Virus record (IMG/VR): IMGVR_UViG_3300025617_000018 | Location: 287 to 64,286 of that record | Length of the DNA stretch: 64,000 nucleotides | Reading direction: 5' to 3' (one strand) | DNA from: a virus | Lineage: Duplodnaviria > Caudoviricetes | Shown here: one piece after another, positions 1 through 64,000 of the stretch | Layout: every line of letters begins with the position of its first letter | Numbering within the stretch: position 1 is the first letter of the stretch | Notes under the pieces: generated by a model | Database searches by the model: none | What the model saw: the letters and a program-made list of their open reading frames with translations, nothing else | Told to the model about the DNA's origin: nothing | Program-made: the position numbers and the translations under genes

Positions 1-15
1 GATCAAGTTCATCCA

Positions 16-954
16 TTATTTGTCCTTGTAAAAGTCAAAATCTGGATCCTGTATAACAACTCTATCATTTTTATAGAAAACATCTTTGCCTAGTACCCTG
101 GCAATTTTAGCCAATGTTTTTGTATCACTATAATCAACATCATTAACTAGTTCTAAAACCATGTCATGTAGTCGTCTTGCCGGTACAGTTACACTACCTT
201 CCTTGACTCGCTTCATTTTCTTCTTCATTTTCTCCTCGTCTGGAGAATCGCCAAAGTATTTGTGTACTAGATCATCTAACTCGTTGTGGAACTTGTCTTC
301 GTCTTCTGGACTAACATCTTCATTAGTTACGCCCAGTGCTTGATCTAATAGTTTAACAGCAATCTCAGCACCGTTGCCATACATAAGTTTAGCAGCTTTT
401 AGTTTATCTTCGTCGCTCATTTCAGGCCAAGCAGCTCTTAACTCGCTTGCACTCTTGATCTGCATACCACTAAAGTCAAAGTTAATAGTAGGACCGTATG
501 CTATGTAACCCATTTCGTCTGCTGTGTTTAAATCTTTGCCTGTATAGCTTCTGTAATATCTAGGTTCGTTGCCAGGCTTTTTTGTAGCCTTGTCTATTTT
601 CATTTGATCAGGTAAAGGAGTTACATCGCGTTCCTTCTCACTCCTAACGAATACTAATGCAGTATCATCATCGATTAAATGTTTATACGCTGTGGCATTA
701 AATGGAGCTGTATTAACTTGAATAAATCTATCTTCAGGAACACCTGCCATACCTGCAAGTTTTTTCTTTACTTCGAAAGGAAAAGGACGTTCTGCTGTAT
801 CGTTTGTTGCGGCAACATAAACATTTTTTTGACCAAATGTTTTTACTGCCCAGTCGTAAAGACTTTTATGCCCAGGGTGAAAAGGATGAAATCCTCCTGG
901 CATGATTGCTACTACTTTACGGGCTTTTGCTTCAAACAGATGACGAAGTTTCAT
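16..954 (-). CDS. Cytidyltransferase-like (HIGH-motif nucleotidyltransferase) protein
   Basis: GGFHPFHPGH HIGH-type motif near the N-terminus and a KSASELR KMSKS-like segment; start moved to MKLRHLFE (954), just after the upstream stop at 956. Confidence 0.7.
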   Translation of the reverse strand: MKLRHLFEAKARKVVAIMPGGFHPFHPGHKSLYDWAVKTFGQKNVYVAATNDTAERPFPFEVKKKLAGMAGVPEDRFIQVNTAPFNATAYKHLIDDDTALVFVRSEKERDVTPLPDQMKIDKATKKPGNEPRYYRSYTGKDLNTADEMGYIAYGPTINFDFSGMQIKSASELRAAWPEMSDEDKLKAAKLMYGNGAEIAVKLLDQALGVTNEDVSPEDEDKFHNELDDLVHKYFGDSPDEEKMKKKMKRVKEGSVTVPARRLHDMVLELVNDVDYSDTKTLAKIARVLGKDVFYKNDRVVIQDPDFDFYKDK

Positions 955-955
955 T

Positions 956-1285
956 TTAGTATCCACACTCTCTAATAGTGTCCATTTCTTCTTCACTAAT
1001 CATTTCACAGACTTTATCTTCGTCTTCTTGCTCTAGTGTAATATGACTTGGAACTTTAAACTTGTCTGCATACGATTCAAATGCACTTTTGATAATCGGA
1101 CGCATTGTATTTTCAAGGTTTGGATCTTGATCAGCTTTAACACGATCACTGCATTGACACAGCCCTGGGAAATACTGTTTGCGATAAAACTGCGGATCAT
1201 TCTTCATAAACACATATAAATCTTCTGCAAGATCATATGGTAGTTTAACTTCTGTATCTTGATTGTGCAACTCAAATAACTTCAT
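956..1285 (-). CDS. Hypothetical phage protein (possible internal head protein)
   Basis: ORF from MKLFEL (ATG at 1285), abutting the stop of the upstream gene. Confidence 0.6.
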   Translation of the reverse strand: MKLFELHNQDTEVKLPYDLAEDLYVFMKNDPQFYRKQYFPGLCQCSDRVKADQDPNLENTMRPIIKSAFESYADKFKVPSHITLEQEDEDKVCEMISEEEMDTIRECGY

Positions 1286-1286
1286 A

Positions 1287-1856
1287 TCACCATTTCCTAC
1301 AACTCCAATATCGAGCCTTATGACGCGGTCCAGGATTGTCACAGTTGTGTCTTGCTCTAAAACTTCTACGTCTGTCTGGGTTAGATTTTTTAATTCTTGA
1401 TTTCTTATCACCAAAGTTTACTTTTACAACATTACCCTTTGGATTGCGAACATACACTTTAAACTTCTTAACATCGCCTTGCATAGGCTTGCCTAGTTTA
1501 ACTTTACGTCCTTGATATTCTGCTTCGTCTAGATCATCGTCTTCATTAAACCACATTACACCGTAGTCTTCAAAAAAGTCATCATCGTCGTCGTAGGTAA
1601 CTTCGTCTAAGTCTTCGTCTATATCGGTGCTGATTTCAATATCAAAGTCTTCATATCCGCTTTCAAACATATAGTTTGCTAGTCGATCAGCATATTCGTC
1701 TGCTTCTTCTTCACTTAAATGGCGTGGCAATGGAATTTGAACAAGACTAGCACCTTGCTCTGTTTCAAATACTTCGTGTTCTGGAAAGATAGATGTATCT
1801 AAACCTTCGTTTAGTTTTTCGTCTTTTTCCATTACAATATTAATAAAATGTTCCAT
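1287..1856 (-). CDS. Conserved T4-like phage protein with acidic N-terminus and basic C-terminal domain (DUF6321-like)
   Basis: C-terminal EAEYQGRKV...RRSFRARHNC...ARYWSCRKW domain recalled from T4-like phages; TAAATA motif upstream. Confidence 0.6.
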   Translation of the reverse strand: MEHFINIVMEKDEKLNEGLDTSIFPEHEVFETEQGASLVQIPLPRHLSEEEADEYADRLANYMFESGYEDFDIEISTDIDEDLDEVTYDDDDDFFEDYGVMWFNEDDDLDEAEYQGRKVKLGKPMQGDVKKFKVYVRNPKGNVVKVNFGDKKSRIKKSNPDRRRSFRARHNCDNPGPRHKARYWSCRKW

Positions 1857-1882
1857 AATATTACCTTATTAGATATTTACCT

Positions 1883-3742
1883 TTAGTCTATCCACGGTGT
1901 ATCAGTATGCCAAGCACCGTTTACAAATACTGCTGTTGCCAGTCCTCTGTAACGAGGATTAGTATCTAATACAAATGGTGTCCAGTCTAGGTTTTGCTCA
2001 ACTCTCCATTCGCCTGCATCACCTGCGCCTTCGTCCCACCTTCTCCAGTTAGCAATGCTTACATAGTGTTGGTTGGTAGCAGTACCAGTTCCTGGAACAA
2101 GATGTATAACTTGTCCTTCAACACCGTCTGGTAGTAGCCAACTGTCATCGTCGGTGTCCGCAGAGTTTAATACTAGTACTGTTTTAGTTACGTCTAATGT
2201 TGTAGGAGAACCTGTGCTAGTTCCGCCTGTTGTCGTATCAGTGCTGTATGTTACTGTGCCACCAACAGACAAGTTATTAATGCCGGATATAGTAGATCCA
2301 CTAAACAGAACAGTTGAGTTCTGCATATCTATAGTTTTACCATCACCAAAGTCAATAGTGTCTGCGTCAAAGCCAAACTGTGTAGAATCACCTGGTAGTG
2401 CAGGTTGATTATATGTAAATCCTGCACCAGTGACATCACAGTTGAATGTTACACTATTACCTGCCTGGAATATTGTAGTACCGTTATTGAACTCTATTTC
2501 ACCGTAGAAGTCACTAGCAGTATTTGTTTTGCCAAGAATAACATCACCGTCTAATTGTATTGCAGTATCGTTATCTTTGTTACCTAAAATAACATCGCCT
2601 ACACCACTTGCACGACCAATTTCAATTTGTCCGTTGTTTGCACTATCAATGATAACATAATTGTCAGCAGTAATAGTTAAGTTGCCATTAGTAGTTTCTA
2701 GTGAAAGTTCGCCACCTTCTATATCTATACTGCCAAGACCTGTATGTCTAATAGTGATACTACCTGGGGAAGTTGTAGATTCTATTAATACATCGCCTTT
2801 TCTAATATCGTTAGTTATATCACCGTCTAATACACTAGTAGGAACAACACCGTTTACACCATCTACTAATAGTGTTGAGTCATCTGCAAATACACTACCT
2901 GTAATATCACCATCTACCTTAAGGCCGATAACAGCTGCACCACTTACATCTAAACTACCAGTAAGTGTAGTACTACCGTTGATAAAAACATCTGCACCTG
3001 ATAATGTAAGATTGTCAGCGGCAGTTACATTAACATCGTCTGTGCTTGAAAGTGTTAAATCTTGAGTTGCACCAACTGTGACTACATTGCCAATATCTGT
3101 AATACTTAACAATGTTTTGTAATTAAATTGATTTACTTGAATAGGTCCTACAAGTTTACCATTTACAGCGTCGACTAATAGAGTTGAATCGTCTGCAAAC
3201 ACCGAACCGACAATATCTCCTACAACATTACCTGTTACATTACCTGTTACATTACCTGTTACATTACCTGTGACATTACCTGTGACATTTGCTTGTACAG
3301 GTCCTACAATCTTACCATTTTGTGCATCTACTAACAATGTACTGTCTGTAGCATATACATCGCCTGTAAGTGTACCAGTTAACGCACCTGAAGAAGTAGC
3401 AGCAATAGTTGCATCTAAGTCTGTTTGTGTAGGAATTTTAACACCGCTAAACTCTAGTTCACCATCTTGGTTAACACTAATATTTGTATTGCCAAGATGA
3501 ATAGTGTTACCGCTGAGATAAATGTCTCTAAAACGATTTACTGCATTACCAATATCGTATGTTTCTGTAGCGGCAGGAATAATATTTCTGTTTACGGAAG
3601 AAAAGTTACTTGCTATGCCAAACAAGTCATCAAAGTTTTGATTAATTTTGTCAAACGCATCACGTATAGGTTCACCGCCGGTAGATCCTACATCTGTGCC
3701 TATATCTATTGGTCTATCGTTTGTTCTGTTATTAGTTGCCAT
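1883..3742 (-). CDS. Tail fibre / baseplate-associated structural protein
   Basis: N-terminal GEPIRDAFDKINQNF module, GNVT repeats, repeated GSVFADDSTLLVD motif. Confidence 0.7.
   Translation of the reverse strand: MATNNRTNDRPIDIGTDVGSTGGEPIRDAFDKINQNFDDLFGIASNFSSVNRNIIPAATETYDIGNAVNRFRDIYLSGNTIHLGNTNISVNQDGELEFSGVKIPTQTDLDATIAATSSGALTGTLTGDVYATDSTLLVDAQNGKIVGPVQANVTGNVTGNVTGNVTGNVTGNVVGDIVGSVFADDSTLLVDAVNGKLVGPIQVNQFNYKTLLSITDIGNVVTVGATQDLTLSSTDDVNVTAADNLTLSGADVFINGSTTLTGSLDVSGAAVIGLKVDGDITGSVFADDSTLLVDGVNGVVPTSVLDGDITNDIRKGDVLIESTTSPGSITIRHTGLGSIDIEGGELSLETTNGNLTITADNYVIIDSANNGQIEIGRASGVGDVILGNKDNDTAIQLDGDVILGKTNTASDFYGEIEFNNGTTIFQAGNSVTFNCDVTGAGFTYNQPALPGDSTQFGFDADTIDFGDGKTIDMQNSTVLFSGSTISGINNLSVGGTVTYSTDTTTGGTSTGSPTTLDVTKTVLVLNSADTDDDSWLLPDGVEGQVIHLVPGTGTATNQHYVSIANWRRWDEGAGDAGEWRVEQNLDWTPFVLDTNPRYRGLATAVFVNGAWHTDTPWID
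3226..3289. repeat. 12-bp tandem repeat (ACATTACCTGTK) encoding GNVT repeats
   Basis: About five copies visible in the DNA; GNVT repeated in the protein. Confidence 0.85.
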
Positions 3743-3753
3743 CTACACAGTCC

Positions 3754-4164
3754 TTAATGATTCAGTAAAACTGAATTAACTGTGCCAGCAGTCCAGTCAA
3801 ATATTCTTGCTCTAACCCAAACAAAGTTACCTTTAAAATTATAACTTTCTATAACGGTACTGTTGGTATATTCTCTTTTTGTAAGGCTACCTTGTACAGT
3901 AACTCTTCCTGTAGTGGTTACAAAAAAGTCACCGCTTACTATTTCAAAAGGAATATCTACCCAATCTTCATCCACAGGATCAACTGCAAGAGAACCTTGA
4001 ACACTAACGCTACCTGTAAAATTATCAAGATTCCACGCAACAGTATGGAACCCATCTGCTCTTCCGTAAAATCCGTCACCTTTCAACTTATCTCCGATAA
4101 GAAGTGTGGTGCTGTCCCCTGGGTGCGTGTTTGCACTTAATAAAATTTGACTATTTGCTGGCAT
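3754..4164 (-). CDS. Hypothetical virion protein
   Basis: ORF from MPANSQILL, 5 nt downstream of a TAAATA motif. Confidence 0.6.
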   Translation of the reverse strand: MPANSQILLSANTHPGDSTTLLIGDKLKGDGFYGRADGFHTVAWNLDNFTGSVSVQGSLAVDPVDEDWVDIPFEIVSGDFFVTTTGRVTVQGSLTKREYTNSTVIESYNFKGNFVWVRARIFDWTAGTVNSVLLNH

Positions 4165-4168
4165 AATG

Positions 4169-4828
4169 TTATTTATCAATATTTGATGGACAAACAACTT
4201 CGTCAATTCTACGTATGCCAGTGCCTATAAGTAGTTCGACTAACGTAAGAACTTTTTCGTCTCTAACATAAAAGTATCTTCCACTAATATCACCGCCATA
4301 TTGTATTGTAGATAATACGGTGTTGCCTATTTTAATTTTATCTAAATTATTTTCACACCAATTTGCAAAATCACGATTACACGATCTTAGTGTAACTCTG
4401 TATTTCATGTCTGGAACTTCAACTACAACTTGATTTTTATCAAGTTTCTCTACATATTCTGCAGGACTCCAAAACTCTACAGGATGATTTACATTTTTTT
4501 GTAAAGACTTTAACCAATTTTTGTCATTGCTGTAGATGTTTAAAAAGTTCATTTCCACTCTTAGAGTGAAGTCTTTTTGTCTAGTAAACTCTCTTAGCAG
4601 ATATTTTCCGTCTTCAAAGTCTTCGTAAGGTATATTTCTACCCCAATATAATCGACGGGGCATAGTAAGTGTTCTTGCCCCTTGGTCTACTTGATATTGT
4701 AAACTGTCAAGTTCTCTGCGAGCAAAATCTAAGCCAACATTTCTAAAGATAGAAGCAATCGTAGAATATGCTACAAGTTTATACTTGTATTTGTCATAAA
4801 ATAATTTACGAGCAGTTTCAAGCCTCAA
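4169..4828 (-). CDS. Hypothetical protein
   Basis: 219-aa ORF whose start overlaps the clpA end. Confidence 0.6.
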   Translation of the reverse strand: MRLETARKLFYDKYKYKLVAYSTIASIFRNVGLDFARRELDSLQYQVDQGARTLTMPRRLYWGRNIPYEDFEDGKYLLREFTRQKDFTLRVEMNFLNIYSNDKNWLKSLQKNVNHPVEFWSPAEYVEKLDKNQVVVEVPDMKYRVTLRSCNRDFANWCENNLDKIKIGNTVLSTIQYGGDISGRYFYVRDEKVLTLVELLIGTGIRRIDEVVCPSNIDK

Positions 4829-7058
4829 CTTCTAGTTCCTTACTTTCTACTTCTACAACAAACTTATCTTCTACAAAGTCAATCTTACATTCACCGCCGT
4901 TCTTAAGATCACCAAACAACATTTGTCTACTTAATGGACGTTTGATTTCGGAGTCGATTACACGTTGTAAAGGTCTAGCACCCATTTTACGATCAAAACC
5001 TTTGTCAATTAATGCGTCGAGTGCTGTATCTGTAATTTCAATCTTAATACCTTTAGGTTCAACCATGTCTTTGAGCTCAACAAGGAACTTGCCAACAATC
5101 TTGTACATAACTTCTTTGGTAAGTTTACCGAATGTAATCACGCCGTCAAGTCTGTTACGGAACTCGGGAGCAAAGAACTTCTTAAGATCAGTGTCTTCGT
5201 AGTCTTTTTCAAAGTCGTCGTTAAATCCAATGGCGTTTTTCTCTGCATCTTTAGCACCTAAGTTAGTTGTAAGGATTAACACAGCATTTCTTGCATCCGC
5301 AGTCTTACCATTGCTTCCACTAATAAAGCCGTTATCCATAATTTGTAATAGTATCTGTGACACATCAGGATGTGCTTTTTCAATTTCGTCTAATAACAAT
5401 ACACAGTTAGGATTTTCTTGAAGTTTTGTAATAAGAACACCTGCGTTATCTTCATAACCTACATATCCTGGAGGACTACCGATAAGTTTTGCTACACTGT
5501 GCTTTTCTTGATATTCTGACATATCAAATCGTACTAACTCTACGCCTAATTGAGTAGCAAGTTGTTTAGCAGTTTCAGTTTTACCTGTACCAGTTGGGCC
5601 CATGAATACAAAACTACCAATAGGCTTGTCGTCCGGCTTAAGTCCTGCCTGTGCAACAAGAATTTTATCAACAATACTTTCAATTGCTTCATCTTGACCG
5701 TATACACTTGCTTTTAAATTTTCTTCTAGATTTGCAAGATTGTCATTTTCTTTTTCTGCAACACGATCTTCCGGAATGTTAACCATTTTAGCAAGTTCAA
5801 ATTGAATTTCTTCTTCACCTACTACTTTGTTTTCTTCTTGGTTATTAAGTTTAAAACGACTACATGCAACATCAATCAAATCGATTGCTTTGTCTGGAAG
5901 TTTCTTATCACTTTGATACTTTACAGATAGTTTAACAGCAGCTTCAATTGCTTCGTCTGTAATAGTAGTTGCGTGATAGTCTTCGTAGTATTTTTTAATG
6001 CCTTGTAAGATGTCTTTTGCTACTGCCGGAGTAGGCTCGTCGATGGTCACACGTTGGAATCGACGCATAAGGGCACGGTCTTTTTCGAAGAACTTACGAT
6101 ATTCTTCCCAGGTAGTATTAGCAATAACTTTTAAATTGCCCTTTGCTAAAGCAGGCTTCAACATATTAGCCAAGTCGTTGCTGTCATTCTTGCCACCTGC
6201 ACCTGCGCCACTCATCATATGTGCTTCATCAATAAAACAAATAGTTTTGTCTTTTTTAACCAATGCCTCAAGCACGAGTTTTAGGCGTTCTTCAAAATCT
6301 CCGCGATACTTTGAACCAGCAAGCATGCCGCTAATGTCTAGATTATAAACTTCATAACCTTTTAAGAAGTTTGGAACATTATCGTTTACAATGTTCCATG
6401 CAAGACCTTCTGCAATAGCAGTTTTACCTACACCTGGATCGCCCACCATCAATACGTTATTCTTGGTTCTCCGCCCAAGAATAAGAGCAATTTGATCTAA
6501 TTCTTCTGCACGGCCAATAACAGGATCAATTTTACCTTTGTTTACTTGTTTGTTTAAGTTTTCGGTATAAGAGCTAAGTGCTTTTGCAGCTTCTGAACTT
6601 ATTTTGTCATCTTCTTCGTCTTCGAACACTTCAGAATTAATATATTCAGCAAAACTAATTTTTTCTACGCCGCCTTTTTCTAAGAAATATGTACTGATAC
6701 TTTTTGTTTCGTTAATCGAACTTAATAAAATATCAGTTAGTTCAATATTAGTACGGCCCGCAAATAAAACTTGTGTAAAAGCACGGTTGAGTACACGTTC
6801 TACAGTTTGTGTTTTTTTAGGTTTAAATTTTTCGTCTTCTATATAGAGTTCTTCGCAGTTATTTTTAAGATGATGCTCTAAATTGCTTTTAATATAAGAT
6901 ACATCAGCACCGTAACCTTCTAGCATTGAATAAAATTTATCTTCACATAACATTGCAAATAGAAGATGTTCGAGAGTAACATATTCGTGTTTTAATTTTT
7001 TTGCATCTTTAACTGCTTTATCAAATACTAATTTTAACTCTTCTGATGGCTCTACCAT
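4818..7058 (-). CDS. clpA: ClpA-like ATP-dependent Clp protease ATP-binding subunit
   Basis: Clp N domain (HEYVTLEHLL), Walker A motifs GDPGVGKT and GPTGTGKT, KYRGDFEERLK, LPDKAIDL, GARPL; no ClpB-type M domain. Confidence 0.95.
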   Translation of the reverse strand: MVEPSEELKLVFDKAVKDAKKLKHEYVTLEHLLFAMLCEDKFYSMLEGYGADVSYIKSNLEHHLKNNCEELYIEDEKFKPKKTQTVERVLNRAFTQVLFAGRTNIELTDILLSSINETKSISTYFLEKGGVEKISFAEYINSEVFEDEEDDKISSEAAKALSSYTENLNKQVNKGKIDPVIGRAEELDQIALILGRRTKNNVLMVGDPGVGKTAIAEGLAWNIVNDNVPNFLKGYEVYNLDISGMLAGSKYRGDFEERLKLVLEALVKKDKTICFIDEAHMMSGAGAGGKNDSNDLANMLKPALAKGNLKVIANTTWEEYRKFFEKDRALMRRFQRVTIDEPTPAVAKDILQGIKKYYEDYHATTITDEAIEAAVKLSVKYQSDKKLPDKAIDLIDVACSRFKLNNQEENKVVGEEEIQFELAKMVNIPEDRVAEKENDNLANLEENLKASVYGQDEAIESIVDKILVAQAGLKPDDKPIGSFVFMGPTGTGKTETAKQLATQLGVELVRFDMSEYQEKHSVAKLIGSPPGYVGYEDNAGVLITKLQENPNCVLLLDEIEKAHPDVSQILLQIMDNGFISGSNGKTADARNAVLILTTNLGAKDAEKNAIGFNDDFEKDYEDTDLKKFFAPEFRNRLDGVITFGKLTKEVMYKIVGKFLVELKDMVEPKGIKIEITDTALDALIDKGFDRKMGARPLQRVIDSEIKRPLSRQMLFGDLKNGGECKIDFVEDKFVVEVESKELEVEA

Positions 7059-7093
7059 AGAAAATATGCTCCTGTTGTTTAATATATTTACAC

Positions 7094-7122
7094 ATTATAC
7101 TGTTTATTTTAATAAATGTCAA
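7094..7122 (-). promoter_or_regulatory. Sigma70-type promoter for clpA
   Basis: TTGACA-17 nt-TATAAT, perfect consensus. Confidence 0.85.
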
Positions 7123-7131
7123 ATAAAACGG

Positions 7132-7938
7132 TTATGACATTTCGTCTTTAAGTTCTTGAATTTTTTGAATTAATCGTGAATCTGTAATATTAGGAATGTC
7201 TGGTATTATTTCTAAGTAAAGATTTCCTTTTCTACCAGTACGCCTATCAGGTAACCCTTGTCCTGCTAGATTTAAAACACTGTTAGATTTCATTCCTTTA
7301 GGAATATTTACATTTAGTTTCTTTTTGTCCAGTGTTTTAATTTCATGTTGCCCTCCTAGCATCATAGTAAAAACATTTATTTTTTCTTGTAGATAAAGAT
7401 GCGCTCCGTCTTTTCTAAATCTAGGATGCGTGTTTATTCTTATTTTTACAAACAAATCCCCGCGATGACCAGGAATAGCATCTCCTCCTAGTCCTTGAAA
7501 CCGGATAGTATCACCGTCTTGTGCTCCTATAGGAATATTAATATCTACACTATTTTCAAAACCTGTAGGAAGTTGATATGTAATAATCATATTTTTACCA
7601 ATTATCACATCTTCCAAGTTTATATTAACTGCTAGAGTAATATCTTGACTGCGTTGTTGTCTTCTAAAACCTTGACCAAAAAACGTATCAAAAATTGGAT
7701 CTCTAGGATCAAATCCATTCATATTACTAGTGTTAAATTGAAATCTAGATTGTGGATTATCGTATTCTTGCTTTTTTTGTGCATCGCTAAGAGTAGCATA
7801 TGCTTCGTTAAGTTCTTTAAACTTCTTTTCGTCACCGCCGCGATCAGGATGATGCTTCATAGAAAGTTTTCTAAAAGCTTTTTTAATATCATCTTGACTT
7901 GCGTTACGATCTACGCCTAGAGTAGAATAATAGTCCAT
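7132..7938 (-). CDS. dnaJ: DnaJ/CbpA-like class B J-domain protein
   Basis: J domain with HPD motif (KHHPDRGG), DnaJ C-terminal domain, no zinc finger. Confidence 0.9.
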   Translation of the reverse strand: MDYYSTLGVDRNASQDDIKKAFRKLSMKHHPDRGGDEKKFKELNEAYATLSDAQKKQEYDNPQSRFQFNTSNMNGFDPRDPIFDTFFGQGFRRQQRSQDITLAVNINLEDVIIGKNMIITYQLPTGFENSVDINIPIGAQDGDTIRFQGLGGDAIPGHRGDLFVKIRINTHPRFRKDGAHLYLQEKINVFTMMLGGQHEIKTLDKKKLNVNIPKGMKSNSVLNLAGQGLPDRRTGRKGNLYLEIIPDIPNITDSRLIQKIQELKDEMS

Positions 7939-7965
7939 ACTGTACTTATCGCATGGACTATTATT
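7926..7965 (-). promoter_or_regulatory. 13-bp inverted repeat covering the dnaJ start codon, with a late-promoter-like GATAAGTA in the loop
   Basis: Minus strand reads AATAATAGTCCAT-GCGATAAGTACAGT-ATGGACTATTATT. Confidence 0.7.
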
Positions 7966-7980
7966 AAGAAGTGTTAGTGA

Positions 7981-8328
7981 TTACTTCTTGCCGCCTTTTT
8001 GCGCAATAGCATCGGCACCAAAGAATGCAGATACCAAAACAGCAATAGAAGCAAAGTATGTTGGTGCAATATCAGCAATTAGATTTGCTGCCTTGTCTAG
8101 CCCGAACGCACTTGTTAGGAAAATACCAATTGGATATAGTAAAAGTCCGAACAGCGAAAACCAAGCCATCTTACGAATAGCATCACGCTGTGCATCTTTG
8201 TCTTCTAATTCTTTACGCTTAAATTCTAGATGCATGTCATATTCTTCTGCTGAAATGTGTCCGTCACCATTTGCGTCCATTCCTTCAACTGCTGCTGCAT
8301 CAATTGTTTTCTTATCATCTGCCATCAC
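7981..8328 (-). CDS. Holin-like 2-TM membrane protein with N-terminal EF-hand
   Basis: DANGDGHISAEE loop, two hydrophobic helices, basic C-terminus; next to lysis genes. Confidence 0.6.
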   Translation of the reverse strand: MMADDKKTIDAAAVEGMDANGDGHISAEEYDMHLEFKRKELEDKDAQRDAIRKMAWFSLFGLLLYPIGIFLTSAFGLDKAANLIADIAPTYFASIAVLVSAFFGADAIAQKGGKK

Positions 8329-8606
8329 TTATTCCCCTCTAGTTTAGCAATGCGAGCTTCTAACTCGTCTATTTTTTTAGTTACTTTAGGATATCTTTTG
8401 CGCCATGCGCTAGGATCATCCTGTAACCAGTCCCATCCAAATTTGTCAACGAGTGAATCTAAAAATAAATCAAACTTTGACATTAAGTATAGTGCCGCGT
8501 GTGTATTTCTAAACCACGCTAAAAATGCTGCCCCAAGCAGCGACCCAGCAACAGCAGTCCATATCCATAGTGTGTCGCCAAACATTCTGTCAATCATTTC
8601 TATCAT
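8325..8606 (-). CDS. Small membrane protein (1 TM plus coiled coil), possibly lysis-associated
   Basis: Hydrophobic N-terminal helix; GAGGGG SD; TAAATA motif upstream. Confidence 0.55.
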   Translation of the reverse strand: MIEMIDRMFGDTLWIWTAVAGSLLGAAFLAWFRNTHAALYLMSKFDLFLDSLVDKFGWDWLQDDPSAWRKRYPKVTKKIDELEARIAKLEGNK

Positions 8607-8631
8607 AACAAACCCTCTTAGTTATGTATAT

Positions 8632-9057
8632 TTATTGATTAAGTGGAGTTTCCGAGACTACAGTATCGTCTGCATTAGGATTTACTGCATCCTCATAGTA
8701 CACAATGATCTGTGTTTGCTGATTAATAAATCTGCGCATATCAGCAATGTTAAGTGCAAGGTTCTCATAGTCTTGCATGCTCAGTGCTACAAATGCAACT
8801 TCGCCATGACGCTGTTTAAACTCCGCCAAGAAGTCGTCTAGAATTTTTGCATTTACTACATAAACTCTTACATCATTGAGTTGGACTGGCTTGGGTCGAC
8901 TCACTGTCGGCACTGTTGTCTTTTCCACTTTGGTTACTACCTTGATCTCCGGCTCCGGGGCTGGGCTGAACAGGCTGCAACCAGTTAGGAAGAGGACGGC
9001 TAGCATCGCCGCCAGTGTCTTCAATGATGCCGCGCCATAATTTTGCTGTAGCGCCAT
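8632..9057 (-). CDS. o-spanin (Rz1-like lipoprotein)
   Basis: Lipobox LTGC after a hydrophobic stretch, Pro-rich segment; overlaps the 3' end of the i-spanin in another frame. Confidence 0.75.
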   Translation of the reverse strand: MALQQNYGAASLKTLAAMLAVLFLTGCSLFSPAPEPEIKVVTKVEKTTVPTVSRPKPVQLNDVRVYVVNAKILDDFLAEFKQRHGEVAFVALSMQDYENLALNIADMRRFINQQTQIIVYYEDAVNPNADDTVVSETPLNQ

Positions 9058-9382
9058 TCATTTTTCCTTCTAGTGTTTTTGCGTCCTTGATTGCGTCTTG
9101 GACTAGATCCATGCGGTTAAGTTTGCCTTGTAGTTCATCACCATAGGCTTCTGCTGCTTGTAGATCTTGTTGTAGTTGTTGATTTAGTTCTTGAAACTTT
9201 TCCATATCTTGTTGAAGTGCTTCAATACTTGCTTCACTTATTTCTACGGCTGTTTCTAGTTTTGCGTTGTTTTCTCGCAGTGTTGCGATTGTTGCTTGTG
9301 TGCTATCATAGTAGTACTTGGCACCGTATGCAAATGTGCCAAGTATGCCCACTATGAATATCATTGCATAGATTTTAAGCAT
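8873..9382 (-). CDS. i-spanin (Rz-like)
   Basis: N-terminal TM followed by a long coiled coil. Confidence 0.75.
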   Translation of the reverse strand: MLKIYAMIFIVGILGTFAYGAKYYYDSTQATIATLRENNAKLETAVEISEASIEALQQDMEKFQELNQQLQQDLQAAEAYGDELQGKLNRMDLVQDAIKDAKTLEGKMNGATAKLWRGIIEDTGGDASRPLPNWLQPVQPSPGAGDQGSNQSGKDNSADSESTQASPTQ

Positions 9383-9556
9383 TTAGTCCTCTTTTTTGTA
9401 GATTGTCCAAATACCGTATGCTACAGCAATACCACCTGCGATCTTAGCAAGGTTAGCAGCAAAGATTGCTAGTAAACCCATAACGATTAAACCAGCACCA
9501 TCCCAAGATGTACGCTCACCTAATCTTGCTTTAACCCATGCCTTTGCAACTTTCAT
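9383..9556 (-). CDS. Small 2-TM membrane protein, holin candidate (57 aa, not in ORF track)
   Basis: Hand translation MKVAKAWVKARLGERTSWDGAGLIVMGLLAIFAANLAKIAGGIAVAYGIWTIYKKED; TAATG coupling to the endolysin stop; fills the gap exactly. Confidence 0.7.
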   Translation of the reverse strand: MKVAKAWVKARLGERTSWDGAGLIVMGLLAIFAANLAKIAGGIAVAYGIWTIYKKED

Positions 9557-10020
9557 TATGCATTGATTCCTTCGCTGTATGTAGTCTTACCGTCTACACG
9601 ACTTGCAGTAAGAATGCTTCTGCGGTTTTCACCGTCTGCTTTGTAAGAAACATGTACCCAGCCTGAATCTGGAATGCCTGGAGTGTAAAACTCAAGGATT
9701 AGTTGATCAAACTCTAAGTTGTCACGAATCCACTCTGCTAGTTCTGCATTTGGAACACCCGGACATTCAATGTCTGCTGCTTCACCTTTGCAGTGTTGTG
9801 AAGTTGCTGAACCACCAACTGCTTCGTTTAACTCTGGTGAACGATAACCACTGTTTAGTACAGTAGGACCAAAGTGATCACGCACTGGCTGTACAACATT
9901 TTCAAATAGTGCAACTGCTGCATCTAAGTGATCACCTTGTGGTGTATTGTCAATACCCTTACGCTCTGCTGTTTGGCTCTTTGTAAATTCAGCCATTGAA
10001 AAATTCTTTGATAATTGCAT
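9556..10020 (-). CDS. Peptidase M15A endolysin (D-Ala-D-Ala carboxypeptidase family)
   Basis: SGYRS, SQHCKGEAADI and WVHVS zinc-peptidase motifs. Confidence 0.9.
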   Translation of the reverse strand: MQLSKNFSMAEFTKSQTAERKGIDNTPQGDHLDAAVALFENVVQPVRDHFGPTVLNSGYRSPELNEAVGGSATSQHCKGEAADIECPGVPNAELAEWIRDNLEFDQLILEFYTPGIPDSGWVHVSYKADGENRRSILTASRVDGKTTYSEGINA

Positions 10021-10733
10021 TATTTCCTCCTAACTACTAGTGTTTTGTCTGCATTTTCAAAAGTTAATAAGTCACCAAATTTGGTGATATTGTAATCGCC
10101 TATGTATTTGCTTAAAAATATAATTTCAGCAAAGTCATTGACATTTATTGATTCTTTGATTGACTTCAATGTAGGAGTTGTGTCACCAAAATCTACTATT
10201 TCAAAAGCCAACGGATCTGCATATTTTTTTGAAATATGCAAAGTATTACCTAACACATTTATATCTTCTACATAACTTCTATTAAAAAAGTTTTTGTAGT
10301 TTTCCATCATCGACTCTTCTTTTTTAGTCAAGTAAGCATCTTTATCTTGAGGTATAATACTGTCCAAACTTTCTTCGTTAACATCATAACTTGTAAAACT
10401 CTTATAGTATCTAAATCTAGGGTTTTCTATGTTTGCTAGTTTAGTAAAACCATCTACAATTTCTAAAATTTGGGATGGTACTTGACTGTTTCTTTCCATC
10501 TCAACAAACACTTTATATGTACCGTCGCTTTGTTCTGAACTTGTAACATCGCTGTCTAATATAAAATCATATCCTTTTTCAAAAAAGTTCATCAAGTCTT
10601 TTGCAGGTTCTTGACCATTAACACTAAAACTTAAAACTACAATTTCTTCATCGCTGCCCATTTTACTTTTGAAACTATCAATTTCGAAAATATCATTGGC
10701 TAAATCTCTTAAATCGTTTGAACGTAATCCCAT
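10020..10733 (-). CDS. Conserved hypothetical phage protein
   Basis: 237-aa ORF, translationally coupled on both sides. Confidence 0.65.
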   Translation of the reverse strand: MGLRSNDLRDLANDIFEIDSFKSKMGSDEEIVVLSFSVNGQEPAKDLMNFFEKGYDFILDSDVTSSEQSDGTYKVFVEMERNSQVPSQILEIVDGFTKLANIENPRFRYYKSFTSYDVNEESLDSIIPQDKDAYLTKKEESMMENYKNFFNRSYVEDINVLGNTLHISKKYADPLAFEIVDFGDTTPTLKSIKESINVNDFAEIIFLSKYIGDYNITKFGDLLTFENADKTLVVRRK

Positions 10734-11257
10734 TATACTGATACCTCTGTTCCGTCTGATGCTAGTGTATCATCTGCTACTACATCTGCTTCTTGCGGCA
10801 TTCCTTGTACATCCATCATAGTTTCGTCAGTTTCTATATTTTTTGCAAAAGAAGAATACATATCCATTACTAAACTCTTAGGCATTTGAATTTCAACAAT
10901 CCAAATAGGATGTCTTTCTAGTTTGCCTCGCTTGGTCCCAGGACGAAAATCTTCTTGTTTTTCAATAGTTTTAGGTTTTACATAGTAATCTTTTTTATAA
11001 GACACTTTACAATCGTAGTCTAATAGACGCTTGCCGCCCATTGGATCTGGCATTTTGTCTCTTTCCCACATAAACGAACATGTGATCCAATGTTTTTCAA
11101 TCTTTGGGCCTGCGACTACTTCACCGTCTTCCCAGTTTGCATATACATATACATCAAGTTCGTCTAACACTCTTTCAAAATCTTTCAATACTTGAAAGGC
11201 AGTGTTGCTGTTATATATTAGTTCTACATTTTTTACAATGTCGACAATGTCTTGCAT
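10733..11257 (-). CDS. Conserved hypothetical phage protein
   Basis: ORF with AGGA SD before MQDIVD; alternative start at 11275. Confidence 0.65.
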   Translation of the reverse strand: MQDIVDIVKNVELIYNSNTAFQVLKDFERVLDELDVYVYANWEDGEVVAGPKIEKHWITCSFMWERDKMPDPMGGKRLLDYDCKVSYKKDYYVKPKTIEKQEDFRPGTKRGKLERHPIWIVEIQMPKSLVMDMYSSFAKNIETDETMMDVQGMPQEADVVADDTLASDGTEVSV

Positions 11258-11278
11258 AATATTATTCCTGTTCATAGT

Positions 11279-11338
11279 TATTTATCGTTATTTTTCTTTA
11301 TAGTAGCGTTTTTGTCTTTTATCTCTAGATGCTAAATA
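11279..11338. promoter_or_regulatory. Divergent pair of T4-late-like TAAATA promoters
   Basis: TAAATA on minus (11279-11284) and on plus (11333-11338) in the divergent intergenic gap. Confidence 0.6.
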
Positions 11339-11386
11339 CCTTTGTAAGCATCGTATAGATGTTTGCTACATTCAAAGGAGAACTGA

Positions 11387-12103
11387 ATGGGAGCTAAAAA
11401 AAGCGCCAAACGGCAGTTCAACAACAACTTTTCTAATGTTGTTGACATTAACATTCAAAAGAAAAATCAAGTAAATATACTTCCAAGAAACTTAAATCAA
11501 GAACAATATATCCTTAAACTATTAAATCCTAAAAAAGACATTGTATTTGGCATCGGACCAGCGGGTACGGGTAAAACCATGTTGGCTGTTCAAGTTGCTA
11601 TCAAAATGTTTAAAGAAGGTGAAGTAGATAAGATTATTGTTACAAGACCAGCAGTTTCTGTAGACGAGGATTTAGGATTTTTACCAGGCACACTAGAGGA
11701 AAAAATGGCGCCATGGACAAGACCTATTTTTGATGTTTTTAGAGAGTATTTTACTGCAAACGATATAGAAGGCATGATTCAAGAAGGTATATTAGAAATA
11801 GCACCACTAGCATATATGAGAGGCAGAACTTTTAAAGACGCTTACATTATTGCTGACGAGATGCAAAATGCAACACCTAATCAAATGAAAATGCTGTTAA
11901 CTCGTTTAGGAGAGAATGCTAGGATGGCTGTAACAGGAGATTTAGCACAAGCTGACAGGCGACACGACAACGGATTGTTGGATTTTATCCAACACATGGA
12001 ATCAAGCAATGTCGAACATTTGGACATAGTCCGCTTTGAACAAAAGGATATTGAAAGACACGAGGCAGTAAAAGAAGTCCTCCAAATATATGGAGATGAG
12101 TAA
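11387..12103 (+). CDS. phoH: PhoH family ATPase
   Basis: GPAGTGKT, LGFLPG, YMRGRTF, DEMQN, GDLAQ; AAGGAG SD. Confidence 0.95.
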   Translation: MGAKKSAKRQFNNNFSNVVDINIQKKNQVNILPRNLNQEQYILKLLNPKKDIVFGIGPAGTGKTMLAVQVAIKMFKEGEVDKIIVTRPAVSVDEDLGFLPGTLEEKMAPWTRPIFDVFREYFTANDIEGMIQEGILEIAPLAYMRGRTFKDAYIIADEMQNATPNQMKMLLTRLGENARMAVTGDLAQADRRHDNGLLDFIQHMESSNVEHLDIVRFEQKDIERHEAVKEVLQIYGDE

Positions 12104-12104
12104 T

Positions 12105-12127
12105 AAGAGGGGCGATATGCCCCTTTT
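12105..12127. terminator. Intrinsic terminator between convergent phoH and dCMP deaminase genes
   Basis: AAGAGGGGC-GATAT-GCCCCTTTT hairpin. Confidence 0.75.
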
Positions 12128-12617
12128 ATACCTTTGTAACTTCTATTTTTGATTTGCGTAAAAAATCGACGCCATCTTTACTGCGATATTCAGTTTTGTA
12201 GTACACGGATACTATTCCGCTTTGATAGATTAGTTTAGCACAATCTATACAAGGTGCGTGAGTAATAAAGATTGTTGCACCTTCTGCACTTTCTGAACTA
12301 CGTGCTAACTTCGAGACGGCGTTCGCTTCTGCATGTAATACCTCTGGTTTACTTTTTAGTTTGTATCTTCCATTTTTATCTTCGTACGGAAATATTTGTT
12401 CTAGTTCTCCAGGAATACGCATGTGATCATCTTCAGGAGTCATATAGATTTTATTCTCGCAACAGTTTTCCCAGCCACTGGGCATGCCGTTGTAACCAAT
12501 ACTAATAATACGATCATCTTTTACAACAATCGCACCTACTTGTAGACGGTGTGCAGAACTAAGTTGTGCAAATCGTTCTGCAACATCCATATATGCATTA
12601 ATAAACTTATCCTTCAT
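12126..12617 (-). CDS. dCMP deaminase
   Basis: GYNG, HAEANA and PCIDC zinc motifs. Confidence 0.92.
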   Translation of the reverse strand: MKDKFINAYMDVAERFAQLSSAHRLQVGAIVVKDDRIISIGYNGMPSGWENCCENKIYMTPEDDHMRIPGELEQIFPYEDKNGRYKLKSKPEVLHAEANAVSKLARSSESAEGATIFITHAPCIDCAKLIYQSGIVSVYYKTEYRSKDGVDFLRKSKIEVTKV

Positions 12618-12625
12618 AGGATTAT

Positions 12626-12781
12626 TTATTTGTTGTTCCAAGTTACTCCACAGAAGTAATCACCTTTGGGGCATTGTCCATTGTTAAATCCAATGTTGCG
12701 ATTTTCACCACCGCCTAAAAATGCAAACACACCTGCGGTTGCACCAAACATTAGTACCATTCCTACTATTACTTCTTTCAT
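12626..12781 (-). CDS. Small membrane-anchored protein (51 aa, not in ORF track)
   Basis: Hand translation MKEVIVGMVLMFGATAGVFAFLGGGENRNIGFNNGQCPKGDYFCGVTWNNK; ATGA overlap with the glyA stop. Confidence 0.6.
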   Translation of the reverse strand: MKEVIVGMVLMFGATAGVFAFLGGGENRNIGFNNGQCPKGDYFCGVTWNNK

Positions 12782-13917
12782 GATAAAATCTCCACGATTC
12801 TTTCTGCTAATTGTTTAAACCATTCAGCGTCCCTGCCTCGTGTAGTTTCTGCAGCTGTGCCAAGTCTGATACCACTTGTTTCTACAAAACTTCGTGGATC
12901 ATTTGGTACGCCGTTCTTGTTTACTGTGATGCCATTCTCTTCCAATAAGTCTGCGGCTTCGCGACCTGAATATTTACTTTCACTCAAGTCAAGTAATAGT
13001 ATATGACTATCTGTGCCGCCTGTCAACAGTTTAAAGCCGTTGTCTACAAATACTCGTGCCATTGTCTGTGCATTTGCTACAACTGCTGAAGCATAGCTAA
13101 TAAACTCGTCTGTGTTTGCTTCTGCGAATGCTTGTGCTTTAGCGGCAATAATATTCATTAATGGTCCGCCTTGGGTTCCTGGAAAAATAGCTGAGTTGAT
13201 CTTTTTAGTAAAGAACTCGTCGTTCCAAAGAATAATACCTCCTCTAGGACCGCGTAGCGTCTTATGTGTAGTACTAGTGACCACATCTGCATAATCGCAC
13301 GGATTAGGATATGCTTTGCCTGCGATCAGACCACTGTAATGTGCCATATCGACCATAAAGATTGCTCCTACTTGATCTGCAATGTGTCTCATCTTTTCCC
13401 AGTCAATTCGTCTTGGATATGCACTTGCACCTGCTATAATCATAGAGGGTTCTACTTCCAGTGCTTGTTTCATAATGTCATCATAGTCCAGCCAACCTTC
13501 ATCGTTTACACCATAACTGTGTGCTTCAAACCATTTGCCACTAAGGTTAGCAGGAGAACCGTGTGACAAGTGTCCACCACTTGCCAGGTCCATGCCTAAG
13601 ATTTTATCACCTGGTTCCAAGAACGCTTTGAAAACAGCCAAGTTAGCATTAGCACCGGAGTGTGGTTGAACATTGGCAAACTCACAACCGTAAATAGCTT
13701 TTAGCTCGTCTATTGCAAGTTGTTCAATTTCATCCATATGTTCACAACCGTTGTAGTAACGCTTGCCTGGATAACCTTCTGCGTACTTGTTAGTAAAACA
13801 ACTACCTGCAAGATCCATAACAGCATCACTGGCAAAGTTTTCACTTGCAATCAATTCTATTGTTGTAGTTTGTCTATGTGTTTCTTTAGCGAGAATATCA
13901 CTGATTCGTTGATCCAT
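12778..13917 (-). CDS. glyA: Serine hydroxymethyltransferase
   Basis: LIASENF, NKYAEGYPGKRYY, GGHLSHG, TTHKTLRGPRGG (PLP lysine). Confidence 0.97.
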   Translation of the reverse strand: MDQRISDILAKETHRQTTTIELIASENFASDAVMDLAGSCFTNKYAEGYPGKRYYNGCEHMDEIEQLAIDELKAIYGCEFANVQPHSGANANLAVFKAFLEPGDKILGMDLASGGHLSHGSPANLSGKWFEAHSYGVNDEGWLDYDDIMKQALEVEPSMIIAGASAYPRRIDWEKMRHIADQVGAIFMVDMAHYSGLIAGKAYPNPCDYADVVTSTTHKTLRGPRGGIILWNDEFFTKKINSAIFPGTQGGPLMNIIAAKAQAFAEANTDEFISYASAVVANAQTMARVFVDNGFKLLTGGTDSHILLLDLSESKYSGREAADLLEENGITVNKNGVPNDPRSFVETSGIRLGTAAETTRGRDAEWFKQLAERIVEILS

Positions 13918-14074
13918 TTTGTTTCCTTTGATTGTATAATGTTTCTAGGTATTGCAGAGAATCTCTAGTAATACAACTTGCACACTGACTATCATATTCT
14001 CGTAGTCGCTTAACAAGTTCTTTATATGTTTTGTAATCTTTTATGCTTATATATCTACAACTACAAACTATCAT
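13898..14074 (-). CDS. Bfd-like small [2Fe-2S] protein
   Basis: MIVCSC...CASC (C-x-C...C-x2-C) pattern. Confidence 0.55.
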   Translation of the reverse strand: MIVCSCRYISIKDYKTYKELVKRLREYDSQCASCITRDSLQYLETLYNQRKQNGSTNQ

Positions 14075-15198
14075 TTTGTAAACACATAAACACCTTCCCA
14101 CTTTTCACGGCCTGACTTTTTGTCGTTGCCTACGCCTGGGCGAGTGTTCAGCATCATTCTGATTGTCCCGGAATGCGTGAATCCGATGGTTTCGGCGGTG
14201 GCAATCCATCTATCCACGACAGCGTATGATTTATTACCATACGACTTATAGTCTGCGATGTTTGTTGCGAATACACCATCAGAGTTGAGGCCATTATATA
14301 TGTTTCGCATAGTGGGAGCGACATAACCATCAAACCACTCATTAAGTGTTCCATACCTGACCATGCATTGTGTGTCTTCGTCTGAATATTTTTCGAGATT
14401 GAAATATGGTGGGGAAGAGAATGCGCAGTCGATGTCCTGTGGTGTGTAGTCTTCCGATGTCGAACAGTTGATCTCACCTTTAACTCCTATACTTTCTTCT
14501 ATTAACTCATTTAAATAAGTTAAGTATTTAATCGTTTCTGTATTAGGATCTACACCAATATATTGATACTGCATGTTAGAACAACTTGTGCCTAACAGTC
14601 TGCCACCATAGCCCATTGAATAGTCGTAAACCCTGCCCCACATGACAGGACAGAGATGTTCTACAATAGCTCTAGCATTTTGCGGTTTAAAGTTTTGTAT
14701 ATTTTCGCCGGTAACGAGTTCCAAAGAACGTCTGACTGCTGTAGGACGAGCAAGATGTATACCTTCTCGAGCCTCAAAACAAAGTCTAATAGCTCTTTTT
14801 AATTTACGGTCATCGTAAAATCTATCACGGATCGAGTTGTGACCACGACCTTTGGGCTCTGCTGTCATCATGTTAGGAAACAAAAAGCGACTAATAGGCT
14901 GTCCTTTATTGTTTCCTAGTGCAATACGACTATCTCGTACACCGTTGTAGTTGATAGTTTTAAAGTCTCTGATCGCCCGTAACAGTCCCGTTTCAGTGTA
15001 GTAGATGATTGGGACAAGGTTTATGCTACGGTAGAGATCAAAGACTTCATCTACTACCCGATCTGGATCTTTCTTAAAATCAGCTTTAGTATAACTGTCA
15101 AGTTGATCCATAACTGGTTCATACCCGGTAAACTCTTCACCGTGTATGTTGTGGTTCTGAATATTCCAGAACTGATAGATGTCAGTTAATGTTGACAT
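14071..15198 (-). CDS. Amino (N4-C/N6-A) DNA methyltransferase
   Basis: SAM-binding YDYSMGYGGRLLG and catalytic FSSPPYF. Confidence 0.85.
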   Translation of the reverse strand: MSTLTDIYQFWNIQNHNIHGEEFTGYEPVMDQLDSYTKADFKKDPDRVVDEVFDLYRSINLVPIIYYTETGLLRAIRDFKTINYNGVRDSRIALGNNKGQPISRFLFPNMMTAEPKGRGHNSIRDRFYDDRKLKRAIRLCFEAREGIHLARPTAVRRSLELVTGENIQNFKPQNARAIVEHLCPVMWGRVYDYSMGYGGRLLGTSCSNMQYQYIGVDPNTETIKYLTYLNELIEESIGVKGEINCSTSEDYTPQDIDCAFSSPPYFNLEKYSDEDTQCMVRYGTLNEWFDGYVAPTMRNIYNGLNSDGVFATNIADYKSYGNKSYAVVDRWIATAETIGFTHSGTIRMMLNTRPGVGNDKKSGREKWEGVYVFTK

Positions 15199-15868
15199 AT
15201 TCCTCTGCTAAAGGAAATATTTCTGTAATCACTTTAGCAACTTCTCGAGCAATGTCCATATGCTCTTTCTGTGTACCATTTGCTGCTCGTAGTTCAATGT
15301 AATGGATCCAAGATCGCAAAGTTCCATTCATATACATACGACTTACTGTGTTACCTTCCGGTAGTACTGCTCTAGCTTGTTCTTTTGCAATGCCTCTATT
15401 TATTGCCCACTCGTAGGCCTTAGTTGCAGCAAAGATCACATCCTGCTGTAGTTCTTCCCAACGAATCAAAGTTGCTTGATCTTCTTCAGTGCTTAAATCT
15501 AATTCTACTGAGTTTTGACGATTTTTAGTGTCTTGTAATCTTGCTTCGCGAACTTCAAATTGTAAATCCTCTAAGGGATTAGCATAACGCTGAGAGAACT
15601 CTTGAAAACTGAAACTACGATGACGCAAAATCTGTCTAGCGATATCTCTTGTTGTTTCAATCTCTAGGCAAGCAGATACCATTTCAAACGGCGACCAATG
15701 CTTATGCTTCGCAAGGTAGTTGAGTAGTTTAGTAGAGGTCTCTGTATTATACTGATTTGATGGATTAGATACTCTAGCCGCATACGCAATAAGATCCTGC
15801 ACATCTTCTAATCCTTCTTCTAAAAACTCTTTGCTCGGTTGTGAATAACTTACTAATTTAACTTTCAT
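15182..15868 (-). CDS. thyX: Flavin-dependent thymidylate synthase
   Basis: HWSPFE and RHRSFSFQEFSQRY ThyX signature. Confidence 0.96.
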   Translation of the reverse strand: MKVKLVSYSQPSKEFLEEGLEDVQDLIAYAARVSNPSNQYNTETSTKLLNYLAKHKHWSPFEMVSACLEIETTRDIARQILRHRSFSFQEFSQRYANPLEDLQFEVREARLQDTKNRQNSVELDLSTEEDQATLIRWEELQQDVIFAATKAYEWAINRGIAKEQARAVLPEGNTVSRMYMNGTLRSWIHYIELRAANGTQKEHMDIAREVAKVITEIFPLAEEYVNIN

Positions 15869-16216
15869 TTAATCTCCTTCGCCTGGGTTGGGTGAAAAGT
15901 GTTCTTCATATTTGTTAGGCACATCGGCCCATTCTTCTGCGTCAGCAGGTGCATCTTTTTGCTGTGTGATGTTTGGCCAAATCAGACTATATTGTGTGTT
16001 AATATCCATCCACTTTTCTCTCTCAGCGTCATCTAGCGCAGAATCGAGTACAATAGCGTCAACTGGACACTCGGGCTCGCATACACCGCAATCAATACAT
16101 TCCATCGGATTGATTGCTAAAAAGTTCTCGCCTTCATAAAAACAATCTACAGGGCAAACTTCAACGCAATCAGTGTGTTTACATTTTACACAGTTATCTG
16201 TTACTAAGTATGTCAT
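15869..16216 (-). CDS. fdxA: 7Fe ferredoxin (FdxA type)
   Basis: [18 protein letters not shown] and [12 protein letters not shown]; C-terminus [10 protein letters not shown]. Confidence 0.92.
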
Positions 16217-17130
16217 TAAATTCTTCCTAACCTAATAAGTGTAGCTGCAAGATTAATTTCTGGATCAGCAACAAGGGTGTGGTCTACTAGACCTTGTTTA
16301 ATAGTTAGCACTGCTGTATCTTGTTGTTCATCACTTCCGAACAGTTCAATGTTATCATACAGCCAGCGATAGATTTCTTCCATCTCTTCTGGGCGGACCG
16401 TACCGCATAATAGTTTACGAGCTTCTGCAATCTTGCCTGCCTTGAATAACTCAACCATGTCAAGTTTCCAGTCGCTTTCGCCTGTGTCACCTTCGTGTGG
16501 AGCAAGCAGGCTATTGTCTTGACAGTTCATTTGCACCATATTAATACATTTACGCAAATCAGGATATGTTGCTTTTACATAAGTGTCAAGAATGTCAAGA
16601 TTTGGAGTTACGCCTTCTGTGATTAAAATCTCTGCTACACGAGCTGTGAATTCAGTTTGGTCAATTTTAGCAATATGAAAGCCTTGACAACGACTGTGTA
16701 GCGCAGGAATAATACGGTTAGGATAGTTACAAGTAAGAATAAAACGTGCTGTAGTATGATACTCTTCCATAACACCACGCAGTGCTGCCTGTGCGTTTGG
16801 CGACAAGTAATCAGCCTCATCTAGTAGCACAACCTTAAAGTCACCGAACGGAATCATTTGTACGAAGTTTACAATCTTGTCGCGAACATCATCTACACTG
16901 TTTGTACGACTAGCGTTGATTTCCAAGACGTCTAGATCGTTGACGTCTAACTCGTTGAATAACAATTTTGCCAATGTTGTTTTTCCGATTCCAGCATTGC
17001 CTGAAAACAGCAAGTGCGGGATTGTTTTGTCTTTGATCCATGTCTTTACCTGTGCCTTTTGTGCCTCATCACGGAATACATATCCGTCTACGCTTTTAGG
17101 CCTATACTTTTCAACCCATAATTCTTTCAT
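16216..17130 (-). CDS. Clamp loader AAA+ subunit (RFC small / T4 gp44-like)
   Basis: [24 protein letters not shown] motif. Confidence 0.92.
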
Positions 17131-17303
17131 AGTTTAGTTTCTGCCATTACAATTAATCTTGGTTCTTCAGGAATTTCTTGTTTGATTTCTTCTTTTACAG
17201 GCTCTTCTTCTTTAAACCTGTCAAACTCTTTATTCTCTGCTAGTATACTGGATTGTGCCCAGATTGTAAAGAGACTTGCTACAATACTAAATGCTTCAGT
17301 CAC
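17127..17303 (-). CDS. Small hypothetical protein
   Basis: Probable GTG start overlapping the upstream gene end; stop overlaps the clamp loader start. Confidence 0.45.
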   Translation of the reverse strand: MTEAFSIVASLFTIWAQSSILAENKEFDRFKEEEPVKEEIKQEIPEEPRLIVMAETKL

Positions 17304-17463
17304 GCCGTCTGTTCTCCTGTCCAATGCCTGCAATGATTAAAAATATGTATAACAGTGGCCATGCCCATCCTGCTAAATGTCCTGTGGTGTGCAGCACCAT
17401 AAGAGCAATACCTGTTGCTCCTGCTGTACCGATACTTGATAGTTGTCTTTCTGGTAGTCTCAT
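17296..17463 (-). CDS. Small 2-TM membrane protein (55 aa, not in ORF track)
   Basis: Hand translation MRLPERQLSSIGTAGATGIALMVLHTTGHLAGWAWPLLYIFLIIAGIGQENRRRD; strong TAAGGAG SD. Confidence 0.7.
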   Translation of the reverse strand: MRLPERQLSSIGTAGATGIALMVLHTTGHLAGWAWPLLYIFLIIAGIGQENRRRD

Positions 17464-17467
17464 GAAA

Positions 17468-17515
17468 ACTCCTTATACTTCCTATTAATATAGCATAAAA
17501 AGTATAAGGAGTCAA
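17468..17515 (-). promoter_or_regulatory. Sigma70-type promoter embedded in an SD-sequestering 13-bp inverted repeat
   Basis: TTGACT-17-TATATT; arms ACTCCTTATACTT / AAGTATAAGGAGT. Confidence 0.7.
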
Positions 17516-17519
17516 GTGA

Positions 17520-17873
17520 TTATTTTACAAACTGTGCGAGCTCTGGAGCCTTCCATCCTTCTGGTTTGAGAACCTTACCATCTTCGCGTTTGCGTACTTT
17601 GCCTGTCTCTGGATCAATCTTTGCAAAGTTAGTTTTCATAACTTCTTCCCAAGCACCTTCTCCGTCCCATCCAGCGGCCCGGATAGCACCCATAGTAACA
17701 ACTAGAATATCGATAAGTGCATCTAATTGTTCTACTTTGTCGTCATCAAAGATTGCTGTAACAAGTTCGTCGTATTCTTCTTTAATCAAGCCTTGATACA
17801 TTGCATAGTTGGCTGCACTAGGCTCTTGATCACACGCAGTTTGAAACGTGTCAATATCTTTAAACGGATTCAT
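17520..17873 (-). CDS. MazG-like NTP pyrophosphohydrolase (PRA-PH / DR2231 family)
   Basis: EEYDEL...DALID...NFAK...REDGKVLKPEGW. Confidence 0.85.
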   Translation of the reverse strand: MNPFKDIDTFQTACDQEPSAANYAMYQGLIKEEYDELVTAIFDDDKVEQLDALIDILVVTMGAIRAAGWDGEGAWEEVMKTNFAKIDPETGKVRKREDGKVLKPEGWKAPELAQFVK

Positions 17874-18277
17874 TAATACCTCACAAAATCTTCTGGACTA
17901 TGAGAATCGGGACTACTTGCATATTCTTCGCCTAGTTGTACATCCTCAGGTTTTTCTTTACTCATACAGAGAACACTTTCCGCCTCAACCATACGTAGTT
18001 CAACTTCTTCACCGTCCAATTCAATATTTAATCCTCGAGTCCAACGTCCGTGTTCTACGAGAATCCAATCACCTACTTCGTATTCGTCTTTGTTTAGTGG
18101 ACCTTTGGCATAAACTTTTGCCCAGCGTGGATAAACTCCGCGAGTAGTGCCGTTATCATTTCCAATTACAATACCACTTGCTGTGGTTTGTTCGCCAAAA
18201 TACATATCTCTAACAATAACTCGATCTGTTACTGCCCGAATACTTTTTGCTTGAATAGTATTAATATTTAAAGCCAT
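17873..18277 (-). CDS. GroES-like co-chaperonin
   Basis: DRVIVR...TTASGIVI mobile loop...KVYAKGP...VGDWILV. Confidence 0.8.
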   Translation of the reverse strand: MALNINTIQAKSIRAVTDRVIVRDMYFGEQTTASGIVIGNDNGTTRGVYPRWAKVYAKGPLNKDEYEVGDWILVEHGRWTRGLNIELDGEEVELRMVEAESVLCMSKEKPEDVQLGEEYASSPDSHSPEDFVRY

Positions 18278-18636
18278 TATTCACCTTTTTGTACAAAATT
18301 GCCATCTTCATCTTCCACCCATTCTTCTTCAACAACAGGTTCTTTTGTTTTCTTAGTAGTAGTTTTTGTAATACGTTCTTGTACAGGTTCTTCTGCTTTT
18401 TTAGAACGATTTGGTGTTTGATCTACAGCAGCATTTTCTGATTGATAGTATTCTTTTACAATATCTTCTTTTTTGCGGATGATTTTGCCGCCTGGGCCTA
18501 GTTCGTCGCCGCGGGCATTAACTCTAGCATTGCCTACTGCTGGTGTTAACTCGTTTCTTTTACGAAGTAAGTCCATGTCAACAGTCTTACCCTGCATTGT
18601 TTTATAGACTTTACGTCCTGATTGTTTCATAGCCAT
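18277..18636 (-). CDS. Conserved hypothetical phage protein
   Basis: AGGAG SD, TAAATA motif upstream; AVGNARVNARGDELGPGG motif. Confidence 0.65.
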   Translation of the reverse strand: MAMKQSGRKVYKTMQGKTVDMDLLRKRNELTPAVGNARVNARGDELGPGGKIIRKKEDIVKEYYQSENAAVDQTPNRSKKAEEPVQERITKTTTKKTKEPVVEEEWVEDEDGNFVQKGE

Positions 18637-18665
18637 TGCTATTCTCCTAAGTTATATACGCATAT

Positions 18666-19187
18666 TTATCGTAAGAACTCTCGCCAATCTAGGTTATATT
18701 GGATTGAATTAATACGATGTACACCTATTAAATATAATACATACGATGCTACACTACTTCCGCGTCCGACTCCCCACACAACACCATTCTCACGCATAAA
18801 GTCTACAAGATAAATCATATACTGAAGCAAAGGCATCATATTACGACTTGCAAACTCTCCAAGTTCTTCTGCACATCTTTCTGTTTCTTCTTGCGTTTCA
18901 CACTTTGTAAGAATATAGTTGTGTACATTTAGTGTTTTATATTCATCAGGCATAAACCATTCGCCTTGACATACACCGTCAAACGTTTTTTGATCCACAT
19001 CTAAAGGAATATATTTTTGTAGAGGATCTAGGCCTTGCTCTTCCATAGCGGCGTTGAACTTATCTACATCATCATTTGCGTCGCATAATACCACATGAAC
19101 TTTATCCGCATGACCCGAATAAATCATATCGATTAAGTCGCGATTAGAGAATCGTGGAATACCTAGTTCGTCTGTTTTCATAAGCAT
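18666..19187 (-). CDS. Stand-alone fragment of DNA polymerase III alpha (DnaE) polymerase domain
   Basis: WGVGRGSSVASYVLYLIGVHRINS matches the DnaE GPGRGSxAGSLVAYxLGIT motif; ends at WREFLR, before the catalytic PDxDxD. Confidence 0.8.
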   Translation of the reverse strand: MLMKTDELGIPRFSNRDLIDMIYSGHADKVHVVLCDANDDVDKFNAAMEEQGLDPLQKYIPLDVDQKTFDGVCQGEWFMPDEYKTLNVHNYILTKCETQEETERCAEELGEFASRNMMPLLQYMIYLVDFMRENGVVWGVGRGSSVASYVLYLIGVHRINSIQYNLDWREFLR

Positions 19188-19196
19188 TAATGTATT

Positions 19197-19427
19197 TTAA
19201 CTTACATTGATAAGATTGTCAAGATCAGAATTGCCATTTTCTTCTTGCTGGCGTTTTGCTTCTATTCTTCTGCGTTCGATTTCAAGTTTTAAGGAATCTA
19301 ATGCCAATGTTATTTGGTATTGGATATCAGCATTAGTAGTCATAAAGTATTTTCTTTGTAGATCAATGATTTGATTTTCTAGTTCTACATCTGTAAGATT
19401 AGACAAATCATTAATAAGCGGATGCAT
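19197..19427 (-). CDS. Hypothetical coiled-coil protein
   Basis: 76-aa ORF coupled to the upstream stop. Confidence 0.6.
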   Translation of the reverse strand: MHPLINDLSNLTDVELENQIIDLQRKYFMTTNADIQYQITLALDSLKLEIERRRIEAKRQQEENGNSDLDNLINVS

Positions 19428-20020
19428 TAAATAAACTGTCCTAGGTATTTGCCAAATACAGTAGATCCACCGTTATAAGTCCAAAACTCAAAAACATGTG
19501 GCTGATCTGCATCTGCACCAGTTTCTACAGGAGATACAACATTTGTAAATGCAGTCCTCCAAGCGTCATCGATCTTTAAAGTACCATTGTTTACATTAAA
19601 ATAAACATCACGATTAACACCATCGCTTTCTATAGCAACTCGCATACTAGCATAACTACCAGTTTCTGGCCATTCAGCAAGCGTAAATGTAATACTAGTT
19701 TGCGGCGCAGGATCTTCAATTCTAAAAATCTGATAAGATCCGTTATCCCAGTTAATATTTTGACTAGCAGTTACCGCTGTTTCTGCTTTTAATGTAAATG
19801 TACTTGCTTCGATGTTTGCATTAATAATGTCATTGAAGCTAAAGTTGTTGTTTACATTAAGTTTTGCAGTATTGTCTTGCAAGTCACTGATTTCTGCACT
19901 TGCAAAATCAAAGTTGTTTTTAATAGTAGCAAAATTATCACGGAATCCTTGGGAATCGTTGTCTTGTCCTGCTACAGGAAAGTTTTCATCTATGTTAGTG
20001 GTTGTTATTTGACTTGCCAT
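19427..20020 (-). CDS. Virion structural protein
   Basis: GGAG SD before MASQIT; NDSQGFRDNF N-terminal module; TAAATA motif upstream. Confidence 0.65.
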   Translation of the reverse strand: MASQITTTNIDENFPVAGQDNDSQGFRDNFATIKNNFDFASAEISDLQDNTAKLNVNNNFSFNDIINANIEASTFTLKAETAVTASQNINWDNGSYQIFRIEDPAPQTSITFTLAEWPETGSYASMRVAIESDGVNRDVYFNVNNGTLKIDDAWRTAFTNVVSPVETGADADQPHVFEFWTYNGGSTVFGKYLGQFI

Positions 20021-20051
20021 TTTTATCTCCAATGCAATTTATTTATCGCAA

Positions 20052-22361
20052 TTAAACGTTGAATTGGTAATTTGCGAATAGTATGTATTGCTCGTCACTG
20101 TTTCCTTCTGTACTGTCTATAATATATCTGTCGAGAACTATGTCTAAGTTTTTAAAATCAAACCCACTGTTCTCTATGTTTAATTTGATTTGCTGACTGG
20201 TATTTGCTTTACAATAAACTAAAGGTATTGCAAATACATAACCAAGCTCTTGTATACTATTTTCTTGAGCGGTTCTCATCCATAATGGAAGAAAGTCTCT
20301 TTCTGTAGCACCTATTTCAGCAATATTATCACGCATGTTTTTTACGGTGCTAATATATTTTACAATATCTCCAGAGTCACTTATTTTTACTGCATCTGAA
20401 TCAGTTTTTATTGTATTAGTATTAGGACGCATATAGTATGGATCAGTATTGTTAGGTTGATAACTACTTGTGGTATCTATTTTTTTATTTGTAACAATGT
20501 TTAGTTTCTTTCTAGTAGCAGTAACACTGTCTGCAGGGTCTAATAACTCTAAATATACTACTTCGTATACTATATCATTGCTTCCTGCATTTTTAGCAAT
20601 CGCTGTTTTTAGTCCACCAATTTTGTAACGTTTCTTTTTGTGATTTTTTGCAGCTGCGGCAACATAATTTTCTACAGTTTTAGTTTCTATTCCTGCATAT
20701 AATAATATTTTAATTTGATCTTGTAATCCAAACTGAGGATCATTTGGACGATACACAAGACTAGGAGGAAATACATTACTGTCTGCAACAAAACTTCTAT
20801 ATGCACTTTTTTGTGCAACTTTCATAAACGGTTGCATATAGATATTAGAATATAATAATTCTTCTGGATCTGTTACATTAATAGTAAATGTTTTAGTGCT
20901 AGCACTGTAACCGAATCTGTCTCTTGCTTCTACTGTAAATGTAAACGATCTATCGATGGTAGTTGTATTGCTGTCAAATGTTAAGTTATTATTATCAAAT
21001 ATAGTAATGCCTTGTGCAGTTTCAGTTCCAAACTGTCTTACCTTTCCTATAATCTCTCCGTCATAAGAAATCGCCAATCCTGGAGGAAGTTTTCCGCTTG
21101 CTAGTCTATACAATAACGGTGCATCAGGTATTGTGGTTTCTGCACTAACACTGAAAGTACTTATATAGTTTGGACTAATAGTGCCTAGAGAGGAATCGCT
21201 GATCCAAGTGATTGTAGAATCAACTTCTCCTAGTATTTTAACAGAAAATGTTTTGTCCTTAAATGCTTGTTCTTCTGTGACAAATATTCTACGTGCTCTT
21301 ACGGTAAATGTATATTCTTTGGTCACAGCAGGTTGATAAGGCACACGCCCTGCAATTTCGCCAGTAATAGCGTCTAGTGTCATTCCTGGAGGAAGTGTAC
21401 TGGGTGTTGTGTCAGGATTATCAGCAAGTAGTTCGTAAGTTAATACTCCTGCAAGATTATTAGTATCTATAGTATCTAGGAATATAGTTACATAGTTGTC
21501 TGCTCGTTTAAATCCAAGATTTGCAGGAGTTACCCAGATAGGTGTTCTTAGATATGTATTGTCTGCTGTGTATAATCCGTTAGCAACCTGCACAATAGTG
21601 TTATCTGCTCTTAAGAAATCATCACCTACAACATAGATTTTAAACTTGCGTTTTGCTTCAGTCTCGCCATCAGTAACACTTACTTCAAATTCATAAACTC
21701 TATTAAGTTTTTTAGGAACTCTAGTAGGAATACTTAAATCGTAGATTACACTATCATAAAAATAACTTTCATAGCCGTTAGAACTTAGTACTGAAAAGTC
21801 GTATCCGCTGGTGGCATCATCGTAAACAGCACCGTCATAATAGCCTGCACCACTGTTTTTGTCAAGTGCAAGTAATGGCTCTACAATGCCAATGATTCTA
21901 CCGTCTTTGGTTAATTGTAGTCCTGGAGGAAGTTGTCCTGCTCGAATAAAAAACTCTAGTTCATCGCCTGCAGGCAGGTCTTCATCTATTGCTTGTAGTT
22001 GGAAATCTACAGGTTGGTTATCTAATATGAAATAAAGTCCATTGTTTGCTACTGATAAGTTACCTTCGTTGGTAACCCAGATTGGTTCATCTGGACCGGT
22101 TATAGTAATATTATATGTTCTATCTTCTGTTACAATATTATTTGTTGCTCTAAATACAGCTCTAAACTTTTCTGTTTTTTCTACTTGAAAAGGCGTACCG
22201 ACTATATTTTTTCCTTCTAAACGTAATCCAGCTGGAAGTTCTCCACTGAGTAGAGATACTGTAATACTAGGATCAAGGTCAACGGGTAAGTTTACAATAA
22301 AAGTTGTACGTTCTTCGTAGGTTCCTAGATCATAGCCACTGGGTTCGTTCCAAAACGCCAT
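20052..22361 (-). CDS. Structural protein with putative Ig (He_PIG-like) repeats
   Basis: Repeated GxLPxGLxL...G.I.G motifs. Confidence 0.75.
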   Translation of the reverse strand: MAFWNEPSGYDLGTYEERTTFIVNLPVDLDPSITVSLLSGELPAGLRLEGKNIVGTPFQVEKTEKFRAVFRATNNIVTEDRTYNITITGPDEPIWVTNEGNLSVANNGLYFILDNQPVDFQLQAIDEDLPAGDELEFFIRAGQLPPGLQLTKDGRIIGIVEPLLALDKNSGAGYYDGAVYDDATSGYDFSVLSSNGYESYFYDSVIYDLSIPTRVPKKLNRVYEFEVSVTDGETEAKRKFKIYVVGDDFLRADNTIVQVANGLYTADNTYLRTPIWVTPANLGFKRADNYVTIFLDTIDTNNLAGVLTYELLADNPDTTPSTLPPGMTLDAITGEIAGRVPYQPAVTKEYTFTVRARRIFVTEEQAFKDKTFSVKILGEVDSTITWISDSSLGTISPNYISTFSVSAETTIPDAPLLYRLASGKLPPGLAISYDGEIIGKVRQFGTETAQGITIFDNNNLTFDSNTTTIDRSFTFTVEARDRFGYSASTKTFTINVTDPEELLYSNIYMQPFMKVAQKSAYRSFVADSNVFPPSLVYRPNDPQFGLQDQIKILLYAGIETKTVENYVAAAAKNHKKKRYKIGGLKTAIAKNAGSNDIVYEVVYLELLDPADSVTATRKKLNIVTNKKIDTTSSYQPNNTDPYYMRPNTNTIKTDSDAVKISDSGDIVKYISTVKNMRDNIAEIGATERDFLPLWMRTAQENSIQELGYVFAIPLVYCKANTSQQIKLNIENSGFDFKNLDIVLDRYIIDSTEGNSDEQYILFANYQFNV

Positions 22362-23029
22362 TAAACAATAAATCCTAAATTTATGTCTTTTTGTGAAGGA
22401 TTTAAAAATTCGCCCATGTCGACATCAACTGACAGTAATAACCAGTCGATATAATTTTCTATAGGGTCAAAAGAACCAAAATCAAATCCCTCAAAATATT
22501 TGTTAAGTTCTCTAATATCAACGCCGTGTACTAAACTAGTAACATTGTTTGCTCCGATTAAATTAACATTGGTAATATTATTTTGTTGTGCATTTACATC
22601 TGCAGACAGTCTTGGCGCACCATCAGTTTCTAATACTGTTTGAGATGAAATATATAAATCACCATCTTGGAAATGAGTATCAGCATTTGTTCCACCAAAA
22701 ATTCGCCAAATACTTCCACTTCTGACTATCCTACTGCCACTGTCAGAAATAATAGTAATGTCAATAGGATCAGAATTTACAGTAATAGTATCACCGTCAT
22801 TGGCAACAGTTATTCCTATTCCGCCGGCAATACTTCTAAATTCAAAGTCACCTGCTGCATATGACTTAAATACACCTTCACCTGTTCCAGTATTCGTAGC
22901 AGTGATTGCTTCTGGTGATCTAAGATCTAAGTCGTCAAAGTTTTGATTGATTTTGATAAATGCATCGCGAAGGTCGTCTCCTGTGCCGTCGTTTGCAATA
23001 TTACCTACATTGATAGTTTGTACTGCCAT
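22361..23029 (-). CDS. Baseplate/tail-fibre-like protein
   Basis: INVGNIANDGTGDDLRDAFIKINQNF N-terminal module (T4 gp9/gp10-like). Confidence 0.7.
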   Translation of the reverse strand: MAVQTINVGNIANDGTGDDLRDAFIKINQNFDDLDLRSPEAITATNTGTGEGVFKSYAAGDFEFRSIAGGIGITVANDGDTITVNSDPIDITIISDSGSRIVRSGSIWRIFGGTNADTHFQDGDLYISSQTVLETDGAPRLSADVNAQQNNITNVNLIGANNVTSLVHGVDIRELNKYFEGFDFGSFDPIENYIDWLLLSVDVDMGEFLNPSQKDINLGFIV

Positions 23030-23049
23030 TTCATTCTCCTACACAGTAT

Positions 23050-25944
23050 TTATGCGCCTCTGAATCTAGTTAGGTAGATCTGCCCATTGCCTCTATCATT
23101 TGATGTCCATACTCCTCCCTGATCAATCCACATTAGACCGTCACCGTAGGTTTCACAGCGTTTGTCAGTACTGACAGCTGTTAGTTTTTCTGTTGCGTAA
23201 TCCCATCGATATGTTTGAATATATGTTTTAGGAGCAGTGTCATATACCATTACATACAAAACACCATCTTCAAATCTTATATCTACAATATTAGTTGTCC
23301 CGCCTGATTGAGGGACTCTTACTCTATCTACTTCTGTAAAGTTCTGCTTAAACGAGTCCATTGAATAAACAACAATCCACCCGTCAGAGTCATCGGTGGT
23401 TCCTGTTAGAGTTCCACCATTTATTGTGTAGAAGAAATAGTCTCTTGACATTGCAAACTTTGGATGACGAGTGTCCTGATGTTCAAATGCATCTGGAGTC
23501 CAGTTTCGAATATCACCTAACGCTTTGTTTGTAAATCCTAGCATTTGTTTATCGATTGTCGGATTATAATCTACATTGACGCAAACCCACTCGTCGTTGT
23601 CAGTACTCCATGGATTTCCCTGAGTGTATGCTGTGTTGCCCGACGATGTAGTTGATCCTGAAACATATGCCCAATTGTTTGGATCGCTGATATCAAATTT
23701 TGTCAGTTGACTATTATGATTCACCCACCATAAATAATCACTTCCGTCTAGAGACTCGTACCATGCTCCAAGTTCTAAATTATTAGACATGTCTATAGAT
23801 AATGGATGATTTGCACTGTCCCAACACTGTGTGCCAGCATCATTTATTAGGTTAGTTATACTAGAATATCTTGTTACACTTTGCGGAGCGATTTTATATA
23901 TTTCTGAAGAGTTTCTGTAGTAGATTTGACAACTTGGAAGATCTGCGACTGTGGTCCAATATCCGTTGGTTAATCCTGTGTTAATATTTAAAATCTTTGT
24001 TCTATTTTCTATTAAATTTATAGCGTATCCGTCTCTAATATAAAGTCCTTTTTCATTTTGAGAAAACTGTTCGTATCCCGATTGTACATGAGACCACCCT
24101 GATTCTGTAGATAGATAGTTATTAATACTTGCACCTGGGCCTACTCTTGAAGATACTGTAATAAGCTGATTATATTCAGTGATTTCTCCGGCACTGTCTT
24201 CCAAATTATACACAACATCTAAACTATAATCTCCTACAGTAACAGGAGAAAATGTGACCTCCCCCGTGTTAATGTCAACATCTATGGTCTCATCGACAGT
24301 CTCTCTATCATTTGTTAAGTAGGTATAATCTATGGTTCTTGTACCGAATGCAGTGCCGTTGATTGTAAATGTAAATGTATCGCCTGCATATACTTTTTCT
24401 GTAGCATTGATGTTATTTGCACTTGGAGGATCAAGTGAATTTTGTAATACAGCAAATTGATAACTATCGCTTGTAGCTAGAACTTTCATTAAAAATTGTG
24501 AACCTTCAATTTGTGTGTTTTCTATTCTAAAAGAATCGCCAAAATCTTTAACCCAAGAACTAACTCTTGGACCAAATGTTCCGTTGTTGCTATCAAAATC
24601 GTATAAATGAAGAGTAGTTTCATCGCTGAAGAGTATTCGTTCGCTGGCAAGATCTATGTTTTTTACCAGTTCTTGTCCTCTTGGCTGACCCAGATCAACT
24701 TCGTTTGGTACAAAATTTACTACTTCTGTTATATTATTTAAATCAGTTAAGTTTAACATTTTAGGAGCACTATAAGGTGTGTGGTCTAGTAAAAACAAAA
24801 AGTTTTGACAAAACGCAAAACAGTTAGCAGTAATCTGCTGAGAATCACGTAAATAACTTCCTAGAGTATCTAATGTTTGAGCGTCTAATATTTCAACCCC
24901 CCAAGCAGTGTTACCTGAAGTAGAATTCCATACAACAGCTAATCTGTTTCCGCTTTGTGCTATTAGCTGAGGGACAGTATTACTCCCGACCGTTGCAATA
25001 CTGCGATTAGCAAGTTCAGTTATCGAACTAGATCCAACAGAAACAGAAACAATATTCAGTTCGTTGTTGCGAGCAGTATTTCTAGATAAAGTATAGATGA
25101 TATTGTTTGTTCTATCGATAGCTTGAGAATCGTAAAGAGAAAAATCTAGACTGCTTATAGTTGTATTTGTATATGGGTTGGCAATACTGCTGGCAATATT
25201 GTTCGGATCTCGTTCATAAAAGTAGACTCCGTTGGGTATTAATACTCTGCTATTCAGTAAAATCATGTTTTGACTAAGACTGGCAGTTGTAATGCCAACA
25301 CCAGAATTTCTAAATGACGGTATTGTACTACCATTCCGCATTACATATTGAGTTGAATCCCTTCTTAATACACGATTACCTATGTAATCAAACTGTAGAT
25401 AATGTCTTGTTTCTAAATCGGGTCCTTCACTAAAAGACATATTGAGCTGTAAATTTCGTCCAATATTACCAGTTCTTTGCAATCCTTCGTGATAATCTAA
25501 AACAAATCTTGTTTGTGTCGAAGTAGTAAGGGCACCGTCTGTAACAGAAAATCTGATTACAAATGCCTTACCTACATTGCTTGCTGTTAAACTAAATTGA
25601 TTACCTAACAAGTTAATGTTGTTTCCGCTGGCATCGCCTTCTATAACTTCGTAGGTCCATAGTACAGGAAGTCCATCTGGGTCTTCACCTAGCAGTTCAA
25701 ATGTATAAGTATCTCCGTTTTGTAGTAAAACTCTTTCAGGAGGTGCAGACGTTATCACAGGAGGATCATTCGATAAACGTATACCATACCATGCACCTGT
25801 GTCAAATATATAAAGAGTGCGAACGCTTTCTACATATGCAATACTACCGTCAACTACGTTAGAAAGAGGTAGATCGTTTTGTGTGGCATAACTTTTAAAA
25901 TCTTTACTTGCACTGTTTTTAATGTTTTTATATATTTGACTCAT
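23050..25944 (-). CDS. Putative receptor-binding/tail accessory protein (Ig-like plus beta-propeller-like)
   Basis: 964 aa, beta-rich; N-terminal module shared with the next two genes. Confidence 0.6.
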   Translation of the reverse strand: MSQIYKNIKNSASKDFKSYATQNDLPLSNVVDGSIAYVESVRTLYIFDTGAWYGIRLSNDPPVITSAPPERVLLQNGDTYTFELLGEDPDGLPVLWTYEVIEGDASGNNINLLGNQFSLTASNVGKAFVIRFSVTDGALTTSTQTRFVLDYHEGLQRTGNIGRNLQLNMSFSEGPDLETRHYLQFDYIGNRVLRRDSTQYVMRNGSTIPSFRNSGVGITTASLSQNMILLNSRVLIPNGVYFYERDPNNIASSIANPYTNTTISSLDFSLYDSQAIDRTNNIIYTLSRNTARNNELNIVSVSVGSSSITELANRSIATVGSNTVPQLIAQSGNRLAVVWNSTSGNTAWGVEILDAQTLDTLGSYLRDSQQITANCFAFCQNFLFLLDHTPYSAPKMLNLTDLNNITEVVNFVPNEVDLGQPRGQELVKNIDLASERILFSDETTLHLYDFDSNNGTFGPRVSSWVKDFGDSFRIENTQIEGSQFLMKVLATSDSYQFAVLQNSLDPPSANNINATEKVYAGDTFTFTINGTAFGTRTIDYTYLTNDRETVDETIDVDINTGEVTFSPVTVGDYSLDVVYNLEDSAGEITEYNQLITVSSRVGPGASINNYLSTESGWSHVQSGYEQFSQNEKGLYIRDGYAINLIENRTKILNINTGLTNGYWTTVADLPSCQIYYRNSSEIYKIAPQSVTRYSSITNLINDAGTQCWDSANHPLSIDMSNNLELGAWYESLDGSDYLWWVNHNSQLTKFDISDPNNWAYVSGSTTSSGNTAYTQGNPWSTDNDEWVCVNVDYNPTIDKQMLGFTNKALGDIRNWTPDAFEHQDTRHPKFAMSRDYFFYTINGGTLTGTTDDSDGWIVVYSMDSFKQNFTEVDRVRVPQSGGTTNIVDIRFEDGVLYVMVYDTAPKTYIQTYRWDYATEKLTAVSTDKRCETYGDGLMWIDQGGVWTSNDRGNGQIYLTRFRGA

Positions 25945-28847
25945 TATCCTAACCTATAAAGTTTTGCTTTACCTACATTATTTACTGTTAGTAAAAGATT
26001 TTCTGCCCCTGTTGCTCCAGACACAACATATCTGTTGTAAATACTCACAGAGTTTCCAAAACTGTCGTTGCCTACAAAATCATCGTCTTGTATTTTTTTG
26101 TGTTCTGTAAAACTATCTGGATCTGATGTATTCCTAAATGCATAAACAGCGCCTTGTCCGTTGGCATTTAATGCTCCAAATACGATAGTAGGAAGCGATT
26201 GCTCGCCTGGATAATCAGTGTACGACATAGAACAACTGTTTCCAAACAGAGCGTTACTTGGTGCATCACCTGGTAAACACACAGTATGTTCTACCCAGTT
26301 TCCTGCACTGTTTTTTGTGTATACATATCCCATGCCACCGTTTAAGTTACCAATGTCACTGTTAGGAACACCTGCGGTTACATAATGATCTAAACAACTC
26401 ACGCTTGAGCCAAACTGATCGCCTGCACTGTCATATTGTCCTGTTACTTTTGATGTAGTTTCATTACCGCCCCAAGATTCTGGTTGAGTGTTTTCAAAGA
26501 TCCAAGCCGCACCGCGATTAGAAGTATCTCCTGGAGCACCACCTACAACAACAAACTTAGACTCTTCTACAATATCATTTGCTCCAAAGTTTATAATTCT
26601 GTCTTCTGCAATATATGACGATGATGGATCGTCCGGAGCACAAATTGCTACTAAACTATTTTCATTTATGCTTACATGCCAACCAAAGTGACTGTTACTT
26701 CTTCCTTCACCGTTGATTTTAATGTATAAAAATACATCGTCTTCTACTATTTTGTAAATGTAAACAGCGCCGTTAGATATACTCCCTGCATCTGCATCTG
26801 ACCAGCCTACAGCAATATAATCTCCGTAAATGCTAACACACTGAGCCATTTTGTAGGTACCATTTTGAGTCATATCATAATCATTGGTTGCAACACCAGC
26901 AGTCTTACCTATAAAGTATATGTTAGAACTCCAAGCTCCTGCATCACTTTTTTCAAATACAACTATAGCCGGTTCGTAATTAGGATCGCTATAGCTACCG
27001 TCCCATCCTGATACAACTCTATTACCGCTAATACTTACTGTTCTACCAAAAATAGGATCACCGTCGTTTATACCGTCTGGCACTTGTAAAGTATTAGGAC
27101 TGTTAAAAATAAAAACTCTACTCCAGATTCCTGCCTGATTTCTTTCATATATCCACACACTACCAGTATAGCTGCTAGTTCCGTCTCTGTGAGTACTAAT
27201 GGCGATTATATCACCCTCTACAGCCACCCACTCGCCTAAACACGCTCCTGCAATATTATCTTCTAATAGTCCTTGTTCTTCCCAAACACCGTCGATGAGA
27301 TGATATACAAAAGCATATGTATTGTTAAGATTATAACTATTTGGTCCTACATGGCCTAACACTGCCACGTCACCTGAAATTGCCACAGCATATCCAGTTT
27401 GATGAGTTAGATTAGGATGGCTAGGGCTTAAAGTTTGTTCTAAAGTCCAGACATTATTTGTTAGTTTAAAAACGTAGGCCTTACCATAATTAACTGTATT
27501 ATATACATTTGTAGTATTTAAAGGTTCACCCACGATCATTCTGTCGCCAGATATATCTACACTCACACCAAACTTACCGTCTGTTATCTCTTCTGGACTG
27601 GTTAGAGTTGAGTGAAAACTCCAATCTCCGTTTGAATCTTTTTTATAGACTGCAACACTGCCTGCCGAACTTCCGTCTGCTCCAACTGGATCACCTATAG
27701 CTGCCCACTCGCCTTCTATAGTTGTGTTTCTTTCAAGCCACCATGCAGTAGTTCTTGCAGGCTCGCTGTTTGATAAATTAATAGTTGGACTTTTATAGTC
27801 AGTACGTACACTGTACATTCCGTCTATGCCAACATCGTAGCCAAACAGAGCTCCTGTTGCAAGTCCTGTCATTCCTGTGAAAGTGTTTACACTAACCAGT
27901 AAATCTGTGCTAACGTTGTATAATTCTACTTTTCCTGTGCTACTTAAATATCCTGGCGCACCTACTGCTACCATAACACCTTGCATGTCTACACTTGTGC
28001 CAAACTGCTCATTTACTCCGCCTAGTACAGAATCTAACTCAGTCCAAGTTCCACTAATGTTTTTAAACAAATAAATCTTTCCGCGATTAGAAGTGTGAGC
28101 TTTTGCACCTACTACAAGATAGTCTCCGTACAGTGCAACTGATGATCCAAAATTTTGTCCATTGCCGATATCACTAGATTGTATTTCTGTATCAAACACC
28201 CATTCTTCTAATCCAGAAAATTCGTTGGGTTGTTTTTTATAGATTAAAACAATACCTGCGTTTGATCCTGGACTACCATATCCTTGCGCACCCATTGCCC
28301 AAAAGTCATCGGTAACTGCGATGCTTGTTCCTAGATTACTGTTTGCATAAGTTTCATTGGTTAGTCTTGCTTCGCTTTGCTCAAAGTATTCTTCTAATCT
28401 TAGAATAAACTCTACAACCTGTTCAATCTCATTTGCACCATCGCTGGCTGTGAATGTTAGTTCAAACGTACTTGCATTAGTTGCTTGTACAGTAAACACA
28501 TCATTTTCATCAAGTGTAACAGTGTTTCCTGTTCCGATTGATCCTGCGGTCACAGTAAACCCAAATGTTGCTTTAACTTGTTCCGGATCATCGTATACTA
28601 ACTGTAGCGAATAAACATCGTCAAGTAAAATTGTAACAGGACTGCTTGGAACATTGACCCAGTTAGGCGGATCGTTTTCTGTAACAATAGGAAGCCAACC
28701 GGTGCCTGTCCAAATATATAGTCTACGTCCATCGCGAACAAAGTAAAGAGCACTTACCACTGCTGAAGGTGGGAGCTCGTCATAGGTATCTACAATCACT
28801 AATCGTTTTGTACTAGAATTTTTTATTGTTTGATAAACTAGACTCAT
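25944..28847 (-). CDS. FG-GAP repeat beta-propeller tail protein
   Basis: Many FGxSV...vGA...G.VYIY repeats. Confidence 0.8.
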   Translation of the reverse strand: MSLVYQTIKNSSTKRLVIVDTYDELPPSAVVSALYFVRDGRRLYIWTGTGWLPIVTENDPPNWVNVPSSPVTILLDDVYSLQLVYDDPEQVKATFGFTVTAGSIGTGNTVTLDENDVFTVQATNASTFELTFTASDGANEIEQVVEFILRLEEYFEQSEARLTNETYANSNLGTSIAVTDDFWAMGAQGYGSPGSNAGIVLIYKKQPNEFSGLEEWVFDTEIQSSDIGNGQNFGSSVALYGDYLVVGAKAHTSNRGKIYLFKNISGTWTELDSVLGGVNEQFGTSVDMQGVMVAVGAPGYLSSTGKVELYNVSTDLLVSVNTFTGMTGLATGALFGYDVGIDGMYSVRTDYKSPTINLSNSEPARTTAWWLERNTTIEGEWAAIGDPVGADGSSAGSVAVYKKDSNGDWSFHSTLTSPEEITDGKFGVSVDISGDRMIVGEPLNTTNVYNTVNYGKAYVFKLTNNVWTLEQTLSPSHPNLTHQTGYAVAISGDVAVLGHVGPNSYNLNNTYAFVYHLIDGVWEEQGLLEDNIAGACLGEWVAVEGDIIAISTHRDGTSSYTGSVWIYERNQAGIWSRVFIFNSPNTLQVPDGINDGDPIFGRTVSISGNRVVSGWDGSYSDPNYEPAIVVFEKSDAGAWSSNIYFIGKTAGVATNDYDMTQNGTYKMAQCVSIYGDYIAVGWSDADAGSISNGAVYIYKIVEDDVFLYIKINGEGRSNSHFGWHVSINENSLVAICAPDDPSSSYIAEDRIINFGANDIVEESKFVVVGGAPGDTSNRGAAWIFENTQPESWGGNETTSKVTGQYDSAGDQFGSSVSCLDHYVTAGVPNSDIGNLNGGMGYVYTKNSAGNWVEHTVCLPGDAPSNALFGNSCSMSYTDYPGEQSLPTIVFGALNANGQGAVYAFRNTSDPDSFTEHKKIQDDDFVGNDSFGNSVSIYNRYVVSGATGAENLLLTVNNVGKAKLYRLG

Positions 28848-31800
28848 TATTCTATCCTATATATACCTATTACTCGTTCTGTTGTTGGCCATGGATTAGA
28901 TGGATTTGGTGGTCTTGAGGTTGTAGCCGCAACTGTGTTTCCTGACACTGCTAGTCTTCCACTCCATCCGTTGTAACCTGCACTTGAATCGTATCTAGTA
29001 TTTACAAGTGTCCATACATTGTCTACAAGTTTGTAAAAATATGTGTATCCACCTACAGGACTTGGACTATGTTGACTTGTTCCTCCTGACGAATATGTAT
29101 CTCCAGTTGCAAAGAAATCATTGTTGCCTGCTATGGACATTCCAAAAGTTTGATATCCTGGCCTAATATTTGGATTCTCAATGGTGCTGTGATATGTTAG
29201 TCCTGTGCCTGATTCCCACTTATACATATATATCTTATGCTGATCAAATCCAGCTGGAACAGCAAACCATTGTAGATCATTGTTGCCCCAAGTGGTTGCA
29301 CCGTTGTATATATTGTACCATCTATTAAATGCAAAATCACCTGTTGTTGATGTTACGTCAGTGTCGCATATATGACCAAACTTGGTACTGTCATAACCCA
29401 AAGGAGCTAAACTACTAAGTTCTAAGAAAAAGCCCCATGTGTTAGTTCCTGTTCTTTGATAAACATAGACTTTGCCATTGTTCGAATTAGTTATGCCTTC
29501 GCCTGTGATATTTGAAACTATTAACCAATCATTGTTTACTGTAACGGCTCCACCGAAGAATGCATCGGCAGTATTAGCAGGACTAGTCACTTCTGTAATA
29601 TAAGTCCAGTTATTTGGTGTAGCTCCTCGTCTGTACAAATATACAGCGCCTGCATTTAATTGTCCTGATACTGTTGCAGTATGATCACTAACTGCTAACC
29701 ACTCTCCGTCGTAGCTCAATCTATATCCGAATCTTGTTCCTTTATTTGTAGTCGCAACGTTGGTAAGTGTAACAGTGCTTGCAACATCAAATTCTTCAGT
29801 GATAAAATCAAACACAGTTGATTTTACAGTTGCTACATTGTTGTCTACTTGATTGTAAACTAATAAGTCTGAAGAAGTAGTCATAGCAGAACTTTGAGCA
29901 ATACTAAGATTGTAGTCTCTCCAATGCTGCCAAACAGCTTCGTCGCGTCTAAACACACTTAAATACTGACTGTTCTTTTTAAATGCAAAATCTCCATTCA
30001 TTGCAATCAACGAGTAATCATACTGTGCATTGTAAGTTGTGTTAGAAGAACTCAGTGTTCCAACATAGTCTAAATCTTCAAATACATCTTCTGCATTGTC
30101 GGGGAAGTTTCTATTAGGACCGTATACTACTCTTACACAACCGTTGTTAGGTATTACTTGTGTGATATTACTTGGAGAACTTGTTGTACTTCCGTCGTAG
30201 TATTCGCCAGAGAAATAGTTGTTAGCATCTTGCGGGTTTTGAAGGATGGTACCTTCTCCTTCATAGATTACACCTGCACCGCCTCCGTACTTTCCAGGGA
30301 AAATACCTACTGGATCAGTGCCTCCATACACACTTCTTTCTCCTGGCGCATTTGCAGGCGTTTCTACTTTGTCTTTGATACCAGTTGCGCCTATGCCGCC
30401 ACCACCGGTATTAGTATATACATCTATGGTTTTACCGCCACTGCTAGGAGTGCCTGTGAAAAGTGCAGGGTTTGCATTAGGTGCAGCGGTATGATGAACT
30501 CCGTCGTGAGTGTAACTTGCTGCGCCACCGCCTGGTATGTAATATCTTGGAGATAAGTTACCACCATGAGCTGGAAACTCTTGTGTAGCACCATTCCCGC
30601 CGCGGTAGACAACATCGCCTATGCCACCTCCTCCTCGATTAAGGTCACCGCCATAACCACCTAATGCGTTATAATCAGTTGTATCAACAGCTCTTGTACT
30701 TGTCTTACTACCGTTGCCTCCGCCGTATGCTTGTACAAGTGTTGTTAAGTCACTGTCGCGAACAAATATAGAGTCTCCAAATCCGTTGCTATTAACTGTA
30801 ACAGTAAATGTATCTCCGGGCGATACAGAAATATTATTTGTATACGCAAGGGCACCACCGCCTCCTCCTGAAGCAAAGTATTGTCCAAAGCCGGCTGCCC
30901 CGCCACTACCTATACCAACAACACTGATGTTGTTTACACCGTCTGGAACAGTGAATACACCGTCTGCTTCAAATAAATCTTGACCTACAGGAACTATCGG
31001 TGTTATAGTAATATCTTGATAATCTTTGTAACCTGTGTTTGTTTCAACAACTAATCTAATAATATGATTGGCTGTGTCGTTATCAAATGGTAGATCGACG
31101 TCAATGTCTAAACCATTAACGGTGATGTCATTGTTTGTGATTCTACTAGTTAGTGGTTCTGCGGTAAGTGTAACAGTTGCACTTGCTGGATTGTCTACTG
31201 TAACAGTGAATGAAAGAGTTTGTCCTTGTGTTTCGCTGTATGTATCAGTGCTTGTAATACTAATACCTTGGTCAGTTGTGTTAGTGCTCGGATACGCTCT
31301 TGATGGACCCCACAGTACTCTTACTGCGCCAGTAGCACCATTGCCACCTCTTGCTCCGCCGTAGCCGCTGCCACCTCCTCCTCCTCCAGGGAAGCCTCCG
31401 TTCCCTCCAGTACCGCTTGTAACACTTTGTCCATTTGTTGCTGATGTTAATCTCGATCCGCCTGTACCACCTGCGCCTGCAGTATATGTAAATGTTCCGT
31501 CAGCGCCTTGTCCGTAAATGGCGGTGCCACCGCCACCGCCACCTCCGCGAGATGTGCCGCCACCGTATCCACCGGCACCGCCACCTCCAGAACCATTACT
31601 TGCCGGATACGTTCCGCTGTTTGTTCCGCCAGTACCGCCGTTGCCAGCATAACCAGCAGCGCCACCACCACCTATTGACGAGTATGGGTTTGAGCCACCA
31701 ACTGCACCAGAGCCTAGGTCGGTTGAACCATCTCTTGATCCGCCGCCACTGTGTCTTATATCACCTACACCGTTACTAGCACTACCACCTCGTCCTTGTT

Positions 31801-34135
31801 GAGGATATGCAGGCAAGCCGTATCCGCCTTGTTCTCCGCCTGCTGCTAATAATAAAGGTGTAGCTCCTCGGTAAATCCCGCTAGGATTTCCGCTGTCACC
31901 CATTGTTTCATGGTAGCCAATATTTTGTGTAATACGAGGTCCGCCACCACCGCCTGCTCCTACTGTAACAGTTAGTATTTCACCTGGAGTTACTGATCTA
32001 TTAATAATATAAGACAAAGCTCCGCCACCACCACCGTCGCCCATGCTATCAACGTTTGTTCCGGAGTAATCGTAAACACCGGCACCTCCGCCACCGCCGC
32101 CAACGGCAACAGCACTCATAGTGTATACGCCTTCCGGAACAGTCAGCGAATATGTACCTGATGAGGTAAACTCTTGTTGTCCTGTAGGAACAATCGGTGT
32201 AAATGTAGCAATCTGTCCTACAAGTGCTCCATTAGTTGCTTCTGCAACTACAATAACTTGATATTCTTCGTCAGACGAGTCTTCAACGCCTGTAACTGTA
32301 AGTTCACCTGTTGATTCGTCGATGCTGATATTATCACTGGTTATTCTACCAGTATACGGAAATGCACTATAACTTACACTAAATCCATCAGGATGAACGG
32401 CATTGGTTTGAAATACTTTGACTTCACCTGGACGTATTGTTTCGCTGATAACAGGAGTAGTAAATACCGCTGACGTATCTCTATCTGCTGTAGCAGTTCC
32501 AGGATATGCTCTTCCAGGTCCGAAAATAATACGAACAGCACCATGACGACCAGACTGTAAAAACAGTCCGCTATTAGTGCTTACAGTACCTGCTCTATTA
32601 GTAATGCCGCCGCCAGCACCATATGCTCCGCCCCATAATCCTCTGTTGTTAGTTGTAAATATTCCACTAGACGGTATTGTGCCACCTAGGTAGCCATCTT
32701 CGCCGCCCGCGCCGCCTGCTTGGAAGTAAACAGGTACATTGTTACTATTAAGCCTTGTAGTAGTGAAACTTTGTCCTTCTAAGCCGTATATTCCTATACC
32801 GCCTGGACCTCTCATCCTATCAAGAGGAGTAGCATTTTCTAGCTGAGCAGTTGTTCCTGGACTTGGTAGATAATCTGAACCTCGAATGAGTGGGTCAAAA
32901 CCATCATTTCCGAAACTTCCGTCTTCACTGCCCCAACCGTCGCCGTCATACCCAGCTGGTGCACCACCGCCTGCTGCTGCTTCGTCTGGCACACGGAAGT
33001 TTATCATGTAGTCTGACCAACCGTTACCGCCACTCCAACATACTTCACCTACACCTTGGCTTGCTCTACCACCTATGCCGCCTGCATCAACAAAGTCTTG
33101 CGATGCATCTGCACCACTTTCTGCATACAACAGCTTAGTACCGTCTCGATATATTCCGTATCCTGTTGTATTATTGATTATGTCTAATGTTTCTCCTGGG
33201 GTAACACTTATGCTAGAACTGTATGATAATGCCGCGCCGCCACCGCTTTTTACAATGTTATCGCTCGAAAAACCTTGAACTCGAATATATGCACCACCGC
33301 CTGATCCAACAGCAACCGCTGATATTTCCGTAACACCCTGAGGGACAGTCCATGTAGTAGTAGTGTGTCCAAATATTTCTTGTCCTGTTGGAACATCCGC
33401 AACTACAGTAAAGTTAATAACTGCTGAAGGAGATGCAGAATATTGCGCTGCTTCTACTGTAACAGTAAATGGATCACTAACGTTTACTGTAACTAATAAT
33501 GCATCATTTTCTGGGCTAATCTCACACTGCCCTGCATCTATCCCAGAAGTAGAAACAATATTCCATGTTACACTGTCATTCAAATCTATATCAGTGAATG
33601 ATAAAGGAACTCTGTAAGCAACACTAGGATTGTATACCGGATATTGTGTAGGTATAGTATCTATTGTAGGGGCTGTATTAATAGTAGTTACTGTCATGAA
33701 CTTAGAGTCTTGTTCTATACCGTCATCTGCTGTGATTTCTATAATAAAAGACTCTGGAGTTAAACCTGGAATAATAACAAGATTTCCTTGTGTATCTATT
33801 TCTACAATAGTATCAACGTCTGTTGGAGGAGTAGAAATAGACACAGAATATGTAAGTCTTAAACCGTCTGGATCTGATGCAACTGTATCTAAATCTAAAG
33901 TATATTCCGCTGCTACAGGAATGCTTATCGATGCAGGCAGTGCTGTTAGTGTTGGTGGCAAGTTAGTAGTATCGATTGACTGCCATGCTCCGTCATAAAC
34001 ATAAAGTTTCTGCGACGAAGCAACCCAAGCTAATCTACCTACAGTAACGTTTGTAAGAGGTAGTTCATCATAGGTTGCATAGTTTGCAATACCAGGTAAA
34101 CTAGCTCTTCGTGTAAGACTATATTTCTGCGCCAT
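28847..34135 (-). CDS. Large adhesin-like tail protein with three glycine-rich domains and C-terminal FG-GAP repeats
   Basis: Three P(T/V)GQ..F..TVPxGV..SAVAVGxGG modules with poly-Gly, Ig-like spacers, FG-GAP C-terminus. Confidence 0.75.
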   Translation of the reverse strand: MAQKYSLTRRASLPGIANYATYDELPLTNVTVGRLAWVASSQKLYVYDGAWQSIDTTNLPPTLTALPASISIPVAAEYTLDLDTVASDPDGLRLTYSVSISTPPTDVDTIVEIDTQGNLVIIPGLTPESFIIEITADDGIEQDSKFMTVTTINTAPTIDTIPTQYPVYNPSVAYRVPLSFTDIDLNDSVTWNIVSTSGIDAGQCEISPENDALLVTVNVSDPFTVTVEAAQYSASPSAVINFTVVADVPTGQEIFGHTTTTWTVPQGVTEISAVAVGSGGGAYIRVQGFSSDNIVKSGGGAALSYSSSISVTPGETLDIINNTTGYGIYRDGTKLLYAESGADASQDFVDAGGIGGRASQGVGEVCWSGGNGWSDYMINFRVPDEAAAGGGAPAGYDGDGWGSEDGSFGNDGFDPLIRGSDYLPSPGTTAQLENATPLDRMRGPGGIGIYGLEGQSFTTTRLNSNNVPVYFQAGGAGGEDGYLGGTIPSSGIFTTNNRGLWGGAYGAGGGITNRAGTVSTNSGLFLQSGRHGAVRIIFGPGRAYPGTATADRDTSAVFTTPVISETIRPGEVKVFQTNAVHPDGFSVSYSAFPYTGRITSDNISIDESTGELTVTGVEDSSDEEYQVIVVAEATNGALVGQIATFTPIVPTGQQEFTSSGTYSLTVPEGVYTMSAVAVGGGGGGAGVYDYSGTNVDSMGDGGGGGALSYIINRSVTPGEILTVTVGAGGGGGPRITQNIGYHETMGDSGNPSGIYRGATPLLLAAGGEQGGYGLPAYPQQGRGGSASNGVGDIRHSGGGSRDGSTDLGSGAVGGSNPYSSIGGGGAAGYAGNGGTGGTNSGTYPASNGSGGGGAGGYGGGTSRGGGGGGGTAIYGQGADGTFTYTAGAGGTGGSRLTSATNGQSVTSGTGGNGGFPGGGGGGSGYGGARGGNGATGAVRVLWGPSRAYPSTNTTDQGISITSTDTYSETQGQTLSFTVTVDNPASATVTLTAEPLTSRITNNDITVNGLDIDVDLPFDNDTANHIIRLVVETNTGYKDYQDITITPIVPVGQDLFEADGVFTVPDGVNNISVVGIGSGGAAGFGQYFASGGGGGALAYTNNISVSPGDTFTVTVNSNGFGDSIFVRDSDLTTLVQAYGGGNGSKTSTRAVDTTDYNALGGYGGDLNRGGGGIGDVVYRGGNGATQEFPAHGGNLSPRYYIPGGGAASYTHDGVHHTAAPNANPALFTGTPSSGGKTIDVYTNTGGGGIGATGIKDKVETPANAPGERSVYGGTDPVGIFPGKYGGGAGVIYEGEGTILQNPQDANNYFSGEYYDGSTTSSPSNITQVIPNNGCVRVVYGPNRNFPDNAEDVFEDLDYVGTLSSSNTTYNAQYDYSLIAMNGDFAFKKNSQYLSVFRRDEAVWQHWRDYNLSIAQSSAMTTSSDLLVYNQVDNNVATVKSTVFDFITEEFDVASTVTLTNVATTNKGTRFGYRLSYDGEWLAVSDHTATVSGQLNAGAVYLYRRGATPNNWTYITEVTSPANTADAFFGGAVTVNNDWLIVSNITGEGITNSNNGKVYVYQRTGTNTWGFFLELSSLAPLGYDSTKFGHICDTDVTSTTGDFAFNRWYNIYNGATTWGNNDLQWFAVPAGFDQHKIYMYKWESGTGLTYHSTIENPNIRPGYQTFGMSIAGNNDFFATGDTYSSGGTSQHSPSPVGGYTYFYKLVDNVWTLVNTRYDSSAGYNGWSGRLAVSGNTVAATTSRPPNPSNPWPTTERVIGIYRIE

Positions 34136-34141
34136 ATACTA

Positions 34142-37100
34142 TTAGTTATCTCTAAATAGCCAACCGTTGATAAAGTTGTAATATACAAGTGTAAATGCAG
34201 CTCTATCTGAATCGATCAACAAGTCTTGTGAAACGCCTTGTATTCTTTGAGCATTTCTACCTATTGTAATATTATTTGTTGATGCTGTTCCTGCTGCATC
34301 AATAATAGTTATTTGATCACCAATACTAGGACTTGCTGGTAGCGTTAATGTGATTGCGCCATTTGTAGTATTAGCAAAGTACTGTCCGCCTGACACAAGT
34401 GTAGTATTACCAGTTACTTCTACGAACGGCGGCGAACCAGCAGTAGCGTTGGTCCATTCGCCTAAACCTGAGTTGTATACTAAACTTTGTCCGTTTAAAG
34501 GAGTAGTTACTTGAACGTCTAGCAAGTTATCAAGACTAGCAACACCTTGACTTAGCACAAGAATGTTGCCTCGCATGTTTGCTCCATGATTTTGACATTG
34601 GTATACAAGATTACTAGGTGCATCCATGGGCACTACCCATTCAGTTACTCCGTCAGTGGTGCTTGCTCCATCCGTGTACGCTACTCCGTCATACTCTTCT
34701 CTAATCACAAAAGGATGCGCAAGATAATTCACACTGTTGTCAAACACATACTTCATGCCACGAACAAGAATCAAATCTGGATCGTTTGTAGCAGTTGGAA
34801 ATCCTGGACCTGTAAAAATATAATTTGATGTACCGTCAACGCCAAGTGTAAACTCAATAACTGGTTCAGATGAAATATTCAAATCGTCATTGAAGTCACT
34901 GAGATTTTCTGGAGTATTTGTAAGATTCGTATAGTTAAGATAATATGAACCTTGTTGCCCGTCTAATGTATCTGCATCTATATTCAATCCGTCGACATAT
35001 GTTTTGTCAACTACATTTTGTACTTTAGCATCTGTGTAATAAAGATTAGTAGTACCTTCTGTTAAATCATCACTGTCAAAGTTTGAAAGAGTTGATACTG
35101 TACCAGTTATGTTACCTACAATATTTGCAGCTAAACTTTGTCCTTGTGTGCTCCAGCGATTATTTGTTTCGTCCCAAATAAACTGCACATTAACATCGTC
35201 GCCACGTTCAATTTCGATACCAGCATTTTGTGTTGCAGAACCTGTAGCATTAGAGTTTAGTACAATAATATTATCTGCTAGATTAATAGTTTCTGTGTTA
35301 ACTGTGGTAGTTGTGCCATTTACAGTTAAATTACCGTCTACACGTACATCGTTGAATCTAACATCGCTCGCAATTCCTACAGCCTGTCCAATAGCAATCT
35401 GTCCGTCAGTGATAGTAACACCTGTACCTGCTGTAACAGGATCAGGACCAACATACGAGAATACGCCAGTTAGTGGACTGTAACTTAAACTTCCTGCACC
35501 TGAACTAGATACTGAAAACTCGGATCTAGCTCTTGCTTCAGTGTAGTAAAGATTAGTAGTACCTTCGCTTAAATCGTCTGTTGACTTATTACCAAACTCT
35601 GTGTTAAACTGAGAAGTACTAAATCCTTCGCCTGGAATCCATTTATCATTATCTGCATCATATAATAATGTTTCGCCATCTGCGGGTGCATCTGTGGTTA
35701 AATCAACATCTCGCAAATCACCTAAGTCAGTTCTAACAATCCTATCATCAACTCTAGCATCTGTGTAGTAGAGATTTACCAGTCCTTCTGTTAGTGCGTC
35801 TGTTGTAAGATTATTAAGATTAGCAACCTGTCCATTTACATTACCAGTGAATACAGCATTAGTGCCGTCTGTGCCATTTTCTAATACTTTAGTTCCGTCT
35901 GCGGCAAGTATATCACCTATAACATTCCCTGACATCTGTCCAGTAACTGAACCTATAGTAACGCCGTTTGCTGTTACACTGTTAGCAGTTAAAGCATCAA
36001 ATGTACTTGTACCTGTGCTTGCTGTAACATTACCAATTAATCCACCAGTAAATGTAGCATCAGTTCCGTCTGTTCCGTTTTCTAATACTTTAGTGCCATC
36101 GGCAGCTAGTACATCGCCTTTTAAGTTACCGTCTGTGGTTCCTGCTGTTTGTCCAAGGATAACACCGTTAACATTAATGTTGTTAAATATACTAGTTCCT
36201 GAAGTAACTTCAACATTGCCATAGAAAATAGCATCTTCGTTTGTGCCTGTACCTGCGTCTACAACAGTAGTAGTGCCATCGGCAGCTAGTACATCACCTA
36301 TAACATTACCAGTTAAGTTACCTGTAACATTACCAGTTACATTTCCTGTTACATTTCCTGTTAGGTTACCAGTTACATCACCGTCTAAGTTACCCGTTAC
36401 ATCGCCGTCTACATCACCTATGAATGTTGCGGTTGTAGGATTTACTAATACGGTTATACCATCTGCTCTGTATACAGGACCAAATAGTCCACCTGTTACG
36501 TCACCTGTTAAATCGCCAACAAAGTCTGCTTCGACTTGATTGAAAGTAACGTTTTGATCTGTAGCAACATTCTGCCCAATACTAATAGTACCACTGCTTA
36601 CAGTAACACCAGTACCGCCTATGATTGTTGAATCAATGTTTGCAGTACTAAAATATTTGTTTGTTGTACCTTCAGTTAAATCATCTGATGTAAAGTTTGT
36701 AATATCGCTTACTTGTCCTGTAACATTACCAGTAACATTACCAGTAACATCGCCTGTAACATCACCTGTTACGTCACCTATTAGGCTACCGCGAAGTGTT
36801 CCATCGTTGCTGACAATAACAGAGGAATCTTGTCCTACTATGTTACCGTAGTAGATAGCATCTAAACCGTTTACACCATTCTCTAATATTGTTGCGCCGC
36901 CTTCTGCCTTGATATGTCCTTGCATATCTCCGTCATGTAAGCCAAAAGTTGTTCCAGTTACATTACCAGTTAAGTTACCAACAAAGCCTTGTGGTGCTTC
37001 TAGTTTTTTGTTTACTCTCCAAGCATCTGGAATAGCAAAATATTTTATTGTGGCGTCTGCACCGTCAACTAATAGACCTGCACCATTGGCGTCAAAGTTT

Positions 37101-37708
37101 GTCTCAGCTCCAGCTGCAACAGTGATAACCAAATCAGAAACTACAAGATTATCTGCTTCTTGTTGTGTTGTATTACCTAGTACAGTTAAGTTACCTGTAA
37201 CAGTTAAGTTACCGTCTGCTTCGATGTTAGCACTGGTAATATCGTTTGAGTTAAGAGTACCATTAACGGTTACGTTGTTAAATGCAACGTTGTCTGAAGG
37301 ACCAACCTGTTGTCCTACATCAATGACGCCGTCAATAATAGTAATACCAGTACCAGCTGCAAAAGAGTCTCTTGCACGTTGAGTAGTAAAATAAAGATTA
37401 GTTGAACCTTCTGTGAGTGTGTCAGTTGTATGATTTGATAAACTAGACACTGTACCTGTAATGTCACCTGTTACATCTACACTAAGTGCAGTAGTAGAAG
37501 AAGCGCCAAAGTCTGCAATAGTTTGCAGTGTAGGCGCAGCAAATGTTTTAGTGCCATCTGTGTTACTAAGAACCATTTCTCCGTTGGTTAACGGAACACC
37601 CATTGCTGGTTCTGCTTGATCCAACCCTAGATAATCATAACGGTCCGCGGTTAAATCACCGGGAGCTTTTCTTTTTACTCTTCCGCTGGTAAGTCTGCTA
37701 TTACTCAT
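34142..37708 (-). CDS. Long tail fibre-like protein
   Basis: GNVT/GDVT repeats, repeated TDxLTEGTTNLYYT motifs, C-terminal ITLTLPASPSIGD domain. Confidence 0.75.
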   Translation of the reverse strand: MSNSRLTSGRVKRKAPGDLTADRYDYLGLDQAEPAMGVPLTNGEMVLSNTDGTKTFAAPTLQTIADFGASSTTALSVDVTGDITGTVSSLSNHTTDTLTEGSTNLYFTTQRARDSFAAGTGITIIDGVIDVGQQVGPSDNVAFNNVTVNGTLNSNDITSANIEADGNLTVTGNLTVLGNTTQQEADNLVVSDLVITVAAGAETNFDANGAGLLVDGADATIKYFAIPDAWRVNKKLEAPQGFVGNLTGNVTGTTFGLHDGDMQGHIKAEGGATILENGVNGLDAIYYGNIVGQDSSVIVSNDGTLRGSLIGDVTGDVTGDVTGNVTGNVTGQVSDITNFTSDDLTEGTTNKYFSTANIDSTIIGGTGVTVSSGTISIGQNVATDQNVTFNQVEADFVGDLTGDVTGGLFGPVYRADGITVLVNPTTATFIGDVDGDVTGNLDGDVTGNLTGNVTGNVTGNVTGNLTGNVIGDVLAADGTTTVVDAGTGTNEDAIFYGNVEVTSGTSIFNNINVNGVILGQTAGTTDGNLKGDVLAADGTKVLENGTDGTDATFTGGLIGNVTASTGTSTFDALTANSVTANGVTIGSVTGQMSGNVIGDILAADGTKVLENGTDGTNAVFTGNVNGQVANLNNLTTDALTEGLVNLYYTDARVDDRIVRTDLGDLRDVDLTTDAPADGETLLYDADNDKWIPGEGFSTSQFNTEFGNKSTDDLSEGTTNLYYTEARARSEFSVSSSGAGSLSYSPLTGVFSYVGPDPVTAGTGVTITDGQIAIGQAVGIASDVRFNDVRVDGNLTVNGTTTTVNTETINLADNIIVLNSNATGSATQNAGIEIERGDDVNVQFIWDETNNRWSTQGQSLAANIVGNITGTVSTLSNFDSDDLTEGTTNLYYTDAKVQNVVDKTYVDGLNIDADTLDGQQGSYYLNYTNLTNTPENLSDFNDDLNISSEPVIEFTLGVDGTSNYIFTGPGFPTATNDPDLILVRGMKYVFDNSVNYLAHPFVIREEYDGVAYTDGASTTDGVTEWVVPMDAPSNLVYQCQNHGANMRGNILVLSQGVASLDNLLDVQVTTPLNGQSLVYNSGLGEWTNATAGSPPFVEVTGNTTLVSGGQYFANTTNGAITLTLPASPSIGDQITIIDAAGTASTNNITIGRNAQRIQGVSQDLLIDSDRAAFTLVYYNFINGWLFRDN

Positions 37709-38039
37709 TTGATGTTTCCAAAATGCTCAATGTTAACTTGCAAGATAAATTTGTTCCTGTAGATGCTACTAGAATAGAGTTTTCTTCTAACACTAACTTA
37801 CCGCTAACTAGGTTAACAGCATCATTTGGCGGTAAAGCAAACTCGTCTAATAGTTCTGTGTCTATACCACCGATTCTTGTTTTAAAAGTTACAGTAGTTT
37901 CAGATCCACTTACGTTTGCACACTGAGCACCTAGGACAACAGTAGACGCACCCGCAGGAACAGTATATACTTCTTGTTCAGAAGTTTCTAGTGTTTCTGT
38001 TATTGTTCTAAATCGATTGAGCGGTAACGGTTCTGCCAT
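37701..38039 (-). CDS. Small virion structural protein
   Basis: YTVPAG...AN...GKLVLE pattern common among tail genes. Confidence 0.6.
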   Translation of the reverse strand: MAEPLPLNRFRTITETLETSEQEVYTVPAGASTVVLGAQCANVSGSETTVTFKTRIGGIDTELLDEFALPPNDAVNLVSGKLVLEENSILVASTGTNLSCKLTLSILETSNE

Positions 38040-38051
38040 GTCTTTTTCCTT

Positions 38052-40319
38052 TTACTCTGTAATTGCTAATATATACGGTGTCATTACAGCAAACAAGCTT
38101 CGGTTGAATGTTCTACCTGAAATAGTACCTGTTGCTCTTTCAATAACCAGTTCTTGACCAATACGGAAGTCACCACGTTGGTCTGTACTTGTAAAGTTAA
38201 CTCTACCAGCACCGTTGTCGTCTTCTACAACTTCGTTTTCTTGTATAGGACGACCTCCTAAATACGGAACAGCAAACTCTATTTGATTTCCTGTTCCTAC
38301 ATATTCAAATGTGTGTGCAGATGCTCCGATCAAACTACGCTGATGGAATGTAACTGTAGTATTATCTGGTACTATCTGTAATACTGCTTGCTCTAGTGTT
38401 ATGTCACTACTTCCAGTATTTGTTCTTGTGATAGCATTTTGTAAATCAGCTATTAAGTCTGCAACTACAGTACTAGCACCTGCTTCGGCAGTTAAGTTAG
38501 GATCATCTACAAATCCTATTGCTGTCTTATTTAATACTTGTTGCCCAAATAATGCAATAGTTCCAACAGCATCAGCAGTTTCGTCTATCTGTCCTAGTAC
38601 TTTACTCTGCGATCCTGCCCAATAAGCATCTGCTGCAAAGTCTGTGTTTTCTACGCCGCCAGTTTTTAAATCGTTGCCAAGTGCTTCTACAATGAGAGCA
38701 ACATCTCGTTCACAAGTTGCACGATCATAACTTAAACTAGGATATGTTGAGTCAACATAATCGCCTACTTTGCCTGCAATATAATCTTTGTTAAGGATCA
38801 GCAAGTCTCCTGCTTCATTATATCCGCCAGTATTTACCGTTGTAAACATACTGGTTGCACTTTCTACAGTGTAGTAAAAATCATCTCCAGCAAACTTAAC
38901 TGCATCACCTACGTTTGGACGAATAACTAAGTTGTCTAAAGTAATGGTTGTACCGCTTTGATCTACACCAGCACTTTGTCCTTGATACAATGCTTCTGAA
39001 ACACCAGTTGCTCTTAAACCGTATGTACCAAAACTCGAGTTAGAGTTTGTAATACTACAGAAGCCACCGCTTTCTGCAAGGAATGCATCTTGACAGCAAA
39101 TAGTAAACACAGATACTAACTGTGCATATCCGCGATTGAGTAGGTGTACGCCAATGCCGCCTTCGTTGTATTGAGTGTAACTGTCAACAACCATTGAACG
39201 TAGTCCACCTGCTACGCTTCCATCTACACGCATACCTGTACCAGTTGTAGTCTTAGAAGTACAGTTTTGAATATAAGGCGAACGCCAGTCGTCTACACTT
39301 CTTTGTAAGAATGTATTTCCAGCTGGATTGAACGCGATAGCAGCAGTAGGTGCAATATGATCGCTGAATGTCATATCAGAAAGATAATCACCGTGTGTTA
39401 CATAAAATAAGTCTTCGGTTTTATCTGCGGGTCGAACTGTTACTGTTCTTAAACTATCTCCTACAACAGCCGTAAACGGAGGCATATCTAAAGGGTTAGC
39501 TTCTGTGTAATCACCACTTGCAACTCTAACTGTGTAATAAGTAATGTTAATATCATTTTCTATCAGTTCAGGAATAGCATCTTCACCGCCTGTGATAGAG
39601 TCTTCTATTAAATCAAGTAACTCTACAATTCTAGCATTAGCATCGATGCCTTGTGTGTATTGAAGATCAGTCACTTGAACAACATTTGTTTGATATGTAA
39701 ATCCTAGTACAACATTTCTGACAACCTGTCTAGCAAGAGTCTTAGTATAGCCAACTGCTGTTGATGTAGCACTAACTTCTCCTGGAATAACTGTGCCTGT
39801 GTAAGTAAGATAACTTCTTGCAGCAAACACACTTTCTTCGTTGCCGCCAAACTCTAAATCAACAATAAGTGCATCTATAATAAGTCCAACGTCTCTGCCA
39901 CACTTTTCTTCGTTGTAAACTAGTGATGGAAAAATGTCATTGACAAACGCAACAACTTCTGCTTGAATGAACGATCTGTTTAGTTTGAGTAATTCAATAG
40001 CATCATAAAATCCCTGACCCGGATCTGTCACAGGAGTAAAAACACCAGCTCTAGCAACATCTAATGCGGATTTGATAGTTCTTTTTGCGGCGTTAACACT
40101 AGATCCACTGTTTGCGTCATCACCGTTTTTAGCAACATATACAACGCCGGTTGTAGTTGACTCGCCGCCAATAGTAACAACACTTTCTTGACCATTCTGT
40201 TCTACTTTAGTAAAAAGTCTGCCGTCAAAAGTATTAAGGGCTAGTTCTCCTAGCTCTAATTCTGCTATACCTGGTGCAAGTCCGCTAACGTCACTTCTTT
40301 TAAGTTTTAATCTTGGCAT
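38052..40319 (-). CDS. Tail/baseplate structural protein
   Basis: GELALNTFDGRLF N-terminus, YVAKNGDDANSG, repeated YN..KC.RD.GLI helical modules, STDQRGDFRIG. Confidence 0.7.
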   Translation of the reverse strand: MPRLKLKRSDVSGLAPGIAELELGELALNTFDGRLFTKVEQNGQESVVTIGGESTTTGVVYVAKNGDDANSGSSVNAAKRTIKSALDVARAGVFTPVTDPGQGFYDAIELLKLNRSFIQAEVVAFVNDIFPSLVYNEEKCGRDVGLIIDALIVDLEFGGNEESVFAARSYLTYTGTVIPGEVSATSTAVGYTKTLARQVVRNVVLGFTYQTNVVQVTDLQYTQGIDANARIVELLDLIEDSITGGEDAIPELIENDINITYYTVRVASGDYTEANPLDMPPFTAVVGDSLRTVTVRPADKTEDLFYVTHGDYLSDMTFSDHIAPTAAIAFNPAGNTFLQRSVDDWRSPYIQNCTSKTTTGTGMRVDGSVAGGLRSMVVDSYTQYNEGGIGVHLLNRGYAQLVSVFTICCQDAFLAESGGFCSITNSNSSFGTYGLRATGVSEALYQGQSAGVDQSGTTITLDNLVIRPNVGDAVKFAGDDFYYTVESATSMFTTVNTGGYNEAGDLLILNKDYIAGKVGDYVDSTYPSLSYDRATCERDVALIVEALGNDLKTGGVENTDFAADAYWAGSQSKVLGQIDETADAVGTIALFGQQVLNKTAIGFVDDPNLTAEAGASTVVADLIADLQNAITRTNTGSSDITLEQAVLQIVPDNTTVTFHQRSLIGASAHTFEYVGTGNQIEFAVPYLGGRPIQENEVVEDDNGAGRVNFTSTDQRGDFRIGQELVIERATGTISGRTFNRSLFAVMTPYILAITE

Positions 40320-40343
40320 TTCTTGTTCCTATGTAGTATTTAT

Positions 40344-42557
40344 CTAGCCCGAGTATGAGCCAAAATCTATGATAACATTTTCTAACTGTGTATCACCGAA
40401 GTCAATAGCACTGCTATCTGCAGCAGTTATTGTACTGGTTGTTAGTCCTGCTACAATAACTTCTGAATCTGTTGTGTTGCTTCTCTTAACAACAGTATCT
40501 AATGTATCAATCTCTGCTGTTACAGTAATCCTTGCTCTAATTAAATCATCAATAGCTGCCGCAGTCATTAAACGATCATTTGTATCTTCAAACACATCCT
40601 GATCTGTTGTTAATGCTGTACCTGCAAAGTCGTTTGCAGTAACTTCTGTTAGATAACCTGTGCTATTGTTAAAAGAAATAGTACCAGTTGCTGAATCATA
40701 ATCAATATCGCCTGTACCGCTTAGGTGTGCTCTTACTTCTAATGCAGTAGGTCCTGTATATGTAATAACACCAGTGCCACTATTATAGACCATTGAGCCG
40801 TCGCCACCTGCATCAACAATGTTAATAGAACTTCTTGCTCTTGCATTAGTAAAATATATATTTGCACCTTCTGGTATATCACTGGTATTTTTTGTCCCAA
40901 AGCGAGTATCAAACAAATCGTTAAAGTCAGCAGCATTTAATTTTAATGCCAAAGAGTTAGTTACCGTAGTTGCAAAATTAGGATCGTCGCCTAGTGCCGC
41001 CGCTAGTTCATTTAATGTATCTAATGTTGCAGGAGCCGCATCGATTAAATCTGCAACACTTTGTGTTACATATGCTTGAGTTGCGTAACTATTATTTGTT
41101 AGATAACTCTGTACTCTTGCATCAGTATAGTATAAGTTGCCACCTTCTGTCAAGTTAGTTGTTGTTTTTGTAGCAAAATTTTGATCGAATGTTGTAGCAA
41201 AGTCTGCTGTATTAAACTTAGTAGCAAGAGCATTATTAACTGTGGTACTGTAGTTTGCATCATTTGCAATGGCCGATGCTATTTCGCCTAGTGTATTTAA
41301 ATCGCCTGGTGCAATACCTATTAGGTTATTTACAGCAGTTGTTACATATGCTTGGCTAGCATAAGGATCTAGAGGATCATTAAGGATGCCCTTTACTCTT
41401 GATTCTGTGTAATAAAGATTGTTGTTACCTTCTGCTAGGTTGTCAGTGGTCTTCTGTAAAAACTGATTATTCCAAAATGTGACAAATCCTTGACTGTTAA
41501 GTACCTGTGCTACACTGTTATCTACATATGTAATAGTTGCATAGTTTTCTACACTGTGATCACCCCACGAATATGCTGTGTCCCATTGTGTAACATTTGT
41601 GCTACCGAAACTAACATTGTTTACAATAAAGTTATCTCTTGCACGAACATTTACATATCCACCAATATCACCTAAGTTATTTCCAATGATGTTATTGTAA
41701 CCTGTGATGTCACCAACAGCAGTACCAGTAAGTGTGTCGTAACCACTTATAGTTCCACCTGCTGTTGAGCTTATAGTTGGAAACTCTGTGATACTGCCTG
41801 TGCTGTCACCTTGTACGTTTTGTATAGGAAGTGTGCTACTTGCAGCTCCTCCATTAGCAAGAATATCTGCTAGTGTTAGTACAGGAACATTTGTAAAGTT
41901 ATTATAGTCTAAGTAGTAACTTGGTAGTTCTCCGCCTAGATTTTTAACTTCACCTGTTGCACCATCTACAACCAGTGTAGAATCCTGAGCAAACAAATTA
42001 CCAACAACGTCTCTTTGTGTAACAACAACTTGGCGTACTTGTCCAGTAAACTCAAACTCACCTGTTACAGGGTTTACACTGATAGCTCCGCCACCGATGT
42101 AAATAGTATTTCCACTTAACCAAAGATCTTTAAATCTTCTAGTAGAACTACCTAGATCATGTACTTCTGTTTGATCAGGAATAATATCCCCTTTAACAGT
42201 ACCATTTAAATTAATACTCGAGTTTTCAGCATCTACTAATAATGTACTGTTAGCTGTAGCAATACTACCATAGATTTTACTGAATCTTTTTAATTCGTCA
42301 CCGATGTTGTTTGCTAGATTAACTTGAGGAACAATATTATCTTTGACAGTGCCATTCAAGTTAATTGTACTGTCAATACCGTCTACAAGAATAGTTGAGT
42401 CAGCGCCTCGAACTTCTACTCCTACAATATCACGTTGCGGTCCTAGTTCGTTGTAAAGTTCATCAAAGTTGTCGTTGATTTTGGTCATCGCTATTCTTAG
42501 CGGATCACCATCTCCTTTGTTAGGACTAGTACCTAAATTAATAACTTTACGTGCCAT
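40344..42557 (-). CDS. Tail fibre-like protein
   Basis: NKGDGDPLRIAMTKINDNF module; APATLDTLNELAAALGDDPNFATT tail fibre motif. Confidence 0.75.
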   Translation of the reverse strand: MARKVINLGTSPNKGDGDPLRIAMTKINDNFDELYNELGPQRDIVGVEVRGADSTILVDGIDSTINLNGTVKDNIVPQVNLANNIGDELKRFSKIYGSIATANSTLLVDAENSSINLNGTVKGDIIPDQTEVHDLGSSTRRFKDLWLSGNTIYIGGGAISVNPVTGEFEFTGQVRQVVVTQRDVVGNLFAQDSTLVVDGATGEVKNLGGELPSYYLDYNNFTNVPVLTLADILANGGAASSTLPIQNVQGDSTGSITEFPTISSTAGGTISGYDTLTGTAVGDITGYNNIIGNNLGDIGGYVNVRARDNFIVNNVSFGSTNVTQWDTAYSWGDHSVENYATITYVDNSVAQVLNSQGFVTFWNNQFLQKTTDNLAEGNNNLYYTESRVKGILNDPLDPYASQAYVTTAVNNLIGIAPGDLNTLGEIASAIANDANYSTTVNNALATKFNTADFATTFDQNFATKTTTNLTEGGNLYYTDARVQSYLTNNSYATQAYVTQSVADLIDAAPATLDTLNELAAALGDDPNFATTVTNSLALKLNAADFNDLFDTRFGTKNTSDIPEGANIYFTNARARSSINIVDAGGDGSMVYNSGTGVITYTGPTALEVRAHLSGTGDIDYDSATGTISFNNSTGYLTEVTANDFAGTALTTDQDVFEDTNDRLMTAAAIDDLIRARITVTAEIDTLDTVVKRSNTTDSEVIVAGLTTSTITAADSSAIDFGDTQLENVIIDFGSYSG

Positions 42558-45500
42558 TTACACTCTCCCTACAACAACTTCGACTACGCCTTTTTCAACG
42601 TCGTCTTTGTTAGCAACTGCTTTACCTATCACAGTTCCTACCTTTGGATCATTGTTTACAATAGCATATCCTGGATATGCTGATGTAACAAGTATATCGC
42701 CCTTTTCGACCTTGCCAATAACTTTACATGGAACACGACCTTGTAGAGCAACATCAACTGTAAGTCCTTCTAAATCTGCATTCATCAAGTGTGCAGGATT
42801 AGTAGAAACAACACCTGCTACTCTACGATCATCTTTAGTAGCACAATGTGTTACTTCTGCTTGCCCGCCAAATATTAGTACTGTGCCTGATTCGTATTCT
42901 TGGTCAGCTAGATATTTTTCTGCTAAGTCAGCATATCTTGCATTGGTTGCAACACCGTCAAATACTTGTGCGTATACGGTATTATATCTTAAAGGATTTT
43001 GTCCGCCTTCGCCTATATTATATGTTGCATTTTGATCAGGAACAACACCAGTATCACTAAAAATAAATGGAGTTACACTTGTAGTTGTTCCAGCAACTAC
43101 AACAGCAATTTCTCCTGCGTTAGCCGAGCCACTTGCTGCACCTATGGCTAATCCAGTAGATGCTGCACCCTTCTCATCTGCTGCTTCGATAAACGATGTA
43201 TAAATCCAATCTGAACTTAATCTACTTTCTCCGGCTAAACTGCTACCTAATTGCAAAATACTTTCAGTAGCACTGCCGTTGCCAATAATAAGATTATCAG
43301 GAATAGTAACATTTATTTTAGCACTAGTTGTACCAACTGCGGTTAATACAGTCGCTTGACCTGGTGTTTTAATTTGGAGAGTAGTTCCCGATATCTCCAT
43401 TACCTTGTAAGAACTGTCTGCACCTAATATTAAATTAGTTACTTGAATACCACCGTCGTTTCTTGTTCTAAGTATACTATCTGCACCTGATGCTTGAGTA
43501 ACGTTGATAGCTTCTGGATCACCTGTACCGGAACTCACCCTGCCAATAACTTTATTTGTTGCAATATCTTGCAGTTCAGCAAATACAATACCATTGTCTT
43601 TGATTCTTACAAACCCGTCTGTGGTTTCAAAGTTTTCATCACTGAACTTAGCAAGACCTAAATCTGCTTGTGTCTTTGCCTGTGTTCCACTCCAACCTGT
43701 TGTAGCATCGTCCTCGTCGAAGGTATCAGCTTTAGTCATTGCTAGTTTACTTTGAGCAATTTCTGCATTACTATTAACATCTTCGTTTAAGACACTGTCA
43801 TTTTTAATATTAGCTCTAAAGTCTGTGCCGTTTTCGTCTCGTGTTACAGTAAATTCAACCTGACTGTTTTGTGTATTAAAGTCTGTATTTGCCCATTCGT
43901 CATAAGGTCCGAGAATGACATCGCCTGTTGGGCCGCTAGTTACCACAATGTCATCAGCTGTGGTAATATCTCCGCTATTTGCTGTGTATGTAATAATGTT
44001 AACGTTACCACTGATATTGTCAGTGGTAACTTCGACATCTACAATAGTACCTGTAGCTCCTGTAGAAGATCCTGTAAAGTTTTGACCAACAGCAAATACA
44101 CCAGTTCCGCCTACTGTATCACCATCTATAAAAATACGTTTCTTAGCTGTTGATATTAAAAACTGACCTTCAGCATATCCGTTTATTTCTGTGTCTCTTA
44201 ACGCCGCAATCGAGTCATTGTTTCCAATAGCAGTATCAACATATGATTTCGTAGCCGCATCACTGCCATTTGCTGGAGCCGCTAGATTGGTTACTGTTTT
44301 AGTACCAGCGTTCAAGTTACCAGTCATTGGTATTTCACCGCTGGCTGCAAGTGCACCTGGACCTATTCTATTTGGAACTGATACTCCGTCGTGATCCCAA
44401 CCTAAGCGTCTGTTGACATATTGTCTTACAGCACTCTGTGTTGGTACAGTGTCAATAGCATTGTTAGTCATAGCCGAGTCTGTTGAGAACTCAGCAATAA
44501 CAACGCCTCGCTTAAATCCAATACCGTCTAAGTTTGAAAGTGCAATACTTGCCGCAAAACTTACAGTACCAGTGCCTTGATCAACTGTAAAGAATCTACC
44601 CACACGGAAGAAACCGTCTTGATCTGTTGATACATAGAATACTCTGCCTTTGAGTCTTTCTTGTACTTCGTTTTCTTGATTAGGTTCGCGACCTGCACCT
44701 AACAATACATTTGGATAGTTTGTTTGGTTGAAACTACCAGATCCTATGTCTAAGAAGTCGTGACCTGTTGCACGGCAAGTTGAAATGCGGATAGTAACTG
44801 TACCTAGTTCACCGCCTTGTAAACCTACACGCAGTGTTTGTACTTGATCTCCTACAATAACACTTCTAGCAAGACCTAGTGCAGCATTGTTTATATCAAT
44901 ATTACCACCAGCTAGATCTGAAATTTCTACTGTAGCAAAAGTGCCTCTATCAGTGTAGTTATCTACAATATGAGTCTTACCTGCCCATGTAAATATCATA
45001 TCTCCTGCATTTATGCGATCAATTTCTGCTTGCTCTTCCAGTTTTTCAATAGCAATAATATCGTCGCCTACAGTGGCACCCATTGTTGTGCCGTTGCCTG
45101 GATAAGTGTTGTTAACTGCTTCCTCTGGTTTAACAGTTAAACGAACAAAGTCAAAGGTAGAATCTATTGTAAGTAGTGTCTCTGTTTGAGGTAACGCACC
45201 GCCTATGCCTTCTGTTACAGCAAATGCAATAGTTCTGTAAGTAATATCTTCATCGTCACCTTCAAATACTAGAGCAGTACTAGGACGAATAGTTAAGTTA
45301 TCTCTATCTGCAATGTCAGTAATAACAAAACTCTTGGCAAATCTTATATTCACTGGAGTGTCAGGATCAACTGCCGCGTCTAGACCGCCGTCATTAAATC
45401 CTGCTGTTCCTGTTGAAAAGTTTAACTTATAAATCTTACCACTGTAGAATGGTGTTGCAACATTAGGAAGAACAGTACCACTTACACTTACTGCCGTAAT

Positions 45501-48500
45501 AGCACCTGTAGTAGCGTTTACTTCGTCTACAGTAATAGTTACATCATTAGTAGAAGTCACGCCGCCGACATCGGCTCCATCAACTGTTATTACGTCTCCT
45601 GCTAGATATCCTGTACCAGCTGCTGTTATAGTGGCAATATATCCATTATTTCTTGTTTTTTCTATGTTAAATGTTGCATTTGCTCCTGCTACAGAATTGT
45701 CTGTATAAGGAACTTCAAAGTGTCCGTCTATAATAGCACTGGTCATTAACTGTAAGTTTGATATTTCAAATCTACCAGTTGAAGGCGTTGGAGTATCGTT
45801 TTCAAATACAAAATCAATCTCCATGTTATTTTGTGGAGTGTACTGTAGATCATAGACATATAAAAACTGTTGCTTTAATGTCTGGTTTGTGTAGCTAATA
45901 GTGTTTACTGTGCTAGGAGCACCTAAGTTAGTACTATCATTATAGATGATATCGTCTACAGTATTAAAGTTTGTTATCGCTTCACTTGAACTGGTAACAT
46001 TGTGAACATAAACACGTTTACCAACTGCTTCGTGAGTAATGGTAGCAGTAACAGTTTCTGCACCTATTGTTTGTGTAAGAGTATCGCCTTCTTGTAGAGT
46101 TTGTACAGTTGAAAAATCTAAGTAAGTCTGTATGCTTACTGTTTTACCTGGTTGCACTAAGTCATCTCTCAGTGTAATACCATCTGGAATTTCGTTAGGA
46201 TCAGCACCTTCAGCAACAAGACCGTATTCACCGTTTGCATTAGAACCATTTAGAGATCTAATCTGTCCACCATTGTTTGCATAAAATGCAGTCCAACAGT
46301 AATAAGTGAACATACTAACCATTTCACTTAAACCGCCGTTTGTAACAACTAGGCCATAACCCATATCATTGATCTGAGTAAAGTCGTTACCCAACATTGA
46401 ACGGTTACCTGCAGATTGTACAGTAATAGGAATAGGATTTCCATTGCTTGCAAGATCTAAGTTAACACCTGTTGGAGCAGCACTTGTAGTACCGGACCAA
46501 CCGTTGCCTTCATTACTTGTTCTATCTAATAGTAATATTGCGTCACCAAAGTTTTTACGCCAAAAACGTACTTCGTTGACTTGGAAACGCTTGCCGTCTA
46601 TGTAGAAAGGACAAGGTGTTTGTGGACGCTTTCTAAATAGTCCGCCGCCTCTGACTTTGACTTCGAATGCACTGGTGATCTCGTAAACTTCCATAGGGAT
46701 GTTTGCAGAGAATGCATCAACAAACATTCCTCCACGGAATGCTTGTCTGTTAAGACTCTTTGAAAAACTTGATCCTACTTGAATGTACGGAGACTTAGTT
46801 AAGATTTGCCCATCTGGATCTAACACACATAAGAATCCTCCGTGTCCTTGTACAGTGACATCAGAAATTCTAGTTGCATCATTCATTAAGAACACATCAA
46901 CTTCGTCGTTCCGCTTAGGCGGGTTGTATGCTACATTAAATGCAAAACTAATACAGTCAATTAGTCCTTCTAACGAAGCTTGAGCACCCGATTCGGCAGT
47001 ATAGTCAGTATCAATGTATTGATCAACAGCACCTAACTGTGAAGGAAATGCTGTATTAGTTAATACTGAGCTAGAAATAATTGAAATATATTCTATAGCT
47101 GCTTGTGTTTCATTTTCTTGTCCTAAAACTGCACCTGTGTAATATGCACCTTGATTGGTTAAAGAATTGATTCGTCCGCCATTTTTAAGATCAAGAACTA
47201 AACCGTCTACGATTAAGCCAGTGTCTCTGCGACATTTAGATTGATTATAGTCTAAGCTAGGATATGTTGCATTAACATATTGTATAACTTCTTCTACAAT
47301 AAAGTCTTTGTTTCTTCTTAGTAATTCTGCAGCTTCAGTGTAACCGCCTGGATTGTTTGCACCAAACGATGATAAGTTTAATTCTGAATCCGGATCTAGT
47401 AGATAATGATATCCAAAGTAACCGTCTAATTCGCTTGTTAGTGGGTTAATATATTCTGTGCCACTAGCAGGAAGGTTAATATCCGGAACGCCCGTAACAC
47501 TAGAACTGTCACCAGTAAGTCCGTCAAACTCTTTGTCACGATAAAAATATGTATTTGCATATCGACTCTGTGATACACGATTTGCAGGACGAATAATAGT
47601 ACGTCTAAAGTCATCACCAACAATACTAACATTATCAGCAACTTTAATAGGATAATCTTCGTAGTAAACACCTGCTTCGACACACAATGTTATCTGGATA
47701 TCTTTAACAAAGTTACCAAATTCAATTTCTTCATCTAACACAAACTCTTTTGGTTCAAGTAGGATTACTTGAAGTATATCTGTATCGTCAGGTGTCCCGC
47801 CGTCAATTTCTGCGGTATAAGAAACAATTTTTGCAAGAGCGCCTGATTTTTTACCTCTAATAACTTTACCAGGACGTAAATCTTCATTACTTGGATTTCC
47901 TTGATCCACGTAACCGACAGCGCCGTTGTTAAGTGCAATCTCGTACGTTTCACCGTCGACAATCTGTTCCGCATCTAACGGACCGTCTGCTATCACGTCA
48001 AGCACTGTTTGAATTTTATCTTCTATAGAATTGATACTGGTTTGATCTATGCTAGGAATGCCAAGGTCTGCAAGTGTCGTTCTATCATAATCAGTTTGTA
48101 AAGGAGTATAAGGTAGTTCTTTTAAGATAATATCAAACAGAGAGCTAATATATCCTATACCGTCTAGTGTTTCTGTTAACTGTGTCTTGATAGCAATCTG
48201 AGCACTAGGACTAGCATAATATCTTAAGCCTGCATATCTTGAAAGATAGTTTGCATTGTCGCCGGTTAATGTGTCAAATACAGCAGAATCAACAATAAGA
48301 CCAACATCTCTATAACAAAGATCTTGATTGTAGTTTAAATCAGGATATGTTTGATTAATATAGGCAATAACTTCTTCTTGAATAAATGTTCTGTTAGCTT
48401 CTATGACTTCTCTTACATCTGCCCGACCTACGGGGATATTAGTAAATCCTACTTGTTGTGTCTTTGCATCTTCTAAACTATCACTATGAGTAATAGTTTG

Positions 48501-49703
48501 CATGTATGGACCCGGTTCAATAGGTGCAGCAATTACTAGTTCTTCTGCTTTTTGTGCGGCAGCATTAACTGTTCTATATGCAAATCTTTCACTTCTGCCT
48601 TCTTTACCTGCAGGTGTTAATGTTTGTGCATCATCGCCTTGATTGTTTACATATAGATTAATTATACTAGTAAACGATGATTGGTCAACATATAATTTTG
48701 AAGCGGCTTGTAAATCGTCCGATCCGTTTGGAGTTCCTAATCCTGTTAAATCACCTGGATGATCATGCAAGTTTAAGGCGCCAGTCATGGTATCACCTTC
48801 GCGACGTACAACACTCTTACGTGGAAGTGCTTCGTTGTCTAACCAAAAACCTTCTAAACTGCTGTCATAACTAGCGTCTACAAGTGTTTGTGTTCCAGTG
48901 CCGCCGCTAGCATCTATTTCGTTTGTGCCATTTACTGCATCGTCAGCAGTAGGGTGTAATGTTACATTTTCTGTGTCTACTACTCTAATATAATAAGTTG
49001 TGTCAGATGTTAAGTTAGTTGCATCTGTGCCAGTGCTTGAATAAATATAAGGAGCACCTGTGCTGGATTGATTTAATCCGTGTGTTCCCACGGTTACATC
49101 ACCCTGATCATAACCACTGATAGTAAATGTATATTCAGTAGCATTAATAGGCTCGTCTCGTAGATTGGCTGTCTTGCCCTTGCTTCCACGAGGAAGATAA
49201 TTTTTGTCAATGTATTTTTTATCTGGAACAAGATCGTCTATAGTAGCATCTGACAGATTATATTTTGCATTAAAAGCTGCTGCGGCTTCGTCGCTGATGT
49301 CTACATTACCTATAGCTTTTCCGTTAGCGTTAAGAGCTACTTTTAGTGTAGGAGCTTCGTCATCAAATAGTTCGGTAAATCTTGTTCTAATGATTAATTT
49401 GTCTGGATCAGTAACTGCATCAAATAATAGAGTATCTGCTGCTCCTCCGCCTAATGCTGAATCACTGGCAAGTTCGACTAGGTTAAGTCCATCTTCACTT
49501 TGCGCAACAATAGGTATTTGTCCTGCACGATCTTCGTAGCTATCTGGAGTATCGCCTAAGGCATTAAACCCAATTGTTTCGCCTTGTCCAAAGATTGCAT
49601 ACAGTTCTTTAAAATTTGAATTGGATTTTCTAAAAGATTCTCTTAGACTGTCACCGGTTCCGTCATTGCCTTCTACACCGATGTCAATAATTTCTCTTGC
49701 CAT
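42558..49703 (-). CDS. Very large baseplate/tail structural protein with C-terminal chaperone/autocleavage-like domain
   Basis: 2381 aa; NDGTGDSLRESFRK N-terminus; YN..C.RD.GLIVD repeats; C-terminal YADLAEKY...GRVPCKV domain. Confidence 0.75.
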   Translation of the reverse strand: MAREIIDIGVEGNDGTGDSLRESFRKSNSNFKELYAIFGQGETIGFNALGDTPDSYEDRAGQIPIVAQSEDGLNLVELASDSALGGGAADTLLFDAVTDPDKLIIRTRFTELFDDEAPTLKVALNANGKAIGNVDISDEAAAAFNAKYNLSDATIDDLVPDKKYIDKNYLPRGSKGKTANLRDEPINATEYTFTISGYDQGDVTVGTHGLNQSSTGAPYIYSSTGTDATNLTSDTTYYIRVVDTENVTLHPTADDAVNGTNEIDASGGTGTQTLVDASYDSSLEGFWLDNEALPRKSVVRREGDTMTGALNLHDHPGDLTGLGTPNGSDDLQAASKLYVDQSSFTSIINLYVNNQGDDAQTLTPAGKEGRSERFAYRTVNAAAQKAEELVIAAPIEPGPYMQTITHSDSLEDAKTQQVGFTNIPVGRADVREVIEANRTFIQEEVIAYINQTYPDLNYNQDLCYRDVGLIVDSAVFDTLTGDNANYLSRYAGLRYYASPSAQIAIKTQLTETLDGIGYISSLFDIILKELPYTPLQTDYDRTTLADLGIPSIDQTSINSIEDKIQTVLDVIADGPLDAEQIVDGETYEIALNNGAVGYVDQGNPSNEDLRPGKVIRGKKSGALAKIVSYTAEIDGGTPDDTDILQVILLEPKEFVLDEEIEFGNFVKDIQITLCVEAGVYYEDYPIKVADNVSIVGDDFRRTIIRPANRVSQSRYANTYFYRDKEFDGLTGDSSSVTGVPDINLPASGTEYINPLTSELDGYFGYHYLLDPDSELNLSSFGANNPGGYTEAAELLRRNKDFIVEEVIQYVNATYPSLDYNQSKCRRDTGLIVDGLVLDLKNGGRINSLTNQGAYYTGAVLGQENETQAAIEYISIISSSVLTNTAFPSQLGAVDQYIDTDYTAESGAQASLEGLIDCISFAFNVAYNPPKRNDEVDVFLMNDATRISDVTVQGHGGFLCVLDPDGQILTKSPYIQVGSSFSKSLNRQAFRGGMFVDAFSANIPMEVYEITSAFEVKVRGGGLFRKRPQTPCPFYIDGKRFQVNEVRFWRKNFGDAILLLDRTSNEGNGWSGTTSAAPTGVNLDLASNGNPIPITVQSAGNRSMLGNDFTQINDMGYGLVVTNGGLSEMVSMFTYYCWTAFYANNGGQIRSLNGSNANGEYGLVAEGADPNEIPDGITLRDDLVQPGKTVSIQTYLDFSTVQTLQEGDTLTQTIGAETVTATITHEAVGKRVYVHNVTSSSEAITNFNTVDDIIYNDSTNLGAPSTVNTISYTNQTLKQQFLYVYDLQYTPQNNMEIDFVFENDTPTPSTGRFEISNLQLMTSAIIDGHFEVPYTDNSVAGANATFNIEKTRNNGYIATITAAGTGYLAGDVITVDGADVGGVTSTNDVTITVDEVNATTGAITAVSVSGTVLPNVATPFYSGKIYKLNFSTGTAGFNDGGLDAAVDPDTPVNIRFAKSFVITDIADRDNLTIRPSTALVFEGDDEDITYRTIAFAVTEGIGGALPQTETLLTIDSTFDFVRLTVKPEEAVNNTYPGNGTTMGATVGDDIIAIEKLEEQAEIDRINAGDMIFTWAGKTHIVDNYTDRGTFATVEISDLAGGNIDINNAALGLARSVIVGDQVQTLRVGLQGGELGTVTIRISTCRATGHDFLDIGSGSFNQTNYPNVLLGAGREPNQENEVQERLKGRVFYVSTDQDGFFRVGRFFTVDQGTGTVSFAASIALSNLDGIGFKRGVVIAEFSTDSAMTNNAIDTVPTQSAVRQYVNRRLGWDHDGVSVPNRIGPGALAASGEIPMTGNLNAGTKTVTNLAAPANGSDAATKSYVDTAIGNNDSIAALRDTEINGYAEGQFLISTAKKRIFIDGDTVGGTGVFAVGQNFTGSSTGATGTIVDVEVTTDNISGNVNIITYTANSGDITTADDIVVTSGPTGDVILGPYDEWANTDFNTQNSQVEFTVTRDENGTDFRANIKNDSVLNEDVNSNAEIAQSKLAMTKADTFDEDDATTGWSGTQAKTQADLGLAKFSDENFETTDGFVRIKDNGIVFAELQDIATNKVIGRVSSGTGDPEAINVTQASGADSILRTRNDGGIQVTNLILGADSSYKVMEISGTTLQIKTPGQATVLTAVGTTSAKINVTIPDNLIIGNGSATESILQLGSSLAGESRLSSDWIYTSFIEAADEKGAASTGLAIGAASGSANAGEIAVVVAGTTTSVTPFIFSDTGVVPDQNATYNIGEGGQNPLRYNTVYAQVFDGVATNARYADLAEKYLADQEYESGTVLIFGGQAEVTHCATKDDRRVAGVVSTNPAHLMNADLEGLTVDVALQGRVPCKVIGKVEKGDILVTSAYPGYAIVNNDPKVGTVIGKAVANKDDVEKGVVEVVVGRV

Positions 49704-49733
49704 TATGCCACTCCATGAAATAACATTACAGTG

Positions 49734-49768
49734 TATTTAGCGATATTTTTATAATCTTAATGTAAATA
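49734..49768. promoter_or_regulatory. Divergent pair of TAAATA late-like promoters
   Basis: TAAATA on minus (49734-49739) and on plus (49763-49768). Confidence 0.6.
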
Positions 49769-49773
49769 ACTAT

Positions 49774-50061
49774 ATGTTAGTAGAAGAGATTAGAGTAAAG
49801 AATTCTTACACACGAGAGTCAAAACTAGGCAAAGAACATGTATACACTAGATTTAAAACTGTGTTAAGATTTATCTGCGACTGCTGTGAAAAGGAGTTTT
49901 TTAGAGACAGAGGAAATATGGATCCTAATAGGATTAACAACAACTACTATCATGTATGCGGTAACTGTGATGCTAAACGATTTGCACAAGAAAAGGGTGT
50001 AGATAAACGGAGAATATGGAATATCGGTGTGAATACTGATATTCCTATTAATAAACTCTAA
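49774..50061 (+). CDS. Small zinc-ribbon protein
   Basis: CDCC and CGNC cysteine pairs. Confidence 0.65.
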   Translation: MLVEEIRVKNSYTRESKLGKEHVYTRFKTVLRFICDCCEKEFFRDRGNMDPNRINNNYYHVCGNCDAKRFAQEKGVDKRRIWNIGVNTDIPINKL

Positions 50062-51098
50062 CTAGCTAAAAGTAATGAGTCTTTGTTTACGTAGTCTTCC
50101 CAAAGTTTAATACTAGCAAGGTTTTTTGCCTTGCTCTCCGCCATTATATCTGCGTGGTCTAAAAATTGAATGGCCCATTCATTACATGCATTATTCCAAT
50201 AATAATCACTGTGAGCACGAAGTTTACCTTTCTTAAATCCTGCGTCTAAAAGTTCTTCCATTACAGGTTTAACATCTGGATTCCAACCATGCATGTATCC
50301 TTCTGTGCTTACACTATAATGAATAACAGGACGCTCTCCGCGCCAAGAATCTACTATGCGCTTAAATCTATCGTCGGTTGGTAGAATGTATTCACCTTCA
50401 CGGACCCAGTGATGGTGCACATCCAATACAAGTGCAAGATCGTTGGCGAGCTCAAGGCTTGCGTCGATGCCCCACGAGACTTCGTCGTTTTCGATTGTGA
50501 TGGTGTTTCTTGCTTCGGGGCTGAGTCGCTTGAGGGCTTCTTTGATACCTTGCGGCCCTTTTCTACCCGATATGTGTACATTGCACTTAAAGTCTTGGAA
50601 GGTTCTACCGTAGCCCATCCACCTGGCCATATCAGCATGATACTCGAACTCCTCTATACTTCTATTTACTATATCGGGAGTTTCACTAGCAAGTACAGTA
50701 AACTGCCCAGGGTGAAAAGATAAACGGACGTCATTATCGCGAGCAAGATCCCCAACCCTTGCAAACGCTCGTTCGCAATAGTCGCGCACGTCGAGACGCC
50801 GCCAAAAGTAGCTCCAACTGCGTTCAGTATAAACAGGAAGACAATCACTGCCCAACCTGACCATTCTAAGCCCATCGGGCAATCCTCCTACATATTTTAC
50901 AAGATTGTAATAACTTTGAATGTTGTGTTCCATGATGTCCCATAGACGCTGTTCTGCATCTTCGCGAGTTTGACGATTAAGCCAAGCCACTGTGGTACTG
51001 CGAGTGTTAAGGGGACGCTGAATTTCTTCAAGTAGTTTTTTCTTCTGCGTTTGATCTGAATGCATGTACTTGCATGCGAAGCCTATACGTTTTTTCAT
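50058..51098 (-). CDS. uvsE: UV damage endonuclease
   Basis: RIGFAC, RLGSD, HPGQF, IENDE, DVHHH, AHSDY; start moved to MKKRIG. Confidence 0.92.
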   Translation of the reverse strand: MKKRIGFACKYMHSDQTQKKKLLEEIQRPLNTRSTTVAWLNRQTREDAEQRLWDIMEHNIQSYYNLVKYVGGLPDGLRMVRLGSDCLPVYTERSWSYFWRRLDVRDYCERAFARVGDLARDNDVRLSFHPGQFTVLASETPDIVNRSIEEFEYHADMARWMGYGRTFQDFKCNVHISGRKGPQGIKEALKRLSPEARNTITIENDEVSWGIDASLELANDLALVLDVHHHWVREGEYILPTDDRFKRIVDSWRGERPVIHYSVSTEGYMHGWNPDVKPVMEELLDAGFKKGKLRAHSDYYWNNACNEWAIQFLDHADIMAESKAKNLASIKLWEDYVNKDSLLLAS

Positions 51099-51104
51099 AA
51101 TTAT

Positions 51105-51133
51105 ATTATATTGCCTGTGTTGTTGTTTGTCAA
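51105..51133 (-). promoter_or_regulatory. Sigma70-type promoter for uvsE (predicted leaderless)
   Basis: TTGACA-17-TATAAT, 6 nt before the ATG. Confidence 0.8.
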
Positions 51134-51828
51134 TACCAATGTTGTTTGCACCAGGTGTCGATACAGTTATGAGGATTAGGATCACCGTGAAATACAGCAA
51201 TACTAGTATCGTTTAAAACTTTAGGCTCACCAGATTCTGCAAAATTTCTACCGTCTTTGTTTCTAATCATTTGCGGTTTGCCACGCATTTCCCATTTATA
51301 ACTTTGTATCCATTCGTCGGGCCAAAATACCCAGTCTTTTCTTACCTGATTAAAAATCCAATCCTGATCACCATGAAATCTTCTGCTGTAGTGTTCAGGA
51401 TTTTCAATAAACGTAGAAAAAACGTGCTCTTGTTGACCTTGATTTAATCTAAATACACTGGAGTTCATTTTATTCCAGTTATTATTTGCAAATCTATTAA
51501 AGTCACGTATAATACAAAACTTGTCAGGAGCATAGGTAAACAGATTGTCTATGTTTCTAAATACAATAACATCTAAATCTAAAAACAATCGTACACCTGG
51601 CTCTAGCAATTTTGGATCAAAGAAGAATGGCTTGTACCACCACCCTTTTACGTTAGAATTTGGCAACGGCTCAATGCGGATATTAGGATCTATGCCTTTA
51701 GGATCTTCTGTAAAACACACAAACTCGTGATCCACAGTAAGATTCCGCTGCACCATGTTATATAAGATATTAACATAATCAGCGGAATACTTAGTACCGT
51801 GTTTTAAACAAACAACGTAGTTTTTCAT
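51130..51828 (-). CDS. GT-A fold glycosyltransferase (GT8-like)
   Basis: FLDLDV DxD motif, NSSV, GDQDWI, VFHGDPNP. Confidence 0.8.
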   Translation of the reverse strand: MKNYVVCLKHGTKYSADYVNILYNMVQRNLTVDHEFVCFTEDPKGIDPNIRIEPLPNSNVKGWWYKPFFFDPKLLEPGVRLFLDLDVIVFRNIDNLFTYAPDKFCIIRDFNRFANNNWNKMNSSVFRLNQGQQEHVFSTFIENPEHYSRRFHGDQDWIFNQVRKDWVFWPDEWIQSYKWEMRGKPQMIRNKDGRNFAESGEPKVLNDTSIAVFHGDPNPHNCIDTWCKQHWY

Positions 51829-52412
51829 CTACCGTTTAATCTTTCAATAGCCGCCTGCGGTGATTCCCAATGCCAGCGAGGTTTTAATGGAAGTAATTGT
51901 AGTTCTGCTTGTTTATCTTGTGCAGATGCCCGTGCTGTTGTTTCATCAACTTCTACCATAGCATCATTACGCTCATGCTCATAAACACGAACACGCTCAA
52001 CATAACAACGGCTTTTTGTAATATGATAGATAAATGCGTTTACATGTTCCCAAATAAACAGACTACTCATCTCCATGCTTACACCGCTAGGTAGCACACG
52101 AAGTGTTCCTAATAATCCACCAGTATCTACCATTTCATTTGGAATGTCTGCGATACGTGGATCATCTGCTGGTAACACAGTTACGTGATCAAAATAATAT
52201 TCTAAGAATTCTTTAACAGGTTTTAATCCACCAAACGGAACAATCCAACCGTGTTCGTCTACTTCGCCTGCAAATGTAAACTCTACTGAACGATCATAGC
52301 CATGTACTTGAGCACAATGCCCTGGCGTACCATCTTCATTAGCATCAAAATGTTGTGCGTGTCCGCACGGTAAGTTCTTGTATATTTTAGTTGCTTTAAC
52401 TTTAATACCCAT
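51825..52412 (-). CDS. queD: 6-carboxytetrahydropterin synthase / PTPS family (QueD-like)
   Basis: GHAQH, CAQVHGY (CxxxHG motif), FDH, SMEM; AAGGAGG SD. Confidence 0.8.
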   Translation of the reverse strand: MGIKVKATKIYKNLPCGHAQHFDANEDGTPGHCAQVHGYDRSVEFTFAGEVDEHGWIVPFGGLKPVKEFLEYYFDHVTVLPADDPRIADIPNEMVDTGGLLGTLRVLPSGVSMEMSSLFIWEHVNAFIYHITKSRCYVERVRVYEHERNDAMVEVDETTARASAQDKQAELQLLPLKPRWHWESPQAAIERLNGR

Positions 52413-52437
52413 CTCTTGCCTCCTTGTGAGTAAGTTT

Positions 52438-52478
52438 GATGCGCAGAATCTTTATAGTGGGGTGAGCATAAGACCACT
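52438..52478 (-). ncRNA. preQ1-I-like riboswitch candidate
   Basis: AGUGG-UCUUAUGCUCACC-CCACU-AUAAAGAUUCUGCGCAUC: 5-bp P1, 13-nt loop, A-rich tail, loop AUGC/GCAU pseudoknot; upstream of queD. Confidence 0.6.
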
Positions 52479-52484
52479 TTGTAT

Positions 52485-52513
52485 ATACTACACTAACCTA
52501 TCTATTTTGTCAA
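52485..52513 (-). promoter_or_regulatory. Sigma70-type promoter for queD
   Basis: TTGACA-17-TAGTAT. Confidence 0.7.
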
Positions 52514-53045
52514 GTGTAACGTTGCTTTCTAACCAACTTTCTGGAATGTTCCAATCTGATTCTTGATAGACAGTAAACTTGTGTTTAGGAAAGTGATTAA
52601 AAATTTTACTTATCTGATAGATCCAATACCTTGGGTCTATTTGGTGATGATTCTCACCGACATAGCCAATAGTGCCTTTATATACATTGTTTACTCGTTT
52701 ATTAATCCCGTATAGATCAAATCCTAACAGTTTAACATCAGTGTCTAGTGTGCAGGCTATATAGACAGCATAAGGCCCACTGCCCCAGTTCATAGGTTCG
52801 TCTGCTCGTGTTTCTTGTTTGAAAGGAAGTTCTGGTACTAGATCTGCATTTGTAAAACGCCAATCTGGTCGTGTGTATATAGGACCTGTGTATGTTAGAC
52901 GTGCTTCTCTAACCATTCGACGATCTACACATACTAGATGATCTACGTGATAATCTCTAAATATTGCATTACAGCCTATTTTAATTCCTTCAAGTTTATT
53001 AATATCTACCCGAAGTCGGCTTTCACCATTGCCTATTACCCACAT
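52488..53045 (-). CDS. DUF115/MptE-like or sialyltransferase-like Rossmann protein
   Basis: VIGNGESR, GCNAIFRD, SG..A, LLGFD motifs. Confidence 0.55.
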   Translation of the reverse strand: MWVIGNGESRLRVDINKLEGIKIGCNAIFRDYHVDHLVCVDRRMVREARLTYTGPIYTRPDWRFTNADLVPELPFKQETRADEPMNWGSGPYAVYIACTLDTDVKLLGFDLYGINKRVNNVYKGTIGYVGENHHQIDPRYWIYQISKIFNHFPKHKFTVYQESDWNIPESWLESNVTLDKIDRLV

Positions 53046-53356
53046 TACTTTAGATTATCTTTGATTTTTGAAAATTCTTCTTTGATACTTTTTAATCTTG
53101 CAGCAGTTGCAGTCATCATATCTGCAAAATTAAAGATTTTATGAATAGCCCACCACCACCAATATACACTAATAGTAAACAAAACAGTACCACCGACGGT
53201 TAACGCCTGATGATAAACAGAATCCCATCCGAACATCTCTAAGAAAAACAATCCTGCAAGCACAATGAAAGGGAGAGTCCAGCCAGCATAACTCCACCAG
53301 CGAACTTCTTTTTTTATTTGTTCTGATTTAATTTTGATTTCATCTTCCACAGACAC
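53045..53356 (-). CDS. 2-TM membrane protein with C-terminal coiled coil
   Basis: Two Trp-rich hydrophobic helices; GTG start. Confidence 0.6.
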   Translation of the reverse strand: MSVEDEIKIKSEQIKKEVRWWSYAGWTLPFIVLAGLFFLEMFGWDSVYHQALTVGGTVLFTISVYWWWWAIHKIFNFADMMTATAARLKSIKEEFSKIKDNLK

Positions 53357-53413
53357 AGTAGTATCCCCTATGATAATATTTATAGAGCAAGTTTAAAAAA
53401 TTATGTATAATGT

Positions 53414-54535
53414 TTATGCAAAAATTTGACCGAATCTTTTCCAGGTGCCTGGAGTGCCTTCTTTGATGCAAATCCAACCTACGTGTCCAGTTGGTTGTGG
53501 ATCTGTAGTCCACACTATGTCACCTTTATTAAAGGTTCCTGTGCGGGGTGCTTCTGCGGCAACAAGGAACTTCTTGCCATTGTGAGATATATTTCCTTGT
53601 ACTGCAAAACTTTCTGTTTCAGAAACATTAGTAACATTCACGCCTAGTTTGCCGTAAACACTTACCTTAGTATGTGTATTACCTTGAATGCCTAGCTTGA
53701 TATCACCTCCTTTTGTTATTGTGATACGAGGCGTGTTGTCTGTTACTATTTCTAAATCACTGCTGGTGTAGTTACCTACTCTGCTAGCAGTAGTTTCTGT
53801 TTCAATGATAAACTCATGGTCAAAACTTGCAAGACTTAAAGTGGCATTAGGTTCATCGGTGTTAATACCAATTCTCTGCGACGATGCATTGTAGATAATA
53901 AACTCATCTATTCTTACATCACCTTGTACAGATAAACTTTCTAATGCACCTACTCTTTGTAGATTACTATGTATAATAGTATTGCCCAGTGTGTTTTCCG
54001 ACAGCACAGGTATACTGTTAATCATATAAGATTCTGTGTTGATTACATCGATACTAGCAGTACTTAAGATCCTGTCCGGATTTGTTTGTAAAGCAAAGTG
54101 TGTTGCACCTTGAAATCCCCTCCAAAGTAATCCTTTACCGTAGATAGATTCTCTTTCGTCTGCCACAAACTCCAACGAACTAGAACGTTCATGTCTAACA
54201 TCGCTGGTCACTTCGTCTACGTGTAGACTTCTTGCAGAAATATGTCCATTAACAGTAAAATCACCATTAACAACTGTATCACCTTCCAGTGATTCTGCGT
54301 ACAATGCCTTAACATGTACACCGTCATCGTCAACTGTAACTGTAAGTTTGCTGGCAAGATCCTGTACACCTACACTTCTAAAGTTGGTTATTAATCCGCC
54401 GTTGATAGCATTACCACTGATGCTCCTTTGAGCAGGAGTATATTCGGTTGCAGGGCGTTCTTGTAGTTGCTGAACAGCATCTACTAAACTACTAATACCT
54501 TCTTTAACGGAATTTAAATCTACAGAATCATTCAT
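53414..54535 (-). CDS. Putative virion structural (fibre-like) protein
   Basis: Beta-rich; RIGINT.P and GDIVW...GWIC..GTPGTW motifs; TAAATA motif 5 nt upstream. Confidence 0.6.
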   Translation of the reverse strand: MNDSVDLNSVKEGISSLVDAVQQLQERPATEYTPAQRSISGNAINGGLITNFRSVGVQDLASKLTVTVDDDGVHVKALYAESLEGDTVVNGDFTVNGHISARSLHVDEVTSDVRHERSSSLEFVADERESIYGKGLLWRGFQGATHFALQTNPDRILSTASIDVINTESYMINSIPVLSENTLGNTIIHSNLQRVGALESLSVQGDVRIDEFIIYNASSQRIGINTDEPNATLSLASFDHEFIIETETTASRVGNYTSSDLEIVTDNTPRITITKGGDIKLGIQGNTHTKVSVYGKLGVNVTNVSETESFAVQGNISHNGKKFLVAAEAPRTGTFNKGDIVWTTDPQPTGHVGWICIKEGTPGTWKRFGQIFA

Positions 54536-54543
54536 GTAAGTAT

Positions 54544-55764
54544 TTATCTACTTACCTTAAGTATCACAGTCTCCTCATTGACCCTTCCGTTGAGTTTTGT
54601 ATCTGTGGTATTAATATCTTCCAAGAACTTACGCAGTGCTACCTTGCCCGAGCTCTTAAATGTTTTTAGTTGTTCTTCTGGTTTGCGTAGAGTCTTTTGT
54701 ACGCTGGTGATTTCGTTATAACCTACTAGACTTGTACCTTTTACAGTAATAGGGCCTGTCATGTCATCCGCGATATACTTGCCTAGTTTGCGATTTTTAG
54801 TATTAAATACCCAAACTTCTTTTGCTTCAATAAGATCTAATGGATTTACACTTACAATAGAATATTTGTCATCCTGCTTTTTATATTTTAGTTTTGCAAC
54901 TAGTTTGTCTTTGCTAGGTGCTTTCTTAATTCTAGGCTTACGAGTTGTTTTTGCTTTTTCAATAATCATGTCACAAGCATTTAAAATCTTTTCTAATCCT
55001 TCTAAAAACTTTTTAGCATCTGCTTTAGCAAGGTGTGCATATCCTTCACGGAATTGTTGTGCAAGATCTTTTTCTAGCTCGTCTTTGATTTTTGCAATCT
55101 GTTGCGGAGTAGGCATGTGATTTACAACTTCGTTGTATTCTTCATACTCGCCTGTGTAAAACTCTCTAATCTTACGAGCATGGGCTTGTGTTACACCTAA
55201 TTCTGTGAAGTGTCCTAAAAAGTTAAAGTCTTTCTTTGTTTCAACATATGTGTCTAACCATTCGTCGATAGCACCACATGCTTTAATAGACTGTTCGCGA
55301 ATACGATCTTGGATTGTAGGAACATACACATTCTTTTTAGCGGCTTCCTCTGCTTTTTCTTCTGCAACAACTTCTTTGCCTGCAATTACTGCTAGGTCAA
55401 CTTGTTGTTTTATAAACTCGTTGATATCACGCATCTTGCCAGATACACCTTCAAGACCTTCCCAGTACTCTGCATGCTTGTCATAGTAACTAGGAACACC
55501 CATTTCTAACATCTTAGCATAGATGCCGCAAGTAGAGTTTACGCCTACTGCTCGTGCTTGTTTGATATCTTGTGCAGAATACTCATGTGTCTTCATCCAC
55601 TTCCATACATGAGCTAATAGGTCACTGGCTTTAAACTCACCGTAGATATAATCACGCATTGCATTTCGTTGTTGATGAAACTTTTGTGGACTCCAAGATT
55701 CATAACCCGTGAAGTCTGGGCACAGTGATTTTATTTTTGCACGTTTTGCTTGTTTAGCCGCCAT
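54544..55764 (-). CDS. Conserved hypothetical phage protein
   Basis: 406 aa; AGGAG SD; sigma70 promoter upstream. Confidence 0.65.
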   Translation of the reverse strand: MAAKQAKRAKIKSLCPDFTGYESWSPQKFHQQRNAMRDYIYGEFKASDLLAHVWKWMKTHEYSAQDIKQARAVGVNSTCGIYAKMLEMGVPSYYDKHAEYWEGLEGVSGKMRDINEFIKQQVDLAVIAGKEVVAEEKAEEAAKKNVYVPTIQDRIREQSIKACGAIDEWLDTYVETKKDFNFLGHFTELGVTQAHARKIREFYTGEYEEYNEVVNHMPTPQQIAKIKDELEKDLAQQFREGYAHLAKADAKKFLEGLEKILNACDMIIEKAKTTRKPRIKKAPSKDKLVAKLKYKKQDDKYSIVSVNPLDLIEAKEVWVFNTKNRKLGKYIADDMTGPITVKGTSLVGYNEITSVQKTLRKPEEQLKTFKSSGKVALRKFLEDINTTDTKLNGRVNEETVILKVSR

Positions 55765-55789
55765 GGTGTTCTCCTAACTATTTGTTGAC

Positions 55790-55818
55790 AGTATATATGC
55801 CTTGAGAGGAGTTGTCAA
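55790..55818 (-). promoter_or_regulatory. Sigma70-type promoter
   Basis: TTGACA-17-TATACT. Confidence 0.75.
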
Positions 55819-56072
55819 CTGTTTTTGAGTGAGTAATAGGTTGCGTATTTGTCTGACAATGTGCCAATGATTTCTATTCTATGACCAAATGAAAGGGCAT
55901 CGGGTCTCGAAATCCAATAGATGTTTTCAGCATGTTCCATTGCCCACTTACCTTCTGGCGTTTGTTGCCATTGGTAGATAGGCTCTGCAGCATAGATTTC
56001 TACATCTTCCACATCGCCCATTGAAAAGGAATGTAAGATTACTTCAGCCTTCTGTTTCTTGATTCCAGACAC
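55815..56072 (-). CDS. Hypothetical protein
   Basis: 85-aa ORF; MGDVEDVEIYAA motif. Confidence 0.55.
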   Translation of the reverse strand: MSGIKKQKAEVILHSFSMGDVEDVEIYAAEPIYQWQQTPEGKWAMEHAENIYWISRPDALSFGHRIEIIGTLSDKYATYYSLKNS

Positions 56073-56089
56073 AGCGTACAGGCTCTCTC

Positions 56090-57394
56090 TTATATTTTTT
56101 CGTCAGCTTCGAATCCGCGGAAGGTTTTGAACCTTGGGAAGCGAAGCGAGTAAGTGCCGTCTTGATTTTGCGTAATAGCATCTGCTCGTACCTCTACTAG
56201 ATTGTTAATAAGAGCGTCCCTGCTATTCCAATACTCATCCCTGTGAACGTCACTAAAGCCACTACCCACATTAACGCGGATAGCTTTTCCATCGTCGATC
56301 CCTTCGCAAACGATTGCTCCAAGTCGACCACTGTTTCTTCCAGTACCTTCTTCAACTTCTACCACCTTTAGTGTTACTTCAATAAATGGTTTTGCTTTTA
56401 ACCATGCATGAGTTCGTTTGCATTCATAAGGAGCATCAACGTCCTTAATCATAACTCCTTCGTATCCACCGTCTACAGCCGCTTTATTAAGCTCTACAAA
56501 GCGACTTTGTCCTTCAGGAGAGTCTAAGTCAACATCTTCCCAGTCCAGTGCTTGTACGTGTTTTAAGACGTCTTTATGCTCCTCTACCCAGTGCTTGGTA
56601 ATAGCACTACGGAAACTCTGTGGCTTATCCCACGAACCTGCTTTGAAACAACCTAGTGGAATTGTGTCAAACAAATGTAGTACAGCGTCAGTGCTTTGCT
56701 TTCCGTCTTTGCGATGCACTTGCTTCATAAGATCTTGGAAGTCTGAACTCATTACTTCACCGTCTAATACTAGCGGATACGGCACAGGATATTCTGCAAC
56801 AACTGCTTCAAGTTCTTCAATAATGTGTCCAAAGTTATGAAACTGTTTTCCGTTGCGCGAGAACATTTCTACTTTGCCATCTTGGATAACAGTTAGCACA
56901 CGAACACCGTCGAGTTTGATTTCAATCTGTTTCTTACCAATCATTTTCTTTTCATGGTTAGCTGAATCGTGTGCAAGAGCACAAGTAAATACAGGCACTG
57001 TGCCTGGTACTACTTTGTTTACAGTCTTTTCACTTACACCACATCGCAAGTCTTTGATAAGGATACGACGATACCAATCGTTCCATTGTGCTTGTGTTGC
57101 TACATCCATTGCCAGTAGGATAGCGTCTCTCGCTGAATGTCCAGTCAGTTCGCGGGCGATTAGTTTGTTTGCAAGTTCTACAAAAGCAGTCCAAGGAAGT
57201 CCTTGTCCATCGTCTTCTGTTTTACTAGGAACTTGTTTAACACCAAATGTAACAAGAGGATCAAGTGTCATACGCAAGCCGTCAAAAAACTCTGGAAGTC
57301 CTTCTTCGTGTGCAACACGAATAATATCTTCTTTGTTTAAGCGACTATTGTGAATTTCAAGTTGACGGATAATGTAATCAGGCTGTGTACGCAT
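56090..57394 (-). CDS. ATP-dependent DNA ligase
   Basis: EIKLDGVR (motif I), LDGE, EGVMIK, WLKAK, SLRFPRF; start placed at MRTQPD after GCAGGGG SD. Confidence 0.93.
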   Translation of the reverse strand: MRTQPDYIIRQLEIHNSRLNKEDIIRVAHEEGLPEFFDGLRMTLDPLVTFGVKQVPSKTEDDGQGLPWTAFVELANKLIARELTGHSARDAILLAMDVATQAQWNDWYRRILIKDLRCGVSEKTVNKVVPGTVPVFTCALAHDSANHEKKMIGKKQIEIKLDGVRVLTVIQDGKVEMFSRNGKQFHNFGHIIEELEAVVAEYPVPYPLVLDGEVMSSDFQDLMKQVHRKDGKQSTDAVLHLFDTIPLGCFKAGSWDKPQSFRSAITKHWVEEHKDVLKHVQALDWEDVDLDSPEGQSRFVELNKAAVDGGYEGVMIKDVDAPYECKRTHAWLKAKPFIEVTLKVVEVEEGTGRNSGRLGAIVCEGIDDGKAIRVNVGSGFSDVHRDEYWNSRDALINNLVEVRADAITQNQDGTYSLRFPRFKTFRGFEADEKI

Positions 57395-57432
57395 GTAATC
57401 CCCTGCTGTTGTAAACTTTAAGTCGTTCATAT

Positions 57433-57460
57433 ATTATACACTCTTGTTGGTTTTTGTCAA
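57433..57460 (-). promoter_or_regulatory. Sigma70-type promoter for DNA ligase
   Basis: TTGACA-16-TATAAT. Confidence 0.7.
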
Positions 57461-57994
57461 CTCTTCAATATGAATAGGTGTGTAATCGATATGCTCAACA
57501 CATACACATCTGTGATGTTCGGTTGGACTAGGGTTCTGATGAATGTGTCCGTGAACATTTAACAACATTCTATTTTCTTCATCGTGTCTGCCATGTCTAT
57601 GTCTCCGTAATCCGCTAGGATCTAAAGGAACATGCGATAATAATAAATCGTGTTCGTGAAACTCTCTCCACACTACAACTTTGGTAACAAGTCCGTTCTG
57701 AATAAAGAACTTAGCGTCATCGTGATTACCAAGAATCAATCTTTTAGAACCATTCAATCTGGACCATAAACTTTTAAATGTGTCTTTGTTACCAAAGAAC
57801 ACATCGCCCAAGTGATATACAATATCACCTGGCTTTACGACCTTGTTCCAGTTTTCAACCATAGTTTCATCCATTTCTTCAACAGAGCTGAAACGATCAC
57901 CCCTAACCTTCTTACCAGTGTTTGAATCTACAAAGGTAAGAATATTAGCGTGTTGAAAGTGTGTGTCACTGATTAACCAAATATCTCTGCTCAT
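57434..57994 (-). CDS. Calcineurin-like metallophosphoesterase
   Basis: SDTH, LGD, GNHD, HGHIH motifs. Confidence 0.9.
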   Translation of the reverse strand: MSRDIWLISDTHFQHANILTFVDSNTGKKVRGDRFSSVEEMDETMVENWNKVVKPGDIVYHLGDVFFGNKDTFKSLWSRLNGSKRLILGNHDDAKFFIQNGLVTKVVVWREFHEHDLLLSHVPLDPSGLRRHRHGRHDEENRMLLNVHGHIHQNPSPTEHHRCVCVEHIDYTPIHIEELTKTNKSV

Positions 57995-58392
57995 AATCCT
58001 GCTAGCATTTTATATCTATCCCAGGCCTTTTGTGTTGCTGGGTTGGTTGCTATTTCTTCTTCTGGTGCAAATGTTTCTAACCAATAGTAGGGCAAGCGTG
58101 GCGGATGTGCTTTGAACTGTCGTGGCTGATGTAGTTTGCCATTATCATATAACTGTATAGCTACATTGCGATAGATAGCACTTGCTTCTTCATCAGTACT
58201 ATTAGGTTCTGCATCGGCCCATTCGGGATTGCTCAAACCACCGTAACGATAGCCGTCCCAAATACCTTTCCAATGTGAATCATTGTGCGGATCAAAATCT
58301 GTACGAGCAACAATTACTAACACATCGTCGTAATCTACTCGTGCTTCTACAATATCCCGCATACAACGACTTAAACTTAATCCTACTTTCAT
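57991..58392 (-). CDS. Hypothetical protein
   Basis: 133-aa coupled ORF. Confidence 0.6.
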   Translation of the reverse strand: MKVGLSLSRCMRDIVEARVDYDDVLVIVARTDFDPHNDSHWKGIWDGYRYGGLSNPEWADAEPNSTDEEASAIYRNVAIQLYDNGKLHQPRQFKAHPPRLPYYWLETFAPEEEIATNPATQKAWDRYKMLAGL

Positions 58393-58694
58393 TATGACTT
58401 TTTCTTCTTAGGATTGTTGTTAGCAATCAAATCACCAAGCCCTGCTTCTTGTGCCATAGAGCTTTTATATCCGTGCTGAAGATTTTTTAAACGGGCATAA
58501 TCGACACCTGTTTTAGTCTCGATTGCTTTCTGTACAGCAAAAAGTTCGTTGTCTCGTTCGCGACTATTACGACGTTGTTTTTGATCTAGTACAATCTCAT
58601 ACAACTTATAAAGTTCAGCATCTGACAGATTTTTAATAATATCACGTGCTTCTTTGTCGTAGTTACGATCGTCGATGTGTACTGCTCGTCTCAT
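58392..58694 (-). CDS. Hypothetical protein
   Basis: GAGG SD before MRRAVH. Confidence 0.6.
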   Translation of the reverse strand: MRRAVHIDDRNYDKEARDIIKNLSDAELYKLYEIVLDQKQRRNSRERDNELFAVQKAIETKTGVDYARLKNLQHGYKSSMAQEAGLGDLIANNNPKKKKS

Positions 58695-58722
58695 TGTAGA
58701 TACCTCTCTAACATTTCTTACT

Positions 58723-58751
58723 ATTATAAGAGATTTTTGAGAAGTTGTCAA
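58723..58751 (-). promoter_or_regulatory. Sigma70-type promoter
   Basis: TTGACA-17-TATAAT. Confidence 0.8.
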
Positions 58752-58752
58752 C

Positions 58753-58929
58753 TTATTTTAAAAGATTTTTACCTACAGTGCGTTCTAGCTCTTCTAAACT
58801 AACCAAGTCTTGTTGACGTTCAAGAATAGCTCGTTTAGGGTTTAAATTAAAACGATCCTGAAACCAAAAATTGATGTTATCTGCAAAGTCTACACACCAA
58901 CGGAATATTTTTCTTTTACGAATCTTCAT
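58753..58929 (-). CDS. Small hypothetical protein
   Basis: Start at MKIRKR after GGGAG. Confidence 0.5.
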   Translation of the reverse strand: MKIRKRKIFRWCVDFADNINFWFQDRFNLNPKRAILERQQDLVSLEELERTVGKNLLK

Positions 58930-59446
58930 CTTCTGGCTCCCAATACTCACACTCACACACATAACGATTTTGTGTAAGACTTTCGTTGCGAAGGAATCCG
59001 TGTGGTGCATCTGGATGTGTTTTACAAAGCACTTCTTCTTCGTAATCAATACCTTCCAGTTTGCTACTTGCTTTGAACATTTCCATTTTTACAGCATCGT
59101 AGAGTTCATCGTGGATCTGTTTCTTTTTTGTTCGCAGTCGTTCTTCTTCGATTGCCGCAAACCACTCGTTGATATCGTCTTTCATTTCACCACAAACACT
59201 GGGATCTTCCAACGCCGCACTCAACCACTTGCCTACTTTTTCGTCAGCGATTTCTTTGTTAGTGTAGTGTGGTAATTCTTGCGACTGAATATCCTCTAAG
59301 TGTTTGTGTATCGCATTGCGAGCAGTTAGAAGACGATTACATTGACCTTCGATGTGTTTTTGATAACCTTTGTTGTTGTATCTAAGATCCTCAACTGCGT
59401 CATACAATTCTTCCATTGCGATTTCTAATGCTTGTTCTAATGTCAT
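58916..59446 (-). CDS. Hypothetical protein with C-terminal Cys/His motif
   Basis: CKTHPDAPHGF...YVCECE. Confidence 0.55.
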   Translation of the reverse strand: MTLEQALEIAMEELYDAVEDLRYNNKGYQKHIEGQCNRLLTARNAIHKHLEDIQSQELPHYTNKEIADEKVGKWLSAALEDPSVCGEMKDDINEWFAAIEEERLRTKKKQIHDELYDAVKMEMFKASSKLEGIDYEEEVLCKTHPDAPHGFLRNESLTQNRYVCECEYWEPEDEDS

Positions 59447-59817
59447 ACTCTACCCCTACCGCAATCCATCTTGTGAATATGCTTTTTATGTTTACGCAGG
59501 TCAGTGATCAATCCACACTCAAGACAGGTATACCAATACTCACTTGCCCATCGAATCTTTTTACCGTAGTGTTCTTCAAACCGTTCTATAAGTGTATCAT
59601 ACGGCAGTAGTTCTTCTGTTGTCAAGTCCCAAAGATAATCACTCAACGCATTCCAATCTTCGGTTCGCATTGGACGCACACTGTATTCGTGCCAACCATT
59701 ATACCCATGTTTAGTATCATCTCTAATATCAATGCGACCCGCACTCCAACCTTCACCATGTTCTTCAATCCACTTCTGGTTGATTGGACCCATCCAGTTG
59801 GTGCTATAGGTTATCAC
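59443..59817 (-). CDS. Hypothetical protein with C-terminal CxxC motif
   Basis: 124-aa coupled ORF. Confidence 0.55.
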   Translation of the reverse strand: MITYSTNWMGPINQKWIEEHGEGWSAGRIDIRDDTKHGYNGWHEYSVRPMRTEDWNALSDYLWDLTTEELLPYDTLIERFEEHYGKKIRWASEYWYTCLECGLITDLRKHKKHIHKMDCGRGRV

Positions 59818-60017
59818 GGTTTGAATTCTCCAAAAACATCTGGTGCTTGTTCTTCAGCTAGGTCCATGTAGTAGGTGCTAGGATAATGTTTCAAACAACG
59901 ATACGCCTGTTCTCGAATATACTTTGGAACTCGTGGAGTCTTACTAGGATCCATCAAATCTTTTAAAAACTGTTCTGTGTTAAGAACTGCGTGTTTGCGT
60001 TCAATAGGTAGTGTCAT
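59814..60017 (-). CDS. Small conserved phage protein
   Basis: MTLP.ER...TPRVP...LKHYP motif. Confidence 0.6.
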   Translation of the reverse strand: MTLPIERKHAVLNTEQFLKDLMDPSKTPRVPKYIREQAYRCLKHYPSTYYMDLAEEQAPDVFGEFKP

Positions 60018-60403
60018 TAGAACAACTCCTTCTCTGTTAATACTTTAAACTCATAGCCCATTTTGTTACAGTAGTCTTCTGCAGAACTCCACTTGGCTCG
60101 ATTCTTTTTATATTTACGCTGGAAGTGTGGTTTGATCTCTACAACAATGGTTCTGCCGTCGTAGGTCTTTACAACAAAGTCTGGGTAGTAGTTGTGCCAC
60201 TTATCATCGTCTTCGAAGTAATAAGGAATGTGTAGTTCTTCCGAACTCCACTGTACGATCTTGTCACTGCGGTCACAGTACAACATAAAACGTCTTTCCC
60301 ACATACTTCTGTAGGTGATGCGATTTATATTGCCTGCATACTTTGCAGGATATTGCGGCTTGTACTTGCCGCGGATTGCTGTTAATGCATTTGACTTTTT
60401 CAT
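60017..60403 (-). CDS. Head-completion nuclease-like protein (T4 gp4-like, PD-(D/E)XK)
   Basis: KYAG...YRSMWE...WSSEE...YYPDF...EIKP...KW..A. Confidence 0.75.
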   Translation of the reverse strand: MKKSNALTAIRGKYKPQYPAKYAGNINRITYRSMWERRFMLYCDRSDKIVQWSSEELHIPYYFEDDDKWHNYYPDFVVKTYDGRTIVVEIKPHFQRKYKKNRAKWSSAEDYCNKMGYEFKVLTEKELF

Positions 60404-60444
60404 ACTAACAGTATACTATATTTTTATACCGTGTCAACCGAAAA

Positions 60445-60528
60445 TGGAGTGAGCGACAGGACTTGAACCTGCATAGTCTTACGACACGGATTTGCAATCC
60501 GTTGCATAACCATTTCTGCCACGCTCAC
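60445..60528 (-). tRNA. tRNA-Cys(GCA) with extended variable arm
   Basis: Acceptor GTGAGCG/CGCTCAC, U73, CCA; anticodon arm ACGGA-TTGCAAA-TCCGT; V region GTC-GTAA-GAC-TAT. Confidence 0.9.
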
Positions 60529-60532
60529 ATAT

Positions 60533-60616
60533 TGGCACAGGGTGAGGGATTCGAACCCCCTGACTCTCGTCCTGGTTTTGGAGACCAGTGTGACACTCCA
60601 ACTTCACCGACCCTGC
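60533..60616 (-). tRNA. tRNA-Trp(CCA) with extended variable arm
   Basis: Acceptor GCAGGGT/ACCCTGT, G73, CCA; anticodon arm CTGGT-CTCCAAA-ACCAG; V region GAC-GAGA-GTC-A. Confidence 0.88.
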
Positions 60617-60627
60617 ATTGTCTTTAT

Positions 60628-60656
60628 ATAGTAAGTTCTTTTTTGAATGTTGTCAA
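60628..60656 (-). promoter_or_regulatory. Sigma70-type promoter for tRNA-Trp/tRNA-Cys
   Basis: TTGACA-17-TACTAT. Confidence 0.65.
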
Positions 60657-60663
60657 CCAGAAA

Positions 60664-60738
60664 TGGAGCGGCGAAGGAGAATCGAACTCCTATCCACAGG
60701 GTGGAAGCCTGTTATAATAGCCATTATACGACCGCCGC
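60664..60738 (-). tRNA. tRNA-Gly(TCC)
   Basis: Anticodon arm ACAGG-CTTCCAC-CCTGT; U73; CCA end. Confidence 0.92.
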
Positions 60739-60944
60739 TAAATTGCTATGCCTTCTAACAAGTTCCAACCGCCTGTAATACCGTGATCATTACCAGTCTT
60801 GATACAAACAGCATATGATCCAGTTTTATACTTACGGTTATAAGTTTCTAGGTACTTGTTACGCACGGCATAAGTGTAGTTTATGTTATCTGCTTCTCGT
60901 CTAATAGTTTTTCCATTAGACATTTCTACTTCAACCCAATACAT
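60738..60944 (-). CDS. Small hypothetical protein
   Basis: 68-aa ORF coupled to the upstream stop. Confidence 0.5.
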   Translation of the reverse strand: MYWVEVEMSNGKTIRREADNINYTYAVRNKYLETYNRKYKTGSYAVCIKTGNDHGITGGWNLLEGIAI

Positions 60945-61255
60945 TATATACTTTCACCTGGTTCAAAAAACTGGAAGTTTTGACCACTTGTAAATACGCA
61001 AGTAGTATTGTTGTCTTTGTTGACAACTAAAAAACTCCAAGTTTGTGTTTCCGTATTTACCCAAAGTGAATTATATAAAGGGCTGCTATTGCCTTGTGAT
61101 ATGCCCTCACTCAAAAAAACTAGTTCTTCATTGTACTTATTTTTAACAATATTCAGTACGTCTTGTGTTGGACCACACTGCACAGGTATTTCGTATGTTT
61201 TTGCTTTTACTGGTAGGACAATGAGCAAGAACAGTGCCAATACAATATATTTCAT
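60944..61255 (-). CDS. Secreted/periplasmic small protein
   Basis: Signal peptide MKYIVLALFLLIVLPVKA; two Cys. Confidence 0.65.
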   Translation of the reverse strand: MKYIVLALFLLIVLPVKAKTYEIPVQCGPTQDVLNIVKNKYNEELVFLSEGISQGNSSPLYNSLWVNTETQTWSFLVVNKDNNTTCVFTSGQNFQFFEPGESI

Positions 61256-61261
61256 TTTAAT

Positions 61262-61328
61262 CTCCCGTCGCGGGAGCAGTTTCAAGACTTACTCGGGTCC
61301 TACCTTTCCTGGGCACCACTTGCTTGAT
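61262..61328 (-). promoter_or_regulatory. Structured 5' leader with SD-sequestering hairpin (cis-regulatory candidate)
   Basis: CTCCCG-CGA-CGGGAG covers the SD; competing GAGTAAGT/ACTGCTC helix whose loop CTTGA matches upstream TCAAG. Confidence 0.45.
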
Positions 61329-61358
61329 TATTTTAAAAGAGAAACAAGACTCTTTAAA

Positions 61359-61435
61359 TGGTGCCGTTGAAGGGAGTCGAACCCCCAACCTTCTGGACCT
61401 AAACCAGACGCCTCTGCCAATTGGGCCACAACGGC
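61359..61435 (-). tRNA. tRNA-Leu(TAG) with short variable loop
   Basis: Acceptor GCCGTTG/CAACGGC, A73, CCA; anticodon arm TCTGG-TTTAGGT-CCAGA; V loop AGGTT (5 nt). Confidence 0.88.
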
Positions 61436-61452
61436 ATATATTGTATTTATAC

Positions 61453-61527
61453 TGGTGCTCACGGAGAGAATCGAACTCCCAATCTACGCATTACAAGTGC
61501 GTTGCCTTACCGTTGGGCCACGTGAGC
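61453..61527 (-). tRNA. tRNA-Thr(TGT)
   Basis: Anticodon arm ACGCA-CTTGTAA-TGCGT; CCA end. Confidence 0.92.
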
Positions 61528-61535
61528 ATACTATT

Positions 61536-61625
61536 TGGCGGAGATAGTAGGATTCGAACCTACGGAACGATTTCTCGTTCGACAAGTTAGCAACCTGCTG
61601 CTTTAAGCCACTCAGCCATATCTCC
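61536..61625 (-). tRNA. tRNA-Ser(GCT)
   Basis: GCAGG-TTGCTAA-CTTGT; long V arm; G73; CCA. Confidence 0.92.
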
Positions 61626-61677
61626 TTGTTCGGGACTGTCTTTCTGCTAGGCAAGGCGCAGTCATTCCGAATAAAAG

Positions 61678-61832
61678 TGGAGTGGGTGGAATAGGGTAAC
61701 CACCAAGGAAGTACTATCCGAAGTACCTTTCTTCACTAGACTTCCTACGTCCTGCACCTCGCTAAAGGACCGGCGCTACCGGCTTTCGGACTACCTTACC
61801 CCCCTTCGGCGAGAGGTATTCGGTCACACTCC
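61678..61832 (-). ncRNA. Unidentified structured RNA (~155 nt) ending in CCA
   Basis: GGAGTG/CACTCC closing stem, several internal helices, possible TCCGAA/TTCGGA pseudoknot; lies between tRNAs. Confidence 0.65.
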
Positions 61833-61856
61833 TTTTAGAGTCCGTCGACTCTAAAA
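61833..61856. other. Perfect 10-bp hairpin between tRNA-Asn and the ncRNA
   Basis: TTTTAGAGTC-CGTC-GACTCTAAAA. Confidence 0.7.
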
Positions 61857-61857
61857 C

Positions 61858-61938
61858 TGGCTCCCAAGGTTGGATTCGAACCAACATTGCTTTCGCACGG
61901 ATTAACAGTCCGCTGTATTACCTATCTACCACTTGGGA
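61858..61938 (-). tRNA. tRNA-Asn(GTT) with extended variable region
   Basis: Acceptor TCCCAAG/CTTGGGA (U1-A72), G73, CCA; GCGGA-CTGTTAA-TCCGT; V region GC-GAAA-GC-AAT. Confidence 0.9.
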
Positions 61939-61947
61939 ATAAAATTT

Positions 61948-62085
61948 ATTAAAAAGCACACTAGGTTTACTATCCTCTTGCTACCTATTGTTGCCCTGCT
62001 ATGCAGAACAGTTACTAGTATCATAGGCTCTCCGCTTTGGACAAGGTTCAGCTTGCGGCCTCACGAGCCTAGTATGCTTTTTAAT
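61948..62085 (-). ncRNA. Unidentified rod-like structured RNA (~138 nt)
   Basis: 18-bp closing stem ATTAAAAAGCATACTAGG/CCTAGTGTGCTTTTTAAT; internal helices; TAAGTA motif immediately upstream. Confidence 0.6.
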
Positions 62086-62089
62086 ATAC

Positions 62090-62680
62090 TTATTTCTGTC
62101 CTTCTACAACAATATTATATATTTCTTTCCAGTTGCGAACTCGTGTCACTCCACTGTATTCGCCCTGGTTGTGTTTGTGATCCATTAACAAGGATACCAA
62201 ACCTAAATCTCTTCCTACTAGTGCATTCTGTGGTTTGTCTTCGACCCAGTAGCAACCAGTATCTGCATACCATTCTAACACTTCGTCTTTGTCAGCACCT
62301 GTGTCTAGGTACACATATTTCTCAAATACACTATCTCCAAACATCTCACGCAGGTTCTTTGTGCGTAGGTGTTGCGAGTAGTCGTCGTTACTTAAACTTG
62401 TAATAGCATGGAACACATACCCGTGTTCACTGTGCAACTTCTTCACATAATGAATAGCATCTCGTAGTGGCGGAAGTTTACGAATCCAAGCACTTTCGTT
62501 GAACATACGAATAAGACGCATGCCTTCTACTTTTCCTAAACCATACTTGAGATCCATCAAGTATTCTGTTTCAAATCCTGGATTAACACTATAACCGTGT
62601 CGATTCATCCACTGTCCGAACGCATACTCCCAATCGAAGAGGACGCCGTCACAATCTACCAATATTGCCTTTTCTTTCAT
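62090..62680 (-). CDS. HAD-family 5'(3')-deoxyribonucleotidase-like phosphatase
   Basis: LVDCDGVL motif I, ITS motif II, K, VEDKPQN motif IV. Confidence 0.85.
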   Translation of the reverse strand: MKEKAILVDCDGVLFDWEYAFGQWMNRHGYSVNPGFETEYLMDLKYGLGKVEGMRLIRMFNESAWIRKLPPLRDAIHYVKKLHSEHGYVFHAITSLSNDDYSQHLRTKNLREMFGDSVFEKYVYLDTGADKDEVLEWYADTGCYWVEDKPQNALVGRDLGLVSLLMDHKHNQGEYSGVTRVRNWKEIYNIVVEGQK

Positions 62681-62710
62681 TAAGTGCCTTTCTTTATTGC
62701 CTATATTATT

Positions 62711-62739
62711 ATAGTACTATCTTATTCAGGTTTTGTCAA
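62711..62739 (-). promoter_or_regulatory. Sigma70-type promoter
   Basis: TTGACA-17-TACTAT. Confidence 0.65.
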
Positions 62740-62916
62740 GTACCAATAGTAATATTTTTTGCCTGTTTGTTCATCAACTGCTGGGAGAGCAATCTCGTCA
62801 GTTACTTCAGTTTTTTCAACACTCTCCCAGGTGTAACCCTGTTTAGTCTGTGTATCAACCATTTCAAAGAATTCCTTGTTTCCTTCAAAGAAAACAATAA
62901 GGAATAAAACCCACAT
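62722..62916 (-). CDS. Small hypothetical protein
   Basis: 64-aa ORF with hydrophobic N-terminus. Confidence 0.5.
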   Translation of the reverse strand: MWVLFLIVFFEGNKEFFEMVDTQTKQGYTWESVEKTEVTDEIALPAVDEQTGKKYYYWYLTKPE

Positions 62917-62918
62917 AC

Positions 62919-63359
62919 TTACCTTTTAAACCTTACAGTGAATTCTTGTCCACCGTCCCAGAATGTGATAGTTGAATGACTGTACACTCTTACCTGTTCT
63001 TCTTCGTAGCGTGTCTCACGCTGACATTGTGTGCGAACGCCGCCTTTAGCATCTGAATTTTGATTGCCAATAATGCCGCCTAGTACACCACCAATCTTTG
63101 CACCATCTTTGTGATCGATTTGATGTCCTACTACGCCGCCGATGATAGTACCGACAATAGTGTCTGCTGTACGATCACCACTTACAGCAACATCCTTACA
63201 CACTTCTACTGTGTAAGGTCTTTGCTTGATAACTGTTTTGTAATGATTTTCTGTTACGCCCATTACATTGTTTGATTCATCTGCAAATGCAAGTGCGCTG
63301 TAAAATCCTACACTACAACTTAAAACCACTGCGTGAAAAACTTTTTCTGCATATTTCAT
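62919..63359 (-). CDS. Glycine-zipper 2TM exported protein
   Basis: Signal peptide; GTIIGGVVGHQI...GAKIGGVLGGIIG. Confidence 0.8.
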   Translation of the reverse strand: MKYAEKVFHAVVLSCSVGFYSALAFADESNNVMGVTENHYKTVIKQRPYTVEVCKDVAVSGDRTADTIVGTIIGGVVGHQIDHKDGAKIGGVLGGIIGNQNSDAKGGVRTQCQRETRYEEEQVRVYSHSTITFWDGGQEFTVRFKR

Positions 63360-63706
63360 TGTGCTTCTACCTTTGTAACTCTGTCGTACTTAAACGATCG
63401 CCAACCCTTGGCATTTACGTCCCATACTGTAACCAGTCCTTGTACTCTAGGACTTTTACTGTTTTTAGGAAGACTTCCTTCAGGAATAATCTTTACACTT
63501 TTTGTGCAAGTCATTACCCGTTCATCTCCATCCAACTTATTAAAAGTTACTACTACTATACCTTCACTTAGAAGGTTTGTCAAGTCTTTTTCCGTTGGAA
63601 TCTTTTTCAGGTTTGCTACTGTCTCGCTTACCAAAGATTCTGTCCCATCCGTTTGCAAACTGTTTGTCATTGCTTCCTTTTCTTCTTCCATCACCTTTTC
63701 CACCAT
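63356..63706 (-). CDS. WYL-like SH3 domain protein (DUF2693-like)
   Basis: VTFNKLDGDERVMTCT...VWDVNAKGWRSF. Confidence 0.7.
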   Translation of the reverse strand: MVEKVMEEEKEAMTNSLQTDGTESLVSETVANLKKIPTEKDLTNLLSEGIVVVTFNKLDGDERVMTCTKSVKIIPEGSLPKNSKSPRVQGLVTVWDVNAKGWRSFKYDRVTKVEAQ

Positions 63707-63721
63707 GCCATTTATTTGACA

Positions 63722-64000
63722 TTATCTGCTCTCCGCAACCTTATCAGCAAAGCCGTTAGCAACTGCTTCTTCTGCACTCAAGAAAGTATCAAACTTCATT
63801 GTTTCAAATAGCTCGTCAAACTCTTTACCTTTGCTGTTGTGTTTAACATACAGTTCTGTAAGACGTTCATTTAAACGATTTGACTCGTCTAAATGACGTT
63901 TAGCATCTTCAAACTCTAGATTCTGTACGTGTACCGAACCCGATGTTCCACGAGTGCCTGAACTTACACGATGAATCATTGTGCGGCTTTCAGGTAACAC
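63722..64000 (-). CDS. clpP: ClpP protease, C-terminal part (runs off the window)
   Basis: SRTMIHR (catalytic His) and FDTFLSAEEAVANGFADKV. Confidence 0.85.
   Translation of the reverse strand: MLPESRTMIHRVSSGTRGTSGSVHVQNLEFEDAKRHLDESNRLNERLTELYVKHNSKGKEFDELFETMKFDTFLSAEEAVANGFADKVAESR

Follow-up and report, generated by a model that had tools for sequence, protein, structure and literature searches.

Extended variable arms on the tRNA-Cys, tRNA-Trp and tRNA-Asn of a large marine phage: a widespread variant of phage tRNAs

By the textbook rule, a long variable (V) arm is found in bacteria on Leu, Ser, Tyr and Sec tRNAs only. The 64 000-nt stretch of viral DNA analyzed here (the window) therefore raises the question why three tRNAs of other isotypes, Cys, Trp and Asn, carry such an arm. 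The first-pass annotation, made from the letters alone, had read V regions of 13, 11 and 11 nt with GUAA, GAGA and GAAA tetraloops, on 7/5 folds with CCA ends, U73 in Cys, G73 in Trp, and U1-A72 with G73 in Asn. We found all of these features again in the ARAGORN output. ARAGORN predicted seven tRNA genes on the minus strand of the window, and both ARAGORN and Rfam called the three in question: tRNA-Cys(GCA) at 60445..60528 (84 nt, U73, a D stem of 3 bp plus G13.A22), tRNA-Trp(CCA) at 60533..60616 (84 nt, G73, G1.U72, a 10-nt D loop and four Watson–Crick pairs in the D stem) and tRNA-Asn(GUU) at 61858..61938 (81 nt, U1-A72, G73, again with G13.A22), each folding as a 7/5 cloverleaf with an encoded CCA. 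Their scores against the Rfam tRNA model RF00005 (55.2, 39.8 and 58.6 bits) exceed the gathering threshold of 29, which places them among canonical elongator tRNAs. The V regions, with lengths taken from ARAGORN alone, span 60473..60485 in Cys (13 nt, a GUC-GUAA-GAC hairpin with a 3-bp stem, then UAU), 60561..60571 in Trp (11 nt, GAC-GAGA-GUC with a 3-bp stem, then A) and 61886..61896 in Asn (11 nt, a GC-GAAA-GC mini-hairpin of only 2 bp, then AAU), all on the minus strand. In the alignment to the Rfam tRNA model the extra bases appear as an insertion between the anticodon arm and the T arm, and the centroid structure computed by ViennaRNA contains the V hairpin in each tRNA. The z-scores of the whole molecules are weak (-2.71, -0.32 and -1.26 for the three tRNAs), so that the argument for hairpins that did not arise by chance depends on relatives.

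The remaining tRNA genes of the minus strand include tRNA-Gly(UCC) at 60664-60738, tRNA-Thr(UGU) at 61453-61527 and tRNA-Ser(GCU) at 61536-61625, all of ordinary architecture by ARAGORN and Rfam, the last with an 18-nt V arm capped by GAAA. The tRNA-Leu(UAG) called by ARAGORN at 61359..61435 shows the opposite change: its usual long arm is lost and the V loop counts just 5 nt, with the Leu-type D arm and A73 retained. ARAGORN assigns mini arms of 10–12 nt to its relatives. Directly upstream of the Trp-Cys pair lies a putative sigma-70-like promoter (TTGACA-17-TACTAT, 60628..60656, minus strand), proposed from its agreement with the consensus at 10 of 12 positions. Genes for a TnsA-like nuclease, an NT5C-like protein and proteins of unknown family neighbor the tRNA cluster. 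An AsnRS-like gene was sought beside tRNA-Asn and is absent there, the upstream ORF at 62090-62680 being the NT5C-like one. The source record is a marine metagenome fragment that CheckV rates as ~18% complete.

A long V arm could mean that the tRNA accepts another amino acid, and altered charging was among the roles suggested in the first-pass annotation. Charging by SerRS, TyrRS or LeuRS would recode Cys, Trp and Asn codons. The long V arm is the main serine determinant according to the accessible part of PMC9976931, G73 of Trp and Asn is shared with tRNA-Ser, and the Trp arm, with 0 unpaired nt on its 5' side and 1 on its 3' side, has Ser-like spacing. However, the identity sets given in the same part of that paper (U73 with GCA for Cys, G73 with CCA for Trp, G73 with GUU for Asn) are all intact in the ARAGORN output, and the pairs G1-C72 and G2-C71, described there as conserved in bacterial tRNA-Ser, occur together in none of the three, whose first two acceptor pairs are G-C and U-A in Cys, G.U and C-G in Trp, and U-A and C-G in Asn. 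The V stems of 2–3 bp are also much shorter than the 5–6 bp of phage Ser tRNAs from the same loci, and the acceptor stems are common to short-armed siblings. With regard to class II membership, all three have a V region of at least 10 nt with a stem-loop, and the non-Watson–Crick 13:22 pair of a 3-bp class II D stem is present in Cys and Asn (G13.A22) but not in Trp. None combines an anticodon for Leu, Ser, Tyr or Sec with the discriminator proper to it, their anticodons being GCA, CCA and GUU and the A73 required for Leu and Tyr being missing. With the cognate determinants retained and the Ser-type pairs absent, we regard a changed identity as very improbable. The same holds for removal of the insertion by splicing: the inserts of 6–8 nt lie outside the anticodon loop and have no intron features, and contigs from four RNA-library runs retain the arm with no read junction that skips it, one of them spanning 61791-62000 around tRNA-Asn with 0 differences. 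These libraries may contain DNA, and the mature ends, strand and level of the tRNAs are not readable from the contigs.

The relatives indicate how the arms arose. Four Cys loci and one Asn locus have the same acceptor stem as the window tRNA and a V loop of 5 nt, and in the alignment with two of these Cys siblings the window V region is 8 nt longer; the Cys and Asn arms are thus insertions ahead of positions 46–48. An origin of the armed Trp from class II Tyr, which has a similar D loop, was discarded, since its best matches in other isotypes do not include Tyr and the highest identity across isotypes is 0.75. Stems of at least 3 bp are possible in 71 of 88 long-V Asn and 59 of 72 Trp tRNAs (among the matches listed) and in 33 of 42 Cys tRNAs, and the highest values reached in 200 shuffles (56, 48 and 27, respectively) are all below these counts. 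In the Trp family, three of the five pairs of the V helix are changed on both sides, e.g. GACUA/UAGUC versus GAUUA/UAAUC. Loops are exchanged on Asn bodies that are 84–94% identical (GC-GAAA-GC, GC-UUCG-GC and GCC-AUUC-GGC), and the closest relative of the window Asn, 94% identical among the matches listed, carries GCC-AUUC-GGC-AAU. As judged from these comparisons, the arms are selected for pairing while their sequence turns over fast. The earlier proposal that a shared architecture suggests selection therefore holds for the pairing, on the strength of covariation, shuffles and loop swaps. It does not hold for a coordinated feature of the window phage, as the three arms come from three separate, widespread tRNA families and occur in varying combinations among relatives.

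We investigated how common such arms are with pattern scans of viral contigs, which were limited to certain sequences of the anticodon arm and the T loop. Long-V patterns matched at least 118 stretches for Trp, at least 118 for Asn and 61 for Cys, corresponding to at least 72, at least 88 and 42 distinct tRNAs, mostly with hairpins. An exact search of the viral contigs with 42 bases of the window tRNA-Cys arm gave 0 matches, so that degenerate patterns are required. In a sample of viral tRNA-Asn motif matches drawn without regard to length, 16 of 119 were long-armed, compared with 0 of 22 motif matches in 400 sampled bacterial genomes. Across 185 579 species genomes the armed tRNA-Asn pattern matched 43 times; ARAGORN confirmed 13, and 8 of these 13 lie in dense tRNA arrays. 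Matches in Saprospiraceae and Peribacteria genomes were dismissed as truncated tRNA repeats or Ser tRNAs. Arms common in host tRNAs of these isotypes had been named at the outset as the observation that would tell against an unusual design; for Asn, the isotype covered in cellular chromosomes, they are rare. In cultured phages, an 83-nt long-V tRNA-Asn is covered over at least 80% of its length in 521 of 561 matching records. The long-armed design is a widespread, largely phage-specific variant and is not peculiar to the window phage. Nor is it limited to three isotypes: among the neighboring class I tRNAs in the same viral contigs (contigs among the matches listed), 96 of 861 distinct tRNAs are long-armed, and at least 15 isotypes have arms, at rates from a few percent to 39%. 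The rule that restricts long arms to Leu, Ser, Tyr and Sec thus fails for phage tRNAs, with about one in eight of the sampled phage tRNA-Asn armed and many other isotypes as well. Our literature search, with the old T5 and BF23 tRNA sequencing papers outside its coverage, returned no account of armed phage tRNAs of this kind, and searching PMC10264068 by term gave none either.

The GNRA cap could be taken as a special signature of the three tRNAs. GNRA loops do account for 61–74% of the tetraloops on long-V Asn, Trp and Cys tRNAs (among the matches listed), but they are equally usual on the tetraloop V arms of Ser (35 of 50) and Leu (31 of 49) in the same phage clusters and are therefore not special. 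The predominance of stable tetraloops (GNRA, UUCG) would suit an aid to folding or processing, in which the arm would stiffen an A+U-rich or poorly modified core or help the cutting of a polycistronic precursor. A class-II-like D stem of 3 bp, which occurs in 37 of 72 long-armed phage Trp tRNAs (among the matches listed) and in 5 of 26 others (Fisher p=0.005), likewise suggests a co-adapted core. However, the corresponding shift falls short of significance in Asn (43 of 89 among the matches listed versus 9 of 27, p=0.19), and siblings of the same body work without an arm, so this role appears unlikely from the sequences at hand. A further explanation is that the arm serves as a handle for a phage-encoded protein, for instance a modification enzyme, or a phage nuclease that would degrade host tRNAs and spare those marked in this way. 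The bias of the trait to phages is in line with it, as is the uniform size and cap that V arms of different isotypes share in these clusters. Against it, the loops vary on near-identical tRNAs (GAAA, UUCG, AUUC), and unconserved loops argue against sequence-specific recognition; in addition, relatives carry different subsets of armed tRNAs and the neighbors of the tRNA cluster include no candidate partner gene. We consider such a handle quite improbable.

Long V arms without a Ser, Leu or Tyr anticodon have reportedly been seen in eukaryotes, in the V-arm tRNAs of Hamashima et al. (2016). Among phages, we found the closest parallels in long-known genomes: T5-like Salmonella and Escherichia phages (e.g. 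NC_092682.1, 85685-85767) and phiKZ (PHIKZ_t02) have long-armed tRNA-Asn(GUU) with G73, in which the V stem of 3 bp has a GAAA loop and is followed by 3–4 unpaired bases. These genes are annotated as plain tRNA-Asn, and armed tRNA genes in general are at risk of being mis-typed or omitted. The bodies of the phiKZ type differ from the window Asn, with at most 74–76% identity among the matches listed, and the phiKZ Asn also has a class-II-like D arm. T5 itself has a 78-nt tRNA-Asn without such an arm. The 86-nt tRNA-Trp of Caulobacter phage CcrColossus resembles the window Trp in anticodon, G73 and the presence of a V hairpin (GGC-GCAA-GCC), but has another body, and on the 3' side of its hairpin 3 bases are unpaired instead of 1. 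In bacterial class II tRNAs (Leu, Ser, Tyr), too, a stem-loop lies between the anticodon arm and the T arm; the window tRNAs differ from them in anticodon and discriminator, in their much shorter stems and in their origin, by insertion, from class I siblings. The commonest spacing of phage Asn, Cys and Trp arms, with 0–1 unpaired nt on the 5' side and 3–4 on the 3' side, is that of phage Tyr and not of Ser or Leu. Bacterial allo-tRNAs also combine a long V arm with an anticodon other than those of Ser, Leu or Tyr, but have 8/4 or 9/3 acceptor/T branches and serine-type identity (PMC5389517), whereas the window tRNAs have cognate sets; a classification as allo-tRNAs was rejected because all three are 7/5.

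Taken together, we think it somewhat probable that the three are ordinary cognate decoders of the phage to which a selected, fast-evolving hairpin has been added, possibly as a shield against nucleases. The tRNAs would read Cys, Trp and Asn codons and, to judge from their identity elements, would be charged by the CysRS, TrpRS and AsnRS of the host. The 6–8 nt inserted on the 5' side of the variable loop are predicted to fold into a stem of 2–3 bp with a stable tetraloop, on a face of the L shape that these synthetases, EF-Tu and the ribosome probably do not need. Since this face would go unread and the same machinery already copes with Ser, Leu and Tyr tRNAs, whose arms are longer, decoding should stay unchanged. 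Among phages, gain, loss and exchange of arms would proceed one gene at a time. As for the purpose, the arm may alter the tRNA surface where the anticodon stem meets the core, so that host tRNA nucleases or toxins bind or cut the phage copy less well than that of the host.

Part of this evidence would equally suit a tolerated, essentially neutral expansion of the variable loop, the one site at which a tRNA suffers little from added bases, in phage genes that evolve fast under weak constraint. If only compact, stable hairpins survive there, pairing would be conserved without a function. Arms on at least 15 isotypes, at their widely differing rates, fit a general tolerance as well as a specific defense, and arms are also lost, as 26 of 106 distinct Leu tRNAs in the same clusters have a V region of at most 7 nt and the window tRNA-Leu(UAG) has 5 nt. 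The generic caps and the fast turnover of loops and stems point the same way. So do close relatives: among relatives obtained through a neighboring gene (80 of 195 confirmed loci), outside the record of the window itself, no long arm is present on any tRNA of the three isotypes (6 for Cys, 7 for Trp and 2 for Asn); the arms are thus missing from the phages that stand closest by this gene. However, the strong skew between phages and cells, the persistence of arms across T5-like, phiKZ, CcrColossus and marine jumbo phages, and a window Trp arm that recurs unchanged in at least 10 other viral loci speak against mere tolerance, which we hold to be possible but not likely. If it were true, the arms would show how much structural freedom the translation machinery tolerates, which would be useful for engineering tagged or orthogonal tRNAs.

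The importance of V-loop length for escape from a defense system, known for tRNA-Tyr, is another point against neutrality and the nearest precedent for a shield: in the part of PMC12673091 available to us, the tRNA-Tyr of phage SP15 needs its longer V loop to neutralize the PtuAB of Retron-Eco7, and the V region of the SP15 and T5 tRNA differs from that of the host. In bacteria, Tyr is already a long-arm isotype, whereas the window arms sit on isotypes that are normally armless and are linked to no defense system. Septu is described as cleaving the V loop of tRNA-Tyr (PMC13096335, accessible part), and AriB of PARIS as cutting tRNA-Asn, -Lys and -Thr at 40|41 with contacts beyond the anticodon loop being required (PMC12409363, accessible part). 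It is tempting to extend these cases to a general, virus-specific architecture that evolved to escape tRNA-targeting immunity, in which V-arm hairpins would block the grip of AriB-like, PtuAB/Septu-like and VapC-like enzymes on the place where anticodon stem, core and V loop meet, with charging and decoding intact, and the Cys-Trp-Asn trio would reflect three separate defense pressures from the marine host of the window phage; we consider this broad version rather doubtful. An arm that protects against tRNA-cleaving defense would constitute a second escape route, by shape, beside the known mutations of the anticodon loop. The idea that an arm goes along with more frequent retention of the PARIS AriB site in phage tRNA-Asn, -Lys and -Thr was dropped, as the counts show no such excess: the AriB-type UAAUC site is present in long- versus short-armed phage tRNAs at similar rates and in small numbers (Asn 5/8 versus 7/13, Lys 2/9 versus 20/40, Thr 2/8 versus 12/30), a negative outcome that again suits neutral expansion. 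Outside the set of phages in the published PARIS tests, as far as the accessible part of PMC12409363 names them, an armed tRNA-Asn is carried by the cultured phage GreteKellenberger, which is Bas26.

We observed that a cluster of seven tRNA genes on the minus strand of the window (60445-61938; ARAGORN gene calls) encodes Cys(GCA), Trp(CCA), Gly(UCC), Leu(UAG), Thr(UGU), Ser(GCU) and Asn(GUU) tRNAs, all of which exceed the Rfam tRNA threshold and carry an encoded CCA end. The Cys, Trp and Asn genes are real tRNA genes with extended ('armed') variable (V) regions: the V sequences given for them in the first-pass annotation were matched exactly, with lengths of 13, 11 and 11 nt, and the discriminators and 7/5 folds were found as described (ARAGORN structure output). 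The window makes up nearly all of a 64,286-base viral metagenome record with a completeness of 18% (CheckV), so that only part of a very large phage is represented. Its open reading frames encode, among other products, a DNA ligase, a Lon-like protease and long proteins of tail-fibre type. Contigs on the tRNA stretch come from two metatranscriptome libraries belonging to different studies. One contig (61791-62000, 0 differences) covers the entire tRNA-Asn including its arm, which is weak evidence for transcription of this region, DNA carry-over into an RNA library being possible. Another RNA-library contig carries the tRNA-Cys of a relative with the arm loop GAAA, and the GUUA arm variant is present in such contigs as well. 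No junction removing an arm was seen among the RNA-library contigs examined, which are contigs and not mature tRNA. The Trp-Cys pair is closely preceded by a sigma-70-like promoter match (60628-60656, minus strand; consensus match).

Comparison with short-armed siblings indicates that the arms arose through insertion into ordinary class I tRNAs. Five viral contigs (L055, L059, L088, L184 and L198) carry a tRNA-Cys that shares the acceptor stem and T arm of the window's tRNA-Cys and has a 5-nt V loop, and aligning the window's gene to them leaves a single clean 8-nt block before the last three V bases; likewise, an Asn sibling on locus L011 combines a 5-nt V loop with an identical acceptor stem. 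Derivation from Tyr, Leu or Ser tRNAs by anticodon change is unsupported, since the best cross-isotype relatives of the three tRNAs reach an identity of only 0.72-0.79. In the commonest spacing of the added arms, 0-1 unpaired base precedes the stem and 3-4 follow, the outcome expected of a simple insertion ahead of positions 46-48. The arms of phage tRNA-Tyr are spaced similarly, while those of phage Ser and Leu tRNAs are not; the window's Trp arm (0 before, 1 after) belongs to a minority type.

Across the sequences compared, the conserved feature within each arm family is the hairpin. In the Cys family sharing the window's acceptor stem we found GUC-GAAA-GAC, GUC-GUAA-GAC, GUC-GUUA-GAC, GUC-UUAG-GAC, CC-GAAA-GG and ACC-GCAA-GGU. 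The closest Asn relative (L318, 94% identical) has GCC-AUUC-GGC and others GC-GAAA-GC or GC-UUCG-GC. The Trp arm GAC-GAGA-GUC-A recurs identically at 10 further loci, and other Trp relatives have the longer arms GACUA-GAAA-UAGUC and GAUUA-GAAA-UAAUC. In a 12-sequence alignment of the Trp family both sides changed in 3 of 5 pairs of the V helix, and the whole structure scored better than 500 of 500 shuffles and every slid control. We scanned 2.9 million viral contigs for Asn or Trp anticodon arms that precede a T arm by a long distance, with at least 118 matches each; a Cys scan, which was complete, gave 61 stretches. ARAGORN resolved these loci into at least 88 Asn, at least 72 Trp and 42 Cys distinct armed tRNAs. 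Stems of at least 3 bp were present in 71/88 Asn and 59/72 Trp arms among the matches listed and in 33/42 Cys arms, compared to shuffle maxima of 56, 48 and 27. Together with the Trp covariation, these counts bear out the proposal that pairing of the arms is under selection. GNRA sequences made up 49/66 Asn and 31/51 Trp tetraloops among the matches listed, and 23/33 for Cys. The suggestion that such caps specifically mark added arms did not hold, as they are equally usual on the canonical arms of Ser (35/50) and Leu (31/49) tRNAs in the same phage clusters (Tyr, 5/20).

The distribution over contigs indicates that the three arms are inherited separately and not as a set. Trp and Asn are short-armed on three contigs with armed Cys (G402, G403 and G405); G406 combines armed Cys with short-armed Trp, no Asn being found on that contig; both Cys and Trp are armed on L147, and only Trp of the two on L088. 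Among 80 loci fetched as neighbour-gene relatives, with the window's own record left out, none of 6 Cys, 7 Trp and 2 Asn tRNAs was armed.

Armed tRNAs occur in cultured phages. Many T5-like phages of Salmonella and Escherichia share one 83-nt armed tRNA-Asn at 100% identity, and at least 80% of it is covered in 521 of 561 matching records, where it is annotated as tRNA-Asn. phiKZ has a tRNA-Asn of 87-89 nt with the V hairpin GGC-GAAA-GCC, and Caulobacter phage CcrColossus a tRNA-Trp of 86 nt with GGC-GCAA-GCC; in T5 itself the Asn, Cys and Trp tRNAs measure 78, 76 and 71 nt. On the contigs from our scans, 96 of 861 distinct neighbouring class I tRNAs have V regions of at least 9 nt. The armed shares (Asn 39%; Cys 21%; Thr and Val 18%; His 17%; Trp and Lys 16%; Met 15%; Ile 13%; Arg, Asp and Pro 1-2%) are not population estimates because the contigs were picked for carrying one armed tRNA. 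Separately, the tRNA-Ile(UAU) genes at L055 9419-9512, L059 4433-4526 and other loci have V regions of 20-25 nt, well above mini-arm length; V regions of at least 20 nt occurred in 6 of 13 Ile(UAU) calls tallied and in 2 of 2 such calls in relatives' loci.

The trait is phage-biased, and such arms are not common in hosts for Asn: among 185,579 cellular species (one genome each) the long-distance Asn pattern gave 43 stretches, at 13 of which ARAGORN confirmed an armed tRNA-Asn. Eight of these 13 belong to arrays in which 3 kb contain 5-24 tRNAs; the other stretches of the 43 were truncated repeats, Ser tRNAs or without a call. When scanned without regard to V length, 16 of 119 viral Asn matches were long, and 22 of 22 matches in 400 genomes of one bacterial class had normal spacing (Fisher p=0.08, due to the small sample). 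In Micromonospora and Verrucosispora genomes (L508, L510 and L514), 13-24 tRNA genes lie within 3 kb, among them an armed tRNA-Asn whose V region measures 17 nt; these groups look like mobile tRNA arrays. In Saprospiraceae contigs (L517, L505 and others) a truncated 5' part of tRNA-Asn, joined to an unrelated hairpin, is repeated in tandem; the three copies follow one another at intervals of about 128 bp and adjoin an intact tRNA-Asn.

Cognate identity determinants are retained. According to PMC9976931, the elements that define identity are U73 and GCA for Cys, the discriminator, CCA and first acceptor pair for bacterial Trp, and the anticodon and G73 for Asn; Ser identity depends on the arm together with G1-C72 and G2-C71, and the Leu arm is dispensable for E. 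coli LeuRS. The window's three tRNAs carry their cognate sets and have neither the Ser acceptor set nor A73, so mischarging appears unlikely. Charging and decoding would be normal, as CysRS, TrpRS and AsnRS read anticodon and discriminator and longer arms are tolerated by EF-Tu and the ribosome. As to the benefit, we favour escape from host tRNA-directed nucleases, given the phage bias of the trait, the fast evolution of the arms and three published precedents: the V loop of a phage tRNA-Tyr is needed to escape Retron-Eco7 (PMC12673091), Septu cleaves in the tRNA-Tyr V loop (PMC13096335), and the cut that PARIS AriB makes in tRNA-Asn, tRNA-Lys and tRNA-Thr falls three bases ahead of the V region and requires distal contacts (PMC12409363). 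However, AriB-type sites are equally frequent in phage Asn, Lys and Thr tRNAs with and without an arm, which counts against nuclease escape and fits a neutral, tolerated insertion, a reading that accounts for most of the data equally well. Long V arms on class I phage tRNAs were not described in the literature searched, the 1980s T5/BF23 tRNA papers lying outside its scope, nor mentioned in PMC10264068 as covered by a term search. The window adds one phage that joins three armed isotypes with an arm-less Leu.

In this tRNA-Leu(UAG) (61359-61435, minus strand) a 5-nt V loop replaces the usual long arm, and the Leu-type D arm (3-bp stem, 11-nt loop) and A73 are still present. Its relatives on viral loci L011, L055, G403 and G406 have mini arms of 10-12 nt, e.g. 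GC-GAAA-GC, and of 106 distinct phage Leu tRNAs at the sampled loci, 26 have V regions of at most 7 nt. A tRNA-Trp(CCA) with G73 on locus L240 has an anticodon stem and T arm of the Cys-family type and is 79% identical to the window's tRNA-Cys, which points to a change of isotype (GCA to CCA) via one anticodon base and the discriminator. Directly after the window's tRNA-Cys lies an open reading frame with a TnsA-like endonuclease domain (60017-60403, minus strand; Pfam PF08722, E=1.4e-16), and near-identical promoter-like TTGACA elements follow tRNA-Cys (60410-60437) and tRNA-Gly (60628-60656). Between tRNA-Asn and tRNA-Ser we found a match to the manA RNA motif (61675-61856, minus strand; RF01745, 51.5 bits, E=2.3e-11), slightly below the gathering score of 55.2, which RNA-library contigs span with 0 differences. 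The 154 nt immediately upstream of tRNA-Asn (61939-62092, minus strand) gave no match in an Rfam search; they are predicted to form a closed fold with a long terminal helix (-47.8 kcal/mol, z=-4.18, matched by 0 of 200 shuffles) and may represent a structured leader or a stable RNA.

Follow-up and report, generated by a model that had tools for sequence, protein, structure and literature searches.

The locus considered here raises the question of what kind of RNA a giant phage encodes when a compact, G+C-rich fold interrupts its array of tRNA genes, and whether such an RNA acts as a free molecule or as the leader of a message. A preliminary description had regarded it as an unexplained, processed stable RNA of ~155 nt, perhaps a tRNA mimic or decoy, with a suspected resemblance to the manA motif and a comparison to the RNAs C and D of phage T4. 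The latter, rnaC and rnaD, are classic examples of stable small RNAs that originate in a tRNA operon.

Carrier phage and tRNA array

The window, i.e., the whole stretch of DNA analysed, comprises 64,000 nucleotides, nearly all of a 64,286-base IMG/VR record (IMGVR_UViG_3300025617_000018) to which CheckV assigns a completeness of 18%, which would put the complete phage genome at several hundred kilobases. Nearly all genes of the window lie on the minus strand, among them genes for proteins of the tail fibre and baseplate, for a DNA ligase, and for a ClpA-like ATPase whose best identity, 45.8%, is to jumbo phages of Acinetobacter, Sinorhizobium, and Pseudomonas, and the sequencing runs with near-identical DNA bear marine or seawater labels. 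The carrier is an uncultured marine giant phage.

Seven tRNA genes, all on the minus strand, form an array at the right end of the window (ARAGORN; Rfam). The RNA is located inside this array, as originally described, between the minus-strand tRNA-Asn upstream and tRNA-Ser, tRNA-Thr, and tRNA-Leu downstream (ARAGORN). The nearest upstream minus-strand sigma-70-like box (62739-62711) precedes a 196-aa ORF, and a terminator scan of 60300-62800 returned no terminator-like site on the minus strand, so that an intrinsic terminator 3′ of the RNA was rejected.

The array displays additional features, including (i) the tRNA-Asn gene itself, which shares ~81% identity, along 61 nt, with its counterpart in phiKZ-like Pseudomonas jumbo phages; (ii) a 128-aa ORF (60017-60403, minus strand) directly 3′ of the last tRNAs, with PHROG matches labelled head closure and endonuclease, the placement of which recalls the homing endonuclease segB within the T4 tRNA cluster; and (iii) an intergenic region (61939-62085, minus strand) between tRNA-Asn and the stop of the 196-aa ORF (62090-62680), comprising a ~100-nt fold with an 18-bp closing stem. 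This last fold has a minimum free energy of -45.7 kcal/mol (z -3.47; 0 of 200 shuffles as stable), is without an Rfam match at E up to 10 and without a look-alike among the loci of the relatives described below, and may represent a second structured RNA of the operon. RNA-library contigs of two runs, X6 and X11, contain a variant that skips 61982-62056, one side of which is anchored by 22 letters only.

Extent and fold of the RNA

The structured RNA gene is genuine and tightly folded, and spans about 182 nt of the minus strand (Table 1). The earlier extent of ~155 nt was too short: the 24-nt hairpin at 61833-61856, previously taken for a separate flanking hairpin upstream, is helix P1 of the same RNA, and the start consequently moves 24 nt in the 5′ direction. 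The composition and coding capacity agree with the first account, with a G+C content of 54-55% in the element vs 32-45% around it, and overlapping minus-strand ORFs limited to two trivial ones of 31 and 41 aa. The single-sequence minimum free energy is -59.4 kcal/mol vs -49.5 ± 4.1 kcal/mol in shuffles (z -2.4; 2 of 200 shuffles equally stable), and the plus-strand fold is weaker (z -1.6). These single-sequence statistics are modest; the relatives give the decisive support.

All six helices named in the preliminary description, GGAGUG/CACUCC, ACCUCUC/GGGGGGU, CCGG/CCGG, GUCC/GGAC, AGGAAGU/ACUUCCU, and GGUGG/CCACC, are present in the sequence and in its single-sequence fold and are kept through compensatory changes, five of them being recovered by RNAalifold on the 35 aligned sequences, GUCC/GGAC excepted. 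The CCA end reported at the same time consists of the two C that finish the closing stem and a single following A; in most relatives the corresponding letters are CCG followed by C, and the CCA of the window is therefore not a tRNA-like tail.

Table 1. Positions of the RNA, its structural elements, and the neighbouring tRNA genes in the window, listed in the 5′ to 3′ direction of the minus strand
Feature	Position	Strand	Basis or remark
tRNA-Asn (GUU)	61858-61938	minus	ARAGORN; Rfam tRNA 58.6 bits; encoded CCA at 61858-61860; 3′ end 1 nt before P1
Whole manA-type RNA	61675-61856	minus	Rfam model positions 1-192 of 192
P1, 5′ hairpin, 10 bp, UUUUAGAGUC-GACG-GACUCUAAAA	61833-61856	minus	Model alignment; covaries
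Core closed by P2	61679-61832	minus	Sequence, fold, alignment, covariation, RNAalifold
P2, GGAGUG with CACUCC	61827-61832 / 61679-61684	minus	
J2/3 block UGACCGAAUA	within core 61679-61832	minus	
P3	61811-61817 / 61798-61804	minus	
L3 loop GCCGAA	61805-61810	minus	CCGAA (61805-61809) pairs with UUCGG of L8
P4	61788-61791 / 61749-61752	minus	Encloses two hairpins, P5 and P6
P5	61770-61782	minus	UAGCG-type loop
P6	61757-61768	minus	UAGCG-type loop
P8	61740-61746 / 61706-61712	minus	
L8 GGUA	61724-61727	minus	Complementary to UACC in P9 loop, 61694-61697
L8 segment CUUCGG	61718-61723	minus	UUCGG (61718-61722) is the partner of L3
P9	61700-61704 / 61685-61689	minus	Abuts P2
U-rich single-stranded tail ACUUUUAUUC after P2	61669-61678	minus	GC(A)CUUUAUUUU conserved in relatives
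Spacer hairpin, motif GGAATGACTGCGC	61632-61668	minus	Between RNA and tRNA-Ser; 8 contigs including the window
tRNA-Ser (GCU)	61536-61625	minus	ARAGORN, Rfam; next downstream gene, same strand as RNA

Relationship to the manA family

The available part of Weinberg et al. 2010 (PMC2864571) presents manA as a riboswitch candidate of 5′ UTRs in marine phages and two gamma-proteobacteria, a description repeated in the accessible passages of later genome papers; the family (RF01745) was updated in Rfam 14.3 (PMC7779021). The portion of the 2010 alignment at hand (supplementary file 5, PMC2864571) displays three hairpins in a multibranch stem, with a pseudoknot GUGGUG/UUACCA between the first and third loops (SS_cons_1).

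In E-value mode over 61600-62150, RF01745 matches the element along its full length on the minus strand (51.5 bits, E 2.6e-12), which bears out the suspected resemblance, and a search of the whole record returns the same match in one copy. Because this score is lower than the gathering score of the family, 55.2 bits, the element escapes the standard scan, which at curated thresholds discloses the seven tRNAs only. When the scan is relaxed to E up to 10, manA is the only family over the element, the remaining rows being tRNA plus two chance-level hits, and the other candidates that the preliminary description had listed for an Rfam scan, namely tmRNA, RNase P, and Y RNA, give no match there. 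The same description had conceded that a strong Rfam hit would make the RNA known rather than novel; judged from sequence and alignment, the element belongs to the manA lineage as a reduced and divergent member, homologous over the full model, and is not an orphan.

The alignment to the consensus highlights the features shared with manA, including (i) the 5′ hairpin with its GACG loop and the closing stem; (ii) the GUGAC.GAAUA junction, and P3 followed by UAAGGU, with covarying helices and with both blocks invariant in 35 sequences, an invariance that is partly by construction since several invariant blocks were fixed by the search patterns; (iii) a multibranch domain; and (iv) the 3′ hairpins P8 and P9, both 100% paired, with compensatory changes at five of six and three of five pairs, respectively, and with no gap between P9 and the closing stem. 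The marine phage origin is also shared. In contrast, the multibranch domain of the element contains two hairpins with UAGCG-type loops instead of the three hairpins, with complementary first and third loops, seen in the accessible classical alignment, and its inner loops, UAGCG and UUAGCG, are not complementary to each other. Moreover, L8 carries GAAAGGUAC and L9 carries UUACCC, the position is not that of a 5′ UTR preceding a mannose/fructose, nucleotide, chaperone, or photosynthesis gene, and the element is carried not by a known cyanophage but by a giant phage whose ClpA-like gene is 45% identical to those of jumbo phages. Classical manA copies in cyanophage isolates are located after pstS and before a hypothetical gene in S-SSM4, before talC in P-TIM40, and, according to the GenBank record, directly before an annotated tRNA-Gly in S-SSM7. 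This last record is the one instance seen of a described manA copy next to a tRNA; the consulted passages of PMC2864571, PMC9964418, PMC10665884, and the 2026 preprint contain no mention of such copies.

A sub-family missed by routine annotation

Two pattern scans of IMG/VR delineate the group to which the element belongs. The first, with GTGACNGAATAN{8,38}GGTAAGGT, gave 58 loci, sorted by inspection into 16 closely window-like forms, 32 other manA-like forms, and 10 chance matches, and the second, with a 3′-half pattern, gave 42 loci, comprising 40 of the window type and two chance matches. Merged by contig, the sub-family comprises 41 contigs besides the window, one of which (L060) is cut within the RNA; the window core shares 63.5-75.6% identity with the other members. 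Each of the 20 relatives scanned in Rfam E-value mode matches manA at full length with 42.5-52.0 bits, all below 55.2 bits, which places the window in a coherent branch left unlabelled by routine annotation. The 16 scanned loci of other manA-like forms comprise 12 with 60.3-142.6 bits, three with 41.5-49.8 bits, and one without a hit, and four presumed chance loci gave no manA hit in this mode.

Three motifs of the sub-family were not found in the manA section of the 2010 alignment, where gap characters could hide them. A blastn search of 61600-62000 against 50,697 isolated-phage records left the element unmatched; the hits, in 18 phiKZ-like records, were confined to the tRNA-Asn portion. The pattern scan of one genome per prokaryote species disclosed 23 places, two of them real, which lie on contigs 652 and 1730 bases long that were assigned to metagenome-assembled genomes; on contigs so small, the bacterial copies provide no clue to the host. 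The sub-family escapes standard annotation, and the 42 collected instances could seed a model that recovers the branch.

Covariation and loop-loop pairing

The alignment, A1, comprises the window and 34 non-identical relatives over 198 columns, with a mean column identity of 84%; the scored structure was read off the sequences, and shuffles and 3′ partners slid by 1-3 columns served as controls. The 46 pairs, distributed in nine helices, are standard pairs in 96.8% of cases vs 85.0% in shuffles, with two-sided changes at 32 pairs, and none of 500 shuffles reaches the observed value on any of five measures; on sliding the partners, pairing falls to 42-55%. The 16 loci obtained with the 5′ pattern alone also carry the 3′ blocks. 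Without a supplied structure, RNAalifold finds 44 pairs in the 35 sequences, 26 of them compensatory, and recovers P1, P2, P3, both inner hairpins, P8, and P9; P1 shows two-sided changes at six of seven pairs. Covariation supports every helix, and the nine-helix architecture, comprising P1, P2, P3, the P4 domain with its two hairpins, P8, P9, and the L3-L8 pairing, is kept by compensatory changes.

The L3-L8 pairing, CCGAA/UUCGG (helix 4 of the alignment), is 100% paired in the 35 sequences with three of five pairs compensatory, the relatives displaying variants such as CUGAU/AUCAG, CAGAU/AUCUG, CUCAU/AUGAG, and CACAU/AUGUG; this covariation is compatible both with pairing within a molecule and with pairing between molecules, and cannot separate the two. 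The pseudoknot first put forward joined UUCGGA to UCCGAA at 61785-61790: the complementarity exists in the window, but it is not conserved (45.7% paired, equal to the 45.7% of shuffles), and the conserved partner of UUCGG is instead the CCGAA of L3. A second potential contact involves the invariant GAAAGGUAC of L8 and the UUACCC of L9, by way of the complementary GGUA and UACC; given its invariance, this complementarity lies outside what covariation can assess. The computed complementarity energies are -8.8 kcal/mol for L3/L8 and -3.9 kcal/mol for L8/L9. In the available classical manA sequences, L3 is complementary to the P8 internal loop too and the two change in step between groups, as seen by eye (GGAAU/AUUCC, GGCAU/AUGCC); the 2010 annotation does not mark this complementarity in the part at hand, which for the second pseudoknot line (SS_cons_2) extends to column 136.

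In the P8 loop, a short inner hairpin predicted from the single sequence is not conserved, and RNAalifold retains two pairs only in that loop. In the two inner hairpins of the P4 domain (61757-61782, minus strand), the UAGCG-type loops are nearly invariant and the stems covary freely in alignment A1. A search for a partner sequence of these loops found none, and a pairing of the L5/L6 loop UAGCG with CGCU of L3 was dropped since, by eye, L3 varies and the loops are unchanged.

Comparison with RNA cages and with the T4 stable RNAs

In the available text of their preprint, Ren et al. (bioRxiv 10.64898/2026.07.01.735769, 1 July 2026) report cryo-EM structures of manA RNAs as an icosahedral-like cage of 60 subunits and as decamers and octamers, assembled in vitro from pentamers through intermolecular kissing loops. 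The constructs comprise manA_A0F1, manA_67AA, manA_pho_A28C, manA_pho34_A767, and manA_6FAB, with interfaces that include (i) L5-L7′ and L8-L9′ in one construct and (ii) L6-P6′, L5-L7′, and L3-L8′ in another. As far as the available text extends, manA is treated as a 5′ UTR element, with no mention of tRNAs, phage biology, or function.

The helix numbers of the preprint were mapped by helix order in the published consensus, so that the loops of P3, P8, and P9 would correspond to L3, L8, and L9. Compared by the interfaces described in the accessible text, the reported L3-L8′ and L8-L9′ contacts find in the element the covarying L3-L8 pairing and the L8-L9 complementarity, whereas L5-L7′, an interface that the two described pentamers share, is without a counterpart; complementary L5/L7 loops are absent, and one published assembly interface is therefore missing. 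If the mapping holds, L3-L8 would be the intermolecular contact of one construct and L8/L9 that of the other. By analogy with these other manA RNAs, the two pairings would act between molecules and generate closed homo-oligomers, i.e., the RNA may assemble with itself by kissing-loop contacts.

ROOL and GOLLD, as covered in the consulted part of Kretsch et al. 2025 (PMC12286853), are cage RNAs encoded near phage tRNA islands. The likeness, on this account, comprises a phage origin, a frequent location near tRNA islands, and RNA-only closed assemblies; the differences comprise a size of 600-800+ nt and an unrelated sequence and fold, with no Rfam match to either family here. The T4 RNAs mentioned in the preliminary description resemble the element in position, rnaD lying 1 nt after tRNA-Arg and rnaC 6 nt further, both on the tRNA strand, but they are shorter, 119 and 139 nt, and the T4 region gave no manA hit at E up to 10. 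Kinship was rejected on that result, as judged through the manA model alone, and rnaC and rnaD are analogues in position only.

Genomic context and proposed release from the tRNA operon

A same-strand tRNA ends 30-32 nt before GTGAC, equivalent to 0-3 nt before P1, in 23 of 40 assessable contigs (ARAGORN), or in 20 of 34 when counted by distinct RNA sequence. These flush tRNAs, with encoded CCA, are tRNA-Asn, Arg, Cys, Thr, or Pro. An upstream tRNA at 48-102 nt is observed in four more contigs, and 13 of 40 relatives have no upstream tRNA within ~1.4 kb. The frequency of flush tRNAs in the sub-family, 58% of contigs, compares with three of 31 other manA copies of the first scan, the three representing one sequence type. 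On the downstream side, 13 of 42 instances have a tRNA beginning 9-52 nt past the closing stem; in six of these the U-rich tail alone intervenes, and the 3′ end of the RNA would there be fixed when RNase P cleaves the tRNA. No tRNA is found on the opposite strand in these loci.

Downstream of the RNA, the window contains ACUUUUAUUC, then the hairpin with GGAATGACTGCGC, then tRNA-Ser. The GGAATGACTGCGC hairpin occurs in eight contigs including the window, either after the RNA or between two tRNAs, which implies that the RNA fills a slot equivalent to that of a tRNA; from its distribution, the hairpin gives the impression of a spacer or processing signal used repeatedly in these tRNA arrays. Its sites comprise 61632-61668 (minus strand) in the window, 591-603 and 971-983 in L083, 1843-1855 in L066, and further ones in L060, L063, L069, L073, and L091. 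A blastn comparison of the upstream element and the spacer with the loci of the relatives found the spacer motif only. In L091, ~30-130 nt after the RNA and past the spacer hairpin, a sequence with tRNA-like acceptor and T-arm ends and extra bases mid-way, not called by ARAGORN, may be an interrupted or unusual tRNA.

Contigs of four metatranscriptome runs were compared with 60000-63000. Those of X6 cover 61601-61735, 61706-61820, and 61791-62047 with 0 differences, with upstream cover to 63000, and X11 provides a 216-nt contig (61606-61821), also with 0 differences. In the DNase-treated X19, a 175-nt contig joins tRNA-Ser (61536-61625) to 61673-61733, four other letters replacing the 47-nt spacer; this contig represents a relative whose RNA abuts the tRNA. 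The interval 60909-61413 is without cover in all four runs. The element is present in RNA-library assemblies of three studies, an observation that speaks to presence and not to ends, strand, or level, and DNA carry-over is possible.

The context fits the earlier idea of a processed stable RNA, the arrangement of the window, with a CCA-encoding tRNA 1 nt upstream and a tRNA downstream, recurring in its flush upstream half in the majority of assessable relatives. The RNA would be transcribed together with the tRNAs from an upstream promoter and freed by the tRNA-maturing enzymes, its 5′ end arising from the 3′-trailer cleavage of tRNA-Asn and its 3′ end from cleavage in the U-rich tail or spacer together with RNase P cleavage of the next tRNA; so released, it would act free and not as an mRNA leader. 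A free stable RNA from a tRNA operon, able to pair with copies of itself, is the most likely reading, with a riboswitch, a processing module, and a tRNA mimic less likely. In its full form, the element is probably the gene for a ~180-nt non-coding RNA of the manA lineage that is cut free from the tRNA operon and acts as a free RNA. Observations that count against this reading include the score below the gathering threshold, the missing assembly interface, the 13 of 40 relatives without an upstream tRNA, and, in about half of the sub-family, a leader-like arrangement of ribosome-binding site and ORF.

Alternative functions

This last arrangement bears on the view of manA as a cis-regulatory leader or riboswitch, in which the fold responds to a ligand or condition and thereby governs the genes that come next on the same transcript. 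About half of the sub-family displays a ribosome-binding site and an ATG/ORF 16-40 nt after the U-rich tail, which agrees with the riboswitch-candidate classification of Weinberg et al. (PMC2864571), in its available part, and of Rfam, with the cyanophage-isolate copies just before talC or a hypothetical gene, and with a -10-like box that, by eye, lies a few nt before P1 in classical copies. The downstream ORFs, however, belong to at least nine unrelated families with no common pathway, including a gp44-type clamp loader, a Gp2.5-like SSB, a methyltransferase, and small proteins without a family, and no sugar-metabolism gene is among the ORFs downstream of the sub-family RNA. The next genes in the window are three tRNAs, and the 13 relatives with a tRNA within 52 nt downstream resemble it in this respect; neither a conserved terminator nor an alternative fold sequestering the ribosome-binding site was found, in line with the minus-strand terminator scan of 60300-62800, and the accessible literature naming manA reports no ligand. 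A regulatory leader is unlikely on balance.

The RNA might instead serve the operon itself, as a processing or insulating module that marks cleavage sites or shields the 3′ end of a tRNA or the 5′ end of a message, and that has no function once released. Its flush position behind CCA-encoding tRNAs of five identities speaks for such a role, as do the U-rich single strand that follows and, in eight contigs, the spacer hairpin that also separates tRNAs. A nuclease barrier would nevertheless need far less than nine helices, a loop-loop pairing that covaries, and a large number of invariant loop nucleotides, and the fold is kept in classical manA copies without a nearby tRNA, which makes this role quite improbable.

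The proposal of a tRNA mimic or decoy, whereby the closing stem and adjoining hairpin imitate an acceptor/T-arm minihelix to engage tRNA enzymes or anticodon nucleases, draws on the location in a tRNA array and on the 3′ strand of P9 (5 bp) joining that of P2 (6 bp) without a spacer, as in the T and acceptor stems of tRNA, but is very improbable given a non-conserved CCA, a 10-nt P9 loop without T-loop sequence, a 10-nt junction strand, the lack of a cloverleaf, no match of the element to ARAGORN or to the Rfam tRNA, tmRNA, Y RNA, and RNase P models at E up to 10, and a kissing-loop assembly described without reference to tRNA in the available text of 10.64898/2026.07.01.735769. A tRNA-like domain was likewise rejected, ARAGORN finding nothing in 61626-61857 and Rfam giving manA only.

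Implications for the manA family

For sixteen years manA has been listed as a probable riboswitch without a known ligand, and the 2026 preprint describes RNA-only cages in vitro. The presence of a sub-family in the tRNA operons of giant phages other than cyanophages argues for a free RNA, and not an mRNA leader, in at least this branch. In addition, L3-L8 offers a concrete contact backed by covariation, and the placement of the RNA matches the tRNA-island position of ROOL and GOLLD. A bolder scenario, which we regard as possible though doubtful, is that manA became a tRNA-operon gene in this giant-phage lineage, released at roughly tRNA-like amounts, and that kissing loops formed by L3-L8 and L8-L9 build a closed shell acting on the translation apparatus or on anti-phage defence. 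If this were true, three unrelated cage-forming RNAs, manA together with ROOL and GOLLD, would reside in phage tRNA islands, a pattern that would suggest a common function tied to tRNA biology.
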